Shown: piece by piece, positions 1 through 63,495 of the stretch
How the letters are laid out: each line of letters opens with the position of its first letter
How positions within the stretch are numbered: position 1 is the stretch's first letter
NCBI GenBank assembly: GCA_034428635.1
Contig: DAOUHR010000157.1
Coordinates: 1-63,495, forward strand
DNA length: 63,495 bases
Reading direction: 5' to 3'
Source: Dehalococcoidia bacterium
GTDB lineage: Bacteria; Chloroflexota; Dehalococcoidia; Lucifugimonadales; UBA3495
The notes under the pieces: generated by a model
The model's input: only the letters and a program-made list of their open reading frames with translations
Told to the model about the DNA's origin: nothing
The model's database searches: none
Translations under genes and position numbers: made by a program

Positions 1-1014
1 CCGGGAAAGCCGGTTGTGCAAAGCCCCCAGGGCCGCCCGGTTGACGCCCAGTTCGTCGGCCAACTCGCCCAGGTCGGCGCCGCCCCGCTGCAGGAACTCG
101 CCCAGCCAGTTGCCGCCAAACCGTTGCTTCAGGTTGAAAGTTGCGGAGGCGGCCACGTCGGAAAGACTCAGGTTGTCCTTGAGGAGTTCAATGTCTTCCG
201 GTTCTATTTCTCCATAGCCAATCTTGACCACTTCGTCGGGGGATGAGCCGCGCCGTCTGGAACTTTCCTCGTCCAGGGTGAAGGTGGAGACCCGCGACGG
301 GAACAATTGCTTCAGGCCCTTGACCTGCCGGTCCCTATCCGAGTCCTGTCCGCTCCAGCCGTATTCGCTGTGCATGTCGAAGATCAGGGACGACGCGTCG
401 CCTCCCTGCAGTATGCCCACCAGCAGAAGGCGCGTCAGGAAAGTCTTGCCGGTGCCGCTCTTGCCGAACACGCCGAAGGAGCGCCGTACCAAGTTGTCCA
501 GGTCCAGACACACCCTGGTGTCCATGTCCAGGGGACTGCCAATCCAAAAATGATGGTCGTCTTCCTCGCCGAAAACGGCGGCCACGTCGGCGCCGGTGGC
601 GGAGAAAGCCGGCGAAAAGTGGGAAGGGACCGTCTTGGCTGCCACCGGCCTTTCGTCGTTGTCGCTGCTGAGCGGCAGCGCCATATTGGGCAGTACCGAT
701 ACCACCCCGTAAGCCATGGTGCCGGACACCGCCTCCAAGAGCACCGGGTCGTCGGAATCGGGAGGAGAGTGGCGGAGGCGGGCGTCGGAACTATTCAGTT
801 CCAGGTCGGTAACAACGCCAAAGAACCGGTACCGCTGGCCTCGAATGGTCACGAAGGTGCCAACCTTAACGTCTTCTATGAGGACATTCCCGGTCGGGTT
901 CAGCCGGATGTCCACGCCCTCGGTCAGAGACCCCCCCACGACTATGCCCATAGGGATAGAAGAGGTCAACCCTCCATCACCGTTTGACCCGTTAGAAAAA
1001 AATCCATTGGTCAT
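1..1014 (-). CDS. herA: HerA-like (DUF87/FtsK-HerA) ATPase/helicase with N-terminal HAS barrel; 3'-partial, runs off the window start
   Basis: My manual translation of the minus strand from ATG 1014 (not in the ORF track because no stop lies in the window): MTNGFFSNG...GIVVGGSLTEGVDIRL...FFGVVTDL...RRSFGVFGKSGTGKTFLTRLL...LIFDMHSEYG. Walker A GKSGTGKT and the DxHxEY motif are typical of HerA. ATGA overlap with the upstream gene's stop. Confidence 0.85.
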   Translation of the reverse strand, partial: MTNGFFSNGSNGDGGLTSSIPMGIVVGGSLTEGVDIRLNPTGNVLIEDVKVGTFVTIRGQRYRFFGVVTDLELNSSDARLRHSPPDSDDPVLLEAVSGTMAYGVVSVLPNMALPLSSDNDERPVAAKTVPSHFSPAFSATGADVAAVFGEEDDHHFWIGSPLDMDTRVCLDLDNLVRRSFGVFGKSGTGKTFLTRLLLVGILQGGDASSLIFDMHSEYGWSGQDSDRDRQVKGLKQLFPSRVSTFTLDEESSRRRGSSPDEVVKIGYGEIEPEDIELLKDNLSLSDVAASATFNLKQRFGGNWLGEFLQRGGADLGELADELGVNRAALGALHNRLSR

Positions 1015-1589
1015 ATTTTTGCCCTCCGAAGGATCGCGGCCACCCGGACGGAATCTCCCACCGCCTCGCTGGCAATGGCCTGTCCGGCTCTCTTTATAAA
1101 GTCTTCCCAGTCGGGGCGGCAGCTGGCAGCGTGCCGCAAACAGGCCACGACCACCTCATCGGCCATAGGGGGCCCCGAATCCAGCAGGAACCGGTAGAAG
1201 TCCAGGTTGTCCGTAAAGCGGACGACTTCATCTTGAGAGCAAGGACTGACAAAGGAATGTATGGACGGGGGAAACGGGGGCAGCAACTGGACCAGGATGC
1301 CATCCATCTCGTGACCCACAATTAAAGCGTCAAAACGGGTAGTCAGCAGCCGCTCGATCTGGGGGTTGCTGCGGTAGATTTCCTCCAGGCTGCCCGAATC
1401 ACGGCCCCGGGCCAGCACGGGCCTGCTCGGGTCCAGCGGTTCCGTGCGAATGCCCTGGACAACGGCAAACACCTTGGGTTCCCCCACGCTTACCAGCGCG
1501 CCAAGCTGTGGGGAACAGTATAAGTCGTAGCATTGGGCTGTTAGTGATCGGGAGTCCGAGCCGATCACTTCTGCTACCGGTTGCCTCAT
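1011..1589 (-). CDS. Stand-alone HAS-barrel domain protein (HerA-associated)
   Basis: 192-aa ORF (VAEVIGSDSRSLTAQCY...PQLGALV...FAVVQGI...LPPFPPSIHSFV) translationally coupled to herA. It resembles the solo HAS-barrel proteins of bacterial herA/nurA operons. Confidence 0.65.
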   Translation of the reverse strand: MRQPVAEVIGSDSRSLTAQCYDLYCSPQLGALVSVGEPKVFAVVQGIRTEPLDPSRPVLARGRDSGSLEEIYRSNPQIERLLTTRFDALIVGHEMDGILVQLLPPFPPSIHSFVSPCSQDEVVRFTDNLDFYRFLLDSGPPMADEVVVACLRHAASCRPDWEDFIKRAGQAIASEAVGDSVRVAAILRRAKI

Positions 1590-1682
1590 GTTCTGGAGTT
1601 GCTTCCTTTAAACGTTGGTAAAGGGAATATTTCGGAACCAATTATAACTGCACCGGCGCGCCGTCGGTGAGGGACAAATGTC

Positions 1683-1715
1683 ATTATGATTACATAATAA
1701 ATCCCGTGATATAAT
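1683..1715 (+). promoter_or_regulatory. Extended -10 promoter (TGnTATAAT, 1707-1715) for the 1752 gene, with the inverted repeat ATTATG-N4-CATAAT (1683-1698) over the -35 region
   Basis: Read directly from the AT-rich divergent intergenic region. A second TATAAT on the minus strand at 1641-1646 could serve the HAS/herA operon. Confidence 0.5.
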
Positions 1716-1751
1716 TTTCCGGTTGCAATATTAACAACGGAGAAGTCGTAC

Positions 1752-2651
1752 ATGGAATTCAGTACCGTAGCTATTTTGAGTCCCGGCGACATGGGCCACG
1801 CGGTGGGTCAGCGCCTGCGGGAAAATGAACTAGACGTGATTACTTGCCTGAATGGCAGGAGTGAACGGACCCGGGCTCTGTCCGAGAGGGCCGGTATCCG
1901 CGATGTGCCGACCATGGAAGAACTGGTCGTGCAGTCGGACCTGATAATGTCGATGACCGTATCTGCGGCAGTGCCAGCCCTGTGTCGCGAAGTTGCTGGC
2001 GCCATCAAGGCTACGGGGTCGGATACCCTGTTTGCCGAATGCAATGCCATCGCCCCCCAGCTTACGTGCGAAATGGAACCGATCATCACCGAAGCCGGTG
2101 GCCGCTTCGTCGACGTCTCCATAATCGGCGGCCCGCCCCGCCCGGGCTACAGTCCCAATTTCTATACTTCCGGTGATCAGGCTGCCGAATTTGAGCAGCT
2201 GAACGACTTTGGGCTGACGGTTATTAAACTGGACGGCGAAGTGGGTCAGGCTTCGGGCATAAAGATGTGCTATGCCGCCATGACCAAGGGGACCTCGGCG
2301 CTTCACGCGGAGTTGCTTATTGCCGCGGAACTGATGGGACTTACGGAACCCCTCCTGGCAGAATTTCAGTCGGGCCAGTCGGCAGTCCTGCAGAGGATGG
2401 AACGTAACCTTCCCACTGTCCCGCCCCGGTCCCGTCGCTGGGTAAGCGAAATGGAGGAAATACGCGACACCTTTGCCCACCTGGGCATGACTCCTCACCT
2501 GTTCGAGGGTGTCTCTGAGATGTACCGCTTCATAGGCAGCACTCCCCTGGGAGAAGAGTTCCCCGAGTCCCGCGACCGGGAGAGGACCTTTACCGAGACC
2601 ATCAGCCAGTTGGCCCAGCATTTGCGGGAGCGACAGTCAGACGAGGATTAG
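1752..2651 (+). CDS. NAD(P)-dependent 3-hydroxyisobutyrate/6-phosphogluconate dehydrogenase family protein with C-terminal DUF1932
   Basis: Rossmann-like ILSPGDMGHAVG, DVSIIGGPP, ASGIKMCYAAMTKG, RRWVSEMEEI. Confidence 0.8.
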   Translation: MEFSTVAILSPGDMGHAVGQRLRENELDVITCLNGRSERTRALSERAGIRDVPTMEELVVQSDLIMSMTVSAAVPALCREVAGAIKATGSDTLFAECNAIAPQLTCEMEPIITEAGGRFVDVSIIGGPPRPGYSPNFYTSGDQAAEFEQLNDFGLTVIKLDGEVGQASGIKMCYAAMTKGTSALHAELLIAAELMGLTEPLLAEFQSGQSAVLQRMERNLPTVPPRSRRWVSEMEEIRDTFAHLGMTPHLFEGVSEMYRFIGSTPLGEEFPESRDRERTFTETISQLAQHLRERQSDED

Positions 2652-2691
2652 ATTGGCTGAGAAGGTTCGCCTGAACGGCTAAAGCGAAGAA

Positions 2692-2721
2692 GGGCCCCGG
2701 CACTCACTGGCGCCGGGGCCT
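2692..2721. terminator. GC-rich hairpin between convergent genes (probable terminator)
   Basis: ggccccggc...gccggggcc 9-bp stem; no strong U-tract. Confidence 0.4.
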
Positions 2722-2754
2722 CACTGCTGCAAGTAGCTTTGTAGTCGAGCGGGA

Positions 2755-3120
2755 TTACGGTTCCGTCTGCTCGGTCTGGCTGCCCTTGACGGTGACGGTG
2801 ATGTGGGCCATGGCAGTGTCGCCGGGGGCGCCGTGCCAGTGGTTCTCCCCGGCCGGGACAATGACCACGTCTCCCACGGTGATCTCAATTTCCTCGTCGT
2901 CGGTGGCCACGGTGCCGGTGCCCTCGGTGACGATGAGAATCTGGTCGCCGCTGTGCTTGTGGAACTTGTTGCGGGAACCGGCGCTGAAGCTGACGACGCC
3001 GAAGTTGAAATTGTTGCTGTCGCCGGCCTCAAAGGGGGCCTGGCGAGTGACTATGTTGCCGGTAAACAGCGCGCTTGTTGCCTCTTCGGTGGGAACGGAA
3101 CTAAGCCTGACGACCTTCAT
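2755..3120 (-). CDS. Cupin domain protein
   Basis: Start reassigned to ATG 3120 (MKVVRLSS) after RBS AGGAGG. Cupin motifs FHKHSGDQILIVTEG and PAGENHWHG. Confidence 0.85.
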   Translation of the reverse strand: MKVVRLSSVPTEEATSALFTGNIVTRQAPFEAGDSNNFNFGVVSFSAGSRNKFHKHSGDQILIVTEGTGTVATDDEEIEITVGDVVIVPAGENHWHGAPGDTAMAHITVTVKGSQTEQTEP

Positions 3121-3381
3121 TGGTTTCCTCCTGAATGACTTACGATTTTCGTTTGATTCGCGGCTTCTTCTGTAGCTGAGAGCAATCGCTCCGCCCGTTT
3201 TCGAGCCACCCATAATATACCTGCTGAATGGTGGCAAGTCCATACTGAAGGAGACCTCCCCCGTAGACGGTTCAGCCAACAGAGCTAGGTTAAGCAACGC
3301 CAGCCAGGAATCCACATTCCGCACCAGGGATGCAAATGGTAAAATTAGGGAAGACAGACCAAAAAACCACGGAGATGTCCA

Positions 3382-3888
3382 ATGGCCTTGAATCAGACCA
3401 TCCAGGAAGCCCTGAATCGGCACATAAACGAGGAATTTTTCGCTTCGTATCTCTATCTCTCCATGTCGGCCCATTGCGATTCACTGGACTTGCCCGGCTT
3501 CGCCCACTGGATGCGCATCCAGAGCCAGGAAGAGTATGCCCATGCAATGAATCTCTTTGACTTTGTCCAGGATCGGCAGGGCAAGGTAACATTGCTTCCC
3601 ATAGAACAGCCTTCAGTCGAATTCGGGTCCGTCCTGGACGTAATGGAGGCAACCCTGGGCCACGAGCGACAGGTCAGCCTTCTGATCAATGAACTCTATG
3701 AATTGGCATCCAAAGAAAGCGATTATCCCACGCAGGTTCATTTGCAGGCCTTCCTTACTGAGCAAATCGAAGAGGAGAAGACGGCGGCGGATATTATCGC
3801 CAAGCTGAAGCTCATCGGCGAAAACGGCAGCAACCTGCTGTTGCTGGACAACGAAATGGCTTCAAGGCAGATATCCCCCGGCCTGTAG
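3382..3888 (+). CDS. ftnA: Non-heme ferritin
   Basis: INEEFFASYLYLSMS, QSQEEYAHAM, HERQVS, EQIEEE ferroxidase-centre motifs; 168 aa. Confidence 0.92.
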   Translation: MALNQTIQEALNRHINEEFFASYLYLSMSAHCDSLDLPGFAHWMRIQSQEEYAHAMNLFDFVQDRQGKVTLLPIEQPSVEFGSVLDVMEATLGHERQVSLLINELYELASKESDYPTQVHLQAFLTEQIEEEKTAADIIAKLKLIGENGSNLLLLDNEMASRQISPGL

Positions 3889-4165
3889 GAAAGTTCTCAT
3901 CCAATGACGGCGCCGTGGCTAATCGCAATTCTGTCAATCTACGCCGAACAGGCTTTTCCTGCCCTGTCGAATAGCGTTCACTCTCTCTAGGCAGGGTGGG
4001 TCAATTGCCGGTATTGTTTCCCAAGTTAGCATTCCATACGGCAATTCCATCTGTTATAATCGGGTATGGAATGCGTTAAGGTTCTTTCCCGTGGGTAGTT
4101 GCCTCAGATGCGCTGACGCCGGATGACCTCGACCAGGCCAAATTTTCATTTATGGAGGTCGGCAG

Positions 4166-4462
4166 GTGGCGCTGTCAGATAAGACCTTGGTCTGCGTGGA
4201 ATGCGCAGCCGAATTTACATTTACCGTGGGGGAGCAGGAATTCTTTGCTTCCCGAGGATTCACCAACGAACCCAGGCGCTGTCCTGAGTGTCGTCAGACC
4301 CGCAAGTCCCAGCGTTCCTTCGAGGGAGGACCGAGGGAAATGCACCCGGCAGTTTGCGCCCAGTGCGGAATGGATACCATGGTCCCCTTCCGGCCGCGCG
4401 GTGACCGCCCGGTGTATTGCAGCGATTGCTTCAGTTCCATGCGTGAGAGCAACTACCGCTAG
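4166..4462 (+). CDS. Double zinc-ribbon protein (N-terminal zinc ribbon + CxxC-x17-CxxC domain)
   Basis: DKTLVCVEC..FTFTVGEQEFFASRGFTNEPRRCPECR and HPAVCAQCG...VPFRPRGDRPVYCSDCF. GGAGG RBS, TATAAT at 4055-4060. Confidence 0.9.
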   Translation: MALSDKTLVCVECAAEFTFTVGEQEFFASRGFTNEPRRCPECRQTRKSQRSFEGGPREMHPAVCAQCGMDTMVPFRPRGDRPVYCSDCFSSMRESNYR

Positions 4463-4502
4463 ACGTTGACGGCGCATTAGAAGGTTTGCGGATACTCTGT
4501 TC

Positions 4503-4531
4503 AACCCCCGGTCCGAAGCCGGGGGTTGTTG
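4503..4531 (+). terminator. Intrinsic terminator after the zinc-ribbon gene
   Basis: caacccccgg-tccgaag-ccgggggttg perfect 10-bp stem followed by ttgtatt. Confidence 0.7.
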
Positions 4532-4618
4532 TATTCTGGGAGAGAAGCATCCCATGTCCGGTCAGCCCTCGAGGCTCTGACCCATATCAAGTGAATACAG
4601 GCAAACGGAGATGAGGCG

Positions 4619-5785
4619 ATGATGCGAAACACGGCCGATGCCGTGATAATCGGCGGCGGCGTCATGGGATGCAGCCTGCTTTACCACCTCGCGCGGCGGG
4701 GCGCCGGTCGGCCGTTGCTCCTCGAGCGGAGCGTCCTGGGCGCCGGTTCCACGGGCCGCTCCCAGGCTATTTGCCGCATGCACTATTCAAACCCGATCAC
4801 CGCTTCCATGGCATGGAACAGCCTCCAGGTCTATGCGGATTTTGGAGAACAGGTAGGCGGTGACAGCGGTTTCGTCAAGACCGGTTACCTGGTAGTAGTT
4901 GAGGACGTTGACCGACCCAGCCTGGAACTCAACATCTCGATGCAGCAGGAACTTGGCATCAATGTGGGACTGGTTACCGCAGCCGATATCAGGGAACTTG
5001 CTCCCATGATTGAGACCTTTCAAGGGGAAGGCCTGGCCTGGGAACCCAATTCCGGGTACGCCAATCCCTACCTGGTTACCACTTCTTTCGCCGCCAGGGC
5101 TCAGGACCTGGGGGCCGAAATAGTTACCCGGGCCTCTGGTACCGGCATAGAAGTCAGCGGCGGCAGGGTGCGGGCGGTGTTGACTGACCAGGGCAGGGTG
5201 GAAACTCCCCTGGCAGTGGTGGCCGCGGGACCGTGGGCCAACAGCCTGATGGCCGGCACCGGCGTCGAATTTCCCCTGGCCCCCGTGCGGCACCAGGTTG
5301 CCCTGGCTACCAGGCCGCCGGGAACCCTGCCCGAGCATCCCATAGTTGGCGATATCGCCCAGTCCTTCTCTTTCCGCCCGGAAAGTACCACGCTGACTAT
5401 GGTCGGGTTCGGAGAGGACGAAGCGGAGCTGGACAACTACGATGAGGGCATTGACCAGGCCGCCGCCGCCGATGCCATGACTCGCCTGATTCGCCGGATG
5501 CCGGCCATGGACCAGTCCTACTACCGGGGCGGTTGGTCGGGCTTGTTCACTACCACGCCCGACTGGCATCCCATCCTTGACCGGGTGCCGGGAATTGATG
5601 GCCTGTTCTGTATGGTGGGCTTCAGCGGTCACGGGTTCAAACTGGCGCCGGCAATTGGCCTGGCCATGTCCGAACTGGTCATGGACGGGCAGGCGACGTC
5701 TATCGATCTCTCTCCCCTGCGGTTCTCCCGGTTTGAGGAAGACGACCTGATCCTGTCCCGCTATCGTTACCGGGTTCTGGCATGA
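4619..5785 (+). CDS. FAD-dependent oxidoreductase (DAO/sarcosine oxidase beta/glycine oxidase family)
   Basis: IIGGGVMGCS FAD motif, GSTGRSQA, TPDWHPIL, GFSGHGFKLAPAIG. Confidence 0.9.
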   Translation: MMRNTADAVIIGGGVMGCSLLYHLARRGAGRPLLLERSVLGAGSTGRSQAICRMHYSNPITASMAWNSLQVYADFGEQVGGDSGFVKTGYLVVVEDVDRPSLELNISMQQELGINVGLVTAADIRELAPMIETFQGEGLAWEPNSGYANPYLVTTSFAARAQDLGAEIVTRASGTGIEVSGGRVRAVLTDQGRVETPLAVVAAGPWANSLMAGTGVEFPLAPVRHQVALATRPPGTLPEHPIVGDIAQSFSFRPESTTLTMVGFGEDEAELDNYDEGIDQAAAADAMTRLIRRMPAMDQSYYRGGWSGLFTTTPDWHPILDRVPGIDGLFCMVGFSGHGFKLAPAIGLAMSELVMDGQATSIDLSPLRFSRFEEDDLILSRYRYRVLA

Positions 5786-5821
5786 CGTGAAGGAACCTCT
5801 GAACAAGTCGCTTTCCCCTCA

Positions 5822-6406
5822 TTGGGAAAGTATTCATCCACAATTCTAGAATACGGTTTCACGCCACGGGAGCCCACCCCAATTACAGTGCACTACAATT
5901 CCCATAGCGAGGGTTATGCAGTCTCAGCGAGGGTCTACACCGTGTTAGGCAGAGAGTGGGGCGAAAGGATTAACCGTAATATGTTCTGGGGCGCAACTGC
6001 CGCCCTAACCTGCTGGGCTATCGCTCTGTCCTTGATTATCTTGGCGTTGGCCTTTTCGGGAGACCATAATGACAGGGATTCAGCGTTCATATTGGATTAT
6101 GCCGGTATCTTGTTGCTTATCTTTTGGTTCCTCATGGCCGCTTTCTGGACCATAAGTATCGTCGTCCCTAGGCTCCATGACTTTGGATCTCCGGGATGGC
6201 CTGCTGCCTTGGTGCTTCTCCCCATTGTTGGCTGGTTCATTCTTGCTCCCCTCTACTGCATCTACTGCGGTGTTGCCCCTGGAGACCAATCGGGGAATAA
6301 ATTCGGGCCGGCCTCCACCTACGGCGGTTTGGCGCTATGGTGGTGGGCACTTGCCGGACTCCTTGCTGGCGCGGTGATCTTGGGCATTGTTTTCGTCATT
6401 TCATGA
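5822..6406 (+). CDS. DUF805 family membrane protein
   Basis: RINRNMFW, SIVVPRLHDFGSPGW, PGDQSGNKFGP motifs and hydrophobic helices. Start uncertain (TTG). Confidence 0.7.
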   Translation: MGKYSSTILEYGFTPREPTPITVHYNSHSEGYAVSARVYTVLGREWGERINRNMFWGATAALTCWAIALSLIILALAFSGDHNDRDSAFILDYAGILLLIFWFLMAAFWTISIVVPRLHDFGSPGWPAALVLLPIVGWFILAPLYCIYCGVAPGDQSGNKFGPASTYGGLALWWWALAGLLAGAVILGIVFVIS

Positions 6407-6713
6407 CCCTTGCGGACTAATGGTCAGATTTAGAACTACGGATAACTAGCGGTGGGGAAAGGTCAGAATGGGGGTGAAGATCGTAATTTCGTATTTGGCA
6501 TCCCGCGAAATTGTCTCTTTTCTCAGGCAGACACCTCACATGGCCAGATTTTCCCTAATTGTAAGGATCTGGGCTTTGCCGAGACCCTGTTGCATCACGA
6601 TTCTTCACTCTCAGTTTTCCCGAAGTTGTCCCAATAGCTTTCGTCATAGTGTTATCATATAAGAGAGGTGGCCATCCGATGGCCAGGTACCAAATACAAT
6701 TTGCGCAGGAGAA

Positions 6714-7019
6714 GTGTTAATGTTCATCAGGATGGTTTGGGGCAAACTGCGCCCCGGTAGCTGGGAAGAGTACGAAAGGCACTACCACGAGCGTCTGGCC
6801 GGTTCCACTGGCAACATCCAGGGCTTGAAGGAGCGGCAGTTGCTCCGCAGCACTGAAGACCCGGACGAGGGCATCAGCGTAAGCATCTGGGAAAACCTGG
6901 ACGACCTGCGCAACTACGAGACGGGCGAATTCCGGCAGGGCGTAGCCCGGGAAGTTGAGCACCTTTACCGTGGCGAATACTGGGTCAAGCACTTCGAGAT
7001 CAGCTCCTCCGACACCTGA
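6714..7019 (+). CDS. Antibiotic-biosynthesis-monooxygenase (ABM/dimeric alpha-beta barrel) family protein
   Basis: 101 aa, GKLRPGSWEEY...LLRSTEDPDEGISVSIWENLDDL; AGGAG RBS. Confidence 0.7.
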   Translation: MLMFIRMVWGKLRPGSWEEYERHYHERLAGSTGNIQGLKERQLLRSTEDPDEGISVSIWENLDDLRNYETGEFRQGVAREVEHLYRGEYWVKHFEISSSDT

Positions 7020-7180
7020 CCCACCGGCGGCCGCTGAACCCCTGCTCCGGTTTGAAAAACAGCCCGGCCGAACTGGCCGGGCTTCTCTTGTTGTTTCACC
7101 TCTACATTACCGCTGGGTTTCATTGGACACCCTTTCAATGGCGGATTATAGTTAGCCCAACGCTACATCCGGAGGCCAGC

Positions 7181-8125
7181 ATGCGATTCGGCTTTTACCT
7201 GCCCAATAGCGGACCAACGGCCAGACCTGGACCTTTGGCAGCCATCGCCAGGAAAGGCGACGAACTGGGTTTCCATTGCATGGTGGCCGGCGACCATATC
7301 CTTGTGCCTAAGGAAGTCAACTCGCCCTACCCATATACCGCCGACGGGCGGTTTCACGGGGGCGACGCGGTCGAGTACCTGGAACAACTGACTCTCTTGA
7401 CTTATCTCGCCGGCATTACCAGCAGCATTCGCCTGGTTCCCAGCGTGATGATTGTTCCCTATCGCAATCCCCTGCTGGCGGCCAAGATACTGGCCACGCT
7501 GGACGTTCTCTCCGGCGGTCGCCTGACCCTTGGCGTGGGCGTTGGCTGGATGGAAGAGGAGTTTGAGGCCCTGGATACTCCGCCCTTCGCGCAACGAGGT
7601 GCGGTGACTAACGAATACCTTCAGGCCTTCAAGGAACTGTGGACCAGCGACGAACCCTCATTCGACGGCCAGTATTGCCACTTTTCCAACATTCACTTCC
7701 TGCCCAAGCCTGTTCAGAAGCCCCACCCTCCCATCTGGGTTGGAGGCCAGAGCAGGCCTGCCATGCGCCGCGCCGCCGCTCTGGGTGACGGCTGGCACCC
7801 GGTCGGCGCCATTCCCGCAGCCCCCCTGGAACCCGAGGAACTGGCCCAGAACATTGCCCTGCTTCATCGCTATGCCGAAGGCAACGGCCGTGACCCTGCC
7901 GAGCTGGAAGTGTCTGTGAAGGCGCCCCTGTACGACGCAAATACAACGCCCCCCGGGGCGTCCCGTCGCCGGTTCGCCGGGGAACCCGAAGAAATGCTGC
8001 AGGATATACAAACCTATGAGGACGTGGGAGTCGGCTGCATTATTTTCGATATTCGGGGCAACGACTTGAACCATTCCCTTGAGCGGCTGGAATGGTTTGC
8101 TGAGGAAATAATGTCCCACTCGTAA
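7181..8125 (+). CDS. LLM class (luciferase-like) putative F420-dependent oxidoreductase
   Basis: Start reassigned to ATG 7181 (MRFGFYLP). DHILVP, YRNPLLAAKILATLDVLSGGRLTLGVGVGW, PKPVQKPHPPIWVGG. Confidence 0.9.
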   Translation: MRFGFYLPNSGPTARPGPLAAIARKGDELGFHCMVAGDHILVPKEVNSPYPYTADGRFHGGDAVEYLEQLTLLTYLAGITSSIRLVPSVMIVPYRNPLLAAKILATLDVLSGGRLTLGVGVGWMEEEFEALDTPPFAQRGAVTNEYLQAFKELWTSDEPSFDGQYCHFSNIHFLPKPVQKPHPPIWVGGQSRPAMRRAAALGDGWHPVGAIPAAPLEPEELAQNIALLHRYAEGNGRDPAELEVSVKAPLYDANTTPPGASRRRFAGEPEEMLQDIQTYEDVGVGCIIFDIRGNDLNHSLERLEWFAEEIMSHS

Positions 8126-8436
8126 GCCTTCTGTAATGCAAGGTAATGTGAAATAGACTGGAAGGCGCTTTGGCGGCCCGGCCATAACAGGTCGGCCGTG
8201 TTTCTTGCGAATCAACCAGAAGCCAAGGCCACCGTGGTTCTCTGATGTAGGATAGGTGCTGTCGGCGAGCCAGGGAAAATCGCCTTTATGCCAGGAGTCG
8301 GTAGTTTTCCTCACCGTTGTTCCTCACGGATTGAGGGTCAAATGCTACCCACATCATCACAATACGCTATAATACGGGTGCGATGTTATGGCAGTTCCTG
8401 CTGTCGCCGCCACTCAATTGAATTCAAGGAGCTTGT

Positions 8437-9246
8437 ATGTCCTCTCTGGAAGAACGGTATAACCGGGGCCTGGAAATGCGCCAGACTATGGCTGCCGGGG
8501 ATTTTCGCCACTTTACTCTTCCCGGAATTGACCAGCTTGCGCCAGACCTCAAGCGCATTGTAGATGAGGCCCTCTTCGGTTCCATCTGGACCAGGGACGG
8601 CCTAAATATTCAACAGCGTTGCATGTGCACCCTGTCGGCCCTGCTCACCCTGGGCCACCTGCAACTGCTGCGCCGGCACATTGAGCGGGCGTTGAACGTG
8701 GGAATGGCCCCTGAAGTGGTAGTGGAAATATTCATCCAGATGACCTTTTACGCCGGCGTTCCCGCCGTCGAATCTGCCATGTCCATCGCAAAGGAAATTT
8801 TTGAAGAAAGAGGCCTCCAGTTTAGTCCCACCCGCGTTTATGACAATGACCTTGATCCTGATGAACTTCACCAGAAGGGCATTGCAGTCCACGAAGAACA
8901 CATGGGCGATATTACGATTTACTATACCGAAGACCCAGACACTCAGGAAATGCAGCTGGAGCGGCTGATTAACGAATACAACTGGGGAGCAATATTCAGT
9001 CGTCCCCATATGGACGCCAGGGAGCGGTCCATGTGCGCCCTGGTGGCGATGACGGTTATGGGCCACTATGACCGGCAACTTCGCCGCAGGATTTCCGGTT
9101 GCCTTCGGGTTGGTATGACGCCGGTCGAAATTATGGAAGTATTTATCCAGTTGACCCTGTATGGCGGTTACTTCAACACCCGCACAGCCATGCGCATAGC
9201 CCGTTCCGTTTTCAACGAGGAGGGCATAGCTGCCCAGGACGGTTAG
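8437..9246 (+). CDS. Tandem two-domain carboxymuconolactone decarboxylase (CMD) family protein
   Basis: Two internal repeats: FGSIWTRDGL..QQRCMCTLSAL...HIERALNVG...YAGVP and WGAIFSRPHM..RERSMCALVAM...RISGCLRVG...YGGY. Confidence 0.85.
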   Translation: MSSLEERYNRGLEMRQTMAAGDFRHFTLPGIDQLAPDLKRIVDEALFGSIWTRDGLNIQQRCMCTLSALLTLGHLQLLRRHIERALNVGMAPEVVVEIFIQMTFYAGVPAVESAMSIAKEIFEERGLQFSPTRVYDNDLDPDELHQKGIAVHEEHMGDITIYYTEDPDTQEMQLERLINEYNWGAIFSRPHMDARERSMCALVAMTVMGHYDRQLRRRISGCLRVGMTPVEIMEVFIQLTLYGGYFNTRTAMRIARSVFNEEGIAAQDG

Positions 9247-9282
9247 TTTTCGCTTGAGGGTCTAACGGGACAAGAGGGTCTT

Positions 9283-10074
9283 ATGTACATAACGCTGGAC
9301 GACGGTTGCCAACTCTTTTATAAAGTTGATGACTTTACCGACCCCTGGGTGGAACCCGAAACCGTGGTTCTTCACCACGGAATGGCGAAGAACCACAAGC
9401 TCTGGTATGCCTGGATTCCCATAATCGCCCGCCACTTTCGGGTGGTGCGGTTTGACATGCGAGGCATGGGGCAGTCTTCCGTTCCCGACCCGGGGTACCC
9501 TTGGTCCGTGGATAACTTCGCCGCAGACTTGAAGCAGTTCCTGGACAAGCTCGAGCTGGACAGGGTGCATCTCGTTGGCGAAACGGTGGGTGGGTCTATA
9601 TCCATGAGATTTGCCACCTTGCACCAGGAAAGGCTGAACACCCTGACCGCCTGCACATCTCCCACCAGCTTCAACGATCCCCATCACGCGGAAAGCGCCG
9701 ACCTGATTGAGCGGGAAGGCGTATCAGCCTGGGTCGAGAACACCATAGGACGGCGACTGGATCCCCAGATTGTTCCCCCTGAATATACCCGTTGGTACGC
9801 TGCCCAGATGTCGGCGACCCCGGCCCACGTGGTCGGAGGCTTCCAGCGCAACGCCGCCGGCGATCTTCGCCCGTTGTTGCCAGAGGTGAAGACGCCGACG
9901 CTGATTCTGGCCGCTGCCAGCCTGCGGGAAGAGGTTCTGGGAGACTTCCGGGACGCGGCTGATATCCTCCCCAACGGGAGAAGAGTAGTGTTTCCCGGTG
10001 TTTATGGCTTTGTCCAGCACGTACTGCCGGTTCCTTGCGCACGGGTCTGGCTGGACTTTGCCCAACAACAATGA
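9283..10074 (+). CDS. Alpha/beta hydrolase, PcaD-like, atypical nucleophile elbow GETVG
   Basis: VVLHHG, VVRFDMRGMGQS, HLVGETVGG, PTLILA. Confidence 0.8.
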   Translation: MYITLDDGCQLFYKVDDFTDPWVEPETVVLHHGMAKNHKLWYAWIPIIARHFRVVRFDMRGMGQSSVPDPGYPWSVDNFAADLKQFLDKLELDRVHLVGETVGGSISMRFATLHQERLNTLTACTSPTSFNDPHHAESADLIEREGVSAWVENTIGRRLDPQIVPPEYTRWYAAQMSATPAHVVGGFQRNAAGDLRPLLPEVKTPTLILAAASLREEVLGDFRDAADILPNGRRVVFPGVYGFVQHVLPVPCARVWLDFAQQQ

Positions 10075-10101
10075 ATGAGCTTAAGTAGAGGGCGCTAAAC
10101 C

Positions 10102-11520
10102 ATGGCAGACTCATTGAGCCGCATCCTGGCTCGCTTCGTGGACAACCTGCAGTTCGAAAACCTTCCCCCGGAAGTTCCTGACAAGATCAAGACTTCCTTG
10201 CTCCACGGCTTGCTCGGCGCCTTCCTGGGCGCGGAGACCGAGCACGCCAAGTCATCCATTGAACTGGTCAAGCTGGAGGAAGGGCGAGCCGATGGCGCCA
10301 CTATCCTGGTAGACGGAGCCAAGGCAACCCGCTGCGGCGCCGCCTTTGCCAACAGCAAAATGATGCATGCCACCAACCAGTCCGACTCGTACCGGATGCT
10401 GATTCATCCCGGCCCGTGCATCATCCCCGCGGCCCTGGCCACCGCCCAGATCGAGCGCCGGGCGGGCCGGGAACTGGTAACCGCACTGGCCGCCGGGTAT
10501 GAAGTGGAAGCCAGGATCGCCGGCGATTTCATACCCTCAACCCAGGCACGCGGATTCCGCTCCAGCCCCGTGTACGGTACGTTGGGAGCGGCCGTGACCA
10601 CGGCCAAGCTGCTGCGCCTGAACGTTGACCAGCTTGTCACCACCATGGCGCTGGCGTGTACCTTTACCGGTGGCACCACCGAGGGACCCCGTTCCGGCGG
10701 CCGGGAAATGTTGTTCCACGAACCCAACGCCACCCGCAACGGCATAATGGCGGCCCTGCTGGCCCGGGAGCACGTCCGTGGCTCGGAAACGGCGCTGGAA
10801 GGAGCAGCAGGTTTCTACAATGCCTTCACCGGCAACAACCGGGGCGATCTGTCCTACGTGTTCAGCGGCCCCGAGCATGTGTCTCTTGAATCGGTGGTGG
10901 CCGATCTGGGCGAGCGATGGGAGTTGCTTCACGTTACACCCAAACTATACCCCACGGCCGGTTATAACTGCCCCGTGATTGAGCTGATGTCCGAAATCAG
11001 GGCGACCCACAACCTGCCGATTGACGAAATCGAAAAAATCACAGTGGACATGAGCTGGCTGGAGACCACCTATCCATCGCCGGCGTTCCCCAACCCTGAG
11101 CGCAGCGCTGACGCCCCTGCCGTGGGCAGCACCCACTATTTCACCGCCTATACGTGCGTCCACGGCAGTTATCCGCCCCTGCGCCACCGGATAGACCCGG
11201 GTGATGGCGCTAACGACGATGATTCAGCCGTAATGGGGCTCATGAAAAAGGTCGAAGTTGTCGGTCACCAAAACCGGCAGGCCTTTGCTCCCCGGATTAC
11301 CGTGGCCCTGGAGGGCGGGACCGAGTATATGGGCGAATACCAGGGCAACGAGCTGGAATGGAACCTTTCCATGGAACTGCGGCGGGTAAGGCCTCTATTT
11401 GACGACATGCCCTGGCCGAAAGAAAAGCTGGAGAACGTTGCCCAGATAGTTTCCGGGCTCGAAATTGAACAGAGAATGGATCACTTAATAGCGCAGTGTG
11501 TCAAAATAGACATCATGTAA
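10102..11520 (+). CDS. MmgE/PrpD family protein
   Basis: FVDNLQFENLPPEV, AAFANS...DSY...HPG, AAGYEV, ALEGAAGF, KLYPTAGY. Confidence 0.88.
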   Translation: MADSLSRILARFVDNLQFENLPPEVPDKIKTSLLHGLLGAFLGAETEHAKSSIELVKLEEGRADGATILVDGAKATRCGAAFANSKMMHATNQSDSYRMLIHPGPCIIPAALATAQIERRAGRELVTALAAGYEVEARIAGDFIPSTQARGFRSSPVYGTLGAAVTTAKLLRLNVDQLVTTMALACTFTGGTTEGPRSGGREMLFHEPNATRNGIMAALLAREHVRGSETALEGAAGFYNAFTGNNRGDLSYVFSGPEHVSLESVVADLGERWELLHVTPKLYPTAGYNCPVIELMSEIRATHNLPIDEIEKITVDMSWLETTYPSPAFPNPERSADAPAVGSTHYFTAYTCVHGSYPPLRHRIDPGDGANDDDSAVMGLMKKVEVVGHQNRQAFAPRITVALEGGTEYMGEYQGNELEWNLSMELRRVRPLFDDMPWPKEKLENVAQIVSGLEIEQRMDHLIAQCVKIDIM

Positions 11521-11621
11521 ATGGATGCTGCCCTGCCGGTACCACTACTGGCAGGCAATTCCCACCGAACCCTCGACAGCCTCTCTTGTGGCTCTAAGAG
11601 TCTTACTCCCATCATAAGTTT

Positions 11622-12590
11622 GTGCGCTCTGAACAACCTGACATAAACCACTGTTTCAGATGCCATCTTTCCGGTTTTCTGCCGTTAACGGTGGTTTTGC
11701 TGGTCTGTCTGGCGGCTCTTGGGTGCTTTGCTCCCAGGTCCGGCGATCAGGCGGCCCAACTGGGCGGGCCGGAATTTAGCGCGCTGATGGTGAGTTCAGA
11801 CCTGGCGCAGGGAATTAACCGGGTGGCTTTCGCCCTGGTGGACCGGAACAATGTTCCGGTGGGCGCCAGCGAAGCCAGCGTCATTCCCAGGTACACCCCA
11901 CAGGGAGCGCAGGAGCCTCAGCAAAGGGAGGCGTTGACGGCAACCTTCCTGCTCTGGCCTCCGGAAGGAAGTGGCCGGGGCGTATTCATAACAACTGTGA
12001 ATTTCGATGTGCCCGGAGAAGCAACCGCGGAAAACCCCGGCCTGTGGGAATTGCAAATATCGGCTGATACCCCCGATGGCCGGCTGGTCGAGGCTGTTAC
12101 TGCCGTTCGCGTTGCCGCTCAGCAGTCAACACCGGCCATCGGCGCCGCCGCTCCGCGCAGCGTGACGCCCACGGCGGACCAGGCGCCCGACCTGGCCCAC
12201 ATCACCAGCGCCTTCGAACCCGATCCGGAGTTCTACCAGCTTTCAGTTCATGAGGCATTGGACCAACCCAAGCCCCTGTTGGTCCTGTTTTCCACACCGG
12301 CGTTCTGCGTCAGCGCCACCTGCGGGCCCCAGCTGGATATCCTGGGCCAAATGAAGGAACGGTACCGCGGCCGCGTAAACTTCATCCACGTGGAGGTATT
12401 CGAAGACCCCCACCTGATAGAAGGGAACCGCTTTAATGCCAGCCAGGTACCCGCAGTGGATGAGTGGGGCCTGCCGACGGAGCCCTGGACCTTTCTCGTG
12501 GACGGCGACGGACTGGTCCGGGCCAAGTTTGAGCAGTTCACGCCCCGGGAAGCTCTGGAGGCGGCTCTGGAGGAAGTGCTGAAGGGATAA
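11622..12590 (+). CDS. Lipoprotein with C-terminal thioredoxin-like fold (CX4C motif)
   Basis: Signal/lipobox LAALGC; KPLLVLFSTPAFCVSATCGPQ, VNFIHVEV, EWGLPTEPWTFLVDGDG.VRAKFE. True start may be slightly downstream of the GTG. Confidence 0.65.
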   Translation: MRSEQPDINHCFRCHLSGFLPLTVVLLVCLAALGCFAPRSGDQAAQLGGPEFSALMVSSDLAQGINRVAFALVDRNNVPVGASEASVIPRYTPQGAQEPQQREALTATFLLWPPEGSGRGVFITTVNFDVPGEATAENPGLWELQISADTPDGRLVEAVTAVRVAAQQSTPAIGAAAPRSVTPTADQAPDLAHITSAFEPDPEFYQLSVHEALDQPKPLLVLFSTPAFCVSATCGPQLDILGQMKERYRGRVNFIHVEVFEDPHLIEGNRFNASQVPAVDEWGLPTEPWTFLVDGDGLVRAKFEQFTPREALEAALEEVLKG

Positions 12591-12597
12591 GGTCTGG

Positions 12598-12906
12598 TCA
12601 GTCTTCCAGACTTATCGCCACCAGAAGATCCCCTCGCTTTTCGTAAGTTACCAGCAGTGTCTGTCCGAGGAACTGGTGTTCGCGGACGTGGGAAGGGGTG
12701 AATCCCACAAACCCCTCCGTCTCGAAGGTATACAGACGCCCCTCTTCATCCCGTATCTTTAGCAACTCCAGTTCTGAAAAGTTCCTCGGTACGACCTCAA
12801 CCACCTGGCCTCTGACCTGCAGGGCGCCATCGGTACCGCAGCCCGCCGCCATGACCAGCATCGTCGCCAGGGTCGCTAAGAAGACCGCCATCATTGAATG
12901 ATTCAT
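12598..12906 (-). CDS. Small lipoprotein with H-x3-H motif, function unknown
   Basis: C-terminal part of the 12598..13425 ORF (MNHSMMAVFLATLATMLVMAAGC...GFTPSHVREHQFLG...). Lipobox MAAGC; beta-rich. Confidence 0.6.
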   Translation of the reverse strand: MNHSMMAVFLATLATMLVMAAGCGTDGALQVRGQVVEVVPRNFSELELLKIRDEEGRLYTFETEGFVGFTPSHVREHQFLGQTLLVTYEKRGDLLVAISLED

Positions 12907-12968
12907 GCCGTTCCGGGGATGGGGCAATTGGGGACAGGTCGAAAAGCCACAATTGAGATAGGTGTCTG

Positions 12969-14147
12969 CTAGCTGAACCGGAAGACTCGGACTGCAACCA
13001 CTGCGGTTGCGGCCACCCAGCCGGCCAGCCAGGCCAGTTGCGGCCACACTTCCCAGGCAGTGGCGCCTTGCAGACCGATGTCCCGCATTGCGGTGATCAT
13101 TGGCGCCAGAGGGAGGGCATCGGCTGCATAGGGTAGCAGCCAGGGCAGGGCCGACGTCGAAAAGAAAGTGCCCGCGAAGAACATCATGGGCAGTGTCACC
13201 ACGTTGCCCATGCCCGAAGCCGCCGCCGGCGTATTTGCCCAGGCGGAGATAATGAACCCAAAGTTCAGGAAAACCGCGCTGCCCAGGAGTATCGCCGGCA
13301 GCATGTGGAGAACGTTTCCTTCTATCTGCGCCCCGAACAGGAAGACGCCCACCGCCAGAATGACCGCAGCCTGGACTACCGCCAGCAGCAGTTGCGCCGT
13401 TACCTCGGCAGCGAAGAATTTCCATATGGGCAGCGGGGTTACCAGCATCCGCTTCAGGATGGAAAGATTGCGGTAATTGCTGATTCGCACTGCGATGGAG
13501 ATAGTTCCATGGGTCATAATTCCCATTGCCACTAGTCCCAGCAATACCATCTCAAAATATGTGGCCGACTGGGTCGCCAGCCTCTCCGTCTGTACCATCT
13601 CCGCCATGGCCCCGACCGGCGCAGCCGCTGGTCGCTGGTTCTCCTCGTCCAGACCTGCAGCTTGTATAGTTGAGGAGATTTGTGCGCTCTGCCGCACCAT
13701 GCCAATTACCAGCTGATTCCTCTCTTCGCTTTCGCCCCCCAATAGCAAGGTTACTGGAACAACCCGGTCGGCCGATGAGCTCGGGAGGCCCTCCTGCCCG
13801 GAGGATTGGACCTCAAAGTCGGCTGAACTTGTGCCGAAGTCCGGCGGGATTGACAGCAGAAAGTCGAGGTCCCCGTCGGCGACCAGGCGTCGTCCCTCGT
13901 CAAGGCTTGAAGGCTGTTCCTGTCGGTCCAGTAGTCCCTTCGCTTCCAGTTCGGCAAACGACTCGACCAACAGGAGGGAGGCCGGAGTTCTTGCAGAATC
14001 AATAACGGCGATATTTGACGAAGCTGTCGCGGTAAAGTCAAAAAGTCCAAAAACGACTACCAGAACCAGCGGAAAGAACAAGGCCCAAAAAGTAGTCTGC
14101 CGGTTCCTGACCATCATCTTCAGGTTGGCAATGGTAAGGGCAAGCAC
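12969..14147 (-). CDS. ABC-2 type transporter permease
   Basis: RNRQTTFWALFFP, ILKRMLVTPL, LPMMFFAGTFF, six-TM pattern with a large extracytoplasmic loop. Confidence 0.88.
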   Translation of the reverse strand: MLALTIANLKMMVRNRQTTFWALFFPLVLVVVFGLFDFTATASSNIAVIDSARTPASLLLVESFAELEAKGLLDRQEQPSSLDEGRRLVADGDLDFLLSIPPDFGTSSADFEVQSSGQEGLPSSSADRVVPVTLLLGGESEERNQLVIGMVRQSAQISSTIQAAGLDEENQRPAAAPVGAMAEMVQTERLATQSATYFEMVLLGLVAMGIMTHGTISIAVRISNYRNLSILKRMLVTPLPIWKFFAAEVTAQLLLAVVQAAVILAVGVFLFGAQIEGNVLHMLPAILLGSAVFLNFGFIISAWANTPAAASGMGNVVTLPMMFFAGTFFSTSALPWLLPYAADALPLAPMITAMRDIGLQGATAWEVWPQLAWLAGWVAATAVVAVRVFRFS

Positions 14148-14149
14148 TG

Positions 14150-15097
14150 CTAGTCCCTCAGTTCGTTTCCGGTCAATTCCAGGAAGACGTCTTCCAGCGT
14201 GGCCGGCCTGATCTCCAGGTGTTTCAGGGAAATACCGCTGTTAACAATGCCGTCCATAGCCCGGTTCAGAGCCTCCGGGTTCCGGTCAAGTCGGAGAATG
14301 TAGGAGTTGGACATCTGGGCTTGCTCCCGCTCCCCGGAGTTTAGCCGTTCCACGTAGCCACCCTTCTGCAGGGCGTGGAGTTGGTCGTCGTCCAGGGGAC
14401 TCGCCGACTCCAATTTGACCGTATAGGTAGTTTCAATGCGGCTGATCAGTTCTCCGGGGGTATCGATTGCGACGATTTTGCCCCGGTCCATTATAGCCAG
14501 GCGCTGGCAGAGCAGTTCCGCTTCTTCCATGTAGTGGGTGGTCAACACTACTGTTACGTTGCGGGCGTGGATTGCCTGGATCAATTCCCAGAGGTTGTGG
14601 CGTGCTTGAGGATCCAGGCCGGTGGTTGGTTCATCCAGGATTACCAGATCCGGATCGTTGACCAGGCTGGCGGCCACGGTGAAGCGCTGAGATTGGCCGA
14701 TGGAAAGCTGGTTAATGCGGCTGTTGGCTCGGTCGGTCAGGCTTACCATCTCCAGCAGTTCCCGGGGGGGAATCCGCCTGGGGTAGAAGCTGCCCAGAAG
14801 GGTCAGAATTTCGTGGAGGGTCAGGAAGCCAAAATATGCAGAGGACTGGAGTTGGACGCCGGTGCGGGCTTTTATCCAGTTGGCGTCCTTCCGGATGTCC
14901 TTGCCCAGGACGTTAACCTGGCCTGCATCCGGTGTCTGCAGGCCCTCGATGATCTCCAGGGTAGTCGTCTTTCCTGCCCCGTTGGGGCCCAGGATGCCGA
15001 AAATCTCCCCGGCCTTCACATCAAAGGAAACGTCATCTACCGCGGTGAAACCGCCGTACCGTTTTGCCAGGCCTTCTACCCGAATCGCCTTTGACAT
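14150..15097 (-). CDS. ABC transporter ATP-binding protein (DrrA/NodI-like)
   Basis: GPNGAGKTT, LSIGQSQR, ILDEPTTGLD, TTHYMEEA. Start reassigned to ATG 15097 (MSKAIRVEGL). Confidence 0.92.
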   Translation of the reverse strand: MSKAIRVEGLAKRYGGFTAVDDVSFDVKAGEIFGILGPNGAGKTTTLEIIEGLQTPDAGQVNVLGKDIRKDANWIKARTGVQLQSSAYFGFLTLHEILTLLGSFYPRRIPPRELLEMVSLTDRANSRINQLSIGQSQRFTVAASLVNDPDLVILDEPTTGLDPQARHNLWELIQAIHARNVTVVLTTHYMEEAELLCQRLAIMDRGKIVAIDTPGELISRIETTYTVKLESASPLDDDQLHALQKGGYVERLNSGEREQAQMSNSYILRLDRNPEALNRAMDGIVNSGISLKHLEIRPATLEDVFLELTGNELRD

Positions 15098-15104
15098 GAT
15101 AGTA

Positions 15105-15122
15105 TGGTGAATTATATCACAA
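15105..15122. promoter_or_regulatory. Rex-like operator overlapping divergent promoters (ABC genes / ctaA)
   Basis: TGGTGAA-TTAT-ATCACAA matches the Rex consensus TTGTGAA-N4-TTCACAA at 12/14. It overlaps a minus-strand TGnTATAAT (15111-15119) and lies downstream of plus-strand TTGACA (15091-15096). Confidence 0.6.
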
Positions 15123-15143
15123 ACTTTTTGGGAGGCAGAAATA

Positions 15144-16286
15144 ATGCCCCCGTCGGGTTCCGGGGACTCGCCCGAAAGCGGTGACAGTTCCGGCGATAGT
15201 ATCATCTACACCAACGATTACGTTATCCTGACCAATGGTGAAAGGAGGCCCGGGCGGTGGCTGCGGCGGTTTGCCCTGGCTTCGGTGTTTGCTACCTTTG
15301 CCCTCATAGTTTTGGGCGGCATAGTTCGGGTAACCGGGTCGGGCCTGGGTTGCGGCGGCGAGTGGCCGCTGTGCGATGGCAGCCTCATTCCACCGCTGAC
15401 CAAGGAAGACATTATTGAATACAGCCACCGGCTTATGGCATCGGGCATAGTTGGTCCCCTGGTTGCTGGCACTTTTCTTATTGCCCTGTTCCGGTACCGG
15501 CGCGTCCGTGCCGTACTCATTCCCTCGGGCATATCGCTTGTTCTGCTGCTGGCCCAGGCCGGTCTGGGCGGCGTGACGGTATTGACCGAACTGCCCGGCC
15601 ACGTGGTCGCGGCCCACATGGCGCTGGCTCAGGCCCTGCTGGCGTGCCTCATACTGGTGGCCGTGGCATCCTTCAACCTCAAGCCGTCCGAATTGCAGCA
15701 GACTCCCACGGGCGACACCCAAATTTCTGCTCAACCTGAGGCGGCAGCGCCGGGACGTCCCAACCGCTTCCCCCTCCTTGCGGGAATAGCAGCCATTGCC
15801 ACTTATCTCCTGCTGCTATCCGGCTCCTACGTTACTGCCACACCGGGCGCGCTGGCCGCCTGTCCCAACTGGCCCCTGTGCGATGGTTCCGGTTCTCTCT
15901 GGCCCTCCAACAGCTTGGAAGCCATTCACATGCTGCACCGGGTTGTGGCCGCTGCGGTAGGAGTCCTCTTGCTGTACACTTTGCACCGGGGACGCCGGTT
16001 AGGCATGGAACGGATTGGTTCCGGCGGAACGATTTTGATGATCTTTTCTTACCTGGGCATCGTTGTCTTCCTTACCCAGGTGTTCATTGGCGCAGTAGCC
16101 ATCTGGACCCACTTTCCTGTTTCCATCCGCGCCTCCCACATTGGCCTGGCGACAGCGGTTTGGGGGATAATGGTTGTCGTAGCGCTGGTAAGCTATCTAC
16201 GTGTATCCGATGACCAGTTGGTGTTAAGCAAAGCCCGCGTGCCACGGGGTTCGGCGCCTGCCTCGGCCCCGCAGGAAACGGACTAA
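15144..16286 (+). CDS. ctaA: Heme A synthase (COX15/CtaA)
   Basis: GGIVRVTGSGLGCGGEWPLC, IEYSHR, AQAGLGGVTV, HMALA, second C..WPLC and HMLHR. Confidence 0.93.
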   Translation: MPPSGSGDSPESGDSSGDSIIYTNDYVILTNGERRPGRWLRRFALASVFATFALIVLGGIVRVTGSGLGCGGEWPLCDGSLIPPLTKEDIIEYSHRLMASGIVGPLVAGTFLIALFRYRRVRAVLIPSGISLVLLLAQAGLGGVTVLTELPGHVVAAHMALAQALLACLILVAVASFNLKPSELQQTPTGDTQISAQPEAAAPGRPNRFPLLAGIAAIATYLLLLSGSYVTATPGALAACPNWPLCDGSGSLWPSNSLEAIHMLHRVVAAAVGVLLLYTLHRGRRLGMERIGSGGTILMIFSYLGIVVFLTQVFIGAVAIWTHFPVSIRASHIGLATAVWGIMVVVALVSYLRVSDDQLVLSKARVPRGSAPASAPQETD

Positions 16287-16316
16287 CTTAGTCCCCGGAG
16301 CATCAAGGGAATTACT

Positions 16317-17270
16317 ATGACGGAACAGCAAGCGGCAGTTGAGATTAGCCCCCCTGAAACCGAGGTTCAAGCTGAGGGTCGGCGAACTCCCATGACCGTG
16401 ATCAATGACTACATTACCCTGACAAAGCCACCGATCATTCTGCTGCTTTTGGTTACGGCGGCAGGCGGCATGTTCCTGGCCCAGGCCCAGACGGCCTCCG
16501 GTGGCCTGCCATCGCTATGGTTGATGGTGCTGGTTTGGGGGGGCGGGGCCCTTGCTTCCGGCGGTGCCAACGCCCTGAACCACCACTACGACCGGGATAT
16601 AGACGGTATTATGCAGCGCACCCGGCAGCGTCCGGTTGCCAGCAACCGCATATCTCCGGTCCATGCCCTGATCTTCGGCATTGTCCTCAACGTAGTCGCC
16701 TTTGTGGTGCTGGCCCTGTGGGTCAACTGGCTGGCGGCTGGTCTGACCCTTGCCGCTACCCTCTTCTACGTGCTGGTGTACACCCGCTGGCTGAAGCGCA
16801 CCACCCCCCACAACATCGTTATCGGCGGGGCCGCAGGCGCCATCCCGCCCATGGTGGGCTGGGCTGCGGTAACTGGCACTGTTGAATTGCCGGCAGTCTA
16901 CCTGTTCGCCATAGTTTTCTTCTGGACGCCGCCCCACTTCTGGGCGCTCTCCCTGCTCATTCACCGGGACTACGAGCGGGCAAGCGTGCCCATGCTGCCT
17001 GTGGTGTCGTCGCGGGACTTTACCGTGTCTACGATATTCCTCTACAGCCTGGTGCTGGTAGGGGTAACCCTGATGTTCGCCGTTACAGACGCCGTGGGCT
17101 GGATCTTTGGTGCGTCCGCCCTGGCGCTGGGGGGAATATTCATCTGGATGGCGTGGCGCTTGCGGCAGGAAGAGAACTCCGCCAATGCCAGGAAACTCTA
17201 CCTGTACTCCCTGCTTTATTTGGGATTGCTGTTCGTCGCGGTAATGGTGGGGGCCGCCACCGGCTATTAG
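16317..17270 (+). CDS. ctaB: Protoheme IX farnesyltransferase (heme O synthase)
   Basis: LTKPPI, LNHHYDRDIDGIMQRTRQRP, LKRTTPHNIVIGGAAGAIPP, FFWTPPHFWAL. Confidence 0.95.
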   Translation: MTEQQAAVEISPPETEVQAEGRRTPMTVINDYITLTKPPIILLLLVTAAGGMFLAQAQTASGGLPSLWLMVLVWGGGALASGGANALNHHYDRDIDGIMQRTRQRPVASNRISPVHALIFGIVLNVVAFVVLALWVNWLAAGLTLAATLFYVLVYTRWLKRTTPHNIVIGGAAGAIPPMVGWAAVTGTVELPAVYLFAIVFFWTPPHFWALSLLIHRDYERASVPMLPVVSSRDFTVSTIFLYSLVLVGVTLMFAVTDAVGWIFGASALALGGIFIWMAWRLRQEENSANARKLYLYSLLYLGLLFVAVMVGAATGY

Positions 17271-17367
17271 TACTGTATACGGTGTTGCGTTCCGAACGAC
17301 CGCTTTCGGCGTTTACACTCCGTCGCGCCGTCAGATTCAAGATAGGCCCGAACGGGTACAGTTTCCG

Positions 17368-17396
17368 TTGACACTGCCTGGAGCCTGTGGTAATGT
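17368..17396 (+). promoter_or_regulatory. Sigma70-type promoter of the oxidase structural operon
   Basis: TTGACA (17368-17373), 17 nt spacer, TAATGT (17391-17396). Confidence 0.6.
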
Positions 17397-17403
17397 CTTG
17401 CAT

Positions 17404-17421
17404 TAGTGAAATTTTGCACAT
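17404..17421. promoter_or_regulatory. Rex-like operator just downstream of the coxB promoter
   Basis: TAGTGAA-ATTT-TGCACAT, 11/14 match to TTGTGAA-N4-TTCACAA, at the expected transcription start. Confidence 0.5.
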
Positions 17422-17541
17422 ACTCCGCGCTTGAGTGCACGGCGAAGTAAGAAAGGGAGTTGGCAAATGGGGCTTTTGCCCTTCCGAGGCGCAGATTCCC
17501 AGACCCTTCGGGCCGGGGATAAAAAAGGCAAGACCACACTT

Positions 17542-18660
17542 ATGTCCAAGCGGTTAACCTTCTCACGGAAACACCTCTTCCTACTGGGTTTCACGGCCAT
17601 CCCCTTCCTGGTTATGGCCTGCGCCCCGGATGCCAGGCAGTCCACTTTCGGCACATCCGGTCCTGTAGCTGAGAAACAGCTACTGCTGTTTAACGTTCTC
17701 CTCTGGGTAATGGTCGTCGTTTTTGTCCTGGTAGAGGGCGTCCTGCTCTACGCCGTCATCAAGTTCCGGCGTAGGCCCGGGCAAAACGAGCTTCCTCCCC
17801 AGACTCACGGTCACACTGCCCTGGAAATCACGTGGACCATTGTTCCTACGATTCTTATCCTGGCTCTGGGTATCTGGTCTGCAGTTACCCTTTTTGATCT
17901 TGACCAGCCGCCCTCCGGCGCCGATACGCTGCAGGTAACTGCTGTCGGCCATCAATGGTGGTGGGAGTTCGAATATCCTGACGCCGATGGCAATGGCAAG
18001 TACATAAGCACGGCCAATGAACTCCGGGTGCCGGTTGACCGGGCCGTCAGAGTAGACCTGCGAAGTGACGACGTAATCCACAGTTTCTGGATTCCCAAGC
18101 TGGCAGGCAAAATTGATATGGTCCCTACCCGTGAGAACTACATGTGGTTCCAGGCTGATGAGACCGGCACATTTTATGGCCAGTGTGCAGAATTCTGTGG
18201 TACTGCCCATGCCCAGATGAAATTCCTTGTCCAGGTGTTGCCTCAGGAAGACTATCTCGCCTGGGCGGAGAGCTTTGGCGAAGTCCCGGTCCTTTCAGCC
18301 AAGGCCCAGGCGGGACAGGCGGTGTTTAATGGCACCGGCGGATGCGTTGTTTGCCATACCGCCACCGGGTCCGATGACCCCGCAGTTGTTGCCAGCCGAG
18401 TCCAGAGCTTCCTGACTACTGAGACGGGTATTGCTCCGGGCCCCAATCTGACCGACCTGGCCACCCGCGAACGATTTGGCGCTGGCCTGGTGGATTTGAA
18501 CCGGCAGAACCTGCGCCAGTGGATAAAGAACCCTGAAGACGTCAAACCTGGAAATCATATGTCCGGCAGGGCCGCCATTTACCAGAATTCAGACGGGCAG
18601 GCCAGCCTGAGTGAAACCGAGATTTCCTCCTTGCTGGAATACTTGCTTAGCTTAAAGTAA
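17542..18660 (+). CDS. coxB: Cytochrome c oxidase subunit II with fused C-terminal cytochrome c (caa3 type), lipoprotein
   Basis: Start reassigned to ATG 17542 (MSKRLTF..LVMAC lipobox). GHQWWW, DVIHSFW, CuA motif CAEFCGTAHAQM, heme c CVVCH with distal PGNHM. Confidence 0.95.
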   Translation: MSKRLTFSRKHLFLLGFTAIPFLVMACAPDARQSTFGTSGPVAEKQLLLFNVLLWVMVVVFVLVEGVLLYAVIKFRRRPGQNELPPQTHGHTALEITWTIVPTILILALGIWSAVTLFDLDQPPSGADTLQVTAVGHQWWWEFEYPDADGNGKYISTANELRVPVDRAVRVDLRSDDVIHSFWIPKLAGKIDMVPTRENYMWFQADETGTFYGQCAEFCGTAHAQMKFLVQVLPQEDYLAWAESFGEVPVLSAKAQAGQAVFNGTGGCVVCHTATGSDDPAVVASRVQSFLTTETGIAPGPNLTDLATRERFGAGLVDLNRQNLRQWIKNPEDVKPGNHMSGRAAIYQNSDGQASLSETEISSLLEYLLSLK

Positions 18661-18712
18661 ACTTGATTAACAAGGTAACCAATAGGGTGGAACGGAGCCG
18701 CGGAGGCATCAA

Positions 18713-20785
18713 ATGGCCACTTTAACCGATGTAATTGAACGGCCAACCAGTCAATCCGGACTGTGGAGCTGGATTACGACGGTTGACCACAAAAGAATAG
18801 GCGTACTTTATGGTGTTACCGCCTTCATCTTCCTGCTCTTGGGCGGAATTGAGGCGGGAATAATCCGGTTGCAGCTTTCCGTGCCTGACAGCACGTTAGT
18901 CAGTCCGGATACTTTCAACCAGATGTTTACCATGCACGGCACCACCATGATCTTCCTGGTGATCATGCCGTTGAGCGCCAGTTTCTTCAACTTCGTTATT
19001 CCTTTGGCAATCGGCGCCAGGGATGTGGCCTTCCCCCGGCTGAATGCCTTCAGTTACTGGGTTTTCCTGTTCGGCGGGTTGCTGCTTAATGCCAGCTTCC
19101 TTACCAATCAGGCCCCCGACGCTGGCTGGTTTTCTTACGCCAACCTTACCGAAAAGCCCTTCAGCGCCAACCAGGGCCTCGATTATTGGGCTCTGGGCCT
19201 GCAGGTGCTGGGCGTTTCCTCCCTGGCCGCGGCGTTTAACTTCATAGTAACCATCGTCAACATGCGGGCTCCCGGCATGAGCCTAATGCGGATGCCCCTG
19301 TTTGTCTGGATGACCCTGGTCACTTCAATCCTTCTGGTCCTCGCCTTCCCGGTGATTACCGTGGGGCTCATTGAACTGACCCTTGACCGTAACTTCGGCA
19401 CAAACTTCTTCGTGCCCGAAGGCGGCGGAGACCCCATTCTGTGGCAGCACCTGTTCTGGGTGTTCGGCCATCCCGAAGTGTATATTCTGATTCTTCCTGC
19501 CATGGGCATTGTCTCGGAAGTACTGCCCACCTTTTCCCGGAAGCCGCTTTTTGGTTACCCGGTGGTTGTCTTCTCCGGCGTGGTAATCGGCATCATGGGC
19601 TGGGCCGTTTGGAGCCACCACATGTTCACGGTGGGTCTCGGCCCCGTAGCCGTCACCGTCTTCATGATCACAACCATGCTCATTGCAGTCCCCACGGGTG
19701 TAAAGATTTTCAACTGGATTGGCACCCTGTGGGGCGGACAGATTGACCTTAAGACGGCCATGCTCTTTTCCCTTGGATTCGTGGCCCTGTTCATAGTGGG
19801 CGGCCTTAGCGGAGTGTCCCACGCGGTGGCTCCTTCGGATAATCAGCAGCAGGATACTTACTATATTGTCGCTCACATCCACTACGTGCTGTTCGGCGGC
19901 TCCCTGTTTGGAATTTTCTCCGGTGTTTACTACTGGTTCCCCAAGCTTACCGGCAGGCTTTTCAATGAAGGGTTAGGCAAGCTGCATTTTTGGCTGTATT
20001 TCATTGGAATGAACGTTACGTTCTTCCCGATGCACTACTTGGGTTTGAACGGTATGCCCCGCCGGATTTATACCTATGCCAGTGAATTTGGCTGGGACGG
20101 GTTGAATTTGCTGGCCTCCCTGGGCTATCTGGTTCTTTTCGCGGGTACCTTGATCTTCGTGATTAACGTGTTGATAAGCCTGCGCAAGGAACCCGATGCC
20201 GGGCATGATCCGTGGGATGCCCCAGGCCTGGAATGGAGTATTGCCTCACCGCCACCGAGTTATAACTTTGCAAAGATTCCCGAGGTAGAAGGCCTGGACC
20301 ACTACTGGATCGTCAAGCGTCGGGCTGCGGCAGAGGGCCGGCCCGTCACGGAACCGGAAGCCTATGTGGACCCCAGCACAATCCATATGCCGGATCCCTC
20401 TTACTGGCCGCTGATAACTGCCATAGGTGTGCTTGTTCTGGCAGCGGGAATGTTGTTCGATACCGGGTGGGACTATATCCGGTTCCCGATACCCTTTATC
20501 GGCGGCATCATCTGTTTTATTGGAATAATTGGCTGGTCCAATGAGCCGCCGGCCCGGGAGCATGCCGGTGGAGACCACCATGCGGAGGGTGACCACGGTC
20601 GCGAACCGCACGCCGTAACCGCGACCACAACAGCTGTAATGGAACGCCCTGCCGGGACGGCCTCACTTACAGTCCGGCTGCTTTGCTCCAATTGCGGCAA
20701 TCAATTGTCATCGTCTTTCCGATTCTGCCCCTATTGCGGCGGAGCGGTTGAAAATCCCGCTGAACCAGACCACCAGGAGGGGTAG
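18713..20785 (+). CDS. coxA: Cytochrome c oxidase subunit I (type A1) with extra TM helices and a His-rich/zinc-ribbon C-terminal tail
   Basis: TTVDHKRIG, MHGTTMIF, D-channel DVAFPRLN, GHPEVY, WSHHMF, K-channel PTGVKIF, AHIHY, GMPRR; tail CSNC...FCPYC. Confidence 0.97.
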   Translation: MATLTDVIERPTSQSGLWSWITTVDHKRIGVLYGVTAFIFLLLGGIEAGIIRLQLSVPDSTLVSPDTFNQMFTMHGTTMIFLVIMPLSASFFNFVIPLAIGARDVAFPRLNAFSYWVFLFGGLLLNASFLTNQAPDAGWFSYANLTEKPFSANQGLDYWALGLQVLGVSSLAAAFNFIVTIVNMRAPGMSLMRMPLFVWMTLVTSILLVLAFPVITVGLIELTLDRNFGTNFFVPEGGGDPILWQHLFWVFGHPEVYILILPAMGIVSEVLPTFSRKPLFGYPVVVFSGVVIGIMGWAVWSHHMFTVGLGPVAVTVFMITTMLIAVPTGVKIFNWIGTLWGGQIDLKTAMLFSLGFVALFIVGGLSGVSHAVAPSDNQQQDTYYIVAHIHYVLFGGSLFGIFSGVYYWFPKLTGRLFNEGLGKLHFWLYFIGMNVTFFPMHYLGLNGMPRRIYTYASEFGWDGLNLLASLGYLVLFAGTLIFVINVLISLRKEPDAGHDPWDAPGLEWSIASPPPSYNFAKIPEVEGLDHYWIVKRRAAAEGRPVTEPEAYVDPSTIHMPDPSYWPLITAIGVLVLAAGMLFDTGWDYIRFPIPFIGGIICFIGIIGWSNEPPAREHAGGDHHAEGDHGREPHAVTATTTAVMERPAGTASLTVRLLCSNCGNQLSSSFRFCPYCGGAVENPAEPDHQEG

Positions 20786-20787
20786 AG

Positions 20788-21468
20788 TTGGCCCACCAAA
20801 CGGAAATGACCCATCACGCTCCCGAGGAGGAGCACCCGACTACAACGGGTATCAACAACCGCAAGTTGTTGATGTGGGTGTTCCTGTCGTCGGACTGCCT
20901 GTTCTTTGGTTCACTGATTGCGACTTACATGGTTTACCGGGGTCAAAGCCTTGTGGGGCCCTACCCGGTGGACATTATCGACGTTCCCGTTACCACCATC
21001 AGCACCTTCGTCCTGCTTTGCAGTAGTTTCGCCATGGTGAGGGCGCTGGCTGCCACCAACGAGGACCGGCAGGGTGCAATAATTGTTTGGCTTTTGCTGA
21101 CGGCGTTTCTTGGGGCCATATTTATCGGGTTCCAGGTCTATGAGTTTAACCTGTTCCGGGAGGAGGGTCTGCGGATTGATACCAACCTGTTTGGTACAAC
21201 CTTCTTCACCCTGACCGGGTTCCACGGGGCCCACGTTACTCTTGGTATCGTCTGGCTGCTTGGTCTTGCCTGGATTGCCAAGAAGGGGCGCCTGGGGCCT
21301 AAGACCGCCCTGGACGTAGAACTGGCCGGCCTTTACTGGCACTTTGTCGATATCGTCTGGATCGTAATCTTTACCCTTTTGTACCTGATTGGCGGGTTCG
21401 ACACCGGCCCGGCCGGAGACCCGTCCCTGGTCCCACACTCGATCACCGGCTTGCTGGGTCTGATCTAA
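20788..21468 (+). CDS. coxC: Cytochrome c oxidase subunit III (short form)
   Basis: MWVFLSSDCLFFGSLI, FFTLTGFHGAHV, GLYWHFVDIVW. Confidence 0.95.
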   Translation: MAHQTEMTHHAPEEEHPTTTGINNRKLLMWVFLSSDCLFFGSLIATYMVYRGQSLVGPYPVDIIDVPVTTISTFVLLCSSFAMVRALAATNEDRQGAIIVWLLLTAFLGAIFIGFQVYEFNLFREEGLRIDTNLFGTTFFTLTGFHGAHVTLGIVWLLGLAWIAKKGRLGPKTALDVELAGLYWHFVDIVWIVIFTLLYLIGGFDTGPAGDPSLVPHSITGLLGLI

Positions 21469-21481
21469 GGAGATACGGCGC

Positions 21482-22291
21482 ATGAGCAGCGACCCCGGGG
21501 TTCACGAATCCCGCCACCCTACGCTCAAACAGTATGTGTGGATTGCCATATTCCTGTTTGTCGTAACTTTAGTTGAGTTCGTGATCATCCTGCCTGAGGA
21601 TTTCCGAGGACAGGGCTGGACCATCGCTCCCCTGGCCTTACTGTCGGCCATCAAGTTCGCCGCCGTTATCTTCTTCTACATGCATTTGAAGTTCGACAGT
21701 CGGCTGCTGACGTGGGTCTTCCTGGGTGGTCTGGCGTTGGGCTTTGCCGTGGTATTCGCATTGATTGGCTTGTTCGGTACCTTCACGCCATCTCCCAGGG
21801 CTTGGGCAGAGGACCATGCCAAACCCTGCACTTTCGACCATGAATATGTCTGTGTCGAGTACAGGCCCACGGCGACTCCGCTCCCTGCTCCCACCCCTGA
21901 GGGCGGCGTTGCCCCGACTTCGGTTCCGGCTCCAGACTCGGCGGCCGCGGCTGGCTCCGGCGAACTGTTGGGAATTGGCCAGCAGATTTTCCTTACCGGG
22001 CAGGGTGAGGGAACTGCCACGGGATGCTATACCTGCCATACGATTGCTGGATTGGAGGGCGCTTCCGGTTTGCTGGGCCCCGACTTGACCACCATAGGCG
22101 CCGACGCGGCCAATCGGCAGCCGGGTGTATCCGCAGAAGACTACTTGAGGCAGTCGATCACTGAGCCGGAAAGCTTTGTTGCTGAAGGGGTCGAAAGAGC
22201 CGTCCCGGGCTTGATGCTGTCTGCCTTGACCGGAGGTCTGACCGATAACGACGTGAACGCCCTGGTAGCTTTCTTGTTGGAGCAAAAATAA
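21482..22291 (+). CDS. Cytochrome c oxidase subunit IV (CtaF-like) fused to a C-terminal class I cytochrome c
   Basis: N-terminal QYVWIAIFLFVVTLVE...KFAAVIFFYMHLKFDSRLL (subunit IV signature), then a Pro-rich linker, CYTCH...GPDL...YLRQSI..P...VPGLM. Confidence 0.85.
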   Translation: MSSDPGVHESRHPTLKQYVWIAIFLFVVTLVEFVIILPEDFRGQGWTIAPLALLSAIKFAAVIFFYMHLKFDSRLLTWVFLGGLALGFAVVFALIGLFGTFTPSPRAWAEDHAKPCTFDHEYVCVEYRPTATPLPAPTPEGGVAPTSVPAPDSAAAAGSGELLGIGQQIFLTGQGEGTATGCYTCHTIAGLEGASGLLGPDLTTIGADAANRQPGVSAEDYLRQSITEPESFVAEGVERAVPGLMLSALTGGLTDNDVNALVAFLLEQK

Positions 22292-22346
22292 CGAGATCTG
22301 ACCGCTGGCACTCTTTCGTTCAACTGGAACTGCTGAAACCGTCGAC

Positions 22347-22374
22347 CGCCCGTCACAGTCGGGCGGTTTTTCTT
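22347..22374 (+). terminator. Intrinsic terminator of the oxidase operon
   Basis: accgcccg-tcacagt-cgggcggt followed by ttttcttt. Confidence 0.75.
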
Positions 22375-22451
22375 TGGCCCTTCCTGTGCTAACCTTTTTT
22401 CTAGTATCGGCTTCATCCCCATCCCTTGCGCACGGTTGCAGGAGGGTGAAT

Positions 22452-22790
22452 ATGGCTAAAATTCTTCACCTCATTACGGAGCAGGACTGGGAGTCCGCTC
22501 GCGACGCCTGCCAATGGCGCCCCGGCAGCCTGGCTGAAGAAGGATTTATCCATTGTTCTGCGGACGAAGAGCAGGCAATGCGGGTTGTGGCGCGTCTATA
22601 CCCGGACCGCACCGATATGCTTGCCCTGGAAGTGGATACCGATAAGCTAAATTATTCGGTTGTCTCCGAACCAAGCCGTTCCGGTGAGATTTACCCCCAC
22701 ATTTATGGTCCTCTGGAAATGAGCGCTGTCGTTATGGTCTGGCGTGTCAATGCAGACGGGCAGGGCGGCTACGCTCTATCCGATCAATAG
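22452..22790 (+). CDS. DUF952 family protein
   Basis: Start reassigned to ATG 22452 (GGAGG RBS). ILHLIT..DWESA, SLAEEGFIHCS, EIYPHIYGPL. Confidence 0.88.
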   Translation: MAKILHLITEQDWESARDACQWRPGSLAEEGFIHCSADEEQAMRVVARLYPDRTDMLALEVDTDKLNYSVVSEPSRSGEIYPHIYGPLEMSAVVMVWRVNADGQGGYALSDQ

Positions 22791-22884
22791 AGTCTGGCGT
22801 TGCCGACAGTCCTTTCCCGAAGCCAACATATCATCCCTGACCAGCGTTCTAATCCGCTGCTTCAGGGGAAGCCAAGGCAGCGCT

Positions 22885-23901
22885 ATGGCTGACTACACTG
22901 ATGTGGAAATGGCCCGCCTGCGCTCGGCTCTCGTCAACTTCCGGACACTTTCTAATGACGACCTCCAGGAGATTGGCCGCGCCATTGAAGCTGGCCACTG
23001 TCCTCCCCACCTGGGGCCCTTCTGGCGGCTGGCGTCGTCCGATAACGACCACGCCGCCGCCGCCGATCTGTTTCGCAAACTTGAGGGCGATCGCCTCGTG
23101 GCGAGCTACTCATGCTACGGCTTTTTCCCTGGCATTCACTCCCGGCTGTACCAACAGGGTGAGCGCCCCGAGTTCTGGCTTGATGGCCGGACGCGCGGCC
23201 AGGTGGCGCTGTTCCGGTTCGCCAGCGGGAAAGGGTTTGTGGTCAAGCCCCTGCAAAGTCGAAGGGAGGCAGAAATCGCCCGCCTCGCGGGGGACGCCGG
23301 GGTCGGCCCCCACCAATTTACGTCGCTGGAAGGTTTCCTGGTAGAAGAACTGGTGAATGGCCGGTTTATTACAGAGTACGCCGAAGAAGAACTGGATGAC
23401 GGTCTGATTTTCCAAATTGGCCTCACCTTGGGTTCCATGCTTTCAACTCTGCACAACGCAGGTATCTGCTACAACGATGCCACCCTGTCCGACCCGGACG
23501 GCCGCTCCCACCTGTTCGTCCGACTGCCGGATGAGAACCGGCCCGGGCAGCCTCCCGCCTGTACACTCATTGACTTTGGGGTGTCCGTATTCCTGGACAG
23601 GTTTCCTTACCTGGAGTTGGAAGAGGTCTTCAACCTGGTGCGGACAACCCCTGAATACCGTTTTGTGTCCCGCCTGGGACTGCGGGGAAATGAACTTAGC
23701 CGATTTCTGGTCCAGTACCGGCAGAGATTGTCTGCCAGCGACAAGGAAGAAATCCTGGCTCGCGACCTGCGCTTTACTCAGGAAGGGTTGCAGCAGGCTT
23801 CCCGCAGCATGGGCGCGGGCATAATTGCCCCGTTCCAGCAGGGGTTCACCGAGGGCTACGACAGGAAGGGTTGGTATTCGCATCCACCGGTGGTAGGATG
23901 A
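22885..23901 (+). CDS. Atypical protein-kinase-like fold protein (Bud32/RIO/Kdo-like)
   Basis: Start reassigned to ATG 22885. FVVKP (beta3 Lys), RREAE (helix C Glu), LVEELVNG, LHNAGICYND, LIDFG. Confidence 0.6.
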   Translation: MADYTDVEMARLRSALVNFRTLSNDDLQEIGRAIEAGHCPPHLGPFWRLASSDNDHAAAADLFRKLEGDRLVASYSCYGFFPGIHSRLYQQGERPEFWLDGRTRGQVALFRFASGKGFVVKPLQSRREAEIARLAGDAGVGPHQFTSLEGFLVEELVNGRFITEYAEEELDDGLIFQIGLTLGSMLSTLHNAGICYNDATLSDPDGRSHLFVRLPDENRPGQPPACTLIDFGVSVFLDRFPYLELEEVFNLVRTTPEYRFVSRLGLRGNELSRFLVQYRQRLSASDKEEILARDLRFTQEGLQQASRSMGAGIIAPFQQGFTEGYDRKGWYSHPPVVG

Positions 23902-23934
23902 TGCAGTTCTCGACCCGTACAAGGAGCTTTTGGC

Positions 23935-24630
23935 ATGAAGACTGAAAGACACGATGGCAGTAGCCTGCCTTTTCTGACGGTGCTCCCCGACGATTACGAT
24001 CCCGCTGTCAGCTACCCTCTGGTGATAATGCTGCACGGTTTTGGGGCCCATATGGGTGACCTGGCCGGCCTGGCGCCCGCCATTGAGGACAAGGGTTACG
24101 TGTATGCCTGCCCCAACGCGCCCCTGGCGTTCGACTTCGGCGGTGGCCATACCGGCTACGGCTGGATGCCCCGGCAGAATGTGGCCAGCCCCGAGGAGGT
24201 CCAGACGGCGCGGGAAAAGTCAGAGGCGCTGCTCGAAGACTTTTTTGAGGAAGCTCTTGAAAAGCTGAATGCTGCCAGGGGCAAGGTGGCGTTGCTGGGC
24301 TTTTCCCAGGGAGGGGCCATGACCTACCGCTGCGGCCTGAAGAGTCCTGATGTGTTCGCCGGGTTGGTAGCCCTTAGCGCCGCCGTCTTCGATCCTGAAA
24401 TTCTGCGGTCGCGCCTGCCGGAAAATCGCGACCAGCCCGTATTTGTGGCCCACGGTATAAGGGATATGCAAATCGACGTGGAAACGGCCCGGTCCACCCG
24501 TGTTTTCCTTGAAGCTGAGGGGTACCAACCGGAGTACAGGGAATACAACATGGGTCACGAAATACCCTTCGAGGTTTTGCAGGACCTCATCCCCTGGCTC
24601 ACCGGCGTGCTGCCCCCCCTGCGGGACTAA
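23935..24630 (+). CDS. Phospholipase/carboxylesterase family alpha/beta hydrolase
   Basis: IMLHGFG, CPNAP, LLGFSQGG, VAHGIRD, YNMGHEI. Confidence 0.9.
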   Translation: MKTERHDGSSLPFLTVLPDDYDPAVSYPLVIMLHGFGAHMGDLAGLAPAIEDKGYVYACPNAPLAFDFGGGHTGYGWMPRQNVASPEEVQTAREKSEALLEDFFEEALEKLNAARGKVALLGFSQGGAMTYRCGLKSPDVFAGLVALSAAVFDPEILRSRLPENRDQPVFVAHGIRDMQIDVETARSTRVFLEAEGYQPEYREYNMGHEIPFEVLQDLIPWLTGVLPPLRD

Positions 24631-24720
24631 AAAGCCAGGGGAGTATGGGCATTTCCACATTGGGTAGGCAGGACTCCGGCCAGGGCGTCACATCGCCAAA
24701 ATGCTGTTCTGAACTCAAAC

Positions 24721-24748
24721 TGTGATTCTGAACGGAGTGGAGAATCTA
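24721..24748. repeat. Short palindromic repeat, family B (TGTSATTCTGAACGGAGTGRAGAATCTA); second copy at 54104-54131
   Basis: The two copies match at 26/28 nt. Confidence 0.7.
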
Positions 24749-24847
24749 GAATTCCAAAGGCTTGGGGAGGTTCCCCAACAAGGCTTTTCGATACTTCGGC
24801 CTCAGTTTGATAGCTCAACTGTATCGTGATGATTGTTAGGGCGCTGG

Positions 24848-24947
24848 CCGTCATTCCGGCATTGAACTGGAATCCTGCTCCGTCCCTATTCTTTGCAGTT
24901 TACCCTTGGCAACCCTTCCGGATTTCGGCTCAAGGCCGGAATGACGG
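24848..24947. repeat. 100-bp element bounded by 13-bp perfect inverted repeats, family A (CCGTCATTCCGGC ... GCCGGAATGACGG)
   Basis: Two inverted family-A units between convergent genes. Confidence 0.7.
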
Positions 24948-24986
24948 TATCGGTCTAACAGGCATCATTTCAGACCCGTTGGGCAG

Positions 24987-26261
24987 CTAATATATGACCT
25001 GTCCATCCTGTAACCGCTCAATCTCCCCCGCGGGCAAACCCAGCAACTCTCCGAGAATGTAATCGTTATGCTGCCCGAGCAAGGGCGCAGGTCTGCTGAT
25101 GCCGCCGGGCGTTGATCCCAGCAGCCAGGGCATCCCGTAGAGCCACTCAATGCCGACGTGCGGGTGCTCAATCTCCAGGTATGCCTGCCGTTCCTGAAGA
25201 TGTGGGTCGACAAACTGGTCTTCAATGTTCATTACCGGCATTGCAGCCACGCCCTGGGCCTGCAAGAGGTCCGTAATTTCCTGGGCGGTCTGCTGCCGCG
25301 TCCAGGCAGCCACCAGGGAGTCCAGTTCAAATATGTTTTCCAGGCGAGCGGCAAGGGTTTCAAACCTTTCCTCCGTGGCCCAGACAGGGCTACCCAGGGC
25401 ATGGCAGAAGCCTGCCCATTCCTCGTCGGTGCCCACGGCTATGGCCACCCAGCGGTCGGGTTCGGAGCAGGGGTAGTTGTTATGGGGGGCAAAGGCGGGG
25501 TCGAAGTTGCCTTGAGGGAGGGGTGCCGAGCCGGTCATCTGGTATTCCAGGAACGCCTCTCCCAGCATGGATGTGGTGGCTTCCAATTGGGCTACTTCAA
25601 TGAACTGGCCCTGCCCTGTCAAATTGCGGTGGCGCAGGGCGGCAACCGTTGCCAGCGCGGCGTGGATGGCTGCCACCACGTCACTCCAGGGAGCCTGCAG
25701 TTCTCCAACCAGCCGTTCATCTTCAGAGTAACCCACCACGCTCATCAGCCCGGACAGTGCCTGTATGATGGGGGCGTAAGCCAGCACGTCTCGCAGCGGG
25801 CCGACTTCACCCATGGCCGGCATGGATACCAGGATGATGTCGGGACGTAGTTCCCGCAATTCTGGGTAGGACAGCCCCAGTCGCTCCAGCACCCCCGGCG
25901 AGTAATTGTTTATGGCCACGTCGCTGCGGGCCAGCAACTCTCGGACCAGCGCCAGGCCCTCATCGGTCTTCAAGTTCAGGGTCAGGCCGAGTTTGTTGCG
26001 GTTTATGCCATGAAAGACGGGCTGCAATTCCGGCCATAATCCTCGGTCGCCGCCTGCTATGTCGTCGCCCACAATGGGCCTGCCCAGGCGCAGCCCATCC
26101 ATCCTTTCCCGGCTTTCCACCTTGATGACCTCAGCTCCCAGGTCCGCCAGAAGCTGGGCTGCCATCGGCCCGGCCCAGGCCGTGCCAAAGTCCACCACCC
26201 GGTAGCGGGACAGAGGCAGCCGGTCTTGGTCACTTAATCCCTGGATATTATTCGTTGTCAT
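24987..26261 (-). CDS. Family III (CaiB/BaiF) CoA-transferase, catalytic Asp present
   Basis: Start reassigned to ATG 26261. VVDFGTAWAGP, LGAEVIKVE, NRNKLGLTLNL, APWSDV, APLLGQHN. Confidence 0.92.
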   Translation of the reverse strand: MTTNNIQGLSDQDRLPLSRYRVVDFGTAWAGPMAAQLLADLGAEVIKVESRERMDGLRLGRPIVGDDIAGGDRGLWPELQPVFHGINRNKLGLTLNLKTDEGLALVRELLARSDVAINNYSPGVLERLGLSYPELRELRPDIILVSMPAMGEVGPLRDVLAYAPIIQALSGLMSVVGYSEDERLVGELQAPWSDVVAAIHAALATVAALRHRNLTGQGQFIEVAQLEATTSMLGEAFLEYQMTGSAPLPQGNFDPAFAPHNNYPCSEPDRWVAIAVGTDEEWAGFCHALGSPVWATEERFETLAARLENIFELDSLVAAWTRQQTAQEITDLLQAQGVAAMPVMNIEDQFVDPHLQERQAYLEIEHPHVGIEWLYGMPWLLGSTPGGISRPAPLLGQHNDYILGELLGLPAGEIERLQDGQVIY

Positions 26262-26304
26262 GCTTTCAGGGCGGAAAACTGGTCGGGATGGTGATTCGCC
26301 GGTT

Positions 26305-27561
26305 TCAGATTGTCCCCTCTTGGGACATTCTGTCCAGGTCCGGCATGCTGATTCCAAGCTCCCCTGCCAGTACTTCCTCATTGTGCTGACCCAGCCGCGG
26401 GGCCGGCCTGACCAGACGTGGGCCGGGCGCTGAAAACCGGTAAGGAAGGCCGGGGTAGCGGAATCTCCCTGCGGACTCGTGCTCTACATCAGCAAAAAAC
26501 TGCCGGTAAGTCAATTGCGGGTCTGCCAGGGCCTCGTCAAAGTTCTGTACCGGGACACAGGGGATACGGTTTGCCAGGCACGCCTCCAGGATTTCCTGCT
26601 TGGTGCGCTCCATGAACCAGGGTGCTATCAGGTCCTCCGCCTCCTCCGGGTACTGGTCGCTCATCGCCCTCCGGTCCCGGTAGCGAGGGTTCTCCATCCA
26701 GTCCTGCTCCCCCAGCAGGTCCAGGAACCTCCGGTACTGTTCCATTTGCGGCGCGTCGATACAGACGTAACCGTCCCTGCAGGGAAGCACGCAGTTGGGG
26801 AAAAGGCCCAGGCGCATCCGGTTGCCCGAGCGGAAGCCGGCCACACCCCGGTAAATATAGGTCGGCAGATGATACCCGGTCAGGAGAGTCCCAATCACCT
26901 GCGCCTCGGCCACGTCCACCGACTGGCCTTGCCCGGTCAGGTCTCGTCCCAGGAGGGCCACAATGCTGGCGAAGGCGGCGCCTACGCCGGCAAGGTAGCT
27001 GGCCTGGTGCAATGGAGTGGTCAGTGGCTCCCGGTGGGCATGGCCTGTTCCGAAGCTCAAGCCGCTCATGGCATTAGCGGTCAGGTCGGTGCCTTTGTAG
27101 CCCTTGTACGGCCCGGTACGGCCGTAGGGAGAGATTGAGGTGACTACCAGCGCTGGGCAGGATTCCTTCAAATAAGCGTAGTCCAGCCCAAGTTTTTCAA
27201 GCAGGGGCAGGGGCTGGTTTTCAACGAAGATATCCGCCGTTTCCAGCAGGCGGCCCAGGATCCGTCGTCCTTCGGTTGATTCGACATTGAGGGTGATGCC
27301 CCGCTTGTTCAGGTTGGCAAAGAGAAAGAGGCCGCTGTGTTCGGGATGAGGGACGCCACCTGGAAAGGGACCGCGGGTACGGCCTCCGTCTCCCGTCCTT
27401 GGCGGTTCTATTTTTGTGACGTCGGCCCCCAACTCGCCCAGCACCTTGCCGCAGAAGGGCGCAGAGACCAGGCTGCCCCACTCAACAACCCGGACTCCGG
27501 CAAGCGGGCCGCCGTACTCGGTTGGATCCGGTGGGCTCGACTGGGGCAGGGCCGATGTCAA
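26305..27561 (-). CDS. Family III CoA-transferase, catalytic Asp replaced (QASY)
   Basis: PLAGVRVVEW, LGADVTKIE, NLNKRGITL, PLHQASYLAG, APRLGQHN. Confidence 0.9.
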   Translation of the reverse strand: MTSALPQSSPPDPTEYGGPLAGVRVVEWGSLVSAPFCGKVLGELGADVTKIEPPRTGDGGRTRGPFPGGVPHPEHSGLFLFANLNKRGITLNVESTEGRRILGRLLETADIFVENQPLPLLEKLGLDYAYLKESCPALVVTSISPYGRTGPYKGYKGTDLTANAMSGLSFGTGHAHREPLTTPLHQASYLAGVGAAFASIVALLGRDLTGQGQSVDVAEAQVIGTLLTGYHLPTYIYRGVAGFRSGNRMRLGLFPNCVLPCRDGYVCIDAPQMEQYRRFLDLLGEQDWMENPRYRDRRAMSDQYPEEAEDLIAPWFMERTKQEILEACLANRIPCVPVQNFDEALADPQLTYRQFFADVEHESAGRFRYPGLPYRFSAPGPRLVRPAPRLGQHNEEVLAGELGISMPDLDRMSQEGTI

Positions 27562-27862
27562 ACTGAAGTCTCCAACCGTAACTCGGACTTCTCGTCGGGC
27601 GGGTATAGTTCCCTCTGCTGGTCCATTCCCAGTCCGCCAACGGGCAGGCAGTTGCAGCCTATGGATAGCAGCATATTGTTAATATACACCAGCAGATTTG
27701 CGGGACTCGTCAGATTGAAAATTGCAGGCGCCGATGGTTCCGGTCCATTGTTTTCGCCTGCGTGGGAACCTCGTGCTCGGAGCAACTTCAATCCTGCTTT
27801 GGGGCAATGGCAAAGGTGGGCGGAAAATTCCAAAACGAGATTGCCCCGCCAAATACAGCATG

Positions 27863-29827
27863 TCATTTTACGTATGTGTTAAACCACGTCAAAGTTCGTT
27901 CCAGGTACTCCTCCCGCAATTTGGGGTGGCCCTGTCGGGGGAAGGAGTGGGAGCAGCCAGGGAAACGGACCATTTCCACCGTTTTTCCCAGCCGTTTCAG
28001 CCGGACAAAGTAGGCTTCGCTTTGGGAGATGGGGCACCGCACGTCTGACTCTCCGTGCAGGAGGAGGACGGGCGCCTCCACTTTGGGAACGTAGGTAATA
28101 GGCGAATGGTCCACCAGTTTCTGGTAGGCTTCGTCAAATGTTCCCCCCCACTGCACCTCGCCGAAACTGACTCCGATGTCTGAAGTGCCATACATGCCAA
28201 TCAGGTCGGTGCAGGGCGCGCCCACCACCGCGGCCCGGAATCGGTGGTTGTGCCCCACGATCCAGCTGGACATGAATCCCCCGTAGCTGTAGCCGTGAAC
28301 GCCCATTCGGGTCTCATCCACATAGGGCCGAACTGCTACTTCATCCACTGCCGCCATCAGGTCCAGGTAGTCCTCGCCGCCCCAGTCGTCCAGCACCGCC
28401 GTCATAAAATCGTCGCCGTAGGTGGAGGAACCACGGGGGTTCACCGCCAACGTGATGTAACCGTTGGTGGCCAGCAACTGCTGCAGTGGTACGAAGGAGT
28501 CATAGAATGCCCCGTTGGGTCCCCCATGTATCTCAAGCGCCAGCGGATAACTCAGTGAATCATCAAAGTTCGGAGGGAAATAGAGCCGGCATTCAATTTC
28601 AAACCCTTCCCGGTGGATGCTGAACTTTTCCTGCCGCGCCGGTGGGTGGGCCTCCAGGTATTCATCGTTGTAGCCGGTAACTCGGATGGCTGTGCGGTCG
28701 CTCAAGTTCACCAGTTCCAAGTCTGCCGGGGACGACGGGGAATTGGAAACCATGACCGCGCTGCGGCCCGTGCCATCGATGGAGACCATGGGAGACTGCA
28801 TTCCGCCACCAGCCAGTAGTTGTAGCCCTTTGCCTTCAACTGAAGCTTCCACCAGGTACGACTCGCCCCGCGATTCGCCCAGGAAGAGGATCCGGTTTTC
28901 TGGTATCCAGGCCATTTCCGGCGTGGAGCCGATGCCGGGAATACCCAGGCAAGGTCGGATGGAGTCGTCGGTCAACTGCCTTGGTGCTTTGCCCTGCTCC
29001 AGGACGTACAGCCAGCTTTGCCACAGACCCAGGCCGTGGCTTGCCGGAGACCCTGCGGCTACCAATCGCTGTCCATCGGGCGACCACGCCACCGAGCCAA
29101 CCGTCTCCAGTTCTCCGGACCAGCATTCCGGCCCGGTTGCCTCGCCATCGACCGATACAACGTAGGCCTCGGAACTGCTGGAAATGTCCCGGTTGTCTCG
29201 CCGACTGGAAACGAAGGCAATGCGGCCGCCGTCGGGAGACCACGCAGGAAGATAGTCATCCCAGTCGCCGTCGGTTAGCTGGCTGGCGCTGCTGTCTCCC
29301 ACATTGACAACAAAAAGGTGAAAGTGAGCGTCGCCCCGCCAGCCCAGGCCGTCGTAGCGGTACTTGATCCGTCGGGCCACGCTGACCTGGGGCAGAGGAT
29401 TGTCAGGGGTAACCGGGCGTTCCCCTTCGGGACTTACATCGGCGGAATAGGCCAGCCTGCCGGAGTCCGGCGCCCACGCCAAGTCGACAATGTTCCTCGG
29501 GGAGCGTGTCAACTGCCGCGCTTCCCCGCCGTCCACCGGAATTAGCCAGATTTGGCGCTGGCCTGCGTCGTCGGGTCGCAGGAAGGCAATGGTGCGGCCG
29601 TCGGGTGAAAACTTGGGAGAACCGTCCCGTTCGCCCTGGGTGAAATCCACCGCCGGCGTGCCCGCTCCCTTGTCCAGTGGAAGCATACGAAGTCGCGACC
29701 GGCTTTCCAGGGAATCCTCCTCCACCCACCCGTAGGTGAACACAACCTTTGAGCCGTCCGGCGCCAGCGCCGGGTCGGCCACGGACTTCAGATGGCGCAC
29801 CATATCCGGAGCAAAGGCGTTGCCCAT
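27863..29827 (-). CDS. S9 family peptidase (acylaminoacyl/prolyl oligopeptidase) with N-terminal PD40 beta-propeller
   Basis: PKFSPDG/PAWSPDG repeats, IHGGP, GYSYGG nucleophile, HGESDVRC, HSF. Confidence 0.93.
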   Translation of the reverse strand: MGNAFAPDMVRHLKSVADPALAPDGSKVVFTYGWVEEDSLESRSRLRMLPLDKGAGTPAVDFTQGERDGSPKFSPDGRTIAFLRPDDAGQRQIWLIPVDGGEARQLTRSPRNIVDLAWAPDSGRLAYSADVSPEGERPVTPDNPLPQVSVARRIKYRYDGLGWRGDAHFHLFVVNVGDSSASQLTDGDWDDYLPAWSPDGGRIAFVSSRRDNRDISSSSEAYVVSVDGEATGPECWSGELETVGSVAWSPDGQRLVAAGSPASHGLGLWQSWLYVLEQGKAPRQLTDDSIRPCLGIPGIGSTPEMAWIPENRILFLGESRGESYLVEASVEGKGLQLLAGGGMQSPMVSIDGTGRSAVMVSNSPSSPADLELVNLSDRTAIRVTGYNDEYLEAHPPARQEKFSIHREGFEIECRLYFPPNFDDSLSYPLALEIHGGPNGAFYDSFVPLQQLLATNGYITLAVNPRGSSTYGDDFMTAVLDDWGGEDYLDLMAAVDEVAVRPYVDETRMGVHGYSYGGFMSSWIVGHNHRFRAAVVGAPCTDLIGMYGTSDIGVSFGEVQWGGTFDEAYQKLVDHSPITYVPKVEAPVLLLHGESDVRCPISQSEAYFVRLKRLGKTVEMVRFPGCSHSFPRQGHPKLREEYLERTLTWFNTYVK

Positions 29828-29876
29828 GGTCTTGCCCCCGTTTTCAGTTAAAGAGGTCCGGAAAGGAATAAAAGAA

Positions 29877-29898
29877 TAGAGGGTCTATAGACCCTCTA
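29877..29898 (-). terminator. Intrinsic terminator of the tRNA operon (perfect 22-bp palindrome)
   Basis: TAGAGGGTC-TATA-GACCCTCTA, followed on the minus strand by TTCTTTTATT. Confidence 0.7.
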
Positions 29899-29936
29899 GG
29901 GATTTCGTCAAACTCGGCAAAAAAGTTGGAGGAAGT

Positions 29937-30014
29937 TGGCAGGAGCGGGAGGATTCGAACCCCCGACCACTGGTTTTGGAGACCAGCGCTCTGACCAGAC
30001 TGAGCTACGCTCCT
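29937..30014 (-). tRNA. tRNA-Trp (CCA)
   Basis: Reverse complement AGGAGCGTAGCTCAG...CTCCAAA...GGTTCGAATCC...CTCCTGCCA; cloverleaf, 3' CCA encoded. Confidence 0.95.
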
Positions 30015-30033
30015 GCGACCGGTGTTGTTGAAG

Positions 30034-30109
30034 TGGTACCCCTGGAGGGACTCGAACCCCCGACGCGCGACTTAGGACGCCGCCGCTCTATCCTCTGAGC
30101 TACAGGGGC
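30034..30109 (-). tRNA. tRNA-Arg (CCT)
   Basis: GCCCCTGTAGCTCAGAGGATAGAGC...GTCCTAA...GGTTCGAGTCC...ACCA; A20 present. Confidence 0.92.
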
Positions 30110-30113
30110 AGGT

Positions 30114-30189
30114 TGGTGGAGATAGGGGGGCTCGAACCCCCAACCTCGGCATTGCGAACGCCGCGCTCTCCCAGTTGAGCTATATCCCC
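30114..30189 (-). tRNA. tRNA-Ala (CGC)
   Basis: GGGGATATAGCTCA...TTCGCAA...TCTCCACCA; G3:U70 pair. Confidence 0.95.
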
Positions 30190-30274
30190 AGGCTTTCGCC
30201 CGCAGCCTTCACCTCTTCAGGTTCCATCTGCCGAGCCGCCACCGGTAAGGGAAAAATCCCTGGCACCACAAGAA

Positions 30275-30303
30275 ATGTTAAGACTCTCCCCTTGGGCTGT
30301 CAA
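30275..30303 (-). promoter_or_regulatory. Sigma70 promoter of the tRNA Ala-Arg-Trp operon
   Basis: Minus strand TTGACA (30303-30298), 17 nt spacer, TAACAT (30280-30275). Confidence 0.7.
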
Positions 30304-30354
30304 GTGCGGGTCAGGTAAGGGAACGGTTCCGCTTCAGGTGGTTGGAGTCTTTTA

Positions 30355-30377
30355 AGGGCGAGTTTGAAACCCGCCCT
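30355..30377. repeat. REP-like palindrome, family C (degenerate copy)
   Basis: agggcgagtttgaaacccgccct, similar to 42091-42116. Confidence 0.55.
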
Positions 30378-30583
30378 GTCTGGCGTCCCGGCGTTTTCCA
30401 CAGCTAATACCACCTGAATTGGAACACTACCTCGAGTGAAGGAGCCGGCGTGAACCAGCCCAATCGCCGAACCCACTCGCCCACCTGTCCTCCGCGTTGG
30501 GGTTGCCCTTCCCCGCCAGTTACAACGGTTAATGTGCTCCTCGCTCCCGCTTGCCGCCGGCTGGATGCCATCCAGCCAAAACA

Positions 30584-31138
30584 TTACACGGGCAGCGCCG
30601 GTTCGTCGGACTCGTGGGCAAGCTGCAGGTCCACAGTGTTGGCGTTGAATGCCAGCATGGCGTAGTAGCCCATCAGCGTTACCAGCTCCACCATGGCCTG
30701 GGTGCCAAACTGCAGGTGCAGGGCCTGGAAGGTCTCATCGCTGACCTTGCTGCCGGTAAAGAACTCGTTGCCCAGGTTGATAACCGCCGCCTCGGCGGGG
30801 GACAGTTCCGGCAGTGGTTTCCGGTCCCGCAGGGCGTCAATCAGTTCATTGCTCAGCCCCGACTGCCTGGCAATGGGCACGTGCCGGTCCCAGATGTAGA
30901 CACAGTCCTTGGCCCTTGCCGTAACCAGCATGGCCAGTTCCCGCATTTGGTGGGGCACAGTGGACTCGTTGCGCACGTATTCCCAGAAAGGTATGGCGCG
31001 CCGTGCCATCTCCGGGCTGTGTTTCAGAATCGACATGGGGCCGGTACCCACTCCGCCAGGCCCGGCGTTAATTTCGTCAAATACATCTCGCAAATTCTCA
31101 GGTATGCTTTCGGAAGTAGGCAAAGGTATTCGAGACAT
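30584..31138 (-). CDS. Carboxymuconolactone decarboxylase/AhpD-like family protein
   Basis: HSPEMAR, RELAMLVTARAKDCVYIWDRH, ELVTLMGYY. Confidence 0.85.
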   Translation of the reverse strand: MSRIPLPTSESIPENLRDVFDEINAGPGGVGTGPMSILKHSPEMARRAIPFWEYVRNESTVPHQMRELAMLVTARAKDCVYIWDRHVPIARQSGLSNELIDALRDRKPLPELSPAEAAVINLGNEFFTGSKVSDETFQALHLQFGTQAMVELVTLMGYYAMLAFNANTVDLQLAHESDEPALPV

Positions 31139-31351
31139 GGCGTTCTCCTTGTTCAGTTTTGCGGGACTCCGATGTTGCGTGGCTTCAGTTTAGCTTCACC
31201 TCAACCGTCAATCAAACTGTCTGACTTGTCGCGCTCGCCTTGACTGACTTACCTGTCCAACCTAAAATCGTTATGGTTTGAAGCGAATTCGGAAAAACGG
31301 ATCCGTTTGCATTCCCAATAGAAAATTGGTGTCGAGGAGCGGCTGACTGAT

Positions 31352-32101
31352 ATGTCGTTGAAAGTGGGCAGAATTCCATACTTGATTTGCGAACCCTTCT
31401 ACTTCGACACGGAGCGAAGGGGTATGCAATTGGTGGATACCATGCCCCACCGTGCCGTCGAGGAAATCGAGCAGGGCGTAATCGACGCTGCCCTGGTTCC
31501 CGTTGTAGATATTTACGGTAAGGAAGATATCCTGCAGCCGGTGGGAGGGTTCTGCATTGCCAGCACCGACCGGGCCGGCAGCGTATTTCTTTACTCCAAG
31601 GTGCCCGTGGAGGAACTGGACGGCGCCCGAGTTGGCCTGATCGATGACTCAAAGACTTCGGTAAAGTTGCTTCAAGTCCTGCTTGAGCAAAAATACCAGG
31701 TCGAGCCGGCCGAATACGTGGGCTTGCGCGATGAGCACGACGCCTTCATGGTGATGGGTGACCGGGGCCTGCGGCAGCGGCGCGGCGCCCGCGGCTTCGC
31801 CCATCGCTACGACCTGGGCGAGGAGTGGTACGAGTGGACCCGGCTTCCCTTCGTCTACGCCCGCTGGATGGCCCGCCAGGGCATCGACTCCCAGCAGTTG
31901 GCGGTACTGGAAGACACCCTCTACGTTGGTCTGGAAGACGGTGTGGACACTCTTTACCATATCTCGGAACCCCGCGAAAACCTGCTCATGCTGCCCCGTG
32001 ACGTGGTCGAATACGTGCAGGGCATCCGCTTCTACCTGGGCATGACGGAGCAGAAATCCATGCGGATCTTCCGGGAATACGTGGAGCAGCTTAGCCCGTA
32101 A
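31352..32101 (+). CDS. mqnA: Chorismate dehydratase (futalosine menaquinone pathway)
   Basis: KVGRIPYLICEPF, SKTSVKLLQVL, MGDRGL, YDLGEEWYEWTRLPFVYARW. Confidence 0.85.
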   Translation: MSLKVGRIPYLICEPFYFDTERRGMQLVDTMPHRAVEEIEQGVIDAALVPVVDIYGKEDILQPVGGFCIASTDRAGSVFLYSKVPVEELDGARVGLIDDSKTSVKLLQVLLEQKYQVEPAEYVGLRDEHDAFMVMGDRGLRQRRGARGFAHRYDLGEEWYEWTRLPFVYARWMARQGIDSQQLAVLEDTLYVGLEDGVDTLYHISEPRENLLMLPRDVVEYVQGIRFYLGMTEQKSMRIFREYVEQLSP

Positions 32102-32179
32102 CTCTGTTGTCAGATGGCTCTTCATTTCCCACTCTGCAGCCAGATCCCTCTCAATGGGCGCAAGAAAAGGTGGCAATCT

Positions 32180-33049
32180 ATGGCCAGGGTAACCGACGCT
32201 GGATTTGAGGTTACCGGAAGGTCCACCTTCATCTGCGACTTTTCGCCTCCCCGTTCAGGCAACCCGCACGATATCCCCGCCACAATTCCCGGTGCCGAAT
32301 TCCTCCTGGTTAACCGTAACCCCGGCCGGGCCGTTCGCGCCGATTCGGCCATGATGGCCGCCGGACTGCAGAACCGTACCGGCAGCACTGTCATCTTCGC
32401 CATGTTGACCCGAGATATGAACCGCCTGGCGATCCAGTCCTGCTTGCTGGGAGCACAATTGCTGGGGTTGGAAAATGTGGTGGTGGCCCGGGGAGACGCC
32501 TTCTCCGCAACCGACGCTGCGCGCGTCGCCGCCGTGTCCGATTACCGCCCTACGGAACTGATATCTGACATTTCGCGCTTGAACCGTGGCGAAGATTTTC
32601 GGGGCCGCAAGTTGGACTCGCCCACAGCCTTTTGTATTGGAGCTACGGTGGACCCGGGGCAAGACCCGGGCCAGCAGGCTGCGCTGGCGTACCGCAAGGT
32701 TATAGCGGGGGCCAGCTTCCTGATAACCCAGCCCGTGTACGAGCCGGGGCATGCCTTACGCCTGATGGACGCGTACCAGGAGCTTTCCAGTGGCGGGTGC
32801 CCCGTGCCCGTCTACTGGGGACTGCAAATTCTGGATATAGATGGTGTTGCCTTCGGATCGGTGCCACCCCACTTCAGGGATGCACTGTCCGGCGGACGCT
32901 CGGGGGTTGTTCTGGCCCTGGAGGTCTACTCACTGTTTCTGGAATCATCAATGCGCAATGTATACCTTCTCCCGCCCATCCGGCGTGGAGGGGAAAGGGG
33001 CTATGAAGCCGCGCAGGAATTTCTGGCGGCGGCCAGAGCAATGTCGTAA
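32180..33049 (+). CDS. Methylenetetrahydrofolate reductase-like protein (divergent MetF)
   Basis: Start reassigned to ATG 32180. TRDMNRLAIQSCLLGAQLLGLENVVVARGD, KVIAGASFLITQPVY. Confidence 0.75.
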   Translation: MARVTDAGFEVTGRSTFICDFSPPRSGNPHDIPATIPGAEFLLVNRNPGRAVRADSAMMAAGLQNRTGSTVIFAMLTRDMNRLAIQSCLLGAQLLGLENVVVARGDAFSATDAARVAAVSDYRPTELISDISRLNRGEDFRGRKLDSPTAFCIGATVDPGQDPGQQAALAYRKVIAGASFLITQPVYEPGHALRLMDAYQELSSGGCPVPVYWGLQILDIDGVAFGSVPPHFRDALSGGRSGVVLALEVYSLFLESSMRNVYLLPPIRRGGERGYEAAQEFLAAARAMS

Positions 33050-33140
33050 TGCTTCCACATTTGGCTGAGGAGATCCAAAGGACTAGGGGCAGGCTATTGT
33101 GGCCTGCCCCTTCCGGTTGGCTGCTCCAGGTTTCCGCACC

Positions 33141-33449
33141 CTACTGGCGCGAATCAAACACTTCCTTCGCCACCCGGACGGCGTTGGCCGCGGTAGGCCA
33201 GCCCGCATAAAAGGCCATGTGGGTGATAATCTCGCCAATCTCTTCCTTCGTTACGCCGTTGTCCAGGGCCCGATTAATGTGCCCCCTGAGCTGGTCGGTG
33301 CGGTAAAGGGCCACCAGGGTAGCCACGGTAATCATGCTGCGGTCACGCTTGGACAGTTCCGGACGTTCCCACACGTCCCCGAATAGTACGTTGGCACTGA
33401 GTTCCGCCATTTTGGGCGCTACTTCGCTGGCCGGATTGGGTGTGGTCAT
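33141..33449 (-). CDS. Carboxymuconolactone decarboxylase family protein (single domain)
   Basis: LFGDVWERPELSKRDRSMITVA, HINRALDNGVTKEEI, FYAGWP. Confidence 0.92.
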   Translation of the reverse strand: MTTPNPASEVAPKMAELSANVLFGDVWERPELSKRDRSMITVATLVALYRTDQLRGHINRALDNGVTKEEIGEIITHMAFYAGWPTAANAVRVAKEVFDSRQ

Positions 33450-33539
33450 TGCATTGCCTCCTCGTTGTGTTAGAGATTCAGAGGGTTGGTCTGGCTGAAG
33501 TAAAATGGGGAAGGGTCTTGTCTCAAAGGGCGGGGCCGT

Positions 33540-34334
33540 TCAGGTAGCCGTCCCCGCGCCCCAGGTTACGCCGAAGTCGGCCCGCTCCACCACCTGCCCG
33601 GTAAAGGTTTCGGCGGTCTGACCGGCCAGCCACACGGCGGCCTCGGTAACTTCGTCAGGCTGGACCATGGGGATATGGGCGGTTCCAGGCCAGTCGCCGC
33701 GCCGGTTCATCCAGGTATCAACCCGGCCGGGACTGAACAGGTTGACGGCGATGTTATCGGGTCGGACCTCTTCCGCCAGGCTCAGAAGCATTCTTTCCAG
33801 GGCCGCCTTGCTCATGGAATAGCCCACCCGGCCTTCGCGGTAGCCCCTGGCGGAACCGGAGGTCACCCCGATTATTGAACCGGAACTCCGCGCTATCATG
33901 GAGGGAAGGGCAAACTTGCAAAGCAGCAGGGGAGCCCGCACGTTCACCGCCAGCGCGCGGTCCAGCAGCTCGGGATCCAGATCAACGACGGGGGACTCGC
34001 AGTCTATGCCCGCGTTGGAAAATAGGATATCAATTCCGCCGTATTGGGTGGCCGCAGTCTTTACCAGGTTCTGCAGGTCTGAGGGGTTGGTAACGTCGCA
34101 TTTAACTGCGATGGCATCGCCGCCGTCATCCAGGATGCTGCGAACCGTGTCGTGGATGTTTCCCGAGGCGTACCTTTCATATGCGGCGCCCGGCGTCGCT
34201 TCTTCCTCGGTGCGTGAAGCGACCACTACCCTGGCTCCGGCCTGGGCCAGCCCCCTGCTGACAGCCCTGCCTATGCCCCGGCTGCCGCCGGTAACAATAG
34301 CTACCTTGTTGGTCAGGTCCACGGCCCCACCCAC
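33540..34334 (-). CDS. Short-chain dehydrogenase/reductase
   Basis: TGGSRGIG, SNAG, YSMSK; the GTG start overlaps the upstream TAG. Confidence 0.92.
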   Translation of the reverse strand: MGGAVDLTNKVAIVTGGSRGIGRAVSRGLAQAGARVVVASRTEEEATPGAAYERYASGNIHDTVRSILDDGGDAIAVKCDVTNPSDLQNLVKTAATQYGGIDILFSNAGIDCESPVVDLDPELLDRALAVNVRAPLLLCKFALPSMIARSSGSIIGVTSGSARGYREGRVGYSMSKAALERMLLSLAEEVRPDNIAVNLFSPGRVDTWMNRRGDWPGTAHIPMVQPDEVTEAAVWLAGQTAETFTGQVVERADFGVTWGAGTAT

Positions 34335-34765
34335 TAGCTGGCGGGGCGGAACTTGGGCAGGCTTATGGTCTCGGTCAGGTCATCGAAAGTAACTTCCACC
34401 GCCATGCCGCACTTGATTACTTCCGGGTCCGCCTCAATGTCCACCAGGTGGGCAATAATGCGGGCGCCTTCTTCCAGTTCAACTATGACCGGAACATAGG
34501 GCACCATGTCGCGGAAGGCCGGCGTGGGCGCCCGGTGCACGATGCAGAAAGTATGGACATTGCCGCGGCCGCTGCTCTTAACCCAGTCGGTGTTGCGGGA
34601 AAAACAGGCCGGACAAATGTCCCGGGGGTAGAAGTAAGTATTGCCGCAAGCGACGCAATGGCGAAGCCACAACTCTTTCTCCTTGCATTTCTTCCAGTAA
34701 AAGTCCGATTCCGGCTGGGGAACCGGGGGAGTTATGGGCGGGGCGGGCTGGTTCTGCTGGGACAT
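34334..34765 (-). CDS. Zn-ribbon/OB-fold protein (DUF35/ChsH2-like)
   Basis: Start reassigned to ATG 34765. CVACG...YPRDICPAC, SSGRGNVHTF, VELEEGARI. Confidence 0.9.
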   Translation of the reverse strand: MSQQNQPAPPITPPVPQPESDFYWKKCKEKELWLRHCVACGNTYFYPRDICPACFSRNTDWVKSSGRGNVHTFCIVHRAPTPAFRDMVPYVPVIVELEEGARIIAHLVDIEADPEVIKCGMAVEVTFDDLTETISLPKFRPAS

Positions 34766-35014
34766 CCGCTGCTCCTTGTCCGGGCCGGCAAATGAGGTAG
34801 GCCCATTAAACTGTGCAATAGATTTGGCTTCTGGCTCTCTCCTCGAAGCAAACCCAGCATAAGTAGAAAACAAAGCCCAGTCAAGGCAATTATCTAAGTA
34901 CGCAGTGTTGTGGTCACGGCCGGAAGACCTTAGTGAACGGTTGTAATCTCTTACAGCCGGGTTTATCGTTCATTCTGCTATTTGCTGGGAAACTGGAGAA
35001 CTCGGGAGTGAACA

Positions 35015-35941
35015 ATGCGCGTAGCGGTCATGGGAACGGGCAGCATCGGCAGCTACTTTGGCGGCATGCTGGCCCACGCCGGCAACCAGGTAACCCTCAT
35101 AGCGCGCGGAGAAAACCTGGCCGCAATTCTGACTCAGGGACTCCGTATCCAGACCGACGAAGAGCTGCTTACCATACCTTGCGGTGACTCCCTTGCAGCC
35201 ACCGATGACACCTCCTTGATTGGGCCGGTGGACTTGGCCCTGCTCTCCGTCAAGACCTACCAGAACGACGTTGCCGTTCCCGCCATGCTGCCCCTGGTGG
35301 GCCCGGATACCACCGTCCTCTGCCTCCAGAACGGCATCGACAGCTACCAGGCCGCAGCAGCTGTGCTTGGGGTGGAGCGGGTGCTGCCCGGGGCTGCCTA
35401 CATCGAAGCGGCGAGGCTGGGCCCCGGCATGGTCAGGCAGAGCGGCAGCGTGGTCCGCATTGCCTTCGGTGAGACTGACGGCAGCGACAGCCAGCGCGGC
35501 CGCACAATCCGGCAGGCTCTGTCAGAAGCGGGCGTCAATGCCCAGTTCAGCCAGGATATCCGCCAGATTCTGTGGACCAAGTTCCTCTTCATCGCCACCA
35601 TGGCCGGGGTAACCAGCCTCTCCCGAGAAACCATGGCCGAAATTATGTCCCGTCCCGAATGGCGGCAGGTAATCATCAACTGCATGAGGGAAATTGAGGC
35701 AGTGGCCCGGACTAGCAACGTCAATATTGCCCCCGAAATTGTTGAAGCAACTGTTGCCTACATCGAAGGCGACTTGGAGGACATGCACGCCTCTATGCAC
35801 GCCGACATCATGGCCGGCCGCCCCCTGGAACTGGAAGCTCTGACCGGCGCGGTAGTGCGGGCGGGGCTTGCGGCCGGAGTGCCTACACCAATCAACGACG
35901 TAATCTACGCGGCCCTTAAACCCTTCGTCGCAGGAAGCTGA
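35015..35941 (+). CDS. panE: 2-dehydropantoate 2-reductase
   Basis: MGTGSIGSYFG, VKTY, LQNGI, WTKF, SMHADIMAGRPLELEALTG. Confidence 0.9.
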   Translation: MRVAVMGTGSIGSYFGGMLAHAGNQVTLIARGENLAAILTQGLRIQTDEELLTIPCGDSLAATDDTSLIGPVDLALLSVKTYQNDVAVPAMLPLVGPDTTVLCLQNGIDSYQAAAAVLGVERVLPGAAYIEAARLGPGMVRQSGSVVRIAFGETDGSDSQRGRTIRQALSEAGVNAQFSQDIRQILWTKFLFIATMAGVTSLSRETMAEIMSRPEWRQVIINCMREIEAVARTSNVNIAPEIVEATVAYIEGDLEDMHASMHADIMAGRPLELEALTGAVVRAGLAAGVPTPINDVIYAALKPFVAGS

Positions 35942-35943
35942 GG

Positions 35944-37911
35944 ATGGACCGTACCAGTCGATTCTGTTGCCTGACTCTTCTGGCCTTGGCCCTGTTGTTC
36001 GGTCCGGCGTTCATGGCGGGGTGTAGCGCCGACGCAACGCCCCTGCCCACCGAGGAACCTGCGGCGCCGGCCGTGGCTGACCCTACACCCGCCATTGCGT
36101 CAACGCCCAGGGCCAGGTCCAGACCTGCGCCAAGTCCCAACCGTCCCACGAGCACGATCCAACCCGTTGTGTCAACTGCACCGGCGCCAGTGATGGAGGC
36201 TGATGTGAAAGAAGAAACTGTTTTAACTGCTCCCGAATTTGAGGAACGCCGACCCAGCTACGACACCGGCAAGCCCTTCGCAGACCTGATAAGGCCCCAC
36301 TTCTTCGCCATTACTGAAGACGGGGATGTGGTGGAAGCCCTCGGCGAACCCGACCGCATAGTTGAAGCGGACGGCAGGGTAAAGATACGACTGTCAGACG
36401 ACGGCGCCTACAGCTACCTGGACCCGCTTGCCCTCGAGTCGGAGCTTTTCGGGGAACACCCCGTGCACAAGATTTACCGGCTGATGGCTATGGGTGTGCC
36501 CGCTGACGATGAACTGATCGGCGCATTCGAAAGTGGTGGGATTGATAGGCTCTTCACCCATGTCGAGTTCGAGTACCAGCGGCGGCAGTTTTCGTCTGGA
36601 ATAATAGCCGAGGTTTTCCTGGACGGGACCTTCCTGGTGATTCCTGGTGAAGTCCCGCCGGAATGGCAGAGCAACGACGACCGCATTTCCTCGCCCACCC
36701 ACCTGCACGTCAATTCGCGGGCCTTCAGGGGTGGCTCATCGCCCCTTGCCCGGGAGTATGAGCTGGAGATACTTTCCCTGCCCTTCGACGACCAGCGCTA
36801 TCCCCCCGCTCCCCTGGCCCTCAAACAGTGCCGGGTGTACGAGGAGAGCCTTGCCACCTCCGATTACCTGGGCATTCTGGATTCGGTGGGCTTTCGCTAC
36901 ACGCCGCAACATGCCCTCCGGAATGTGGAAGACGGTGCCGGCCTCGTCGACCGGGCTCAGGCCCTGTTGTGGAACGGTTCCGGCGCCGGCGTACAGTACT
37001 TCGGCTTTGAGGGCTGGTGGATTGCCGGTGTCCTGAAAGGCGTACAGGTACCCTGGCTGGGGGACTGCGACACTGCCGGCGGATTTCGCGCTTTCCCCGC
37101 GGAGGACGGAACCGAGTCCCGCCACTACCTGATAGTGCGCCGGTCCCTGGAACCCGACAAGAAGCAGCGGTACAAAATCCTGGAGGTGGACGAGGCGGGA
37201 GAGGCCACGGAACTCTACACCGCCCCGGGAATTATCCTTATGGCCCTCCCGCTGCCGTTTGATACGCGTTCATGGCTTTTCAGCACCGAGGGCTGGACGT
37301 CAGCGGAAGGTGAGCAGCCGGCCGACCCCCGCTGGCAGGCCGTATACCAGGTCAACCTGGACAGTCCGGATGAGTATGTGAAGGTCCGGTACCCCATAAG
37401 CGAGTTTCCAAGAGCCCCCGAGGCCGGTTTGTATGGAGCCTCCGCCCGCATGAGCGACGAGGGCAACCACCTGTTCAACACCCTTTACGGGTTCAAGGAC
37501 GAGGGCGGCGGCATCTGGGTGGTAGATGTAAAGGATGACGGCTTTCTTTCCAGCGACTCCAGCTTCGCCCGAATAGTTTCCTGGGACCACACCCTCAGCT
37601 GGATGCCTTTAGGACGCCTTGAGGAAGATCCCTCGGCAATGTACCTGTTCATGACCGGCAAGGAGGTTGCCGACGACTTCGCCATGACCGCCAACGTCCT
37701 GCGCGTCCGTGAGGATGGTCTGAACTCCACCATCGAAAAGTCGGAGCGACTGCTCCAAATGGTTGGCTGGAACCCGGTCCCCTTCGGCTGGCAGAAACTC
37801 TCCGACACCGAGTACCGGATGCTGGTGGAGACCCACTACAACTACGAAAGTTCCCTGATGCCCCGGGCCAAGGGCGTTTACATAATTCCCGTCAGACTTT
37901 CCGAGCAATAA
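35944..37911 (+). CDS. Large lipoprotein of unknown function (Pro/Thr-rich linker, possibly beta-propeller C-terminal half)
   Basis: 655-aa open frame, lipobox FMAGC, no family motif I recognise; packed between panE and the phosphatase gene. Confidence 0.65.
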   Translation: MDRTSRFCCLTLLALALLFGPAFMAGCSADATPLPTEEPAAPAVADPTPAIASTPRARSRPAPSPNRPTSTIQPVVSTAPAPVMEADVKEETVLTAPEFEERRPSYDTGKPFADLIRPHFFAITEDGDVVEALGEPDRIVEADGRVKIRLSDDGAYSYLDPLALESELFGEHPVHKIYRLMAMGVPADDELIGAFESGGIDRLFTHVEFEYQRRQFSSGIIAEVFLDGTFLVIPGEVPPEWQSNDDRISSPTHLHVNSRAFRGGSSPLAREYELEILSLPFDDQRYPPAPLALKQCRVYEESLATSDYLGILDSVGFRYTPQHALRNVEDGAGLVDRAQALLWNGSGAGVQYFGFEGWWIAGVLKGVQVPWLGDCDTAGGFRAFPAEDGTESRHYLIVRRSLEPDKKQRYKILEVDEAGEATELYTAPGIILMALPLPFDTRSWLFSTEGWTSAEGEQPADPRWQAVYQVNLDSPDEYVKVRYPISEFPRAPEAGLYGASARMSDEGNHLFNTLYGFKDEGGGIWVVDVKDDGFLSSDSSFARIVSWDHTLSWMPLGRLEEDPSAMYLFMTGKEVADDFAMTANVLRVREDGLNSTIEKSERLLQMVGWNPVPFGWQKLSDTEYRMLVETHYNYESSLMPRAKGVYIIPVRLSEQ

Positions 37912-37921
37912 GGAGGACGAG

Positions 37922-38434
37922 TTGACCAGCAAACCGATAGAAAACTGTTACTGGGTAGTCCCGGGTAAGCTCCTCGCTGGCGAGTATCCCCGAAACCTGG
38001 ATGACGACTCATCAACTGATAAACTGGCCGCCCTTGAGGAGGCGGGAGTTGCCTGCTTTATTGATCTGACCGAAGAAGGCGGCAGGCTCCCCTATTCGCA
38101 ATGGCTGAATGCGGAAACTCAATTCCACAATCGCTTCCCCATTGAGGACAGAACCACACCATCCTCTCCGGAATTGACGAAGGCCATACTCAACACGATT
38201 GATGAGAAAATGGCTGAAGACAAGCTTGTCTACGTGCACTGCATGGGCGGCATCGGACGTACCGGCACTATTGTCGGCTGCTGGCTGTCCCGCCACGGAT
38301 ATCAGGGGGAAGCGGCGCTGGAACGCATGGAGGAACTCTGGGCCGATTGCCCCAAGTCTGCGTGGACGCGTTCACCGGAAACCGAAGCGCAGCGCCACTA
38401 CGTCAGTGACTGGCAGGAAGGCGAAGGACGGTAA
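37922..38434 (+). CDS. Dual-specificity/tyrosine protein phosphatase family protein
   Basis: FPIED general-acid loop, YVHCMGGIGRTG (CX5R), PETEAQ. Confidence 0.9.
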   Translation: MTSKPIENCYWVVPGKLLAGEYPRNLDDDSSTDKLAALEEAGVACFIDLTEEGGRLPYSQWLNAETQFHNRFPIEDRTTPSSPELTKAILNTIDEKMAEDKLVYVHCMGGIGRTGTIVGCWLSRHGYQGEAALERMEELWADCPKSAWTRSPETEAQRHYVSDWQEGEGR

Positions 38435-38446
38435 CCGGACACCAAT

Positions 38447-39256
38447 TTACCCGGAAACACACCCGACAAAATACTCCCGCGCCGCTACCTTGTCCTCCAG
38501 GCTGCCAAAGGCCATCGTGTAGAACCCGCCGTAGCCGGATGATTCAAGCCGGCCGAACACTGCCGGGAAGTCAATGTTGCCCTCGCCCGGGTTCAGGTGT
38601 ACTTCCTTGTCACCCAGGTTGTCCGCCAGCCTTACTTCCCCGATGCGGCTTATGCCAAAGGCGTCCAGAAACCCGTCCACGTCCTCCGGAATTAGGTGGG
38701 CGTGGTTGACGGTGAAGGCCCACCCGAACCGCTCCGAGGAAATGGCGTCAAAGTAAAATCGGCATTCCTCAACGGTGTGGGCCATGTAGTGGATTTCCGC
38801 GTCGTCGGGCTCAAAGTTCAGGTTTTCCAGGAACAGTGTCACGCCGGCGTTTTCCGCGTAGGCCGTAGCCCGCTTCAGGCGTTCCAGCGAGTTTTGCATC
38901 CGCTCGTCCAGCGAACTGCTGAAGTGGTAGCCCCCGTGGGTAACAACGCCCAGGCACCCCAGCCTCTTTGCCAGGTCTATATTGCCCTCCAGGTACCGGT
39001 CCACCGCCTCGTCAACATAGGGTGAAAACTCGGCGATGTTGATGGACGAAGCGGTATGCAGCGTCAGGGTTACGTTGCTTGCGCCTGCCAGGCGTGTCAC
39101 CGACGCAACCCGGTTGTCGTCCCAGTTGGTCAGCCGGTTGGGGCCCTGGTCAGCGTTGAAGTCCAGGTAATGAAAGCAGTGTTCCAAGGCGGTGGCCAGG
39201 GCGTCCTCCAGGCGGGTTGTCCCGGCGTCGTACCCTATGCGGTCTCGCAAATTCAT
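38447..39256 (-). CDS. Sugar phosphate isomerase/epimerase (xylose-isomerase-like TIM barrel)
   Basis: LHT, THGG, LFLENL, TVNHAH, VRLADNLG..HLNPGEGNIDF. Start at M33 of the listed ORF (could be M19). Confidence 0.82.
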   Translation of the reverse strand: MNLRDRIGYDAGTTRLEDALATALEHCFHYLDFNADQGPNRLTNWDDNRVASVTRLAGASNVTLTLHTASSINIAEFSPYVDEAVDRYLEGNIDLAKRLGCLGVVTHGGYHFSSSLDERMQNSLERLKRATAYAENAGVTLFLENLNFEPDDAEIHYMAHTVEECRFYFDAISSERFGWAFTVNHAHLIPEDVDGFLDAFGISRIGEVRLADNLGDKEVHLNPGEGNIDFPAVFGRLESSGYGGFYTMAFGSLEDKVAAREYFVGCVSG

Positions 39257-39303
39257 CAGTTCGATGTCCTCTCTCTGTTGGTCTGGTGCCGTTGCCATGC
39301 TCC

Positions 39304-40023
39304 TCAGGGTTGCAACGCCGCCGGCTCCGCGTTCAGCGTGGCCGGAATCCATTCAGTAAGCAGGCCGGCCAGTTCTTCCCGACACTCTTCCAGGCGGTGT
39401 TCGGCTCCTTCGTACAGTACCAGTTGCTTCGGCTCGTCGGCCCAATCGTAAACCTGCATTCCGCAGGAGTAGGGCAGTCTTGTGTCGGCCTTGCCGTGGA
39501 CAATCAGCATCGGACGAGGCGAGACCAGGCCGGCCATGTTGGCCCCATAGGTCTGGGGCGAAAGGGAGACTACGCCGGCCACGTGCCGGCTCAACGCTCC
39601 GGCGGCCACCACCACCGCGCCTCCGAAGGAGTGCCCCACTACCACTACCGGATCGTGGCCCATCTCTTCCAGGCATGCCACTCCGGCCAGCAGGTCCATT
39701 GCGCATTCGGGCAATTCGTTTGGAATTCGGTAGTCCAGCCTGAGGGAAGTGATGCCCTGGACAGTAAATTCCTGGGCCAGTTGGGCGTACAGGCCGGGCC
39801 CGGGGCCCCCGAAGCCTCCCCTGGCGCCGCAGACCCAGATTACGCCCTTGGTGGAGTTCGGTGCGCGGTGCAGGATGGCCCGAACCGCACCCCGGTCGGT
39901 TGCCAGCAACAGGCCTTCGCCCTCTTCGCCATCGGGCAGGGGAATGGAGCGCACTTCATTGACGTTCACCTTTAGGTAACCGCTGGGACGGCCCTCTGCT
40001 GCCGGTTGCTGTTGGTCTGCCAT
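39304..40023 (-). CDS. Alpha/beta hydrolase
   Basis: Start reassigned to ATG 40023. VGHSFGG, VHGKADTRL, GAEH. Confidence 0.85.
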   Translation of the reverse strand: MADQQQPAAEGRPSGYLKVNVNEVRSIPLPDGEEGEGLLLATDRGAVRAILHRAPNSTKGVIWVCGARGGFGGPGPGLYAQLAQEFTVQGITSLRLDYRIPNELPECAMDLLAGVACLEEMGHDPVVVVGHSFGGAVVVAAGALSRHVAGVVSLSPQTYGANMAGLVSPRPMLIVHGKADTRLPYSCGMQVYDWADEPKQLVLYEGAEHRLEECREELAGLLTEWIPATLNAEPAALQP

Positions 40024-40217
40024 GCCTAACCTCCGCGTCTCCCCACCGGGTCCCTTGAATGTCCCTAATCCTAGTCCAGGCCGCCGGTCGTGTCCATACG
40101 GGTCATGTGCTGGCGTAAAGGCGGTTGTCAATCCAATACTGCCGGGGTAACATCCCTTTGATTCCAGGACAATCGTCCTAATACGTACTTCCTCTCGGGA
40201 ATGTTACAGGGGGTAGC

Positions 40218-41093
40218 ATGGTCCAGCCAGCGATCGACGGGTATTTTGCCACCAACGGGATAAATCTGCATTACCGAGACTGGGGAGGAACGGGGCGACC
40301 CGTGGTGCTGCTGCACGGTCTGGCTTCGTCCTGCCACATCTGGGACTTGGTGGCGCCGGACCTGGCCCAGGACTTCTCCGTGATCGCCGTTGACCAGCGT
40401 GGTCACGGTCTCAGCGATAAACCCGAGTCGGGGTATGACTTTGCCTCGGTGGGCCGAGACCTGCTGGGAGTCATCCAGGCTCGGGGGTTGGAACGCCCCA
40501 TAATTGTGGGCCATTCCTGGGGCGCGGACGTGGCCCTCGAATTTGCCGTGGCCTGCCCCGAAATTCCTGCCGGGATAGGCTTTGTTGACGGCGGCATGAT
40601 TGAACCCTCCGCACGCCCGGGTATGACACGGGAAAAGGCCAGGGAGGACATGGCTCCTCCCCTTTTCGCTGGTATGACTTCCCAGGCCCTGCGAGAGCGG
40701 TTCCGCAACCGCGTACGTCCTTTTCCCCTGCCGCCTGAATTCGACCAGATCCTCATGTCCAACTTCGAGATGCTGGAGGACGGAACCGTCCGCACCCGCC
40801 TCAGCCGCGAAAACCACCTTCGCATTATCGACGCCCTATGGGACCACCACCCTTCCCAACTGTACCCCCGGGTGCCCTGCCCTGCCCTGATGATGCCCGC
40901 CCGCATGGCTAACGACGACTCGGTGGCGGCCCGTACCTTCCGCCGCGAGGAATCTGTGGGGAAAGCCCAGGACTTGTTGCCCCAAGTCAAGGTGGTCTGG
41001 CTGGAGGACAGCATCCACGACGTCCCCGTCCAGCGGCCCGAACTGGTGGCCGGAACCATCAGGGAGAGCATTCTGTCGGGGTTTTTTGATTAG
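40218..41093 (+). CDS. Alpha/beta hydrolase
   Basis: LLHGLAS, DQRGHGLSD, GHSWGA, SIHDVPVQRP. Confidence 0.9.
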   Translation: MVQPAIDGYFATNGINLHYRDWGGTGRPVVLLHGLASSCHIWDLVAPDLAQDFSVIAVDQRGHGLSDKPESGYDFASVGRDLLGVIQARGLERPIIVGHSWGADVALEFAVACPEIPAGIGFVDGGMIEPSARPGMTREKAREDMAPPLFAGMTSQALRERFRNRVRPFPLPPEFDQILMSNFEMLEDGTVRTRLSRENHLRIIDALWDHHPSQLYPRVPCPALMMPARMANDDSVAARTFRREESVGKAQDLLPQVKVVWLEDSIHDVPVQRPELVAGTIRESILSGFFD

Positions 41094-41195
41094 GCCTGCG
41101 CTGATTCTCGTTTGACACCCTATGTGGCCCCAATTACACTGCCGCAAGATGGTCAAGTCTGAAAAGAGAAACAAACAAAAGGGGGTTGCAACCAT

Positions 41196-42074
41196 ATGAC
41201 TACTGCCGGAACCGGCAACTATACCTACGAACTTATCCAGGACTGGCCCAAGCTGCCCGAAGGAGAATCCCTGGGCATTGTAAGCGCCGTGGCCACCGAT
41301 TCTCAGGACCGCGTTTACGTCTTCCAGCGGCAGGACCCGCCGGTAATGGTCTTCGATGCCGACGGCAACTACCTGAACTGCTGGGGCATCGGCGCCATTG
41401 CCGACCCCCATGGCATCACCATCGTTGACGACATTGTTTACATAACCGACCGCTCCGACCAGGTGGCTGTGAAGTTCACCCTGGACGGCAAGCCCCTGCA
41501 GGTCATCGGCGAGCGGGGCGTTCATTCCGATACCGGCTGCGAAACTCCTGGCGAATTTGTGCCCCGGGCCGCTGGCCCCTTTAATTACCCCACCGAGATG
41601 GTGCCCAGCCCCTCCGGCGACATCTACATCTCCGACGGGTACCGCAACGCCCGTATGCACCGCTTCACCGCCGACGGCCAGTTGATTGCCTCCTGGGGTC
41701 AGCCTGGCAAAACCGAACCGGGCCACTTCCACCTGCCCCATAGCTGTCTCGTAGACCCCGACGGGAAGGTCTACGTTTGTGACCGGGCCAACCGCCGGGT
41801 GCAGATCTTCACTCCCGACGGCGAATTTATCACCCAGTGGACCAATGGCATGGGTGGCCCCGACGACATTTCCCGGGACAGCGACGGCATCATCTACATA
41901 GTCGAGCAGGAAGTGGACGGCGTTCCCCACGTCAGCATCTGGGAACCCGACGGCACCATGATCACCCGCTGGGCAATCCGCCACGCCCACGGCATGTGGG
42001 TGGACTCCAAGGGCGACATCTACCTGGGCCTGACCATCGACCACAGCGTGGACAAGTGGGTGCGACAGAGGTAA
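41196..42074 (+). CDS. NHL-repeat beta-propeller, peptidylamidoglycolate lyase (PAL)-like, paralogue 1
   Basis: VATDSQDRVYV, PHGI, SDGYRNAR, LPHS, DRANRR, AHG. Confidence 0.85.
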   Translation: MTTAGTGNYTYELIQDWPKLPEGESLGIVSAVATDSQDRVYVFQRQDPPVMVFDADGNYLNCWGIGAIADPHGITIVDDIVYITDRSDQVAVKFTLDGKPLQVIGERGVHSDTGCETPGEFVPRAAGPFNYPTEMVPSPSGDIYISDGYRNARMHRFTADGQLIASWGQPGKTEPGHFHLPHSCLVDPDGKVYVCDRANRRVQIFTPDGEFITQWTNGMGGPDDISRDSDGIIYIVEQEVDGVPHVSIWEPDGTMITRWAIRHAHGMWVDSKGDIYLGLTIDHSVDKWVRQR

Positions 42075-42090
42075 ACCAATCTCAATTGTG

Positions 42091-42116
42091 GTAGGGGCGG
42101 GTTTCAAACCCGCCCC
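42091..42116 (+). repeat. GTAG-type REP-like palindrome, family C
   Basis: GTA-GGGGCGGGTTT-C-AAACCCGCCCC; perfect 11-bp arms preceded by GTAG. Confidence 0.75.
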
Positions 42117-42142
42117 GTTAATTTTCCATATCAGGAGGTACC

Positions 42143-43021
42143 GTGATGACCCTGGTCAACACCGATAAGCACAACTACGACCTGGTGCAGGACTGGGCTC
42201 GCCTGCCCGAGGGCTGGTCCTTCGGCGTGGTAAGCTCGGTTGCCACCGATTCCCAGGACCGGGTGTATGTGTACCAGCGCAAGGACCCGCCCATTGTCGT
42301 CTTCGACAGCGAGGGCAACTACGTCGACTCCTGGGGTATCGGCGCCTTTAACCTGCCCCACGGTTTCTGCATCGTCGACGACGTCATCTACCTGACCGAC
42401 CGGGAAGACTCGGTGTGCCTCAAGTACACCCTCGACGGCAAGCCCCTGATGGTCATTGGCGACCGGGGAGTCCACTCCGACACGGGCTGCGAGGAGGCCG
42501 GGGCGCTGGTTCCCCGGGCGGCAGGGCCCTTCAATTTCCCCTCCGAAATGTACCCCTCGCCTTCCGGAGACCTTTACGTCTCCGACGGCTACCGAAACAG
42601 CCGGGTCCACCGCTTCAGCGGTGATGGCCGGCTCATCGCCTCCTGGGGGCAGCCGGGCAAGGGCGGGCCGGGCGAGTTCCACCTGCCCCACAGTTTGCTG
42701 ATTGACGAGGACGGCCTGATCTACGTCTGTGACCGCGAAAACAGTCGGGTGCAGGTCTTTACCGCCGAGGGCGAGTTCCTGCAGATGTGGACCGACATGA
42801 CCCGCCCCAACGATATCTCCCAGTGCACCGACGGCAGTTTCTGCATCGCCGAATCATCACTGGAAGGTTCCACGCCCGGCATCAGCATCCGGGACAAGGA
42901 CGGTCGCACCCAGGCCCGATGGGACTCCCGCTCCGCCCATGGCCTGTGGGTGGACAGCCAGGACAACGTCTACCTGGCCCTGACCGGCGCCATGAGCGTG
43001 GACAAGTACATTAAACGGTAA
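42143..43021 (+). CDS. NHL-repeat beta-propeller, PAL-like, paralogue 2
   Basis: Same motifs as paralogue 1 (PHGF, SDGYRNSR, LPHS, DRENSR, AHG); same length, 292 aa. Confidence 0.85.
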   Translation: MMTLVNTDKHNYDLVQDWARLPEGWSFGVVSSVATDSQDRVYVYQRKDPPIVVFDSEGNYVDSWGIGAFNLPHGFCIVDDVIYLTDREDSVCLKYTLDGKPLMVIGDRGVHSDTGCEEAGALVPRAAGPFNFPSEMYPSPSGDLYVSDGYRNSRVHRFSGDGRLIASWGQPGKGGPGEFHLPHSLLIDEDGLIYVCDRENSRVQVFTAEGEFLQMWTDMTRPNDISQCTDGSFCIAESSLEGSTPGISIRDKDGRTQARWDSRSAHGLWVDSQDNVYLALTGAMSVDKYIKR

Positions 43022-43043
43022 GAACCTCGACATCCCGAAATGC

Positions 43044-43125
43044 GTAGGGGCGCCCACAATGGGCGCCCTTTCGGTTTGCGTTGCTTGTGCTTACGGGGGC
43101 AGGCAGCCACAAGGGCTGCCCCTAC
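43044..43125. repeat. Inverted pair of GTAG-type REP-like units (BIME-like), family C
   Basis: GTAGGGGCGCCCACAATGGGCGCCC (+, 43044-43068) and GTAGGGGCAGCCCTTGTGGCTGCCTGCCC (-, 43097-43125) between convergent genes. Confidence 0.7.
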
Positions 43126-43142
43126 GAATGACTGACTGCCAC

Positions 43143-45197
43143 TTACCGCGGAAACGCCTCCCTCACCCCACCATCCACCGGAATCATGGCCCCGGTCGTC
43201 TTGGCCGAGCGGTTGGAGGCCAAAAACAGCACCGTCTCCGCCACGTCCTCGGCAAAGACCCGCGCCTTGAGCAGGTTGCGTTGCCGGTAGAAGTCTTCCA
43301 ATCCTTCCACAGTCACCCCATGTGCCGAGGCCCGTTCCTCCCGCAGTTCCTGGGACCAGAGCTGGGAACCCTGGAATACGGCGTCGGGGTTGACCACGTT
43401 GACCCGTATGCCGTGCTGCCCGTTCTCCAGGGCCAGCACCCGGGCCAGCTGCACCTCCGCCGCCTTGGCCACGCTGTACGCTCCGAACTCGGCCCCCGGC
43501 GCCGGTACGTTCTTGGTGCCGATGAACACCAGGCTGCCGCCCAGGCTCTGCTCCTTCATCAGCTTGACCGACTCGGCGGAAACCAGGAAATGGCCCGTGG
43601 TGTTGATGTCCAGGGAACGCTGCCAGTCCGCCAGGGAAAGGTCGTCAATGGCCCCCACCGGCGCGATGCCTGCGTTGGATACCAGGATGTCCAGCCCGCC
43701 GTAGGTCCGGCGCAGGGACTGGAAAACGTCAGCCACCTGGGCCGGGTCCGCCACGTTCATGGGGAAGGCTGCGGCCCGCTCCGGACCTGCCGTGCGGTTA
43801 ATGCCGGCGGCCACGTCCTGGGCCCCTTCGGCGTCCAGGTCGGTAACGATTACGTGCGCCCCTTCATTAGCCAGACGCTCTGCAATTACCTTTCCGATGC
43901 CACTGGCCGCGCCGGTAACCAGGGCCACCTGCCGGGCCAGTTCCTTCTCCGGCGGCGCCAGCGTCAGCTTGTAAAGCTCCAGGGGCCAGTACTCAGCGTC
44001 GTAAGCGTCCTTGGGCGTCAACGACGTATAATCGCTGACCGACTGGGCGGCCCGCAGCACGTTGATGGTGTGGTGGTAGATGTCATTGGTAATCAGGGAA
44101 GCCCTGGCGTCCCGGCCGGTGGTCCACATGCCCACTCCGGGCAGCAGTATAACCCGGGGATAGGGGTCCAGCATGGAGTCGTCGCCGGTGGTGTGCTGCT
44201 GGTACCAGGCTGCATACTCGTCGGCGTAGGCCGCCATACCCCGGCGCAGTTCCTCCCTTACCTCATCCACGTTCTCCGGGTCCGCTACATCCAGCCACAG
44301 GGGCTTTCGCTTGGTGTGAATCAGGTGGTCGGGAGTAGCCGGCCCGATGGCGCTAAGTCCCTGCCCTTCTTCGGACCCGGTGAACTCCAGCACATCCTCC
44401 GCGTCGTCAAACCGCAGCACCGACCGCCGCTGCTGGCTTACCAGGCCCCTAAGGGTGGGGGCCACGGCAGCAGCAACTTCCCGCCGCCGGTCGGGGGCCA
44501 GGGGATTCCGTTGCCACCCGCCGAACACTCGGCCGTCGCCTGACGCGGAGAACTCCTCTGCCTTGGTAACCAGGTCAATGTGCCGGTCGTAGGCCTCTTT
44601 AGCGTCGCTGCCCCAGGTGAACAGCCCGTGGTTTACCAGAACCACACCGTCCAGGTTGGGCGCTTCCTTCACTGCCAGCCCCACCAGCCTGGATAGCTGG
44701 AACCCGGGGCGCAGGTACTCAACGATGCCAATGTTGTCGCCGTAGACTTTCTTCAGGATGTCGTCCGCATCCCGGTTGTTGGTCAAACCCACTACCGCGT
44801 CGGCGTGGGAGTGGGCCACGCTGTGAAAGGGCAGGAAGGCATGAAGCAGGGTTTCGATGGAAGGCCGGGGCGAGTTGGGGTCCAGCACGCACCGGTCCAG
44901 GTAGTCCACCATGTCCTCGTCGGACATCTGCTCCCGTTCGAAGACGGGCAACACCTTTTCCAGTTCCAGCCGTGGGAACTGCCACCGCTCCATCGACTTC
45001 AGGTCCGACCCTGAGCCCTTGATACGCATAACCTGAACGTCCCGCCCCAGGAAGTCCTGCTCCGAAATCTTGATGGACGTATTGCCCCCGCCCCAAACCA
45101 CCAGGGAAGGGTCCGCCCCAATCAGGCGGCTCATGTATACCAGCTTGTCCAGTTCGTCCAGGGCCTGCGCTTCGCTATCCGACCAAAGGTTTTTCAT
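43143..45197 (-). CDS. Bifunctional class II aldolase / short-chain dehydrogenase (rhamnulose-1-phosphate aldolase/SDR, RhaEW/YuxG-like)
   Basis: GGGNTSIK, IKGSGSDL, PSIETLLH, HSHAD, ATPDH, EYWPLELYKL, TGAASGIG, AYSVAKAA, PVDGG. Confidence 0.92.
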   Translation of the reverse strand: MKNLWSDSEAQALDELDKLVYMSRLIGADPSLVVWGGGNTSIKISEQDFLGRDVQVMRIKGSGSDLKSMERWQFPRLELEKVLPVFEREQMSDEDMVDYLDRCVLDPNSPRPSIETLLHAFLPFHSVAHSHADAVVGLTNNRDADDILKKVYGDNIGIVEYLRPGFQLSRLVGLAVKEAPNLDGVVLVNHGLFTWGSDAKEAYDRHIDLVTKAEEFSASGDGRVFGGWQRNPLAPDRRREVAAAVAPTLRGLVSQQRRSVLRFDDAEDVLEFTGSEEGQGLSAIGPATPDHLIHTKRKPLWLDVADPENVDEVREELRRGMAAYADEYAAWYQQHTTGDDSMLDPYPRVILLPGVGMWTTGRDARASLITNDIYHHTINVLRAAQSVSDYTSLTPKDAYDAEYWPLELYKLTLAPPEKELARQVALVTGAASGIGKVIAERLANEGAHVIVTDLDAEGAQDVAAGINRTAGPERAAAFPMNVADPAQVADVFQSLRRTYGGLDILVSNAGIAPVGAIDDLSLADWQRSLDINTTGHFLVSAESVKLMKEQSLGGSLVFIGTKNVPAPGAEFGAYSVAKAAEVQLARVLALENGQHGIRVNVVNPDAVFQGSQLWSQELREERASAHGVTVEGLEDFYRQRNLLKARVFAEDVAETVLFLASNRSAKTTGAMIPVDGGVREAFPR

Positions 45198-45299
45198 GAT
45201 TACAATCTCGTTTTGTATTTACACAGAATTGAACACGAACATTTGCAGGAGGCCATTATAAGTTCGGATCAGGCAGCCCCTCATTTACCCTGCAGATGG

Positions 45300-45629
45300 T
45301 TAACATTGAGGGCGAAATCGGAGAAGGTTATTCTCGCCCTGTTGCGCGGTGTCTATTGCCCTCAGTATAAGGGGGACGTTGTTCCGGATGGTGTCCCAGT
45401 CGTTGGTGGAAATAGTGAGAACGGTAATGGACTGACGTAGCAGGTTCTGCTGGAACCGGATACTCTGGTCGCAGGTTATGATCATTTCATAACTGTCCTG
45501 GATCGCGTTCCTGATCAGGTCCCCATTCCGCAAGGTTTCCCAGCCGAGATACTCAGCGGTTTGTATGTCGTGGTCTATCAGTGCATACCGTAGTCCGTGG
45601 GGTACGTTGTGGTCCAGCAGGATTTTCAA
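45300..45629 (-). CDS. DUF5615 PIN-like putative toxin
   Basis: KILLDHNVP, GWETLRNGDL, IITCDQSIRFQQNL; coupled to the upstream DUF433 gene. Confidence 0.8.
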   Translation of the reverse strand: MKILLDHNVPHGLRYALIDHDIQTAEYLGWETLRNGDLIRNAIQDSYEMIITCDQSIRFQQNLLRQSITVLTISTNDWDTIRNNVPLILRAIDTAQQGENNLLRFRPQC

Positions 45630-45895
45630 TGGTCGTAGTTGCCTGGAAGCCGGTCTTCTTCCAGCATCCGGGCCGCATGGGCCAGTACGGCCTTGATCTG
45701 TTCCTCAGTAACGCTGAATTGTTGGGTTACTTCCTGGATCGTGGCGCCTCCGGCCAGATTTTCAAATACAGCGTGCAAAGGAAGGCGGGTGTTGCCAAAT
45801 GTCCAGGCCCCTGCCAGCCGCTCGGGGTCCCGTTTCACTCCGGGGCAGTCGCCCCAGCTTAGTCTCTTCACGGCATCCATCTTCTCAGTGGACAT
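45626..45895 (-). CDS. DUF433 putative antitoxin
   Basis: Start reassigned to ATG 45895 (GAGGT RBS). RDPERLAGAWTFGNTRLPLHAVFENLAGGATIQEV. Confidence 0.85.
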   Translation of the reverse strand: MSTEKMDAVKRLSWGDCPGVKRDPERLAGAWTFGNTRLPLHAVFENLAGGATIQEVTQQFSVTEEQIKAVLAHAARMLEEDRLPGNYDH

Positions 45896-46195
45896 GTGAG
45901 TCACCTCGCGCTGCGCTGTAGTGTATATTCTACTCCCACTTTCAGACGTCGGGGAAATACCAGTGGGCCGGCGGGAGAGAGATAGCCATGCGGCTGCAGG
46001 ATGGCAAATGAGAAATCCAGCAGGACTATCGCCCGGCAAATCAACCCGAACCCAAGAAGATTGGCGCCGCATGAGCCGACAAACCCTAATTGCAAATGAT
46101 AGAATCACGCACCTTGAAATCCGGGATCCGCCGCAATTTCAACGGGAAAAATGTAGCATAAGATCAAATTCGTGCTCCTTCGTGGATGATAACCA

Positions 46196-47203
46196 CTACC
46201 CCGTCGTCTCAATCCCCAGCAGCTTTTCCAGGTTCTTCCACAGGATCATGTCCTTCTCTTCCTGGGTGATGCTTTCCAGGCCTTGCAGCCAGCCCGTGGG
46301 CGACGGGTCCCAGCCCACGAAGGGGTAGTCGCTGCCCAGCACCACCCGCTCAATGCCCACCTGGTCGATCAGGAAGCGAAGGGACCGCTCGCTCATTACC
46401 ACTATGTCGTAATAGAGGCGGCTCTGGTAGTAGCTGGGTGGGCGGCTGATGTTGACGCGGGCCTCGGACCGTACCTGCCAGCCCCGGTCCATCCTACCCA
46501 TGCCGAAGCAGGCGGGGCCGCCGCCGTGGGCCACGCACACCTTCAAATCCGGGCAATTCTCCATAACCCCGCCGTAAATCAGTGCGGCCACCAGCAGGGT
46601 GTCCTCCACCGGCACGCCCACCGAGTTGTTCAGACCGTACTTGGCGGTGCGTTCCAGCATCAGGTTGTGCTGGGGCTGGGGATGGTAAAACAGCGTCGCG
46701 CCCATGGACTCGGCGGCCTTGAAGAAGGGCAGGAACTCCGGTTCATCCCAGGTCTTCCCGTTTACCACCGTGTCCAGTTCCGCTCCCTTCAAGCCCAGTG
46801 TGTTGACGGCCCGGTCCAGTTCCGCGATGGCGGCGTCCACATCCTGCATGGGCAGGGTGGCCATTCCCGCGAACCGCGTGGGAGCCTCTTTGGCAAATGC
46901 GGCAATGTCGTCGTTGACTTCCCGGGCCTGGGCAATGCCGTCGGCGGAGGAGAGATGGTAACCGAATACGGGCGTATGGATGGCGACCACCTGGACTTCC
47001 GTGCCCAGTTGGTCCATGTCCGCCACCCGCTCTTCGGGCGTGAACCTGCACTTGGGGTGCACGTTAACGATTTTGCCTTCCCTGACGAAGATATTGCGCT
47101 GTTCTGCGTCAGTGTACTTCATGCCGTACCATTCCTGGCCGGCCGCCATGGTCTTCAACATTGTCGGCGTAAATGTGTGGGCGTGGATGTCTATGCTGCG
47201 CAT
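46196..47203 (-). CDS. Amidohydrolase family protein (ACMSD-like), paralogue 2
   Basis: IDIHAH, ATLPMQD, FYHP, AHGGG, GSDYPF. Confidence 0.9.
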   Translation of the reverse strand: MRSIDIHAHTFTPTMLKTMAAGQEWYGMKYTDAEQRNIFVREGKIVNVHPKCRFTPEERVADMDQLGTEVQVVAIHTPVFGYHLSSADGIAQAREVNDDIAAFAKEAPTRFAGMATLPMQDVDAAIAELDRAVNTLGLKGAELDTVVNGKTWDEPEFLPFFKAAESMGATLFYHPQPQHNLMLERTAKYGLNNSVGVPVEDTLLVAALIYGGVMENCPDLKVCVAHGGGPACFGMGRMDRGWQVRSEARVNISRPPSYYQSRLYYDIVVMSERSLRFLIDQVGIERVVLGSDYPFVGWDPSPTGWLQGLESITQEEKDMILWKNLEKLLGIETTG

Positions 47204-47266
47204 CCGGTAACCTCCAGCGGGTTAAGGGTGGGGAACAAGCCTGAGAAGGACGGTGGACTTGCCTCC

Positions 47267-48262
47267 CTACAGGCCCAGCAGGTTCTCCAGGTTTTTCCAC
47301 AGGATCAGTTCCTTCTCTTCCTGGGTGATTTTGTCCAGGCTAAGCACCCAGGAAACGGGCCAGTCAAATTCCATGTCGTAAGGCCAGTCGGTGCCAAACA
47401 GCACCCGGTCTGCGCCCACCGTGTCGATCAGGAATCGCAGGGACTCTTCCGTGTATACGATGCAATCGTAGTGGAAGCGGCGCAGGTATTCGCTGGGCGG
47501 CATGGGCGGCTTGGTGGGGGATTCGGGGGCCCCCTGCCAGCCCCGGTCAATGCGCCCGATGTTGTAGCAGGTGTACCCGCCCCCGTGGGACAGGCAGATT
47601 TTCAAATCGGGGCAGGCGTCCATCACCCCGCCCATTACCAGCGAACAGAAGGTAATAGTGCGGTCGGCTAGGTTGCCGATGGAGTTGGGCAGGTGAAACT
47701 TGTCTGTCCGGAAGTCCACCAGTGTGCCGTCGCCCTGGTGAAACAGGATTAGCGCCCCCATCTGCTCTGCAGCCTTCCAGAAGGTCAGAAACTCCGGTTC
47801 GTCCAGCAGCTTGCCGTTGACCTTGTCGTCAATCATGGCCCCCTTGAAACCCATGGTGGTCATGATGCGTTCAAGCTCGGCGACGGCGGCGTTTACGTCC
47901 TGCATCGGCAGGGTGCCCAGGCCGGCAAACCGGTCGGGCCAGGCCGTCACCATCTCTGCAATTTCGTCATTGGAGTCCCGCGAAGAGGCGACGGCCAGTG
48001 AGGCGTCCAGCCCATAGTTGTAGAAACCGGAATACGGAGAAAGGACGTGCATATCCACGCCCAGCGAGTCCATGTCCGCCATGCGCTCTTCCGGCGTCCA
48101 GCGAGCCTTGGGAGGGAGGCCGCCCCTCCGGTCGCCCACGATGGCGATCTGTCGGCCCCGGGCGTCCTGCTCGCGGCGCAGCGAGTGCCAGTCGCCGCCA
48201 TTCTCCGTGGCTCTCCAGAAGCGCTGGGGTGTCAGGTGGGCGTGAATGTCGATGCTTCGCAT
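47267..48262 (-). CDS. Amidohydrolase family protein (ACMSD-like), paralogue 1
   Basis: IDIHAH, GTLPMQD, LFHQ, SHGGG, GTDWPY. Confidence 0.9.
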   Translation of the reverse strand: MRSIDIHAHLTPQRFWRATENGGDWHSLRREQDARGRQIAIVGDRRGGLPPKARWTPEERMADMDSLGVDMHVLSPYSGFYNYGLDASLAVASSRDSNDEIAEMVTAWPDRFAGLGTLPMQDVNAAVAELERIMTTMGFKGAMIDDKVNGKLLDEPEFLTFWKAAEQMGALILFHQGDGTLVDFRTDKFHLPNSIGNLADRTITFCSLVMGGVMDACPDLKICLSHGGGYTCYNIGRIDRGWQGAPESPTKPPMPPSEYLRRFHYDCIVYTEESLRFLIDTVGADRVLFGTDWPYDMEFDWPVSWVLSLDKITQEEKELILWKNLENLLGL

Positions 48263-48303
48263 TGCTTTTTACTCCCACGAAATTCGGTTTCATGCAGTTA
48301 AAT

Positions 48304-48497
48304 GGGCCCGCGAATGCTGCCATTACGGCCCCCTACAGTGAACGGGCCAAACGTAGCATACGGGTAAGGGCCTGTCAATTTGGCCGCAGCTCTCTTGGCT
48401 TGGCGTATTGGGTGGTCTTATCATCCCGCTATGTAGGGGCAGACCTGTGTGTCTGCCCAGCCCCGTGCGATATAGGCCTATACCCGTGTGCCTGCCC
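48304..48497. repeat. Cluster of GTAG-type REP-like units, family C
   Basis: GTAGGGGCAGACCTGTGTGTCTGCCC at 48433-48458, a degenerate copy at 48473-48497, and a minus-strand GTAGGGGGCC... unit at 48304-48336. Confidence 0.6.
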
Positions 48498-48574
48498 AGT
48501 TCGCAACCCAATTGCCCTATCCCCCGGCATAACGTATATTTACCCAGGAACCAGTCAGGCAAGGAGGTCCCAGG

Positions 48575-49870
48575 ATGCGTATTCTGATGATTGCCACCAA
48601 CCGGCATAACCGCCTGGTTAGCCGGATGAACGCCCAGCCCCTGCCCATCGGCATGGCCTACGTGGCCGGCCACCTGGACCCCGACCGGCACCAGCTGAAG
48701 GTGTTGGACCTGATGTTCTCCGACGACTACCTGGCCGACGTGGAAGCGGCGGTCCACGAGTTCCAGCCCGACTTGGTTGGCCTGTCCCTGCGCAACCTGA
48801 ACAACCACAGCTACCTGGATCCCCAGTGGGCCCTGCCGATAACGAAGAACGTAATCGACAAGATTCGCGAGTTCTCCACCGCTCCCATCGTCTGCGGCGG
48901 TCCGGCCTTCAGCCTGCTGCCCGAAGAGTGCTTTGCCTACCTGGAGCCTGACCTGGGCCTGGCCGGCGACGCGGGGGAAACTTTCTCCGAACTGGCCGGC
49001 CGCATCGAAATCGGCGAGCCTTCCTACCTGGACCTGCCCGGCCTGGTCTACCGAGACGAGGCGGGCATCCACTTCAACGGCATGCGCTGCCGGTCCGAAT
49101 TCTCCATGCCCCCCCGGTTCGACGAACTGGACATGGAAAAGTACCGCCTGGCCGGCTTCGGTGTCGGCATCGTTACCAAGCTCGGCGATTTCAACTACCC
49201 CACGTCGCCAAACTCTGAACCGGCGCAGCGTAGCGCCTGGCGGGTCATACGCCCCATTGAAGAGGTGGTGGCAGAAGTAAAGGACATGGAAGCCCGTTTC
49301 AACCTGCGCAAAGTCCACTTTATCGATAACGGCTTCAACATGCCCCTGGCCCACGCCAAGGAACTGTGCCAGGCCCTGATCGACGCCGACATCGGTGTCC
49401 ACTGGACCACCGGCCTTGCCCCCTTCAGTTGCGATGCCGAATTGGTGGATTTGATGAAGCGGGCCGGCTGCGTCCTGGTCATGATGGGCAATATGCGCGG
49501 CGACAGCCACGACGGCACTACCCTTGGCGAACGCATGGAACCCATGCTGGAGACCTGCCGAATCTGCGAGGAGGGCGGCCTTAACTACACCATCGCCCAG
49601 CGCTTCGGTGACCCCGGCGAAACGAGGGAGTCGGTGGAAGAAAAGCTGGCCTTCCTGCGCAACATCAAGCCTTCCATGGCCAATCTGCGCGTGGGCGTCA
49701 GCATCATGCCCGGCACCCGGGAGGCCCAGCTTGCTGTGGAAGAGGGCCTCGTCGCCGACGAAAGTGAACTCATCAAGCCCACCTTCTACCTGGACCCACA
49801 GGTCAAGGACTGGGTGGTCGACTACCTGAAGGAAGCCGCCGCCGACCAGCCCCGGTGGAATCTGTTGTAG
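48575..49870 (+). CDS. Cobalamin-binding domain + radical-SAM-fold protein lacking the CxxxCxxC motif
   Basis: PLPIGMAYVAG, DLVGLSLRN, GGPAFS, FIDNGFNMP, FGDPGET, IMPGT. The expected TKRGCxxxCxxC reads TKLGDFNYPTS. Confidence 0.8.
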   Translation: MRILMIATNRHNRLVSRMNAQPLPIGMAYVAGHLDPDRHQLKVLDLMFSDDYLADVEAAVHEFQPDLVGLSLRNLNNHSYLDPQWALPITKNVIDKIREFSTAPIVCGGPAFSLLPEECFAYLEPDLGLAGDAGETFSELAGRIEIGEPSYLDLPGLVYRDEAGIHFNGMRCRSEFSMPPRFDELDMEKYRLAGFGVGIVTKLGDFNYPTSPNSEPAQRSAWRVIRPIEEVVAEVKDMEARFNLRKVHFIDNGFNMPLAHAKELCQALIDADIGVHWTTGLAPFSCDAELVDLMKRAGCVLVMMGNMRGDSHDGTTLGERMEPMLETCRICEEGGLNYTIAQRFGDPGETRESVEEKLAFLRNIKPSMANLRVGVSIMPGTREAQLAVEEGLVADESELIKPTFYLDPQVKDWVVDYLKEAAADQPRWNLL

Positions 49871-50077
49871 AAGTCAATTGTTCATTCCCTGCTGGTGAGA
49901 ATGGGTAGAATGTTATGGACTCTAGTCGCATCTGCAGGTAATTTCGGCCTTGAATAAGGTCCACGTTGTTGCACATGGACCGCCGCACCTAGGGGCTAAT
50001 TCCTTTGAGTCCCTCCAGGTTCCGGGCCGAAGCGCGAACCTGATCACCGGCATGCCGGGGTGCTCTATGTGGATTGC

Positions 50078-50332
50078 ATGAATCGAAACGCTGCCCTGCG
50101 GCAACGGATCTTGAGCGGCCGGTCTGACGCCAATACCCGATTCGACGAGCTTCGCCCGTTATTGAGTCGTTGAGGGTTCACTGAGCGGATTAGTGCAAGT
50201 CACCACATCTACAGAAAGATTGGCGTCCGTGAGATGATTAACTTGCAGCGTGAGGGGAGCCACGCCAAACCTTACCAGGTACGGCAGGTTAGGAATATCA
50301 TACTGGCCTACGGAATTGGAGACGCTGAATAA
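50078..50332 (+). pseudogene. hicA: HicA toxin pseudogene (in-frame TGA at codon 32)
   Basis: Manual translation MNRNAALRQRILSGRSDANTRFDELRPLLSR*GFTERISASHHIYRKIGVREMINLQREGSHAKPYQVRQVRNII...; TGA at 50171-50173; TAATG overlap with hicB. Confidence 0.85.
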
Positions 50333-50544
50333 TGCACAAGTACGAAATTATCATCTATTGGAGCGATGAAGACGGCGTATTTGTTGCTGAAGTCCCTGAA
50401 CTGCCAGGGTGCTTGGCCCACGGGAACAGCCAGGAGGAAGCTCGGCAGAACATCAACCAGGCCGCAGAGTTGTGGCTGAAGACGGCCAGTGAATTCGGCG
50501 ACGCCATTCCAGAACCAAAAGGCAGAAGGCTTATGCTGGCCTAG
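50332..50544 (+). CDS. hicB: Short HicB family antitoxin
   Basis: YEIIIYWSDEDGVFVAEVPELPGCLAHGNSQEEA...GDAIPEPKG. Confidence 0.92.
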   Translation: MHKYEIIIYWSDEDGVFVAEVPELPGCLAHGNSQEEARQNINQAAELWLKTASEFGDAIPEPKGRRLMLA

Positions 50545-51461
50545 TGGAAATTACTTCCCTGCCCGACCAATACACGGAGGAAACCTTGGAACCAACCAGC
50601 AAGTACGTCCAGGCCAACGGCATAACCCTGCATGGCCTGACCTGGGGCGACCCGAATAACCCACTCTTGATTATGACCCATGGCATTGGCCTTTGCGCCA
50701 TGGTGTGGCGGCCCCTGGCCGAAGACCTGGCCCGCGATTACCATGTCTTTTCCCTGGACCTGCGGGGGCACGGCGACACCGACAAGCCCGGCGGCTACAC
50801 CTTTGACAACATGGCCGAGGACGTGGTTGCCCTGGTGCGTGCCCTTGACCCGCCCCAACCCCCTTACGGAATCGGCCACTCCGCCGGCGGCATGACGATA
50901 ATGATCGCCAACTCCAAGGCCCCCGGAACCATGGGCCCAACCGTGCTGGTGGACACCCGTGTTGGTCCGGCCCTGGAGGTTTACAACCCGGAAGAGCGCG
51001 AGGAGCGGATGAACCGCACCCGCAACAAGCGGGCCATCTGGGAGACTCGCGAGATCATGTACGATGCCTACCGCAACCGCCGGGTTTTCAGTACCTGGAC
51101 CGACGACGCGGTGAGGGATTATATCTATGGCGGCACCAGGCTTCTGGACGACGGCCGGGCCGAGTTGAAATGCCCCACCGACGTGGAAGCCATCTACTAC
51201 GAAGCCCGCCACTCTTTGAATCCCACCCCATACCTGAAAGCGCTGTCCGGTGAATACCTGCTTCTCCTTGGCTACACCGGCAACTACCCGGACGAGGCCG
51301 CCCGTAACAGCGACGAGGTCAAGTACTTCCTAAACGAGGTCAAGGGCGCCAGGATGGAAACCCTGCCCAAAGGCTCCCACTTCGTAGCCATGGAGGACCC
51401 TGACCTGGTCCTTTCATCCGCCCGCCGGTACCTGGACGGCCACCGCCTGGGGGGCGATTAG
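50544..51461 (+). CDS. Alpha/beta hydrolase
   Basis: MTHGIG, DLRGHGDTDK, GHSAGG, GSHFVAME. Confidence 0.88.
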   Translation: MEITSLPDQYTEETLEPTSKYVQANGITLHGLTWGDPNNPLLIMTHGIGLCAMVWRPLAEDLARDYHVFSLDLRGHGDTDKPGGYTFDNMAEDVVALVRALDPPQPPYGIGHSAGGMTIMIANSKAPGTMGPTVLVDTRVGPALEVYNPEEREERMNRTRNKRAIWETREIMYDAYRNRRVFSTWTDDAVRDYIYGGTRLLDDGRAELKCPTDVEAIYYEARHSLNPTPYLKALSGEYLLLLGYTGNYPDEAARNSDEVKYFLNEVKGARMETLPKGSHFVAMEDPDLVLSSARRYLDGHRLGGD

Positions 51462-51498
51462 CGGGTCAACAGCATTGAAATTACGGGTCGGGGGTTGA

Positions 51499-51527
51499 CC
51501 GTCATTCCGGCGAAAGCCGGAATCCAG
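51499..51527. repeat. Short palindromic repeat, family A
   Basis: CCGTCATTCCGGCGAAAGCCGGAATCCAG; 27/28 identical to 59170-59197. Confidence 0.8.
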
Positions 51528-51634
51528 TTTCCCCTTTAGACTAAAATACACCGGTCTTGGACGAGCCTTAGTCGCCAGGGAACAAGCACATCACCTATTG
51601 GGCGAATTATCGGGGAGTCCCAGGAGGAAAGTAA

Positions 51635-52084
51635 GTGACTGGCGGCAGTCTGCCCAGATTTCTCTGTGTCCCGATACTTGTCCTCTTTCTCGTCGGATGC
51701 GCCTGTGCGTCCTCCCCGGGTGGCTTAGGCGTTTGCTTGGACGAATCAGGTATCCAGGGTCTCCAAGCAGAGTTTTTGGCAGACTCGCAAGCAGCAGATC
51801 AAAAGTACATGGGGCGGGACCTGTGCTTGGAGGGGATAGTCGCTTTCAGCCAGCATAGCCCTGATTCACTGACCGTAGCCGTCAACCTCGGCGACCAGGT
51901 AAGCGCAATGCTCCATCAGTCCAAGGGCGAAGACGGGTACCAGGAACTCGTGACTTGGACGGATAACAACGGAGAGGGGGACAGCGTCCGAATTATTTGC
52001 AGACTTACTGGGTTCGTGTCCGTAGAGGGCGCCCCTGAACCTATGCCCATTCCCGCGTTTAATAGTTGCAGCCTTGCCAATTAG
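51635..52084 (+). CDS. Putative OB-fold lipoprotein (tRNA_anti-like)
   Basis: Lipobox LVGC; EFLADSQAADQKYMGRDLCLEGIV...DSVRIIC pattern. Confidence 0.55.
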   Translation: MTGGSLPRFLCVPILVLFLVGCACASSPGGLGVCLDESGIQGLQAEFLADSQAADQKYMGRDLCLEGIVAFSQHSPDSLTVAVNLGDQVSAMLHQSKGEDGYQELVTWTDNNGEGDSVRIICRLTGFVSVEGAPEPMPIPAFNSCSLAN

Positions 52085-52237
52085 GGATGTGATCCCTTCC
52101 TGCTTGAGTTCATGGGCAAGCCCCCAGACGCCAAGACCTTTCATGTACTTTGCGATTCAACTCTAGGTACCCTTCCGTATTCTGGCTCAGGGCGAACGAA
52201 ATCCCCAGTAGTCCATCATTTCAGCAGCGATGGTCTC

Positions 52238-53977
52238 CTACCGCGACCCCTCCACCTGGACGTAAACCACGTCCACCCCGTGGTATTTCTGGTGCCGTAC
52301 CGAGGAGGCATAGTGCCGCAGCAGGCGGAATGATATCTCCCGGACGTCTGGAACGTCGGCCGGTTCCTCCAGGTACATCAGCTGGTCCTCCAGGTTTCCC
52401 CCTTCGGCGCCCGACACAAACTCCAGTTCCACCCCGCTGCCCGTGGCGTGCGCCTTGATCATCAGGCGACGCTTCCCGCCGCTATCCGCTTCCAGCGCTT
52501 CCGACGCCAGGCTGTTGAGCGTTTCTTCGCCCACCAGCACCAGCCGGTCGGTAGACTCCTGGTCCCAACCTATTCTGCCCCCGAATTGGGTCAGGAAGCC
52601 TGTCAGCTTGGGCAGGGCCTCGTCGTCAATGGGCATTTCCAGCTTCCGTCGGCGGGGCGCGGTCAACTCCAGGAACACCATCATAGTAACTGCCGCTATC
52701 GCCCCGGAAGTCATTCCGTTACCCAGCAGGACGCCCAGGAAACCCTGCCCCAGCAGATCGCCGAAAATCCACTGGTTCTGGAAGCCGGTTCCGACCCAGA
52801 AGGCCACGCCGGCCACCGTGGCCTTGCGGTGGTCTACCCCGTCCTGAATGACAATCTTCATTCCCTGGACGAAGAGCAGTCCCAGCAGCACGGTGATGTA
52901 GGCCGCTGCCACCGGTGTCGGAATGGCTATCACCAGCGCGGCTATCTTGGGAAAGAAGGCGACGGCTGCAATCAGGACGCCAATGTAAATGCCGACCCGG
53001 CGGGATCCTATGCCCGTAACCTCCGCCAGTGAAATGCTGGTGGAATAGGTCGTGTTCGGCAGTGTTCCCAGCAACCCGGACAGGAGATTCCCCGTTCCGT
53101 CCGCGTTGAGCGCGCCCTGTACGACTCGGAAGTCTGTGGCTCGCCGCCGCCGCTGGGACACTCGCTGGATGGCGACGCCGTCGCCAATGGTCTCGATGGC
53201 TCCCACCAGGGTCACAATTATGAAGGCTGGCAGCAGGGCCCAGAACTTGTGGTCCGGCGTTACGTCCAGGCCCGGCCACGAACTGAACGGTACCCCGAAC
53301 CAGGAGGCGTCCAGAATGGGCTGGATGTCATAAATGCCAAAGGGGGCGCCCACGGCGCACCCCGCGACAATGCCAATAACGGGAGACCACAACCGCAGTC
53401 TTGGAGGGGCCCGCAGTACGAGTCCCACCACCAGCGCCAACGTAACTCCCGCGGCCAGGGGCGCCGCCGCGGCGTGGGTGTTTTCCGGCACGTCGGTCAG
53501 CGATCCGAACACCACCGGAAAGACGGTGGCGGCAATTAACATAATTACCGTGCCCGTGACCACCGGCGTGAATATCCTTCGCAGCACGGACAGGCGGTAC
53601 GCCAGCAGGAATTGGAACAGTGATGACACCACGATCAAGCTCGCCATGGTAGCCGGCCCGGCGGTCGTCAGGGCCGCAATGCACACGGCAATAAAGGCTC
53701 CCGAGGTCCCCATCAGGAGCACGTGCCCCGACCCGAAGCGACCCAGTCCCGCCGATTGCAGGATCGTGGTAAGGCCGCTGACCAGGAGCGCGCCGAAAGC
53801 TCCCCAAACGATCAGGCTCTCGGGCTGGTCCGCAATACGCATCACGATGACTACGGTCAGTACAATGGGGGTCACCATGAGGATGGTGGCCTGGGCCGCG
53901 GCCCCGGCGGCAATCAGCGGCGGCGGACTCTCATTAGGCTCGTAGCGCACGTTTCTATTAATTTCGTTTGCGTCCAA
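52238..53977 (-). CDS. NCS2 (xanthine/uracil/ascorbate) permease fused to a C-terminal degenerate RsbW/HATPase-like domain
   Basis: Start reassigned to TTG 53977 (GAGGT RBS). VRYEPNESPP, FTPVVTGTVI, ETIGD, NTTYS, TGIGSRRVG, FFPKIA; ~140-aa soluble tail with EETLN. Confidence 0.85.
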   Translation of the reverse strand: MDANEINRNVRYEPNESPPPLIAAGAAAQATILMVTPIVLTVVIVMRIADQPESLIVWGAFGALLVSGLTTILQSAGLGRFGSGHVLLMGTSGAFIAVCIAALTTAGPATMASLIVVSSLFQFLLAYRLSVLRRIFTPVVTGTVIMLIAATVFPVVFGSLTDVPENTHAAAAPLAAGVTLALVVGLVLRAPPRLRLWSPVIGIVAGCAVGAPFGIYDIQPILDASWFGVPFSSWPGLDVTPDHKFWALLPAFIIVTLVGAIETIGDGVAIQRVSQRRRRATDFRVVQGALNADGTGNLLSGLLGTLPNTTYSTSISLAEVTGIGSRRVGIYIGVLIAAVAFFPKIAALVIAIPTPVAAAYITVLLGLLFVQGMKIVIQDGVDHRKATVAGVAFWVGTGFQNQWIFGDLLGQGFLGVLLGNGMTSGAIAAVTMMVFLELTAPRRRKLEMPIDDEALPKLTGFLTQFGGRIGWDQESTDRLVLVGEETLNSLASEALEADSGGKRRLMIKAHATGSGVELEFVSGAEGGNLEDQLMYLEEPADVPDVREISFRLLRHYASSVRHQKYHGVDVVYVQVEGSR

Positions 53978-54103
53978 TGGGTAGCACCTCGCGAGGGGCT
54001 GGCATATAAACGGGAAAAGCCCTGAAATTGGCACATTATATCGAATAACAAGGTACCGTTGTAGATTTTGGGTAGGACCCAGGGCAATCGCATTACGTTT
54101 AAT

Positions 54104-54131
54104 TGTCATTCTGAACGGAGTGAAGAATCTA
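54104..54131. repeat. Short palindromic repeat, family B, second copy
   Basis: TGTCATTCTGAACGGAGTGAAGAATCTA; a CCCTTCGGCAAGCTCAG unit follows at ~54193-54209. Confidence 0.7.
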
Positions 54132-54350
54132 AACTCCATCCCACAGGCCAACTGGGAGACCCGTAACCGGGCTGGCATGCAGGATTTTAGGCCCTTCGGC
54201 AAGCTCAGAGCGACCTGTCTTATGCCTGGCGGATGTCTGCCACCTATAGCCTGAATCTAAAGCGCGATTGCCCTGTTAGTATTCCCGCGTAAATGTCCTC
54301 TGACCGGATTTTTGGTATATTGCTACTAACCCCACCGCAGGGAGAGCTTT

Positions 54351-55985
54351 ATGGTAGAAGCGAAGAGTCACACAGCCACAAATGGCAGTAGTCCGCTGGG
54401 CAATGTAGAGCAGTTCGATGCTATAGTAATCGGCGCCGGCGTCACCGGTTTGTACCAGACGTACTGCCTCCGGAACATCGGCATGTCCGTCCGTGTCTTT
54501 GAGGATGGAGACGGCGTCGGCGGCACCTGGTACTGGAACCGTTACCCGGGCGCCCGGTTCGACTCGGAAAGTTACACCTACGGTTACTCCTTCTCCAAAG
54601 AATTGCTGCAGGAGTGGGACTGGAAGGAACTCTACTCCGGCCAGCCCGAAAACGAACGCTACCTGAATTACGTGGCCGACAAGTTCGACCTGAGACGCTA
54701 CATCCGCTTCAATTCCCGGGTGGCCGACTGCACCTTCGAGGAGGACCGAAACACCTGGCTGGTAACCATCGCCGACGGCCACCGGGCCCGCGCCCCCTTC
54801 CTGGTAACGGCGGTGGGCCTGCTTTCCGCACACTACATCCCTGACTTCGAGGGCCTCGAGACATTCCAGGGCCAATGGTGCCACCCTGGTCGCTGGCCGA
54901 AGGAAGGAATGGACCTGGCCGGCAAGCGAGTTGGCGTCGTAGGCACCGGCGCCACGGCGGTCCAGCTGATTACCGAAATAGCCAAAGAGGTGGGTCACCT
55001 GACCGTGTTCCAGCGCACCCCCAACTTCTGCGCGCCCCTGCGCAACCGGCCCATCACCGACGAAATGATGCAGGAAATCAGGGACAACTATCCCGAGATT
55101 TTCCGTCGCTGCAACGAAACCGCCGGGTCCTTCATGCACCTGTTCGACCCTCGTTCCGCCCTGGATGTTTCGCCTGAAGAAAGGCAGGAACAGTACGAGC
55201 GGCTGTGGCAGGAACCCGGCTTTTCCAAGTGGCTGTCCAATTTCTACGACGTAATGCTCCCTGGCGAGGCCAACGAGGACTACGCCGAATTCGTCCGCAG
55301 CAAGATCCGCGAGCGCGTCCACGACCCGGAAGTGGCAGAAATGCTGGTGCCCAAGGACCACATGTTCGGCTCCAAGCGCCTGCCCTGCGAGAGCGGCTAC
55401 TACGAGGTCTACAACCGGGACAACGTTAAGCTGGTCGACGTCAGGAAGGCGCCCATCCAGCGTATAACCCCCACCGGCCTTCAAACTGCCGATGCCGAGT
55501 ACGAACTTGACGTCATCATCTTCGCCACTGGCTACGACGCGGTTACCGGGTCTCTCAACCGAATCAATGTCCGGGGAATCGGCGGACAGCTCTTGACGGA
55601 CAAGTTTGCCAACGGGCCCCGAACTTACCTGGGCATCCAGAGCAGCGGTTTCCCCAACATGTTCACCATCAACTCCGCATCCGTCGGCAACTTCGTCCGG
55701 GCTGCCGAACCCCTGGTGGAATGGGTTACCGAGTGCATCCGCTACGTCCGCGAGAACGAATACGTCCGCATTTCGCCAACCGTGGAGGCCGAGGACGAGT
55801 GGGTCAACCACGTTAACGAGGAAGGCTCCAAGATTCTCCGCTCCCAGGCCAACTCCTGGTACGTGGGGGCCAACATCCCCGGCAAGGCCCGCGCCCTGCT
55901 CACCAGCCCCGACACCGCCCCCATAATGCGGGCCAAGCGCACCGATGTTGCCGCCAATGGGTACGAGGGTTTCCTGCTGGAGTAA
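54351..55985 (+). CDS. Type I Baeyer-Villiger monooxygenase (cyclohexanone monooxygenase family)
   Basis: GAGVTG, GGTWYWNRYPGARFD, fingerprint FQGQWCHPGRWP, GTGATA, FQRTP, SKRLP, ATGYD. Confidence 0.95.
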   Translation: MVEAKSHTATNGSSPLGNVEQFDAIVIGAGVTGLYQTYCLRNIGMSVRVFEDGDGVGGTWYWNRYPGARFDSESYTYGYSFSKELLQEWDWKELYSGQPENERYLNYVADKFDLRRYIRFNSRVADCTFEEDRNTWLVTIADGHRARAPFLVTAVGLLSAHYIPDFEGLETFQGQWCHPGRWPKEGMDLAGKRVGVVGTGATAVQLITEIAKEVGHLTVFQRTPNFCAPLRNRPITDEMMQEIRDNYPEIFRRCNETAGSFMHLFDPRSALDVSPEERQEQYERLWQEPGFSKWLSNFYDVMLPGEANEDYAEFVRSKIRERVHDPEVAEMLVPKDHMFGSKRLPCESGYYEVYNRDNVKLVDVRKAPIQRITPTGLQTADAEYELDVIIFATGYDAVTGSLNRINVRGIGGQLLTDKFANGPRTYLGIQSSGFPNMFTINSASVGNFVRAAEPLVEWVTECIRYVRENEYVRISPTVEAEDEWVNHVNEEGSKILRSQANSWYVGANIPGKARALLTSPDTAPIMRAKRTDVAANGYEGFLLE

Positions 55986-56131
55986 GTTCAAAGCCGACTT
56001 GAACTTAACACGGTCAAGGAACCTTCCCCAGACCACCTGCCAGGCGATGACTGCAGAGTGACACCGGCGGTGAAAGGCTTTCCGAGGGACCGTTGCAGAT
56101 TGGGAAGGAATGCGCGGAGGGGATTGGTGTA

Positions 56132-56602
56132 ATGGGAAGATGCGGAAGAACCACCGGCGGTCAATGGGCCTTCACCATAGTCTTGGCGTTGATCATACTG
56201 GCTGCGGCCGCCTGCACCGGCACTGAGACTGTGGTGACAGAGACGCCAACGCCATCAGTCGTGGAACAGGTTCCAGCCCCCGTCTCCAACTTGTCCGACA
56301 CTGCTCAAGCTGGCGAGCAACTGTTCAATACCAATTGCTCCGCCTGTCATGGATTAAGCGCCGTCGGCACAACCCTCGGCCCGCCTCTAATTCACCGCGT
56401 TTACCACCCCGGCCATCACCCGGACTTCAGCATCCGTAACGCCGTCGCCCAGGGCGTCCCCCAACACCACTGGCCCTTTGGCGACATGGCCCCCGTCCCA
56501 GGCGTGGAAGCTCAGGACGTGGAAAACATCATCTGCTACATTCGCGAAACCCAACGCTCCGCAGGCATATTTGACGGCGATGACTTCGGGACCGTGTGCT
56601 GA
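56132..56602 (+). CDS. Membrane-anchored (lipoprotein) class I cytochrome c
   Basis: Lipobox LAAAAC, CSACH, HHPD, HHWPFGDMAP. Start at ATG 56132. Confidence 0.85.
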   Translation: MGRCGRTTGGQWAFTIVLALIILAAAACTGTETVVTETPTPSVVEQVPAPVSNLSDTAQAGEQLFNTNCSACHGLSAVGTTLGPPLIHRVYHPGHHPDFSIRNAVAQGVPQHHWPFGDMAPVPGVEAQDVENIICYIRETQRSAGIFDGDDFGTVC

Positions 56603-56745
56603 GGTAGGTCTTATGTGCCGGTTTCCCTGATGACTGTGGAATGTTCGAGGGCTTGCCAAAGTTCCCGCAGCTCGCATTGGCGCGCCGGCGCAAGGGGCGA
56701 CACGGATGGGTAAGGGAAGAGGTAAAGCGGGAAGGCACAAAAGAG

Positions 56746-56817
56746 TGGGCCCGGCTGGGTTCGAACCAGCGACCTACCGGTTATGAGCCGGTTGCTCTTC
56801 CACTGAGCTACAGGCCC
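56746..56817 (-). tRNA. tRNA-Ile2 (CAT, lysidine type) most likely; elongator Met not excluded
   Basis: GGGCCTGTAGCTCAGTGGAAGAGCAACCGG-CTCATAA-CCGGT...GGGCCCA; A38 loop and acceptor stem fit Ile2; CCA not encoded. Confidence 0.85.
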
Positions 56818-56828
56818 TCCATCTATCC

Positions 56829-56857
56829 AGCTTAAAGAGGGCTGGGTATGGTGTCAA
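56829..56857 (-). promoter_or_regulatory. Sigma70 promoter for tRNA-Ile2
   Basis: Minus strand TTGACA (56857-56852), 17 nt spacer, TAAGCT (56834-56829). Confidence 0.6.
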
Positions 56858-56902
56858 GAACGCTAAATGGACTGGCCTTCCTGCCCCTTGTCCAGACCGA
56901 AC

Positions 56903-58258
56903 CTACACCAGCCCCAACTTCTGCAGGTAGTCCGGGTCGTAGTCCGCCAGCAACCCCAACTCCACCGCCCGGGAAGGCTCCATTTGGGGCGAAGCCTCGC
57001 CGCTGGTGGGCGTAGTCGTGATGATGGTCTCATCCAGCAGGCCCTGGTAGGTGGCTTCGTCCAGCGCCAGCAACTCCTTCAACATCTCCTCGTTATTCTG
57101 CCCGAACCTGGGGCCGGGGCCCTTTATGGACATGGGAGTGTTGCTGTACTTGTAAGGACGCCCCATCAGGAACCTGCTGCCCACGCCTCGTTCTTCCGGA
57201 AAATCCACCCGCTCCAGGAAGCCCCGGTGCTTGTAGTGCGGATCGTAATGGATATCCCGGCCCGTCAACACCGGGCCAGAGGGAATACCCGCTCCCTGCA
57301 ACCGGTGCATCAACTCGTACTTGTCCGTGGTTGCGGTCCACTTCCCAATGATCTCGTCCGCCTCGTCGTGATTCCGGCGGCGGGACAGAATATCGGCAAA
57401 ACGTGCGTCCGAAGCCAGTTCCTCCTTCCCCATCAACTGGCACAAGGCCTGCCATTCCTCGTCGCTTCCCACCGACAAGGTAATCCACTGGTCCTTGCCC
57501 AGCGCCGGATAACATCCCTGCGGCGCCCGGTAGGGGTGGCGGTTGCCCATCCTGCCGCCCTCCCTGCCGTTAATGTTGGCGTCCATCAGGTACTCGGACA
57601 GGAACATCACCCCGGCCTGGTACATGGCAATGTCAATCCACTGCCCCCTGCCCGTCCGGTTGCGGTAGCGCAGAGCCGCGCCCAGGGCGAAAACCGCGCT
57701 CCAAGTGGACAGAAAGTCCACAAAGGACGCCCCTGCCTTGGCCGGTTCGCCGTCCAGGTACCCCGTCACCCAGCAGTGGCCGTGGGTCCCTTCCTGCGTG
57801 GTAGCCTGGGCTGGGTAGCCCGAGTAGGGCCCTTCGCCGTGCCCGTAGCCGGTATTGGAGACCAGGATAATGTCCGGCTTGATCTTCCGCAGATTGGGAT
57901 AGTCCAGGTTCCAGCGGCGCATCACCCGCGGCGTGAAGTTCTCCATCACCACGTCGCTGACCGCTACCATTTCCCGGAACAGGTCCCGTCCCCGCTCGTC
58001 CCCCATGTCCAGCACCAGCGACTTCTTGCCCCGGTTCAATAGGTTGTATGTGGAGGGCTTGTTCCACCACTCTTCACCGGCCTGGTTTTCCGGAAAAGAC
58101 CCGGCATAGCCGCCGGTACGCGTAACATCCGGTCGGCCCGGCCCCTCAATCTTGATGACCTCGGCCCCCAAGTCTGCCAGGTGGCCGCCGGCATAGGGCA
58201 ACGCAAAAACGTACGTGGAGTCCAGGATGCGGATCCCTTCCAGGGGAAGTCTGGGCAT
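56903..58258 (-). CDS. Family III CoA-transferase, catalytic Asp present
   Basis: PLEGIRILD, LGAEVIKIE, NRGKKSLVLD, GASFVDF, GPRFGQNN. Confidence 0.92.
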   Translation of the reverse strand: MPRLPLEGIRILDSTYVFALPYAGGHLADLGAEVIKIEGPGRPDVTRTGGYAGSFPENQAGEEWWNKPSTYNLLNRGKKSLVLDMGDERGRDLFREMVAVSDVVMENFTPRVMRRWNLDYPNLRKIKPDIILVSNTGYGHGEGPYSGYPAQATTQEGTHGHCWVTGYLDGEPAKAGASFVDFLSTWSAVFALGAALRYRNRTGRGQWIDIAMYQAGVMFLSEYLMDANINGREGGRMGNRHPYRAPQGCYPALGKDQWITLSVGSDEEWQALCQLMGKEELASDARFADILSRRRNHDEADEIIGKWTATTDKYELMHRLQGAGIPSGPVLTGRDIHYDPHYKHRGFLERVDFPEERGVGSRFLMGRPYKYSNTPMSIKGPGPRFGQNNEEMLKELLALDEATYQGLLDETIITTTPTSGEASPQMEPSRAVELGLLADYDPDYLQKLGLV

Positions 58259-58441
58259 TGTGGAGTTACCTCTTCAACAAATATGTGGGGTCTTCGTTTG
58301 GAAACCGACTCTGCATCGTTGCGCCTGGAAAGTGCCGAATTGGGGCGTAAGAGACTCCACTGCTATCTTGTTTCAACCGGCAGGCCCCCGCCAGGGTTCT
58401 TATGGGAAGGAGATAAGGCAAAGGTTTCCTAGATGCGGAAC

Positions 58442-59630
58442 TTACCGGAGGGGTGGCGCGTAGATCAAGCCCCCGTCATTCCACAGGTTGTTGAGTCCTC
58501 GCGGGAGAGTAAAGGACTCGCCCTGGGGTCCCATGTAACGGTCATAGACATCACCGTAATTGCCAACCGACTTGATAACGTCGACGGCAAAGTCTTTCCC
58601 CAGTCCCAGGGTGGCCTGACCAAAATCTCCCTCAGCGCCCAGCATTCGCCTCACCCCAATGTCGTCGCTGTTCCGCATCTCCTCCACATTCGCCCGGGTT
58701 ACACCCAGCTCTTCTGCGTTTATCAGCACGTAAAACACCGTTCTCACCTGGGCAGCCCACATGGCATCGCCGCAGGGGACCATGGGTGACAGGGGCTTCT
58801 TGGAAATCGTCTCCGGGAAAATTATGTGTGCCTCAGGATCTGCAAACGCGCTGCGAACACTCGCAAGTTGCGATCTGTCTATGGTAGTGGCTTCGCAGAT
58901 TCCCTCTTCGTAAGCCTGGTAGGTTTCCGACGTTTCCTCATAGCTGATGATGTCCAGCTTCAGGTTGTTTTGCCGGAAGAAATCCGCCAGGTTCAGCTTC
59001 GTGGTAGTGCCCTCGGCCACGCAGACGGTGGATCCGTCCAATTCCAGGGCGCTGGCTACGCCAAGGGACTTTGGCGCCATGAAACCTGGCCCGTCGTAGA
59101 ACATAATCACTGTATAGTCTCCCCACTGGGCTTCGCGCGTGCTAGTGGGCGTCGTCAAAAGCCGAGTTTCGTCTTTCCGGCGAAAGCCGGAATCCAGATC
59201 CGGCATGTTGATGGGTAATATGCTCCGCGATATACCAAAGTCCTGGTAAAACGCCTGTTATACCCGATACCTAACCGGCAGTAATGGCTAATTTGACGAC
59301 ACCCCTTAGTCCAGGTAGTGGTTCGCGACAGAACTCAATCTCGCCAGCCTGGAAGAGTGGACCCCTTTCCGCATAGGAGATGTGCTGTATCTCCAACGCG
59401 GTGGGGTCGCCGAATATGGCGGCGGCAACAGCCCGGCACATATCCACGTCAACCCCCCTGGTATTGCCGGCCGGATCAATAAACCCGAATCCGGGCAGGT
59501 CGGCCTGCATGGCGCAATGTAGATTGCCTCTTGCCTTTACCGTTTCGAGGCGCGAGAAGCCCCGGTCTGTCTCTCCACCGTCACTGTTTTGTGAATCGCA
59601 GCCAGTTACCAGGGATAGCAATAAGCTCAA
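58442..59630 (-). pseudogene. Amino-acid ABC transporter substrate-binding lipoprotein (AapJ/BztA-like), disrupted by a 1-nt deletion and a MITE insertion
   Basis: 5' part RLETVKARGNLHC...GVDVDMCRAVAAAIFGD...GEI, then frameshifted VLSRTTTWT, the insertion, then STREAQWG...FYDG.GFM...GGLIYAPPLR. Confidence 0.85.
59146..59306. mobile_element. ~160-bp MITE with imperfect 13-14 bp terminal inverted repeats and a duplicated target
   Basis: Ends GGGCGTCGTCAAA / TTTGACGACACCC (12/13 match); TAGT duplicated at 59143-59146 and 59307-59310; carries a family-A repeat at 59170-59197. Confidence 0.8.
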
Positions 59631-59847
59631 CGCAGTCAGGAAAAAGAGCGGCCTTATTAACCCCAGGGTTACGGTTTTCGTTCCTTCGCTGGTAATGCCC
59701 TAAATCACGTTCAACTGTCGCAATCGCGTAAACTGCCCGTCGTCATACCCCAGCCCATCCAAGTATATCTCCCGATTGTGCCGGCCCATGGTAGGCGCGC
59801 GGCAGGCCAGGTCCCTGACAATGCGCCCAGTTGGGTTGCATCACAAT

Positions 59848-60387
59848 TTATTCGTTCGGCCGTTGATTCTGTCCGGATTCCCGGGCCTCATCGTCCAAAA
59901 GTTGCAGCAATTCCTCGCGACTGAACCTGACTTCCGAAGAATCGGACTCGTTTCGGTTCAATTGGTCTATCATTTGGATGAGTGTTTCCTTGGCGCGTTC
60001 ATAGGCTAATTCCCTCGCGCGGGCTTCAACCGTTTCCATGGCCCGGGCTTCCGCGCGTGCCTCGGCCTCCCTTACTCTGCGATCCTCTCGTTCCTGCGCC
60101 TTTCTGCGAATCACATCTGCCAGAGTCACGATTACCTCCTTGAAATATAGAACTGCCCAGGTCGTCAGTCCGGCTGCCACGTAGCCGGTGACTATGTCAG
60201 TGGCTATTCGGTAGAGGAGTGGATCTTCCGGCGCCGGTCCTGGCCCTCCGTTTAATCGGTCCAGGGTGTTGACCACGGCTACGACGGTTCCGCCCACGAT
60301 AGTCAAGGTCTGAAACCAAGGACGATCCGCCGGCTTGATTCCCCAGAGGGTTTCCCGCGGATCTTCCGGTCTCTGCGCTTGTACCAT
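59848..60387 (-). CDS. Hypothetical membrane protein with charged coiled-coil tail
   Basis: 179-aa ORF, two hydrophobic segments, then EAEARAEARAMETVEARARE; no family I recognise. Confidence 0.55.
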   Translation of the reverse strand: MVQAQRPEDPRETLWGIKPADRPWFQTLTIVGGTVVAVVNTLDRLNGGPGPAPEDPLLYRIATDIVTGYVAAGLTTWAVLYFKEVIVTLADVIRRKAQEREDRRVREAEARAEARAMETVEARARELAYERAKETLIQMIDQLNRNESDSSEVRFSREELLQLLDDEARESGQNQRPNE

Positions 60388-60447
60388 TGTCTCCCTGGCG
60401 AATTTGCTACTACTTCAACCTATTGGGATGCACCATTATACTTTAGC

Positions 60448-61641
60448 CTAAATCACCCCCAACTGCCTCAGTCGTACAAATTCCTCTCCGTCATACTCCA
60501 GGCCGTCAACGTAAATCTCCCGGTTGTGCTGGCCCAGGGTTGGGGCGGACCTTTCCAGCTGGTACGGGGTCTCGCTCAGCTTGAACAGTTCGGCCGGTAC
60601 CTTCACCTTGCCCATCACCGGATGCTCCACTTCGCGGAAGAAGTTTCGGGATTCCAGCTGCGGGCAGTCCACCAGTTCCGATGGGGTCTGCACCAGGCCG
60701 AACAGCATGCGGTACTCCGCTGCCTTGGGGAAAAGGTCCCATTTGCTCCGTTCCTTGATCGACTCAATCACTATCCGGTCCAGTTCCTCGCCGTTCACGG
60801 CCCGCTGTGCCCGGTCGGCAAACCGCTCCTCCAGCATTTCCGGGCACTGGAAAAACTCGGCCAGGTCTTCCCATGACGCGCCCCCGCCGGTCTGGACAAT
60901 GATCCATCCATCCTCGCAGGGCATCGGGTGGCCGAACATGCTGCCGCTGGCCCGCCGCCGTATTTGTGTACCTCCCATAAACGGGTACATCGTCTGCGTG
61001 GCCATCATCGTCGACGCAATGCACTCGGTGATAGAGACGTCAATATGTTCCCCCTCACCGGTAAACTCGCTTCCAAACAGGGCCATGGCCGTGGTGGCGG
61101 CGGCGAACAGACCCCCCTCGTACTGGGCCTGGAAGCCTCCGTGCTTCAGCGGTTCCCGTCCCTGCACCCCGCTGATGCTCATGATCATGCCCATGGCGTA
61201 ATTGACGATCTCCTCGCCGCGATACTGGCTGTAGGGCCCTTCCTGCCCAAAGGGAGTGATCGAAGTCATCGTTAACGCAGGATTCAGGGACGTCAGGTCG
61301 TCGTACCCCAGCCCCAGCGAGTCCAGGTACCCTGGCCGGTAGGTCTCGACGATAACGTCAACGTGAGGTACCAGCCGCTTCAGTATCGCCTGGCCGGTAA
61401 CCGTTTCCAGGTTCAGCGTCGCGCCCTTCTTGTTCAGGTTCAGAACCAGGTAGAAAAGGCTCTTGTCGGGGTGTGGGTCGTCGTTGAAGAAGGGCCCCAT
61501 CCGACGCAGGGCCGCCCCTCCCGGTGGCTCCACCTTCAAAACGTCGGCGCCATAGTCCGCCAGCAGCCGCCCGCAAAAGGATCCGGCGATATCCTCGCTC
61601 AGGTCCAGGACTTTCACTCCTTCCAGCGCGCCGTTCAACAT
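60448..61641 (-). CDS. Family III CoA-transferase, catalytic Asp replaced (QAQY)
   Basis: Start reassigned to ATG 61641 (MLNGALEGVKVLDL). YGADVLKVE, NLNKKGATL, GGFQAQYEGG, APTLGQHN. Confidence 0.9.
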   Translation of the reverse strand: MLNGALEGVKVLDLSEDIAGSFCGRLLADYGADVLKVEPPGGAALRRMGPFFNDDPHPDKSLFYLVLNLNKKGATLNLETVTGQAILKRLVPHVDVIVETYRPGYLDSLGLGYDDLTSLNPALTMTSITPFGQEGPYSQYRGEEIVNYAMGMIMSISGVQGREPLKHGGFQAQYEGGLFAAATTAMALFGSEFTGEGEHIDVSITECIASTMMATQTMYPFMGGTQIRRRASGSMFGHPMPCEDGWIIVQTGGGASWEDLAEFFQCPEMLEERFADRAQRAVNGEELDRIVIESIKERSKWDLFPKAAEYRMLFGLVQTPSELVDCPQLESRNFFREVEHPVMGKVKVPAELFKLSETPYQLERSAPTLGQHNREIYVDGLEYDGEEFVRLRQLGVI

Positions 61642-61768
61642 TCCAGTTCGAAACTCCAGGTCGGCCATTTGAATGAAACGGATTTTAGCCCAACCACCGG
61701 GGTTAATCAAACGAACTTCGCGGGTAGGCAGCCATTCAATATTGACGGTTCGGTTCCGAACCGGGGCC

Positions 61769-61791
61769 GGGGCAAACCTGTGTGCCCGCCC
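61769..61791. repeat. REP-like family C degenerate copy
   Basis: ggggcaaacctgtgtgcccgccc, similar to 48436-48458. Confidence 0.5.
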
Positions 61792-61910
61792 CTATCCCCG
61801 GCAAAATTGCCTGAACGGGAACGCCTTGCCCTTCATTGACAGCCCGCTGTTGCACACCAGGCATGGGTGGTGAATAATGGGCCGGAACAAATTACAGCAA
61901 GGAGTTTTCC

Positions 61911-62696
61911 ATGCGTGAGAACCGCGTAAAACGGGTAATGCGCGAGGGTGGCCTGGCCCTCGGCACCTATGTAACCTTCGCCGATCCCCAGATTGTGGAA
62001 ATTATCGGTCTCGCTGGCTATGATGCCGCTTTCATAGACATGGAGCACACCGACTTTGACCTGCGGCTGGTGGGCGAAATGATCCGCGCCGCCGACCTGG
62101 CCGGCGTAACCTCGATTATCCGCGTACCGGACAATGACGAAAAGCTGATCCTGCGAATCCTCGACGCCGGGGCCGAGGGCATTATCGTCCCCCATGTTGA
62201 CGGTCTGGAGGGCGCGAAGAGGGCAGTGGACGCCGTGCGTTACGCTCCCCTCGGCCATCGCGGCGGCGCTGCCGGCACCCGCGCGGCAGCCTACGGCACC
62301 GTTTCCTGGGACGACCACTGCCGCCAGTCCAACGAGCAGATCCTGCTTTCGGTTATGACCGAGGACGAACGCGGCGTCAACGACATTGAGGCCATCGCGG
62401 CCCTTGAGGGCATTGACCTGGTCTCCATCGGCCCCACCGACTTCTCCGAGTTCATGGGCATCCGCGACCCCCAGAGCCCGGAACTGCGGGCCAAGCTGGA
62501 GGAACTGGCCGGTCGTATCAAGAGCATCGGCAAGGCCAGGATGCAGTTCCCCATGAACCATGCCGCCATGCCCCTGGGCCCGAAAGAACTGCAGGAACTG
62601 GGCGTTGGCTACACCCACGTAGCGCCCGCGCCGCCCGCCATTCTTCTGCGTTCCTTGCGCGAAAGAATGCAGACCATCAGGGAGGAAATTGGGTAG
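61911..62696 (+). CDS. HpcH/HpaI aldolase family protein
   Basis: GYDAAFIDMEH, IIRVP, LDAGAEGIIVPHV, RYAPLGHRG, VMTE, IGPTDFS. Confidence 0.9.
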   Translation: MRENRVKRVMREGGLALGTYVTFADPQIVEIIGLAGYDAAFIDMEHTDFDLRLVGEMIRAADLAGVTSIIRVPDNDEKLILRILDAGAEGIIVPHVDGLEGAKRAVDAVRYAPLGHRGGAAGTRAAAYGTVSWDDHCRQSNEQILLSVMTEDERGVNDIEAIAALEGIDLVSIGPTDFSEFMGIRDPQSPELRAKLEELAGRIKSIGKARMQFPMNHAAMPLGPKELQELGVGYTHVAPAPPAILLRSLRERMQTIREEIG

Positions 62697-62780
62697 GGCT
62701 AGCGACGGAAAGGCAAATTTCCAGGCCCGCTCGCAACCGACAGGGAGGGCCTGGACTATCTGATCGCCCCGCCTTGAACC

Positions 62781-63495
62781 ATGCGTTTTTCACTCATCGC
62801 GATCCTTACCATTCTCTTGGCGTTAAGTGTCGCCTGCGCCGAGGGCGGCCTCGCCGAGCCCATAAGCCTGCCGCCGGTATTGCCCACGGTAACCCCCCTT
62901 CCCACGGCCAGTCCGCTGCCACCCGCCACGGAACTGCCTACTCCCACGCCTGCGGCCCTGGCAACCGACCTACCCACGACTACTCCCCTTCCGGCGGCAA
63001 CGGAACTTCCCACGCCCACGCCCCTGCCTGTCGTGGGAGAGGTGCCGGCCGCCACTGAATTGCCCACCGCTGAACCTGCTCCGCCTGCACCGGTATTGCC
63101 CGTTGCTACCCCCACGCCTGACCTGTCCCAACCCCTGGTAACCATAGGCAGTGCCACCTGGCCCGTGGAACTGGCCATAACCCCGATGGAACGGGGCCAG
63201 GGCCTCTCCGGGCGGGAAGTACTGCCCGAAGGCACGGGGATGCTCTTCATTTTCGAGGAAGATCAGCATCTCAGCTTCTGGATGCCTGACATGAACTTCC
63301 CCCTGGACATGGTCTGGATTGATTCCGGTTGCCAGGTGGTGGACGCAACCCTGAACGCCCCGGTGCCGGAACCCGGCCAGGGGCTGGCCGACCTTCCCCG
63401 CTTCTCCCCCAATTCTCCGGCCAGGTTCGTCCTGGAAATCAATGCCGGCGAGTTCCTGGCATCGGGGATTTCTGCCGGTGAGCGCGTGGCTTTTG
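62781..63495 (+). CDS. DUF192 domain lipoprotein with a long Pro/Thr-rich linker; 3'-partial
   Basis: Manual translation from ATG 62781: MRFSLIAILTILLALSVAC...VELAITPMERGQGLSGREVLPEGTGMLFIFE...FWMPDMNFPLDMVWI...FVLEINAG. Confidence 0.85.
   Translation, partial: MRFSLIAILTILLALSVACAEGGLAEPISLPPVLPTVTPLPTASPLPPATELPTPTPAALATDLPTTTPLPAATELPTPTPLPVVGEVPAATELPTAEPAPPAPVLPVATPTPDLSQPLVTIGSATWPVELAITPMERGQGLSGREVLPEGTGMLFIFEEDQHLSFWMPDMNFPLDMVWIDSGCQVVDATLNAPVPEPGQGLADLPRFSPNSPARFVLEINAGEFLASGISAGERVAF
62926..63071 (+). repeat. Imperfect coding repeats (ATELPTPTP x3) in the DUF192 linker
   Basis: GCCACGGAACTGCCTACT.., GCAACGGAACTTCCCACG.., GCCACTGAATTGCCCACC.. Confidence 0.6.

Follow-up and report, generated by a model that had tools for sequence, protein, structure and literature searches.

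A putative zinc ribbon fused to cytochrome c oxidase subunit I in a clade of SAR202/Dehalococcoidia

Analysis of a 63,495-nucleotide stretch of DNA from a Dehalococcoidia bacterium (the window) indicates that CoxA, the catalytic subunit of its caa3-type cytochrome c oxidase, carries a Cys4 ribbon behind its last predicted transmembrane (TM) helix. We propose that this ribbon is a structural Zn(Cys)4 accessory domain on the N-side of the membrane, gained once and used for protein-protein contacts, a reading to which we give a probability of about one half. In it, we infer the metal to be zinc, and likewise the interaction role and the partner. In the literature searched on COX1 with a zinc ribbon, and on the ribbon family PF13240, we found no description of such a fusion, and on that search the ribbon on oxidase subunit I is an undescribed add-on.

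The coxA gene (18713-20785 including the stop; this and all other features given here lie on the + strand) encodes 690 amino acids, arranged as COX1 core, TM13-TM14 extension, linker and zinc ribbon. It is a single uninterrupted open reading frame, whose translation ends in IGWSNEPPAREHAGGDHHAEGDHGREPHAVTATTTAVMERPAGTASLTVRLLCSNCGNQLSSSFRFCPYCGGAVENPAEPDHQEG directly before the stop. The TAG stop occupies 20783-20785 and the TTG start of coxC lies at 20788, leaving a gap of 2 nt. Both the reading frame and the junction coordinates thus agree with the sequence-only reading made earlier of this DNA, which had the frame running on through the ribbon and stopping 2 nt before coxC. The conserved acidic peptide AVENPAEPDHQEG that closes the protein, together with the stop (20744-20785), overlaps the ribosome binding site of coxC, a Shine-Dalgarno sequence AGGAGG (20775-20780) embedded in the Q-E-G codons near the end of coxA.

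Subunits II and III and the genes for heme A biosynthesis accompany coxA, in the order ctaA-ctaB-coxB-coxA-coxC-coxD. The first gene of the oxidase operon, ctaA (15144-16286), encodes heme A synthase (COX15-CtaA; PF02628, 113.5 bits), and ctaB (16317-17270) encodes a heme O synthase of the UbiA family (PF01040, 213.6 bits). The gene coxB (17431-18660) encodes a caa3-type subunit II that ends in a cytochrome c domain (Pfam COX2_TM, COX2 and Cytochrom_C); translation may in fact begin further downstream than the TTG at 17431, and the orthologue in L085 is called at 397 aa. With its TTG start, coxC (20788-21468) encodes a short subunit III of the 5-TM type, which matches positions 90-256 of the 258 in the Pfam COX3 profile. 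The N-terminus of CoxC is His-rich (MAHQTEMTHHAPEEEH...), and its LAH... start is kept at all loci compared. Lastly, coxD (21482-22291), conserved across Dehalococcoidia loci, fuses subunit IV (COX4_pro, PF03626) to a cytochrome c domain (PF00034). A DUF952 gene and a 385-aa ORF were considered as specific partners of the ribbon and rejected, because both also stand beside cox operons of non-ribbon clades.

The COX1 core (aa 28-473, 18794-20131) matches PF00115 with 543.9 bits (gathering threshold, GA, 34.8). TIGR02891 scores 727.1 bits against a cut-off of 670.75, and the QoxB and CyoB equivalog models stay below their cut-offs. Residues H75, H253, E255, Y257, H302, H303, H388 and H390 are present in CoxA and fall in invariant alignment columns; from the motifs GHPEVY, HHMF and AHIHY we take these positions to be the six His ligands of the hemes and CuB, the Tyr that forms the cross-link, and the glutamate of GHPEVY (A1-type D-channel). 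By its profile matches and motifs, CoxA is classed as an A-family heme-copper oxidase subunit I, and as a cytochrome c oxidase (caa3) rather than a quinol oxidase.

Behind the core lies the TM13-TM14 extension (aa 565-609, 20405-20539; AF2 helices 565-579 and 593-609), which corresponds to helices 1-2 of a 7-TM subunit III. CoxA aligns to B. subtilis QoxB (6KOB) across residues 16-603, to 1FFT up to residue 600 and to the Thermus I+III fusion (2YEV) up to residue 589. The Bacillus-type two-helix extension claimed earlier is borne out by the 6KOB alignment and by the TIGR02882 and CyoB models, which match through about residue 590-603. Fourteen TM helices are predicted in CoxA, and the C-terminus of QoxB/CyoB-type subunit I is cytoplasmic. 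Because the ribbon is placed after TM14, the predicted helix count and the homology to QoxB/CyoB through TM13-14 would put it in the cytoplasm, on the N-side face, as had been deduced from the even number of helices.

The ribbon itself (aa 655-677, 20675-20743), TVRLLCSNCGNQLSSSFRFCPYCGG, has the motif CxxC-x10-CxxC, here CSNC-x10-CPYC, with cysteines at positions 658, 661, 672 and 675 (codons 20684-20686, 20693-20695, 20726-20728 and 20735-20737). At its junction with the linker the protein reads ...PAGTASLTVR / LLCSNCGNQLSSSFR. Zn_Ribbon_1 (PF13240, GA 25) matches aa 658-676 with 27.1 bits in the whole protein (E 3.4e-6) and reaches 31.2 bits on the tail alone (E 1.8e-7). In an AF2 model of the tail, the ribbon has a pLDDT of 87-90, with short beta strands round the knuckles, and the linker is of low confidence (about 48-66); the ribbon is thus modelled with confidence, as a putative beta-hairpin. 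The full-length AF2 model, built on a low-diversity alignment of 36 sequences, has a mean pLDDT of 47, which is too low to place the ribbon. A Foldseek comparison of the tail model with the PDB gave only generic Cys4 knuckles and nothing significant (best E 0.28), the nearest solved folds being the structural Cys4 knuckles of the adenylate kinase lid, the LapB rubredoxin-like domain and ribosomal ribbons. By sequence, the only solved chain in the PDB to match the tail was ribosomal L32, at a non-significant E of 0.39. A phmmer search of 1.84 billion representative proteins with the 49-aa ribbon returned 2502 matches at E<=1e-3, mostly multi-ribbon proteins, in a ranking by summed repeats; COX1 was collapsed at the 50% clustering used, so this search is silent on ribbons in other oxidase lineages.

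An exact-protein look-up found no identical protein on record for the CoxA of the window. The tail is not unique to this assembly, a point on which the sequence-only reading had staked its claim: the same architecture occurs in about 20 GTDB species-representative genomes of Dehalococcoidia/SAR202 and in metagenome proteins from Illumina and long-read assemblies (P0008-P0017, P0019, P0020 and P0024), one of them on an independent long-read contig with identical synteny. A search with the 166-aa C-terminus had returned 7 partial proteins only, and the complete orthologues came from the full-length search. The frame is identical across independent assemblies, namely contigs with SPAdes, MEGAHIT and hifiasm-style names and chromosome-level MAGs. 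As the same in-frame fusion recurs in these species-level genomes and many metagenome proteins, sequence comparison rules out an assembly artefact. Two apparent exceptions were discarded. P0004, annotated as "ribosomal protein S27AE", looked like a separate small gene but is the 3' part of a coxA cut off where its contig begins. In L003 the ribbon seemed to be fused to coxC, but this long-read contig is error-prone and shows several frameshifts, located at runs of G; in L025, the intact counterpart, ribbon and coxA share one frame.

In an NJ tree built from 77 cores, the CoxA proteins that bear a ribbon form a monophyletic group, and clade members are 74-93% identical to the CoxA of the window over the whole protein. 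The four Cys, the F-x-F-C-P-x-C-G stretch and the 10-residue spacing are invariant among 20 orthologues, while the Cys codons vary synonymously between TGC and TGT. For the ribbon, mean dN is 0.22 and dS 1.01, giving a dN/dS of about 0.22. These patterns indicate that the ribbon is conserved under purifying selection in one SAR202/Dehalococcoidia clade, and the tree points to a single gain by this CoxA lineage. In the loci of relatives, no separate gene for a precursor ribbon stands between coxA and coxC, which argues for domain accretion rather than gene fusion. The clade also contains variants: L022 has a double (tandem) ribbon, one species inside the clade (L033) has an unrelated CD225 membrane domain instead, and the L014 assembly has a 1-nt insertion within the ribbon. 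Since this swap and this insertion occur, the ribbon would be dispensable in at least some backgrounds.

Between TM14 and the ribbon lies a His/Asp/Glu-rich linker (aa 610-654, 20540-20674), predicted to be disordered and differing between orthologues in both length and sequence. Over residues 612-654, the full-length AF2 model gives it a pLDDT below 50. The linker ranges from 3 to 45 residues across orthologues around a fixed ribbon, the pattern expected of a tethered folded module. Three ribbon-bearing species lack a His-rich linker altogether, and in the almost linker-less L023-L025 the ribbon begins about 8 residues past TM14. In sister clades without the ribbon, CoxA ends in a short His-rich tail directly after TM14, in keeping with the earlier statement that subunit I normally ends after its last TM helix or in a short His-rich tail. 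Thus, by comparison of the sequences, the His-rich segment is not specific to ribbon proteins: the whole family is His-rich here, and what is new is the ribbon.

How could such a module act? The sequence-only reading had named a metal/redox sensor, an interaction domain and a turnover signal as candidate roles, and the observations do not separate these three. According to our proposal, Cys658/661/672/675 would hold one structural Zn(II), on which the putative ribbon would fold. Once folded, it would serve as a built-in accessory domain contacting proteins on the N-side face of the complex; candidate partners are the CoxC N-terminus, a further subunit, a soluble protein or a protein of a neighbouring complex. 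It would thereby stabilise or organise the enzyme, without a catalytic role of its own. The ribbon would lie beside the N-terminal end of the short CoxC, in the position that the TM2-TM3 loop takes in a canonical 7-TM subunit III. The His/acidic linker would then be a flexible tether and would prolong a His-rich fringe that the whole family has on the cytoplasmic side where subunits I and III meet; this fringe may gather protons, or bind metal, close to the surface at which protons are taken up. Substitutions in CoxA that are specific to the ribbon clade affect 4 of the 142 cytoplasmic positions and 10 of the 100 periplasmic ones; cytoplasmic loops are thus not enriched in them, and nothing points to an intramolecular docking surface that co-evolved on CoxA. 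Neither these substitutions, nor the neighbouring genes, nor the AF2 model identified a partner or docking site for the ribbon.

A stronger version of the proposal, which we think improbable at present, would make the ribbon an equivalent of mitochondrial COX5B/Cox4, independently invented by a free-living or symbiotic bacterial lineage and required for assembly or stability of the oxidase, or else a thiol redox or zinc switch coupling the lifetime or activity of the oxidase to the redox or metal state of the cytoplasm. Similarly, we give limited credence to a turnover signal gated by redox state or metal. In that case the Zn-loaded ribbon would cap a tail that a membrane AAA protease (FtsH) could grip, and upon Cys oxidation or Zn loss the cap would unfold, exposing the disordered tail and leading to degradation of the damaged oxidase. 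Cys4-Zn sites are known as redox switches, and FtsH is a weak unfoldase that requires an accessible cytoplasmic tail. A disordered linker followed by a small folded Cys4 module at the cytoplasmic extreme C-terminus would suit this, and the zinc domain of LapB, part of an FtsH adaptor, is among the closest folds, a non-significant resemblance of fold only. However, the linker-poor L023-L025 would offer the protease little handle, and the actual terminus is the post-ribbon peptide and not the ribbon.

Equally doubtful is that linker and Cys4 site together bind Zn, Cd or Cu at the N-side surface, shielding the entrances of the D and K proton-uptake pathways from inhibitory metals, or that the His/carboxylate cluster works as a proton antenna. 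Zn inhibits proton uptake in A-type oxidases, which also have surface His/carboxylate antennae, and the location at the N-side junction of subunits I and III is suitable, as are the many acidic residues and the about 8-10 His of the CoxA tail and CoxC N-terminus. These His counts are nevertheless alike in ribbon and non-ribbon clades, which leaves gain and retention of the ribbon unexplained; the three species without a His-rich linker ahead of the ribbon also speak against such a role, and a Cys4 ribbon, holding one tightly bound ion, would be a poor buffer.

A rubredoxin-like Fe(Cys)4 redox centre trading electrons with a cytoplasmic partner is very unlikely. The knuckle forms CxxCG and CPxCG are common to rubredoxins, and there is a weak NCBIfam match to NF033497 (rubrerythrin-like Cys4; E 0.0037, 16.9 bits against a cut-off of 32). 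However, the rubredoxin family is absent from the Pfam scan, where zinc-ribbon families are the best matches, and the 10-residue spacing is typical of a zinc ribbon. Moreover, heme a and the a3-CuB centre lie a long way from the N-side surface of the oxidase, so that the electrons would have no obvious path. Finally, that the ribbon is an artefact of frameshift or read-through, or a neutral addition without function, is largely refuted and hardly tenable: the disrupted frames of L014 and L003 and the CD225 domain of L033, which shows that this C-terminus tolerates other decorations, would favour it, but the L003 contig is error-prone with an intact counterpart, and the frame, the low dN/dS, the invariant Cys, the monophyly and the identity among clade members all argue against it.

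Bacterial A-type oxidases are usually viewed as minimal enzymes of 3-4 subunits, and soluble N-side accessory modules as a mitochondrial elaboration. In contrast, an entire clade of SAR202 bacteria, which are abundant, uncultured, marine and sponge-associated, retains a Cys4 domain on the catalytic subunit, where subunits I and III meet next to the surface of proton uptake. Were the ribbon to stabilise, organise or regulate the complex, it could provide a simple and genetically tractable model of COX5B-like zinc modules, as well as a marker of a distinctive SAR202 respiratory chain, which has the subunit IV-cytochrome c fusion too. If it is merely a structural staple, it would still illustrate cleanly how a domain can accrete on a protein that ranks among the most conserved known. 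Should the COX5B-like or switch reading be true, this would be the first regulatory metal site covalently within the catalytic subunit of a prokaryotic heme-copper oxidase.

Among known domains, the ribbon resembles the generic bacterial Zn_Ribbon_1 (PF13240) and DZR (PF12773) in its CxxC-x10-CxxC motif and FCPxCG second knuckle, with scores above the gathering thresholds, and the tandem ribbon of L022 resembles the double form of DZR. We know of no function for the PF13240-type family as such, and membership therefore says little about the role. Like mitochondrial COX5B (yeast Cox4), whose N-side (matrix) location and Cys ligands are established, the ribbon would be a small Zn(Cys)4 module on the N-side of an A-type oxidase with a predicted structural or assembly role. 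Unlike COX5B, a separate nuclear-encoded subunit of about 100 aa, it comprises some 25 residues covalently fused to subunit I. PF01215 is absent from the Pfam matches at E<=1, the PDB sequence search gave no COX5B chain at E<=1, and none is among the best 50 of 362 Foldseek matches (E<=10) to the tail model. Most likely, then, the ribbon is analogous to COX5B/Cox4 and not homologous with it, a likeness of function and position that would be convergent at best.

With B. subtilis CtaD/QoxB and E. coli CyoB (14 or 15 TM), the oxidase of the window shares the A-family core with TM13-14 and a short 5-TM subunit III. It differs from the quinol oxidases QoxB/CyoB in being a cytochrome c oxidase (caa3) whose CoxA is without TM0, and, whereas alignments to their solved structures end at residues 600-603, CoxA has about 80 more residues, including the Cys4 ribbon, after TM14. 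The I+III fusion of Thermus thermophilus caa3 (2YEV) is likewise a subunit I extended at its C-terminus by helices of subunit III. In Thermus the entire subunit III is fused, without a soluble domain, while in the CoxA of the window the break comes after the second helix, and it is there that the ribbon is found.

The subunit I gene coxA (18713-20785, + strand) is a single open reading frame of 690 amino acids. Residues 28-473 of its product match COX1 in Pfam (543.9 bits), and NCBIfam TIGR02891 identifies it as cytochrome c oxidase subunit I (727.1 bits, cut-off 670.75). CoxA falls under the cut-offs of both quinol-oxidase equivalogs, QoxB and CyoB, yet aligns with them to about residues 586-603. 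By direct reading, the protein ends in ...IGWSNEPP-AREHAGGDHHAEGDHGREPHAVTATTTAVMERPAGTASL-TVRLLCSNCGNQLSSSFRFCPYCGG-AVENPAEPDHQEG, followed by the stop codon. Cysteines 658, 661, 672 and 675 form a CxxC-x10-CxxC ribbon, matched by Zn_Ribbon_1 (PF13240) at residues 658-676 with 27.1 bits in the whole protein and 31.2 in the isolated tail (gathering score 25); the sibling families Zn_ribbon_3, DZR and Zn_ribbon_15 match the tail more weakly. The frame closes at TAG (20783-20785), leaving a gap of 2 nt before the TTG start of coxC at 20788. Since the coxC ribosome-binding site, AGGAGG (20775-20780), overlaps the last coxA codons, the ending ...QEG or ...EEG of CoxA is conserved. The sequence-only reading, which had described an in-frame tail of a His-rich linker and a four-Cys ribbon stopping 2 nt before coxC, proved correct throughout.

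coxA belongs to a complete oxidase operon, ctaA-ctaB-coxB-coxA-coxC-coxD. It comprises heme A synthase (ctaA, 15144-16286), heme O synthase (ctaB, 16317-17270), a coxB with a cytochrome c domain, i.e. caa3-type (17431-18660), a short subunit III (coxC, 20788-21468) and coxD (21482-22291, + strand), whose product joins COX4_pro (aa 20-90) to a cytochrome c domain at the C-terminus (aa 179-267). The cytochrome c domains of CoxB and CoxD would provide the complex with two c-type haems. By tblastn, the cytochrome c part of CoxD is matched in most related loci, in ribbon and non-ribbon clades alike, and a few (e.g. L032, L065, L067, L071, L073, L075) match the subunit IV part only. The operon is flanked by a luciferase-like monooxygenase, family III CoA-transferases, MmgE/PrpD and others. 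On its 3' side, a DUF952 gene (22374-22790, +) and a 385-aa ORF without Pfam match (22744-23901, +) form a pair that also adjoins the cox operons of several non-ribbon clades, on the opposite strand there, which suggests a conserved linkage to oxidase genes. An ABC-2 type exporter (ATPase and permease, 12969-15205, - strand) diverges from ctaA, likewise in contigs L001 and L085. Two further ORFs of the window, unrelated to the oxidase, carry Cys4 motifs: CAQCG-x17-CSDC (4127-4462, +) and CVACG-x10-CPAC (34334-34969, -).

Related loci were retrieved from one genome per GTDB species with the C-terminal motif [IW]G[IV][IV][GA]W[SA]NE. Of 112 confirmed loci 80 were retained, all Dehalococcoidia; the MAGs that hold them are assigned to Dehalococcoidia, the "SAR202 cluster" or Chloroflexota, and many bear sponge-microbiome-style names. 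Among these 80, the ribbon is in frame in at least 19 complete CoxA genes, besides the window's own and the 3'-partial L008. Full-length metagenome orthologues (P0008-P0017, P0019, P0020, P0024; 74-93% identical) carry the precomputed pair PF00115+PF13240, the kind of architecture that the earlier reading had proposed to look for, and the gene order of the window recurs around P0008, on a long-read contig of independent origin. The same frame through the two extra helices that follow the COX1 core (TM13-14), linker and ribbon is found in two short-read JGI contigs, L002 and L004, as well as in the ENA contig L001. Frameshifts split many genes of the ENA long-read contigs L001 and L003, coxA, coxC and the ABC transporter among them. 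They account for P0001 and P0003, partial proteins that mislead, and for the ribbon of the error-prone L003, which leaves the frame at G-runs; in L025, the intact counterpart of L003, the frame is kept. In L014 (OZ219949.1, about 3400-3465), a 1-nt insertion (tcctacgttcc vs tcct-ctttcc) puts the two knuckles into different frames; as the sequence 3' of it is otherwise fully conserved, it must be an assembly error or else a very recent lesion. The tail is not unique to this assembly, and the ribbon fusion is not an artefact.

All ribbon-bearing proteins fall into one clade of a neighbour-joining tree built from 77 CoxA cores (tails removed, no bootstrap values). The other 55 of the 77 end in 7-20 His-rich residues (e.g. 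AEEHHEAEGHH), the kind of short tail said beforehand to be usual for subunit I. Whether or not a clade has the ribbon, CoxA tail and CoxC N-terminus together hold ~8-10 His; His-richness is a family trait and the ribbon the sole novelty of its clade. Across 20 ribbon sequences there is no change in any of the four Cys, in either Phe of F-x-F, or in the P and G of CPxCG; the Cys codons vary synonymously (TGC/TGT), and the 25 ribbon codons have a mean pairwise dN of 0.22 and dS of 1.01. Sequence comparison thus firmly indicates that the ribbon is under purifying selection. The linker ranges from 3 (L023-L025) to 45 residues; in L023, L024 and L025 the ribbon comes ~8 residues after TM14, with the His-rich peptide after it rather than before, and L023 is the deepest branch of the clade in the neighbour-joining tree. 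L022 (OY730415.1, about 3230-3516) has two tandem ribbons, CSACG...CPYCG and CSTCG...CPHCG (DZR, 45 bits). In L033/P0018 (CBDBMH010000002.1, about 3240-3564), a species nested in the ribbon clade, the same His-rich start leads instead into a two-segment membrane domain, CD225 (PF04505, interferon-induced transmembrane protein family, 70.3 bits). This makes the C-terminus of CoxA a hotspot of domain swapping. Between coxA and coxC, no relative examined encodes the ribbon as a separate ORF; the ribbon therefore arose by accretion at the coxA 3' end and not by fusion of a neighbouring gene.

The best solved homologue of CoxA, B. subtilis aa3-600 QoxB (6KOB), aligns over residues 16-603; the alignments with E. 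coli CyoB and the Thermus subunit I+III fusion (2YEV) run to residues 600 and 589, and coxC covers only positions 90-256 of the 258-position COX3 profile. From these matches, TM13-14 are equivalent to helices 1 and 2 of a canonical 7-TM subunit III, and CoxC supplies the other five, a split as in the Bacillus/bo3 arrangement. AF2 secondary structure gives CoxA 14 TM helices and no TM0. Helix I of subunit I is oriented N-in, so with an even helix count the tail is cytoplasmic, bearing out the orientation deduced earlier. There it adjoins the CoxC N-terminus, at the place of the subunit III TM2-TM3 loop. CoxC starts with TTG and a conserved M/L-A-H... (window 20788-20850, +; homologous positions in L026-L084). 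Its N-terminal stretch, rich in His and acidic residues, is variable and reaches its greatest length (up to 10 His) in the clades with the shortest CoxA tail. His-rich content is seemingly traded across the subunit I/III junction.

A tail-only AF2 model (17-row alignment) reaches pLDDT 87-90 in the ribbon and about 48-66 in the linker, and predicts a small folded module tethered by a disordered linker. Foldseek gave no significant PDB fold match for it (best E 0.28); the top, non-significant alignments are structural Cys4 zinc knuckles, from the Bacillus adenylate kinase lid, the LapB rubredoxin-like domain, archaeal ribosomal ribbons, aIF2-gamma and Nob1. A PDB sequence search with the tail returned ribosomal L32 only, at a non-significant E of 0.39.

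We firmly conclude that the ribbon is a conserved cytoplasmic module of metal-binding type on the catalytic subunit, outside its catalytic core. Most likely, with a probability of about one half, it is a putative structural Zn(Cys)4 interaction module, which could grip the N-terminus of CoxC, or some other N-side surface, or serve to recruit a partner. Its membership of a generic ribbon family, the fixed ribbon on a freely varying linker, its membrane-proximal position in short-linker members, including the deepest branch, and the tandem duplication in L022 argue for this. Against it, a partner was looked for and none was found, clade-specific substitutions are not enriched on the CoxA cytoplasmic loops, and the ribbon was lost or replaced in L033. 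It is unlikely that the ribbon acts as a degradation cap gated by redox state or metal. A role of the tail as a metal buffer or as a proton-antenna fringe is equally unlikely, and is weakened by the presence of the His fringe without the ribbon too. A rubredoxin-like Fe centre is highly improbable, and a neutral passenger or artefact scarcely credible.

By family membership, CoxA belongs to the A1-type CtaD/CoxA proteins, in their 14-TM Bacillus-like subtype, and bears a PF13240 ribbon. Full-text literature searches brought up no heme-copper oxidase subunit described as carrying a zinc ribbon; the fusion is so far visible only as unremarked precomputed Pfam pairs. Pfam, PDB sequence and Foldseek searches detected no homology of the ribbon to mitochondrial COX5B/Cox4, and the likeness between them is therefore one of analogy only. 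COX5B/Cox4, the mitochondrial zinc subunit, gives an A-type oxidase a Zn(Cys)4 module on its N-side, and would be the nearest functional analogue of the ribbon.

Follow-up and report, generated by a model that had tools for sequence, protein, structure and literature searches.

A class I cytochrome c domain fused to subunit IV of a caa3-type oxidase in Dehalococcoidia and related Chloroflexota

Introduction

In the heme-copper oxidases, which count among the best-studied enzymes, the known built-in cytochromes are located either on subunit II, as in the caa3 type, or on dedicated subunits, as in the cbb3 type, and subunit IV is treated as a cofactor-free accessory. In a 63,495-nucleotide stretch of DNA from a Dehalococcoidia bacterium (contig DAOUHR010000157.1), which was analysed as a whole and is called the window below, the last gene of an oxidase operon encodes a subunit IV that continues into a cytochrome c. 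Since subunit II of the same operon already carries a heme c, a second one is not obviously needed.

The fused gene and its operon

The gene at 21482..22291 (forward strand) is a single uninterrupted ORF of 269 aa with an ATG start, preceded by a Shine-Dalgarno sequence (AAGGAG, 21467-21472) that overlaps the coxIII stop codon. It is the last gene in the order ctaA-ctaB-coxII(heme c)-coxI-coxIII-coxIV::c, i.e.:

15144..16286, forward strand: ctaA, heme A synthase, first gene of the conserved cluster (Pfam COX15-CtaA, E 1.3e-32; position shared with most related loci)
16317..17270, forward strand: ctaB, heme O synthase (protoheme IX farnesyltransferase; Pfam UbiA, E 3.5e-63; position conserved)
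17431..18660, forward strand: coxII of the caa3 type (Pfam COX2_TM, COX2 and Cytochrom_C; TIGR02866 CoxB, 218.6 bits, above cutoff)
18713..20785, forward strand: coxI, 690 aa (Pfam COX1, E 3.6e-163; TIGR02891 CtaD, 727 bits, above cutoff)
20788..21468, forward strand: coxIII, 226 aa, short five-helix type (Pfam COX3, E 1.7e-19)
22344-22368, forward strand: terminator-like hairpin with a T-run, the element extending to 22378, putative operon end (nine-pair stem with seven G-C pairs, then TTTCTTT; a consensus match only)

The coxII product consists of two transmembrane helices, a CuA cupredoxin domain (HSFW...CAEFCGTAHAQM) with the motif H...CxExCxxxHxxM, and a C-terminal cytochrome c with CVVCH. 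Its true start is probably the ATG near 17542 (MSKRL...), which would give a lipoprotein-like signal ending in LVMAC. The coxI product has a C-terminal extension of two additional hydrophobic helices and a zinc ribbon (Zn_Ribbon_1, residues 658-676). Judged by its A-family subunit I, its subunit II with both CuA and cytochrome c, and ctaA and ctaB upstream, the operon encodes a caa3-type oxidase of the A family.

Anchor, hairpin and tether

From the N terminus onwards, the 269-aa protein comprises a three-helix subunit IV of the COX4_pro family, a Cys-flanked hairpin, a Pro/Ala tether and a class I cytochrome c, the first three of which are located as follows:

21482..21793, forward strand: subunit IV membrane anchor, residues 1-104 (COX4_pro match, AlphaFold2 helices, hydropathy peaks and invariant columns)
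21827..21853, forward strand: juxtamembrane beta-hairpin C116-TFD-H120-EYV-C124, predicted at the outer face (AlphaFold2 strands 116-119 and 123-126)
21860..21955, forward strand: predicted flexible tether, residues 127-158 (32 residues), YRPTATPLPAPTPEGGVAPTSVPAPDSAAAAG (AlphaFold2 pLDDT <50 at 139-156)

The anchor matches Pfam COX4_pro (PF03626) over residues 20-90 (E 3.5e-8, 34.2 bits against a gathering cutoff of 28.9), while the matches to the narrower NCBIfam models TIGR02229 and TIGR02908 stay below cutoff, and the protein is therefore a divergent member of COX4_pro. Three transmembrane helices are modelled by AlphaFold2 at residues 15-36, 45-70 and 73-100, in agreement with three hydropathy peaks. 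An RHPT motif is conserved in the N-terminal tail, and FFYMHLKFD, which ends helix 2, is near-invariant across the family. Family score, helix number and the position of the gene directly after coxIII thus all identify a subunit IV.

Within the hairpin, His120 is kept in 109 of 120 homologues, Cys116 in 77 and Cys124 in 73; the cysteine pair and the histidine may form a disulfide or a metal site. The linker is predicted to be disordered. Family-wide its composition is skewed towards Pro (24 %), Ala (19 %), Glu (13 %) and Thr (12 %), no sequence is conserved in it, and its length varies, with 84 to 127 residues between MHLKF and CxxCH.

The heme domain

21956..22288, forward strand: class I cytochrome c domain, residues 159-269 (Pfam Cytochrom_C, AlphaFold2 and Foldseek)

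Residues 179-267 match Pfam Cytochrom_C (PF00034; E 3e-6, 28.9 bits against a cutoff of 21.3), so that both this family and COX4_pro score above their Pfam cutoffs within one ORF. The heme-attachment motif CYTCH spans residues 182-186 (22025-22039), and 119 of the 120 homologue clusters have CxxCH, while the remaining one is a truncated protein; covalent attachment of heme to the domain would be expected from this motif. Met245 (22214-22216), within P-G-L-M, is conserved in 112 of the 120 homologues and is the candidate sixth (axial) heme ligand, an assignment made uncertain by the known ligand Met116 of Kustd1711, which aligns four residues upstream in the profile alignment.

The heme domain is modelled with pLDDT >90 in the full-length AlphaFold2 model and with a pLDDT of 90.1 on its own. 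With the domain-only model, the top Foldseek match is the cytochrome c domain of the Rhodothermus marinus caa3 oxidase (1W2L; E 1e-4, TM 0.63/0.73), followed by Kustd1711 (7ZS0) and SoxX; the top matches are all c-type cytochromes, and subunit II of the Thermus caa3 oxidase (2YEV_B) is also among the matches. A profile search of the PDB with the domain likewise returned 7zs0 (6e-21) and 1w2l (2e-9). No match above noise came from the full-length model (best E 2.9, with CyoD, 6wti_D, in 18th place), as its two domains are joined by a disordered linker. CxxCH, the conserved Met and the cytochrome c fold together define a class I cytochrome c. A recent duplication of the subunit II heme domain was considered as its source and rejected, the two sharing only 30 % identity over 88 columns (E 0.004).

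Most of what the sequence-only reading had described is confirmed at this level, i.e. a three-helix subunit IV with FFYMHLKFD, its fusion to a second cytochrome c with CYTCH and a distal GLM, and a subunit II with its own CVVCH heme c. Two details hold in part: the CTFDHEYVC segment is present, but its cysteine pair is kept in only about 75 of the 120 homologues, and the linker, described as Pro/Ala, is rich in these residues here but family-wide also in Glu and Thr.

Conservation and distribution

More than 100 protein clusters contain the two-domain protein at full length, with both Pfam domains, at 38-100 % identity. In all 80 of the best species-level genome loci, closed long-read chromosomes included, the fusion occupies the same operon slot, with coxIV::c always following coxIII in ctaA-ctaB-coxII(c)-coxI-coxIII. 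The fusion is therefore real and under selection, far beyond chance.

Among 111 distinct related oxidase loci, 75 encode a subunit IV with one heme domain (one of them partly masked), four with two, 19 with a cupredoxin and 13 with none of these; the heme fusion thus occurs in 79 of the 111, all from Dehalococcoidia, SAR202 or other Chloroflexota. One related locus, L072, lacks CxxCH, but it is X-masked. A Rosetta-stone comparison found no cytochrome c or cupredoxin gene directly downstream of unfused subunit IV genes in the genomes checked, where the next gene looks, by eye, like an oxidase assembly factor.

Cupredoxin variants, free-standing relatives and predicted topology

In the 19 sister loci with a cupredoxin, the same subunit IV in the same operon slot bears an azurin/auracyanin-like domain in place of the cytochrome. 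This domain matches Pfam Copper-bind and, more weakly, SoxE, and has a complete His-Cys-His-Met site. Cupredoxin forms fall into at least two separate groups of the CoxI tree, which was built by neighbour-joining and is unsupported. Heme c and blue-copper domains are thus interchangeable on subunit IV, and a swap between cytochrome c and a blue-copper protein is a classic mark of a small electron carrier.

Free homologues of both domains point in the same direction. In most of those of the cupredoxin domain, a signal of the lipoprotein type is combined with a Pro/Thr linker. Ten of the closest unfused relatives of the heme domain were inspected (profile E 1e-36 to 1e-45); eight of them are tethered carriers of the lipoprotein type, with a signal peptide, a lipobox Cys and a long linker rich in Pro, Thr and Ala. 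The ancestral free form of the heme domain looks lipid-anchored and not soluble. The window also encodes a further cytochrome c of this type:

56093..56602, forward strand: separate lipoprotein-type cytochrome c (Pfam Cytochrom_C, E 6e-11; translation)

Its product has a signal peptide ending in LAAAAC (a lipobox read from the sequence), a Thr/Pro/Glu/Val linker and CSACH, and is possibly an additional tethered carrier of the same organism. The earlier proposal that the fused domain replaces a soluble cytochrome c in a monoderm cell is not supported by these findings; the fusion also occurs in Sericytochromatia.

The exported relatives also bear on topology. Since free homologues are exported, the domain would mature outside the cell, and the odd number of transmembrane helices and the distribution of K+R residues likewise point to an outward heme domain. 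Mean K+R is 1.8 in the N-terminal tail, 0.95 in loop 1 and 1.9 in loop 2 (7 residues), the C-terminal part is acidic, and the heme domain has a net charge of -10. The positive-inside signal is modest; homology and the fact that free relatives are exported are the main grounds for the probable N-in/C-out arrangement with an external heme domain.

Proposed role and alternatives

We consider it likely that subunit IV of this A-family caa3 oxidase bears its tethered cytochrome c as the oxidase's own electron-entry module. The three-helix anchor would do what a lipid does in a tethered class I cytochrome c; with the N terminus in the cytoplasm, helix 3 would emerge at the outer face, and the acidic linker of about 30 residues, rich in Pro, Ala, Thr and Glu, would keep the heme c domain (His186/Met245) above the membrane in a 1:1 ratio with the enzyme. 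As to the direction and the partners of electron transfer, and to swinging versus docking of the domain, we infer the following: the domain would accept electrons from an upstream quinol-oxidising complex or from another tethered carrier and pass them to the subunit II heme c, or straight to CuA, and then to heme a and a3-CuB. It would thereby be the functional counterpart, within the A family, of the CcoP input subunit of cbb3 oxidases or of membrane-anchored cytochromes such as cy, c552 and c550/c551. The sequence-only reading had proposed a flexibly tethered electron shuttle built into the oxidase, for which the conserved fusion, the disordered linker, the caa3 fold match, the lipoprotein relatives and the cupredoxin swap all speak, whereas the route from the heme c of subunit IV to that of subunit II is a presumed one. 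Of note, the second tethered cytochrome c in the window implies that the subunit IV heme may be redundant or may have a different partner.

For candidate donors, all ORFs of 160 Chloroflexota-centred cox loci (L001-L160) were scanned for multiheme (at least three CxxCH) or Rieske motifs, which yielded one unrelated pentaheme ORF but nothing with a Rieske motif; none of these loci has genes for complex III, ACIII or a Rieske protein nearby. This bears on an alternative that we regard as rather unlikely, namely that the heme domain is a fixed relay or a supercomplex-docking subunit that extends a static heme wire, maybe bridging to ACIII or a bc-type complex, with a linker that only spans the distance. 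Several variants of the architecture fit such a role. Two Sericytochromatia MAGs encode short-linker fusions of 217-227 aa with almost no linker and hence little room to swing, the two-heme variants of about 381 aa (e.g. L062, L064, L065 and L075) are wire-like, and some relatives have repeat spacers or, as in P0137, rigid IPT/TIG domains inserted, the latter suggesting a set stand-off distance; moreover, cytochrome subunits of cbb3 oxidases and NorC are among the Foldseek matches. However, the linker in the window's clade is predicted to be disordered, unconserved and length-variable, the free homologues are lipoproteins with long floppy linkers, as expected of diffusing tethered carriers, and the operons lack linked complex III genes throughout L001-L160. 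Given the short-linker fusions and the inserted spacers, one geometry with an arm swinging to subunit II cannot fit all members, and, to judge by the short-linker and two-heme variants, the domain may act as a fixed relay and not as a swinging shuttle in some lineages.

Alternatively, subunit IV could be a mere anchor and the heme or copper domain could serve another extracytoplasmic enzyme, such as a SoxX-like partner, a nitrite reductase or a dehydrogenase. SoxX structures are among the fold and profile matches, the domain matches the SoxX model TIGR04485 (E 9.6e-10, below the model cutoff), many multidomain proteins with this domain are among the profile matches, and Chloroflexi fuse the same ‘C1’-type cytochrome to NirS/NirK and other enzymes (PMC8756737). 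Nevertheless, we think this improbable: in none of the 80 loci is the domain found apart from the cox operon, to which it is strictly tied, the parts of the cox loci that were looked at, without a systematic scan of the flanks, showed no sox or nir genes, the closest fold match comes from the heme c domain of a caa3 oxidase, and a 1:1 carrier on a terminal oxidase is most sensible if the oxidase itself is the partner. Lastly, an artefact of assembly, frameshift or gene calling is ruled out, and a decaying gene with a non-functional heme domain is hardly conceivable, given the one intact frame with its own Shine-Dalgarno sequence and terminator-like hairpin, the identical architecture in 80 independent genomes with long-read closed chromosomes among them, and the invariance of CxxCH, Met and many other domain residues; no support for such an explanation was found.

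Significance

An entry module on subunit IV would give this subunit a clear function and would bear on the respiration of uncultured Chloroflexota of the SAR202 type, a group abundant in sponges and the deep ocean. With its four subunits, the enzyme is a compact target for testing, and the family allows tethered electron carriers to be compared with diffusing ones, and different linker lengths with each other, as a natural experiment. It is tempting to speculate, although we regard this as doubtful, that the SAR202/Dehalococcoidia subunit IV is a modular donor socket, which holds one or two heme c domains, a heme c raised on Ig-like stilts, or blue-copper domains, singly or in pairs, in a self-contained oxidase fed by a quinol-oxidising complex without a free carrier, and that the choice between heme and copper might track iron and copper in the ocean. 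If true, that choice would be an evolutionary and structural counterpart of the switch between cytochrome c6 and plastocyanin, and this would be an undescribed respiratory wiring in one of the most abundant bacterial groups of the deep ocean.

Comparison with known systems

No description of a fusion of subunit IV with either a cytochrome c or a cupredoxin was found in the literature searched, while the architecture is common in metagenomes, where it is auto-annotated with both Pfam domains. A 2017 study of Sericytochromatia by Soo et al. in Science reportedly may mention c-type cytochromes fused in oxidases. The fusions listed in Degli Esposti's surveys are COX1-3, COX1-4 and COX2-cyt c only, and an appendix table of PMC8756737 gives ‘COX IV’ as co-occurring with the Chloroflexi ‘C1’ cytochrome for two accessions, without comment. 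The fusion of subunit IV with a cytochrome thus varies a known principle; it is widespread but apparently uncharacterised.

Among solved structures, Kustd1711 of Kuenenia stuttgartiensis is closest in sequence to the heme domain (7ZS0; profile E 6e-21, 29 % identity, TM 0.65). The two are strongly acidic and have the motif GP(D)...YL.ESI..PE.(F/Y)V.EG in common, within which PESFVAEG of the window protein resembles the calcium loop PEKYVVEG of Kustd1711, a diheme carrier of about +350 mV (PMC11791136). Unlike the window protein, Kustd1711 belongs to the anammox nxr cluster, has two heme domains and a third domain, and is not part of an oxidase.

Like the window's enzyme, the caa3 oxidases of Thermus thermophilus (2YEV), Rhodothermus marinus and Bacillus subtilis (CtaC-F) belong to the A family and have a covalently built-in class I heme c. 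In these known enzymes, however, only subunit II has a heme c and subunit IV is cofactor-free, whereas subunit IV of the window's family carries one heme c domain, two, or a cupredoxin on a long linker.

An N-terminal membrane anchor, a flexible Ala/Pro linker and a class I cytochrome c, in the window protein probably likewise at the outer face, are shared with Rhodobacter cy, Paracoccus c552, the Bacillus cytochromes CccA (transmembrane anchor) and CccB (lipoprotein), and heliobacterial c553, a layout that most of the nearest free homologues have too as lipoproteins, and the heme domain has weak profile or fold matches to cy (6xkw_Y) and c552 (1c7m). These carriers are encoded by genes of their own, move by diffusion within the membrane and may have several partners, whereas the anchor in the window is a structural oxidase subunit that ties the carrier 1:1 to one enzyme. 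Since it is a three-helix oxidase subunit and not an independent anchor, the window protein is an analogue of these carriers and not a member of their group.

A dedicated membrane-anchored c-type entry wire that makes a soluble carrier unnecessary, as proposed here, is found in CcoP and CcoO of cbb3 oxidases and in the diheme QcrC of the actinobacterial bcc-aa3 supercomplex, and a two-heme subunit IV together with the subunit II heme would give three c hemes, as do CcoP and CcoO combined. Still, these proteins belong to unrelated subunit families, in oxidases of family C or in complex III, and dock rigidly, in contrast to the predicted disordered linker of the window protein, and their Foldseek similarity is weak (E 0.03-0.5).

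Finally, the cupredoxin-bearing sister lineages resemble auracyanin of Chloroflexus and Roseiflexus and sulfocyanin SoxE of the Sulfolobus SoxM supercomplex, tethered type-1 copper carriers that have been proposed for oxidases. Auracyanins and sulfocyanin have anchors of their own and are not fused to subunit IV, and the window protein itself carries the heme domain in this position.

The coxIV::c gene and its operon

The coxIV::c gene, in which an oxidase subunit IV is joined through a linker to a cytochrome c domain, is a single unbroken ORF of 269 codons with an ATG start, preceded by an AAGGAG Shine-Dalgarno sequence (21467-21472) that overlaps the coxIII stop codon. The operon reads as follows:

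15144-16286, ctaA
16317-17270, ctaB
17431-18660, coxII (COX2_TM, COX2 and C-terminal Cytochrom_C with CVVCH)
18713-20785, coxI
20788-21468, coxIII, directly preceding coxIV::c
21482-22291, forward strand, coxIV::c
22344-22368, terminator-like hairpin of nine pairs, then a T-run

Based on the genes upstream of coxIV::c, including a coxII with its own Cytochrom_C domain, the enzyme is assigned to the A-family caa3-type oxidases, with coxIV::c as the fourth and last structural gene. The protein matched COX4_pro (residues 20-90, E 3.5e-8) and Cytochrom_C (residues 179-267, E 3e-6) in Pfam, both above the gathering score, and it belongs to COX4_pro and to the class I cytochromes c as a divergent member.

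A DUF952 protein (22374-22790, forward strand; Pfam E 1.8e-23) begins right past the operon terminator, and no link between it and the oxidase was seen. The genes around the operon (10102-11520, 24987-26381 and neighbours) encode an MmgE/PrpD-family protein, a family III CoA-transferase, a prolyl oligopeptidase with PD40 repeats and an ABC-2 exporter, a content that fits reports on SAR202-type Chloroflexota and is in line with where the related loci fall taxonomically. The neighbouring ORFs at 11622-12590 and 22744-23901 had no Pfam match.

Predicted structure and topology

In the AlphaFold2 model of the full protein, for which 76 homologues were used, residues 15-36, 45-70 and 73-100 form long helices. 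A short helix and a beta-hairpin (116-126, flanked by Cys116 and Cys124) come next; residues 139-156 lack confident structure (pLDDT <50), and the C-terminal domain has pLDDT >90. The elements listed in the sequence-only reading, i.e. a three-helix subunit IV, CTFDHEYVC, a linker, CYTCH and GLM, are all present in the sequence and model, and its statement that subunit II carries its own CVVCH was borne out by the Pfam match.

Across the family the linker is rich in Pro (24%), Ala (19%), Glu (13%) and Thr (12%), its sequence is unconserved and the anchor-to-CxxCH distance varies from 84 to 127 residues, which together support a flexible linker in the window's clade. By simple arithmetic, a fully extended linker of 32 residues would be about 110 Å long, which would be more than a four-subunit A-type oxidase measures across the membrane plane. 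Mean K+R counts are 1.8 in the N-tail, 1.9 in the 7-residue loop 2 and 0.95 in loop 1, and the region past helix 3 is acidic. Considering this distribution, the odd number of helices, the export of the free homologues and the fact that haem attachment must take place outside the cell, we infer that the haem domain faces outward.

Conservation of the fusion

Searching 5.8 billion proteins brought up 261 relatives. Of the best 120 clusters, nearly all were 240-280 aa long with both Pfam domains (identity 38-100%); CxxCH was found in 119, the sole exception being a truncated protein, four (~381 aa) had two such motifs, and Met245 of the PGLM motif, the putative haem ligand, was retained in 112. 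In a set of contigs with one genome per species, 421 stretches coded for a relative. The best 80, all from Dehalococcoidia, SAR202 or Chloroflexota MAGs and several on closed chromosomes of 2.3-4.8 Mb, all gave a full-length match; where flanks were present the gene order was ctaA-ctaB-coxII-coxI-coxIII-coxIV::c, and subunit II always had one CxxCH. Given these loci and the unbroken ORF, chance or a sequencing artefact as the origin of the fusion was rejected. The sequence-only reading had also allowed for an already characterised common architecture: common it is in metagenomes, while it is apparently undescribed and uncharacterised in the searchable literature. The fusion is real and widespread in an ecologically important uncultured group.

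The C-x3-H-x3-C motif CTFDHEYVC (21827-21853, residues 116-124) forms the predicted beta-hairpin just outside helix 3. Its His120 is retained in 109 of 120 homologues, cupredoxin-bearing relatives (..PFEHEG..) included, the Cys116/Cys124 pair in only about 75 of 120. The motif may be a hairpin stapled by a disulfide, or else a small metal site, in contact with the oxidase core.

Identity of the haem domain

While a fold search with the whole protein was uninformative, the domain-only model (pLDDT 90.1) matched best the Rhodothermus marinus caa3 cytochrome c domain (1W2L; E 1e-4, TM 0.63/0.73), followed by Kuenenia Kustd1711 and SoxX and, at lower rank, NorC, cbb3 cytochrome subunits and Thermus caa3 subunit II. 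A PDB profile search concurred (7zs0, E 6e-21; 1w2l, E 2e-9). The haem domains of subunits II and IV in the window are distant kin only (30% identity, E 0.004). Kustd1711, an acidic carrier with two haems and a potential of about +350 mV, binds Ca2+ beside each haem through a backbone loop (..PEKYVVEG..) (PMC11791136). The window's domain has PESFVAEG aligned with this loop and a net charge of -10, a hint, by analogy, at a high-potential haem.

Variants, free forms and the copper swap

Among 1.84 billion cluster representatives, searched exhaustively with an HMM, 91 matched at E <=1e-30; three groups within the best 150 are informative. In about 33 clusters CxxCH is combined with the MHLKF motif of the subunit IV anchor, and these include short-linker forms of 217-227 aa. 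They also include two proteins in which folded spacers replace the floppy linker between anchor and cytochrome c, namely two IPT/TIG domains in P0137 (379 aa) and a duplicated ~130-aa domain without Pfam match in P0179 (478 aa); the spacers seem to hold the haem at a set distance from the membrane. Six relatives of 355-384 aa have two cytochrome c domains in tandem (P0111, P0114, P0117, P0120, P0122 and P0130).

In five proteins (P0151, P0167, P0170, P0190 and P0255) this anchor and linker are followed by a plastocyanin/azurin-family domain (Pfam Copper-bind, E down to 1e-24) with complete type-1 copper ligands (HNWVL...C-TFPGH-N..M). These cupredoxin fusions occupy the same slot after coxIII in about 19 distinct Dehalococcoidia/SAR202 loci, with subunit II keeping its haem c, and fall in at least two separate groups on an unsupported neighbour-joining tree of CoxI. 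Unfused forms were found in other Chloroflexota, Eisenbacteria and Gemmatimonadota.

C-terminal module of subunit IV in 111 distinct oxidase loci
One haem c: 75 loci (one partly masked)
Two haem c: 4 loci
Cupredoxin: 19 loci
None: 13 loci

Tandem cytochrome c domains were located in the cox loci L062, L064, L065 and L075 (match 8001-~9150), where, counting that of subunit II, each oxidase would have three c haems. The surroundings of the cox loci L001-L160, 160 in all and centred on Chloroflexota, contained no ACIII, bc or Rieske genes.

Eight of ten inspected stand-alone haem-domain homologues (133-228 aa) had a signal peptide with a lipobox Cys (..IGCSG, ..STACG, ..LAACGG) and then a long Pro/Thr/Ala linker; the free version of the module is therefore typically a predicted lipid-tethered cytochrome. 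Most free homologues of the cupredoxin in the same lineage likewise had a lipoprotein-type signal and a Pro/Thr linker.

The short-linker haem fusion also occurs in a second phylum, in two Sericytochromatia (Cyanobacteriota) MAGs:

L161, 7001-7642 and 8590-9234, short-linker fusion and further cytochrome c
L162, 6911-7624 and 8811-9392, short-linker fusion and further cytochrome c

Here the order is coxII(c)-coxI-coxIII-coxIV::c, a ~300-aa gene and a TM-anchored cytochrome c with an acidic His/Glu-rich linker, i.e. three predicted c-type haem domains in one oxidase operon. Soo et al. 2017 (Science) may mention fused c-type cytochromes in the oxidases of Sericytochromatia.

Other oxidase and cytochrome features in the window

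A separate 169-aa cytochrome c is encoded at 56093-56602 (forward strand; Pfam Cytochrom_C, E 6e-11). With its lipoprotein-like signal ending in LAAAAC, a Thr/Pro/Glu/Val linker and CSACH, it is a predicted second membrane-tethered cytochrome c of this organism, of a subfamily differing from the subunit IV domain.

CoxI (690 aa) has two extra hydrophobic helices past the canonical 12-helix core (20420-20785, residues ~570-690), then a stretch rich in His and, at the C-terminus, a zinc ribbon (CSNC...CPYC; Pfam Zn_Ribbon_1, residues 658-676). Given the even helix number, the ribbon should be cytoplasmic. Of 75 related CoxI proteins, 24 share a C-terminal CxxC...CxxC, and these are the clade nearest to the window; in relatives further away a His-rich tail takes its place.

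At the 5' end of coxII (17431-17640) the longest ORF begins at TTG. Translation from an inner ATG near 17542 yields MSKRLTFSRKHLFLLGFTAIPFLVMAC, which is a signal of the lipoprotein type, and by it subunit II may be lipid-modified, as are CtaC and QoxA of Bacillus.

Probable function of the tethered haem

Class I cytochromes c and type-1 copper proteins are functionally equivalent small electron carriers. Each occurs in this lineage as a predicted lipid-tethered protein, and each has been joined to subunit IV at the same position. Such a pattern is hard to explain unless the C-terminal module serves as the electron donor of the oxidase; subunit IV is therefore probably the membrane anchor of a tethered carrier feeding the haem c and/or CuA of subunit II. 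That the haem domain is instead a fixed relay or supercomplex part, docked rather than swinging, appears unlikely, while in some lineages the variants with a short linker, two haems or Ig-like spacers point to a fixed geometry. Service to a partner other than the oxidase is more doubtful still; it draws on the promiscuity of the domain family, i.e. a similarity to the SoxX family model below cutoff and the corresponding 'C1' cytochrome of Chloroflexi, fused there to NirS/NirK (PMC8756737).

For the tethered carrier, the sequence-only reading had proposed that it replaces a soluble cytochrome c in a monoderm cell. This is unsupported as stated, considering that the ancestral free form of the haem module looks lipid-anchored, that the window encodes a second lipoprotein-type cytochrome c and that the fusion also occurs in Sericytochromatia.

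Comparison with known systems

Known oxidase fusions in the searchable literature are COX1-COX3, COX1-COX4 and COX2-cytochrome c (PMC4013037, PMC8239418). The co-occurrence of 'COX IV' with the Chloroflexi C1 cytochrome is a lone uncommented table entry with two accessions (PMC8756737), beyond which no mention of a subunit IV-cytochrome c fusion was found in the searchable literature. Mechanistically, the architecture is within known principles. The protein would work like the membrane-anchored cytochromes cy, c552 and CccA/CccB, and like CcoP, the input subunit of cbb3 oxidases, although it is a member of none of these families, while its copper-bearing relatives parallel auracyanin and sulfocyanin.

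What the first reader, a model, noticed from the sequence alone, without database searches (positions are those of the whole stretch)
48575..49870. Intact cobalamin-binding radical-SAM-fold protein that has lost the whole CxxxCxxC motif
Seen: the B12-binding domain and barrel motifs (FIDNGFNMP, FGDPGET, IMPGT) are intact. The 24-residue stretch that normally reads GCxxxCxxC...R..R.P is GDFNYPTSPNSEPAQRSAWRVIRP (49184-49255), of normal length, with no Cys and no frameshift. The G-x-E-S SAM-contact region is also changed (GNMRGDS). The gene has typical high-GC codon usage and no stops. Established: the three Cys bind the [4Fe-4S] cluster needed for SAM cleavage. Inference: a retained pseudo-enzyme, such as a non-radical cobalamin methyltransferase, a B12 sensor or chaperone, or the partner subunit of an active paralogue.
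Basis: partly seen in the sequence, partly recalled or inferred. Interest (0 to 1): 0.75.

Follow-up and report, generated by a model that had tools for sequence, protein, structure and literature searches.

The report
Cluster-less cobalamin-binding radical-SAM relative

Summary
ORF 48575-49870 (+, 431 aa) has a clear B12-binding domain and a class-B radical-SAM fold (AlphaFold2 pLDDT 88.7; best PDB match TsrM, TM 0.81). It has no Cys where CX3CX2C should be, and no CX3CX2C anywhere.

The loss is clade-wide. 124 of 125 family loci in reference genomes have no Cys in that loop, and so do representatives down to 36% identity. The clade is monophyletic (NJ bootstrap 91/100). dN/dS against orthologues is 0.05-0.07. 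The nearest Cys-bearing relatives are uncharacterised TIGR04072-like enzymes, mostly from anaerobes.

The beta4 SAM-contact motif and a GEGE motif are also lost. The cobalamin pocket is the most conserved part, and Arg73 (equivalent to TsrM Arg69 under the cobalt) is invariant in 125/125.

The gene usually stands alone with its own conserved promoter-like site and Shine-Dalgarno sequence. In one lineage (5 species) it is the first gene of a cobalamin-riboswitch-controlled btuFCD-like operon.

Best reading: a functional, cluster-free cobalamin protein that does non-radical cobalt chemistry or corrinoid processing. Function was not tested. I found no description of this clade in the searchable literature.

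The parts
48575..49870 (+). Coding sequence of the cluster-less B12-binding radical-SAM-fold protein (431 aa), called T in this report
   Evidence: ORF and translation. Pfam and NCBIfam matches. AlphaFold2 model pLDDT 88.7. Foldseek top hit TsrM 6wte, TMq 0.81. dN/dS 0.05-0.07.
48512..48540 (+). Promoter-like site TTGCCC-17 nt-TATATT, conserved among close orthologous loci
   Evidence: Consensus scan. The block is conserved in L019, L005, L051, L007 and L012. Function is inferred, not shown.
48561..48567 (+). Shine-Dalgarno sequence AAGGAGG, 7 nt before the ATG
   Evidence: Sequence. Invariant in all six aligned loci.
48641..48994 (+). B12-binding Rossmann domain (aa 23-140 by Pfam); the most conserved part of the protein
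   Evidence: PF02310 at 53.1 bits. D45, R73, G108 and G109 are invariant in 125/125 loci. Lowest entropy in the segment aa 71-88.
48791..48793 (+). Codon of Arg73 in the loop after strand 3; aligns with TsrM Arg69, the residue that blocks the lower face of the cobalt
   Evidence: HMMER alignment to 6wte. Role of Arg69 from PMC8992657 and PMC13331322. R in 125/125 family loci.
49184..49255 (+). Former [4Fe-4S] loop (aa 204-227) with no Cys. The flanks (TKLG-x-F-x-YP and WRVIRP) are conserved and the centre is variable.
   Evidence: Model pLDDT below 50 for aa 208-219. Entropy 1.66 against a barrel mean of 0.88.
49319..49345 (+). Strand 2 motif FIDNGFNMP. D251 and F254 are kept. G253 occupies the position of TsrM Glu273, which ligates the cluster's unique Fe.
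   Evidence: Alignment to 6wte. Role of Glu273 from PMC8992657. Conservation.
49487..49528 (+). Degenerate strand-4 loop (aa 305-318, GNMRGDSHDGTTLG) replacing the canonical G-x-(E/D)-S-x-S...L...K-x-F SAM-contact motif
   Evidence: Group comparison. pLDDT below 50 for aa 307-313. Entropy 1.45.
49604..49624 (+). Retained strand-5 motif FGDPGET (the G-x-I-x-G-x-x-E-type motif of the radical SAM core)
   Evidence: G345 in 125/125, P347 in 122/125, and E349 as E or D in 125/125. Shared with the canonical relatives.
50544..51461 (+). Alpha/beta-hydrolase gene. It is the same-strand downstream neighbour in most loci of this subclade only (context, not shown to be functionally linked).
   Evidence: Pfam Abhydrolase_6 and Abhydrolase_1. 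Neighbour cluster c5, normally 50-150 nt downstream.

Best explanation
The gene encodes a functional, cluster-free descendant of the cobalamin-dependent (class B) radical SAM enzymes.

Shown:
- It keeps the Rossmann B12 domain and the partial TIM barrel.
- It has lost all three Cys of the [4Fe-4S] site, the strand-4 SAM-contact motif and a GEGE motif.
- This state is ancestral to a large, monophyletic clade under strong purifying selection, found mainly in SAR202-type Dehalococcoidia.

Inferred:
- It cannot reductively cleave SAM.
- It still binds a corrinoid base-off/His-off over the invariant Arg73, as TsrM does over Arg69. That arrangement favours cob(I)alamin and heterolytic Co-C chemistry.
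- It therefore most likely works by non-radical cobalt chemistry on the upper face of the bound corrinoid: transfer of a methyl or alkyl group to or from cobalt.
- The substrate is either a small metabolite or the corrinoid's own upper ligand (processing after uptake). The second option would fit the one lineage where the gene leads a B12-repressed corrinoid-import operon.
- Loss of the oxygen-labile cluster fits the move of this lineage into aerobic marine bacteria.
For: - Architecture: B12-binding domain above threshold, Radical_SAM below threshold and lacking the Cys region.
- Fold: TsrM (TMq 0.81), then AprD4, OxsB, MgmA and CysS.
- Clade-wide loss: 120/120 close representatives; representatives at 63, 48, 44, 36 and 36% identity; 124/125 loci in reference genomes. 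Monophyly 91/100.
- Selection: dN/dS 0.05-0.07 at dS 0.2-0.8. Conserved promoter-like site and Shine-Dalgarno sequence.
- The cobalamin pocket is the most constrained region, and R73, D45, G108 and G109 are invariant. R73 aligns with TsrM R69, whose role in blocking the lower ligand and stabilising cob(I)alamin is described in PMC8992657 and PMC13331322.
- The former Fe-S and SAM loops are the most variable and least confidently modelled segments.
- A cobalamin riboswitch (about 113 bits) plus a terminator lies upstream, and btuF/btuC/ATPase-like genes lie immediately downstream (gap -7 to +31 nt), in L043, L044, L046, L047 and L057.
- Two or three divergent paralogues per genome are seen in several genomes, as expected for proteins with diversified ligands.
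Against: - No biochemical data exist. Cobalamin binding is inferred from conservation and homology only.
- The riboswitch/btuFCD link is confined to five closely related species (proteins 91-95% identical to each other, 59% to the query). It is absent from the window and from the other roughly 175 family loci screened, so it may not transfer to this copy.
- An OFF riboswitch in front of a B12-using enzyme is unusual. It fits a B12-handling role better than a metabolic enzyme.
- No methyl donor or acceptor can be named, and the canonical SAM site is degenerate.
- Gene neighbourhoods differ between subclades and give no consistent pathway.
Confidence: 0.45

Rival explanations
1. A non-catalytic corrinoid carrier: a cytoplasmic chaperone, store or sink that receives cobalamin from the importer and hands it to B12-dependent enzymes. 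The barrel serves only as a lid.
For: The cobalamin pocket is the most conserved region, while the two loops that once formed the catalytic site are variable and poorly ordered. In one lineage the gene is first in a B12-repressed operon and is translationally coupled to btuF. No conserved enzymatic partner or pathway was found.
Against: The barrel residues (R223, R226, D251, F254, G345-T350, P379) are nearly as conserved as the B12 domain. That is more than a passive lid would seem to need. Several genomes keep 2-3 divergent paralogues. The riboswitch link is limited to one lineage.
Confidence: 0.25
2. An adenosylcobalamin-dependent radical enzyme. The B12 domain plus barrel now resembles a mutase or eliminase, and AdoCbl replaces SAM and the cluster as the radical source.
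For: A Rossmann B12 domain fused to a (beta/alpha) barrel is the general layout of AdoCbl enzymes (established knowledge). The adenine-side strand-5 motif is retained. One paralogue subfamily lies near nrdR and a class II-type ribonucleotide reductase.
Against: There is no DxHxxG His-loop. An Arg under the cobalt favours four-coordinate cob(I)alamin and heterolysis rather than homolysis (PMC13331322). Foldseek returns only radical SAM folds as strong full-length matches. The reductase proximity is a synteny block in one subfamily, with an opposite-strand gene in between.
Confidence: 0.08
3. A non-catalytic partner or regulatory subunit of an active, Cys-bearing radical SAM paralogue.
For: Dead paralogues that pair with live enzymes are known in other families (general knowledge). 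The fold is fully retained.
Against: No Cys-bearing paralogue lies in the 63-kb window or in the flanks of any family locus held at that point (tblastn). The closest Cys-bearing relatives found in reference genomes are at most 37% identical to the closest Cys-bearing relative (P0125) and sit in other, mostly anaerobic phyla. The gene usually stands alone. Whole genomes could not be searched exhaustively.
Confidence: 0.05
4. Still a radical SAM enzyme that ligates a [4Fe-4S] cluster through a different set of Cys residues.
For: Cys119, Cys265, Cys299 and Cys331 are 75-100% conserved in the clade, and Cys119 is clade-specific.
Against: C265, C299 and C331 are also frequent (81, 70 and 43%) in relatives that still have CX3CX2C, so they are inherited core residues and not replacements. 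C328 of the TCRIC pair is only 55-62% conserved. C119 lies in a helix of the B12 domain, far in sequence from the barrel top. The strand-4 SAM motif is also lost. Distances in the model could not be measured.
Confidence: 0.04
5. A decaying pseudogene or an annotation artefact.
For: None beyond the missing motif.
Against: Intact ORF. dN/dS 0.05-0.07. Hundreds of full-length orthologues. Conserved promoter-like site and Shine-Dalgarno sequence. Confident fold prediction.
Confidence: 0.01

Closest known systems
TsrM (tryptophan 2-C-methyltransferase; PDB 6WTE/6WTF), the non-radical member of the cobalamin-dependent radical SAM enzymes
   Same: Best structural match (TMq 0.81) and best PDB sequence match (E 1.3e-20). 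Same two-domain layout. The Arg in the loop after strand 3 (TsrM R69 = query R73) is invariant in the family. TsrM already does polar rather than radical chemistry (PMC8992657).
   Different: TsrM keeps CX3CX2C and a [4Fe-4S] cluster that is functionally required. The query has no Cys in that loop. TsrM Glu273, which ligates the unique Fe, is Gly253 here. TsrM has an extra C-terminal domain (about 570 aa against 431 aa). Sequence identity is only 21-23%. TIGR04428 scores 84 bits against a cut-off of 500.
TIGR04072 (rSAM_ladder_B12, 'lipid biosynthesis B12-binding/radical SAM protein'), an uncharacterised class B radical SAM family
   Same: Best NCBIfam match for the query (183.5 bits) and for the other Cys-less subfamilies (145-195 bits). 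The nearest Cys-bearing sister proteins score 290-352 bits. Same length and the same B12-domain motifs, including R73.
   Different: All are below the 360-bit cut-off. The sisters have RGC-x3-C-x-YC, GEGE and the strand-4 G-x-(E/D)-S motif, and the query clade has lost all three. The sisters occur mostly in anaerobes, whereas the query clade is in aerobic marine Dehalococcoidia and Entotheonella.
BzaD (TIGR04385, B12 lower-ligand biosynthesis radical SAM methyltransferase)
   Same: Second-best NCBIfam match (122.5 bits, full-length alignment). It is a class B enzyme tied to cobamide metabolism and, like one lineage of the query family, belongs to a B12-related gene set.
   Different: Far below the 450-bit cut-off. 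BzaD is a canonical cluster-containing enzyme. No bza genes were seen near any family member.
Cobalamin-trafficking and processing proteins such as CblC/MMACHC (resemblance in possible role only)
   Same: These are cytoplasmic proteins that hold cobalamin base-off and remove or exchange the upper ligand after uptake (established knowledge). That would fit a gene leading a riboswitch-controlled btuFCD-like operon.
   Different: No sequence or fold relationship was detected. The comparison is functional analogy only and was not tested.

Membership tests
Radical SAM superfamily | Three-Cys motif (CX3CX2C or a variant) that ligates the SAM-cleaving [4Fe-4S] cluster | tested here: not met
   No Cys in aa 204-227 and no CX3CX2C-like spacing anywhere. 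The same holds in 124/125 family loci.
Radical SAM superfamily | Pfam PF04055 match at or above the gathering score | tested here: not met
   26.0 bits against 29.5. The match starts at profile position 26.
Radical SAM superfamily | Partial (beta/alpha) TIM-barrel core fold | tested here: met
   AlphaFold2 model pLDDT 88.7. Foldseek probability 1.00 to TsrM, AprD4, OxsB, MgmA, CysS, MiaB, RimO and HydE.
Radical SAM superfamily | SAM-contact motifs on strands 2, 4 and 5 | tested here: inconclusive
   The strand-4 motif G-x-(E/D)-S is lost. The strand-2 D-x-x-F and the strand-5 G-x-P-G-E-T are kept. SAM binding itself was not tested.
Cobalamin-dependent (class B) radical SAM enzymes | N-terminal Rossmann-type B12-binding domain | tested here: met
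   PF02310 at 53.1 bits against a cut-off of 32.1. Its motifs are invariant across the family.
Cobalamin-dependent (class B) radical SAM enzymes | B12 domain combined with a cluster-bearing radical SAM domain | tested here: not met
   The cluster ligands are absent.
Cobalamin-dependent (class B) radical SAM enzymes | Actual binding of cobalamin | not testable with these tools
   Inferred only from conservation of the pocket and of R73.
TsrM-type non-radical methylase | Arg in the loop after strand 3 occupying the lower axial space of the cobalt | tested here: met
   R73 aligns with TsrM R69 and is present in 125/125 loci. This rests on sequence alignment and was not verified in 3D.
TsrM-type non-radical methylase | Glu ligating the unique Fe of a retained [4Fe-4S] cluster, and the TIGR04428 score cut-off | tested here: not met
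   Gly253 is at the Glu273 position. TIGR04428 scores 84.3 bits against 500.
TIGR04072 (rSAM_ladder_B12) | Whole-protein score of at least 360 bits | tested here: not met
   183.5 bits.
MetH-type base-off/His-on cobalamin proteins | DxHxxG His-loop after strand 1 | tested here: not met
   No D.H..G anywhere in the protein. The loop after strand 1 instead carries a clade-specific insertion with a conserved Arg13.
Cobalamin-riboswitch regulon (corrinoid uptake operon) | RF00174 aptamer upstream and co-transcription with btuFCD-type genes | tested here: not met
   Not met for the window copy: nothing at the gathering score in the window, nothing at E<=10 in 48150-48700, and no btuF or btuC nearby. 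Met only for the homologues in L043, L044, L046, L047 and L057.

The most novel reading that the evidence does not exclude
A large, previously undescribed clade of naturally cluster-free, oxygen-compatible cobalamin enzymes has evolved from class B radical SAM methylases in abundant aerobic marine bacteria (SAR202). Its members either carry out TsrM-like polar methyl or alkyl transfer with no Fe-S cluster at all, or act as a bacterial counterpart of the CblC-type corrinoid-processing step that follows B12 import. Either way they would show that the radical SAM scaffold can be converted into a purely cobalamin-based catalyst.
Probability: 0.35. Interest if true: 0.8.

Novelty: new variant of a known kind. 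Interest (0 to 1): 0.62.

Why it matters
Cobalamin-dependent radical SAM enzymes are defined by two cofactors. For TsrM, the best-studied non-radical member, the reviews note that the [4Fe-4S] cluster has no clear mechanistic role yet is still required (PMC12931638). A natural, strongly conserved clade that keeps the cobalamin half and the TsrM-like Arg but has discarded the cluster offers a direct test of what this scaffold can do with cobalamin alone.

The family is also ecologically large. At least 556 stretches in species-representative genomes encode relatives, almost all in SAR202-type Dehalococcoidia. This group is abundant in the deep ocean and in sponges, where B12 supply shapes communities. 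If the protein processes or chaperones imported corrinoids, it would fill a gap in bacterial B12 trafficking. If it is an oxygen-tolerant cobalamin transferase, it would be of interest for biocatalysis. It also warns annotators: 'B12-binding radical SAM protein' is the wrong name for these genes.

Tried and rejected
- Conserved operon partner: neighbours were clustered in 60 and then 136 family loci. No neighbour is universal and the contexts are subclade-specific.
  - The window's subclade has Amidohydro_2 x2 upstream on the opposite strand and an alpha/beta hydrolase downstream.
  - Other subclades have CoA-transferase x2 with a thiolase-like gene plus DUF35, or DUF1385, or Uma2/NrdR, or an unknown gene plus Hexapep.
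- Riboswitch in the window copy: none at the gathering score or at E<=10. A total of 34 loci were scanned with Rfam, and all roughly 180 family loci were screened with a B12-box pattern and with tblastn for btuF and btuC. Only the same five loci were positive. A first Rfam call failed because it exceeded the size limit.
- Deeper relatives of the riboswitch lineage: the metagenome scan returned full-length relatives only at 40-58% identity (short partial matches reached 75%), and none had a riboswitch.
- Cys-bearing paralogue as partner: not found in the window or in locus flanks. A reference-genome scan with the closest Cys-bearing relative found only distant hits in other phyla.
- Alternative Cys ligands, including TCRIC: judged unlikely from conservation patterns. 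This could not be tested in 3D because model coordinates are not exposed.
- Literature: six full-text searches and five papers read found no description of a cluster-less class B branch.
Full report
**Observation.** The window has an intact ORF at 48575-49870 on the + strand (431 aa, ATG start). Pfam finds a B12-binding domain above threshold (PF02310, 53.1 bits, aa 23-140). It finds only a sub-threshold Radical_SAM match (26.0 against 29.5 bits) that starts at profile position 26, after the Cys motif. The protein has eight Cys, none in aa 204-227, and no CX3CX2C-like spacing anywhere. The best NCBIfam matches are TIGR04072 (183.5 bits, cut-off 360), BzaD (122.5) and the TsrM family (84.3), all far below their cut-offs.

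**Is it one odd sequence or a family?** A search of the 90%-clustered protein collection returned 996 hits. The best 120 are about 431 aa long and 64-93% identical, and none has a Cys in the loop. The flanks are conserved (TKLG-x-F-x-YP and WRVIRP) and the centre is variable.

- The 50%-representative search showed that the Cys-less state extends to representatives at 63, 48, 44, 36 and 36% identity. The next relatives carry a canonical RGC-x3-C-x-YC.
- With a second set of distant members, the 44 sampled Cys-less proteins form one clade in a neighbour-joining tree, with 91 of 100 bootstraps.
- In reference genomes, 124 of 125 family loci have no Cys in the loop and one has a single Cys.
- Nei-Gojobori dN/dS between the window gene and 23 orthologues is 0.05-0.07 where dS is unsaturated (0.2-0.8).
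- The roughly 70 nt upstream are conserved among close orthologues and contain a promoter-like TTGCCC-17-TATATT and a perfect AAGGAGG.

This is an old, single loss in a gene that has stayed under strong purifying selection.

**Fold and what else changed.** An AlphaFold2 model built on a 75-sequence alignment has mean pLDDT 88.7 and pTM 0.88. The only segments below 50 are aa 208-219 (the former cluster loop) and aa 307-313. Foldseek against the PDB puts TsrM first (TMq 0.81), followed by AprD4, OxsB, MgmA and CysS, so the fold is that of a class B radical SAM enzyme.

I compared weighted residue profiles of 44 Cys-less and 145 Cys-bearing relatives. The clade has lost:
- the three Cys, together with the neighbouring R203, G204, Y211 and G219;
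- the GEGE motif (aa 131-134, now GDAG);
- the strand-4 motif G-x-(E/D)-S-x-S...L...K-x-F (now a variable Gly-rich loop).

It keeps the B12-domain motifs, R223 and R226, D251 and F254, and G-x-P-G-E-T on strand 5.

Within the query's own subfamily, the lowest entropy is in aa 71-88 (S-L-R-N-L-x-N-H-S-Y-L-D-P-Q-W-A-L-P) and around G108-G109. The two former active-site loops have about twice the mean entropy.

R73 aligns with TsrM Arg69 and G253 aligns with TsrM Glu273. Arg69 lies in the loop after strand 3, blocks the lower face of the cobalt and is thought to stabilise cob(I)alamin. Glu273 ligates the cluster's unique iron (PMC8992657, PMC13331322, PMC12931638). R73 is present in 125 of 125 loci. 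The loop after strand 1, the counterpart of the MetH His-loop, has a clade-specific 3-4 residue insertion with a conserved Arg13 and no DxHxxG.

**Alternative cluster ligands.** C265 and C299 (100% in the sampled clade alignment; 100% and 94% across the 125 reference-genome loci) and C331 (75-90%) are also common in the Cys-bearing relatives (81, 70 and 43%), so they are inherited core residues. C328 of the TCRIC pair is only 55-62% conserved. C119 is clade-specific (about 95%) but lies in a helix of the B12 domain. A replacement SAM-cleaving cluster is therefore unlikely. I could not measure distances because the model's coordinates are not exposed.

**Who has it.** Scans of species-representative genomes found 57 loci with the query alone. 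The 80 loci listed are Dehalococcoidia or Chloroflexota MAGs (several labelled SAR202, several with sponge-type bin names) apart from two Candidatus Entotheonella genomes. The closest reference locus is 97% identical (L019, a Dehalococcoidia MAG). Some source names in the protein collection mention Marinimicrobia and Nitrospinae. Several genomes hold two or three divergent copies, for example L041, L052 and L059 in one assembly. The nearest Cys-bearing relatives score 290-352 bits on TIGR04072. In reference genomes they occur at 37% identity or less, in Victivallales, Deltaproteobacteria, Omnitrophota, Planctomycetota and other mostly anaerobic groups. The link between cluster loss and an aerobic lifestyle is my inference from these names.

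**Genomic context.** No neighbour is conserved across the family.

- In the window's subclade the gene lies between two opposite-strand Amidohydro_2 genes and a same-strand alpha/beta hydrolase.
- In the window, and in L019, a HicA/HicB remnant is inserted between the gene and the hydrolase.
- Other subclades sit next to CoA-transferases and a thiolase-like gene plus DUF35, DUF1385, an unknown gene plus Hexapep, or Uma2 genes and nrdR with a class II-type reductase.
- The exception is a group of five loci (L043, L044, L046, L047, L057). A full-length cobalamin riboswitch (RF00174, 112-113.5 bits) lies about 115 nt upstream, followed by a stem-loop with a T-run. The gene is then followed at -7 to +31 nt by a Peripla_BP_2 protein, a FecCD permease and an ABC ATPase. 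For the permease and the ATPase the best NCBIfam matches are BtuC and 'corrinoid ABC transporter ATPase'; BtuF is the second-best match of the binding protein.
- These five proteins are 91-95% identical to each other and 59% identical to the query, so this counts as one lineage-level event.
- No riboswitch, btuF or btuC was found in the window or in any other of about 180 family loci. The metagenome scan found no closer relatives of that lineage.

**Interpretation.** Without the Cys triad and the strand-4 motif, the protein cannot bind the SAM-cleaving cluster in the known way, so it fails the defining test of a radical SAM enzyme while keeping the fold. The pattern of constraint (cobalamin pocket most conserved, former Fe-S and SAM loops least) says that corrinoid binding is the core of its function. 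The invariant TsrM-like Arg under the cobalt points to four-coordinate, cob(I)-favouring, heterolytic chemistry rather than Co-C homolysis.

I therefore favour a non-radical cobalamin protein that moves a methyl or alkyl group to or from cobalt (confidence 0.45). The substrate is either a metabolite or the corrinoid's own upper ligand. The riboswitch operon favours the corrinoid-processing version for that lineage. The multiple paralogues and catabolic neighbourhoods favour a metabolic enzyme elsewhere.

The rivals are:
- a purely non-catalytic carrier (0.25);
- an AdoCbl-dependent radical enzyme (0.08; disfavoured by the Arg and the missing His-loop);
- a partner subunit of a live paralogue (0.05; no such paralogue was found);
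- a cluster on alternative Cys (0.04);
- decay (0.01).

**Novelty.** The protein collection and NCBI call these proteins 'cobalamin-dependent protein' or 'B12-binding domain-containing radical SAM protein'. Six full-text searches and recent reviews of the class describe no cluster-less branch. I rate it a new variant of a known kind. It is interesting to specialists because it is a natural experiment on what the class B scaffold does without its cluster, and because it is so common in SAR202. All functional statements beyond 'conserved, cluster-less, class-B fold' are inference.

Noticed in passing
window 50060-50544: A HicA-like toxin ORF is interrupted by an in-frame stop at 50171-50173 and is followed by an intact HicB antitoxin gene (50332-50544, PF15919/PF21748). 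The pair is inserted between the B12-binding gene and the alpha/beta hydrolase, widening the gap to 674 nt against 50-150 nt in most relatives. L019 has the same gap.
   Followed up: partly
window 48338-48385: A conserved intergenic block of about 45 nt (GAACGGGCCAAACGTAGCATACGGGTAAGGGCCTGTCAATTTGGC) lies between the divergent Amidohydro_2 gene and the B12-binding gene. It is shared with L005, L051 and L012 but not with L019 or L007. It could be an operator or the promoter of the divergent gene.
   Followed up: no
window 46196-48262 and 41196-43021: There are two tandem Amidohydro_2 paralogues (335 and 331 aa, minus strand) and two tandem 292-aa paralogues that look like NHL-repeat proteins. 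Nearby, judged by eye from the translations and not confirmed by Pfam, are a flavin monooxygenase-like gene (54351-55985), a family III CoA-transferase-like gene (56903-58258) and an aldolase/short-chain dehydrogenase fusion (43143-45197). The gene content is typical of SAR202 catabolic islands.
   Followed up: partly
window 29940-30189 and 56746-56817: Three clustered tRNA genes on the minus strand, plus one further tRNA gene (Rfam RF00005).
   Followed up: no
L061 7001-14875: One Cys-less paralogue subfamily sits between Uma2-family genes and about 0.8 kb from nrdR, followed by a 1207-aa ribonucleotide reductase. The reductase carries an intein with a LAGLIDADG domain and a TSCPD domain (class II-like, so probably B12-dependent). 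NrdR is a neighbour in about 9 loci of that subfamily.
   Followed up: partly
L057 7633-8431: The btuF-like gene of this riboswitch operon matches in two overlapping tblastn pieces (7633-8094 and 8084-8431). This suggests a frameshift or an assembly error in that genome.
   Followed up: no
L064 1-978 and L062 6098-6934: In the P0124/P0275 subfamily, a 280-325-aa protein with no Pfam or NCBIfam match lies 40-70 nt upstream on the same strand, and a Hexapep-repeat protein lies downstream. This may be a subfamily-specific operon.
   Followed up: partly
L191 6001-7293: This is the only family member of 125 with a Cys in the former cluster loop (LTKLGDFWCPAAGS...). It is a single Cys, not a motif.
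   Followed up: no
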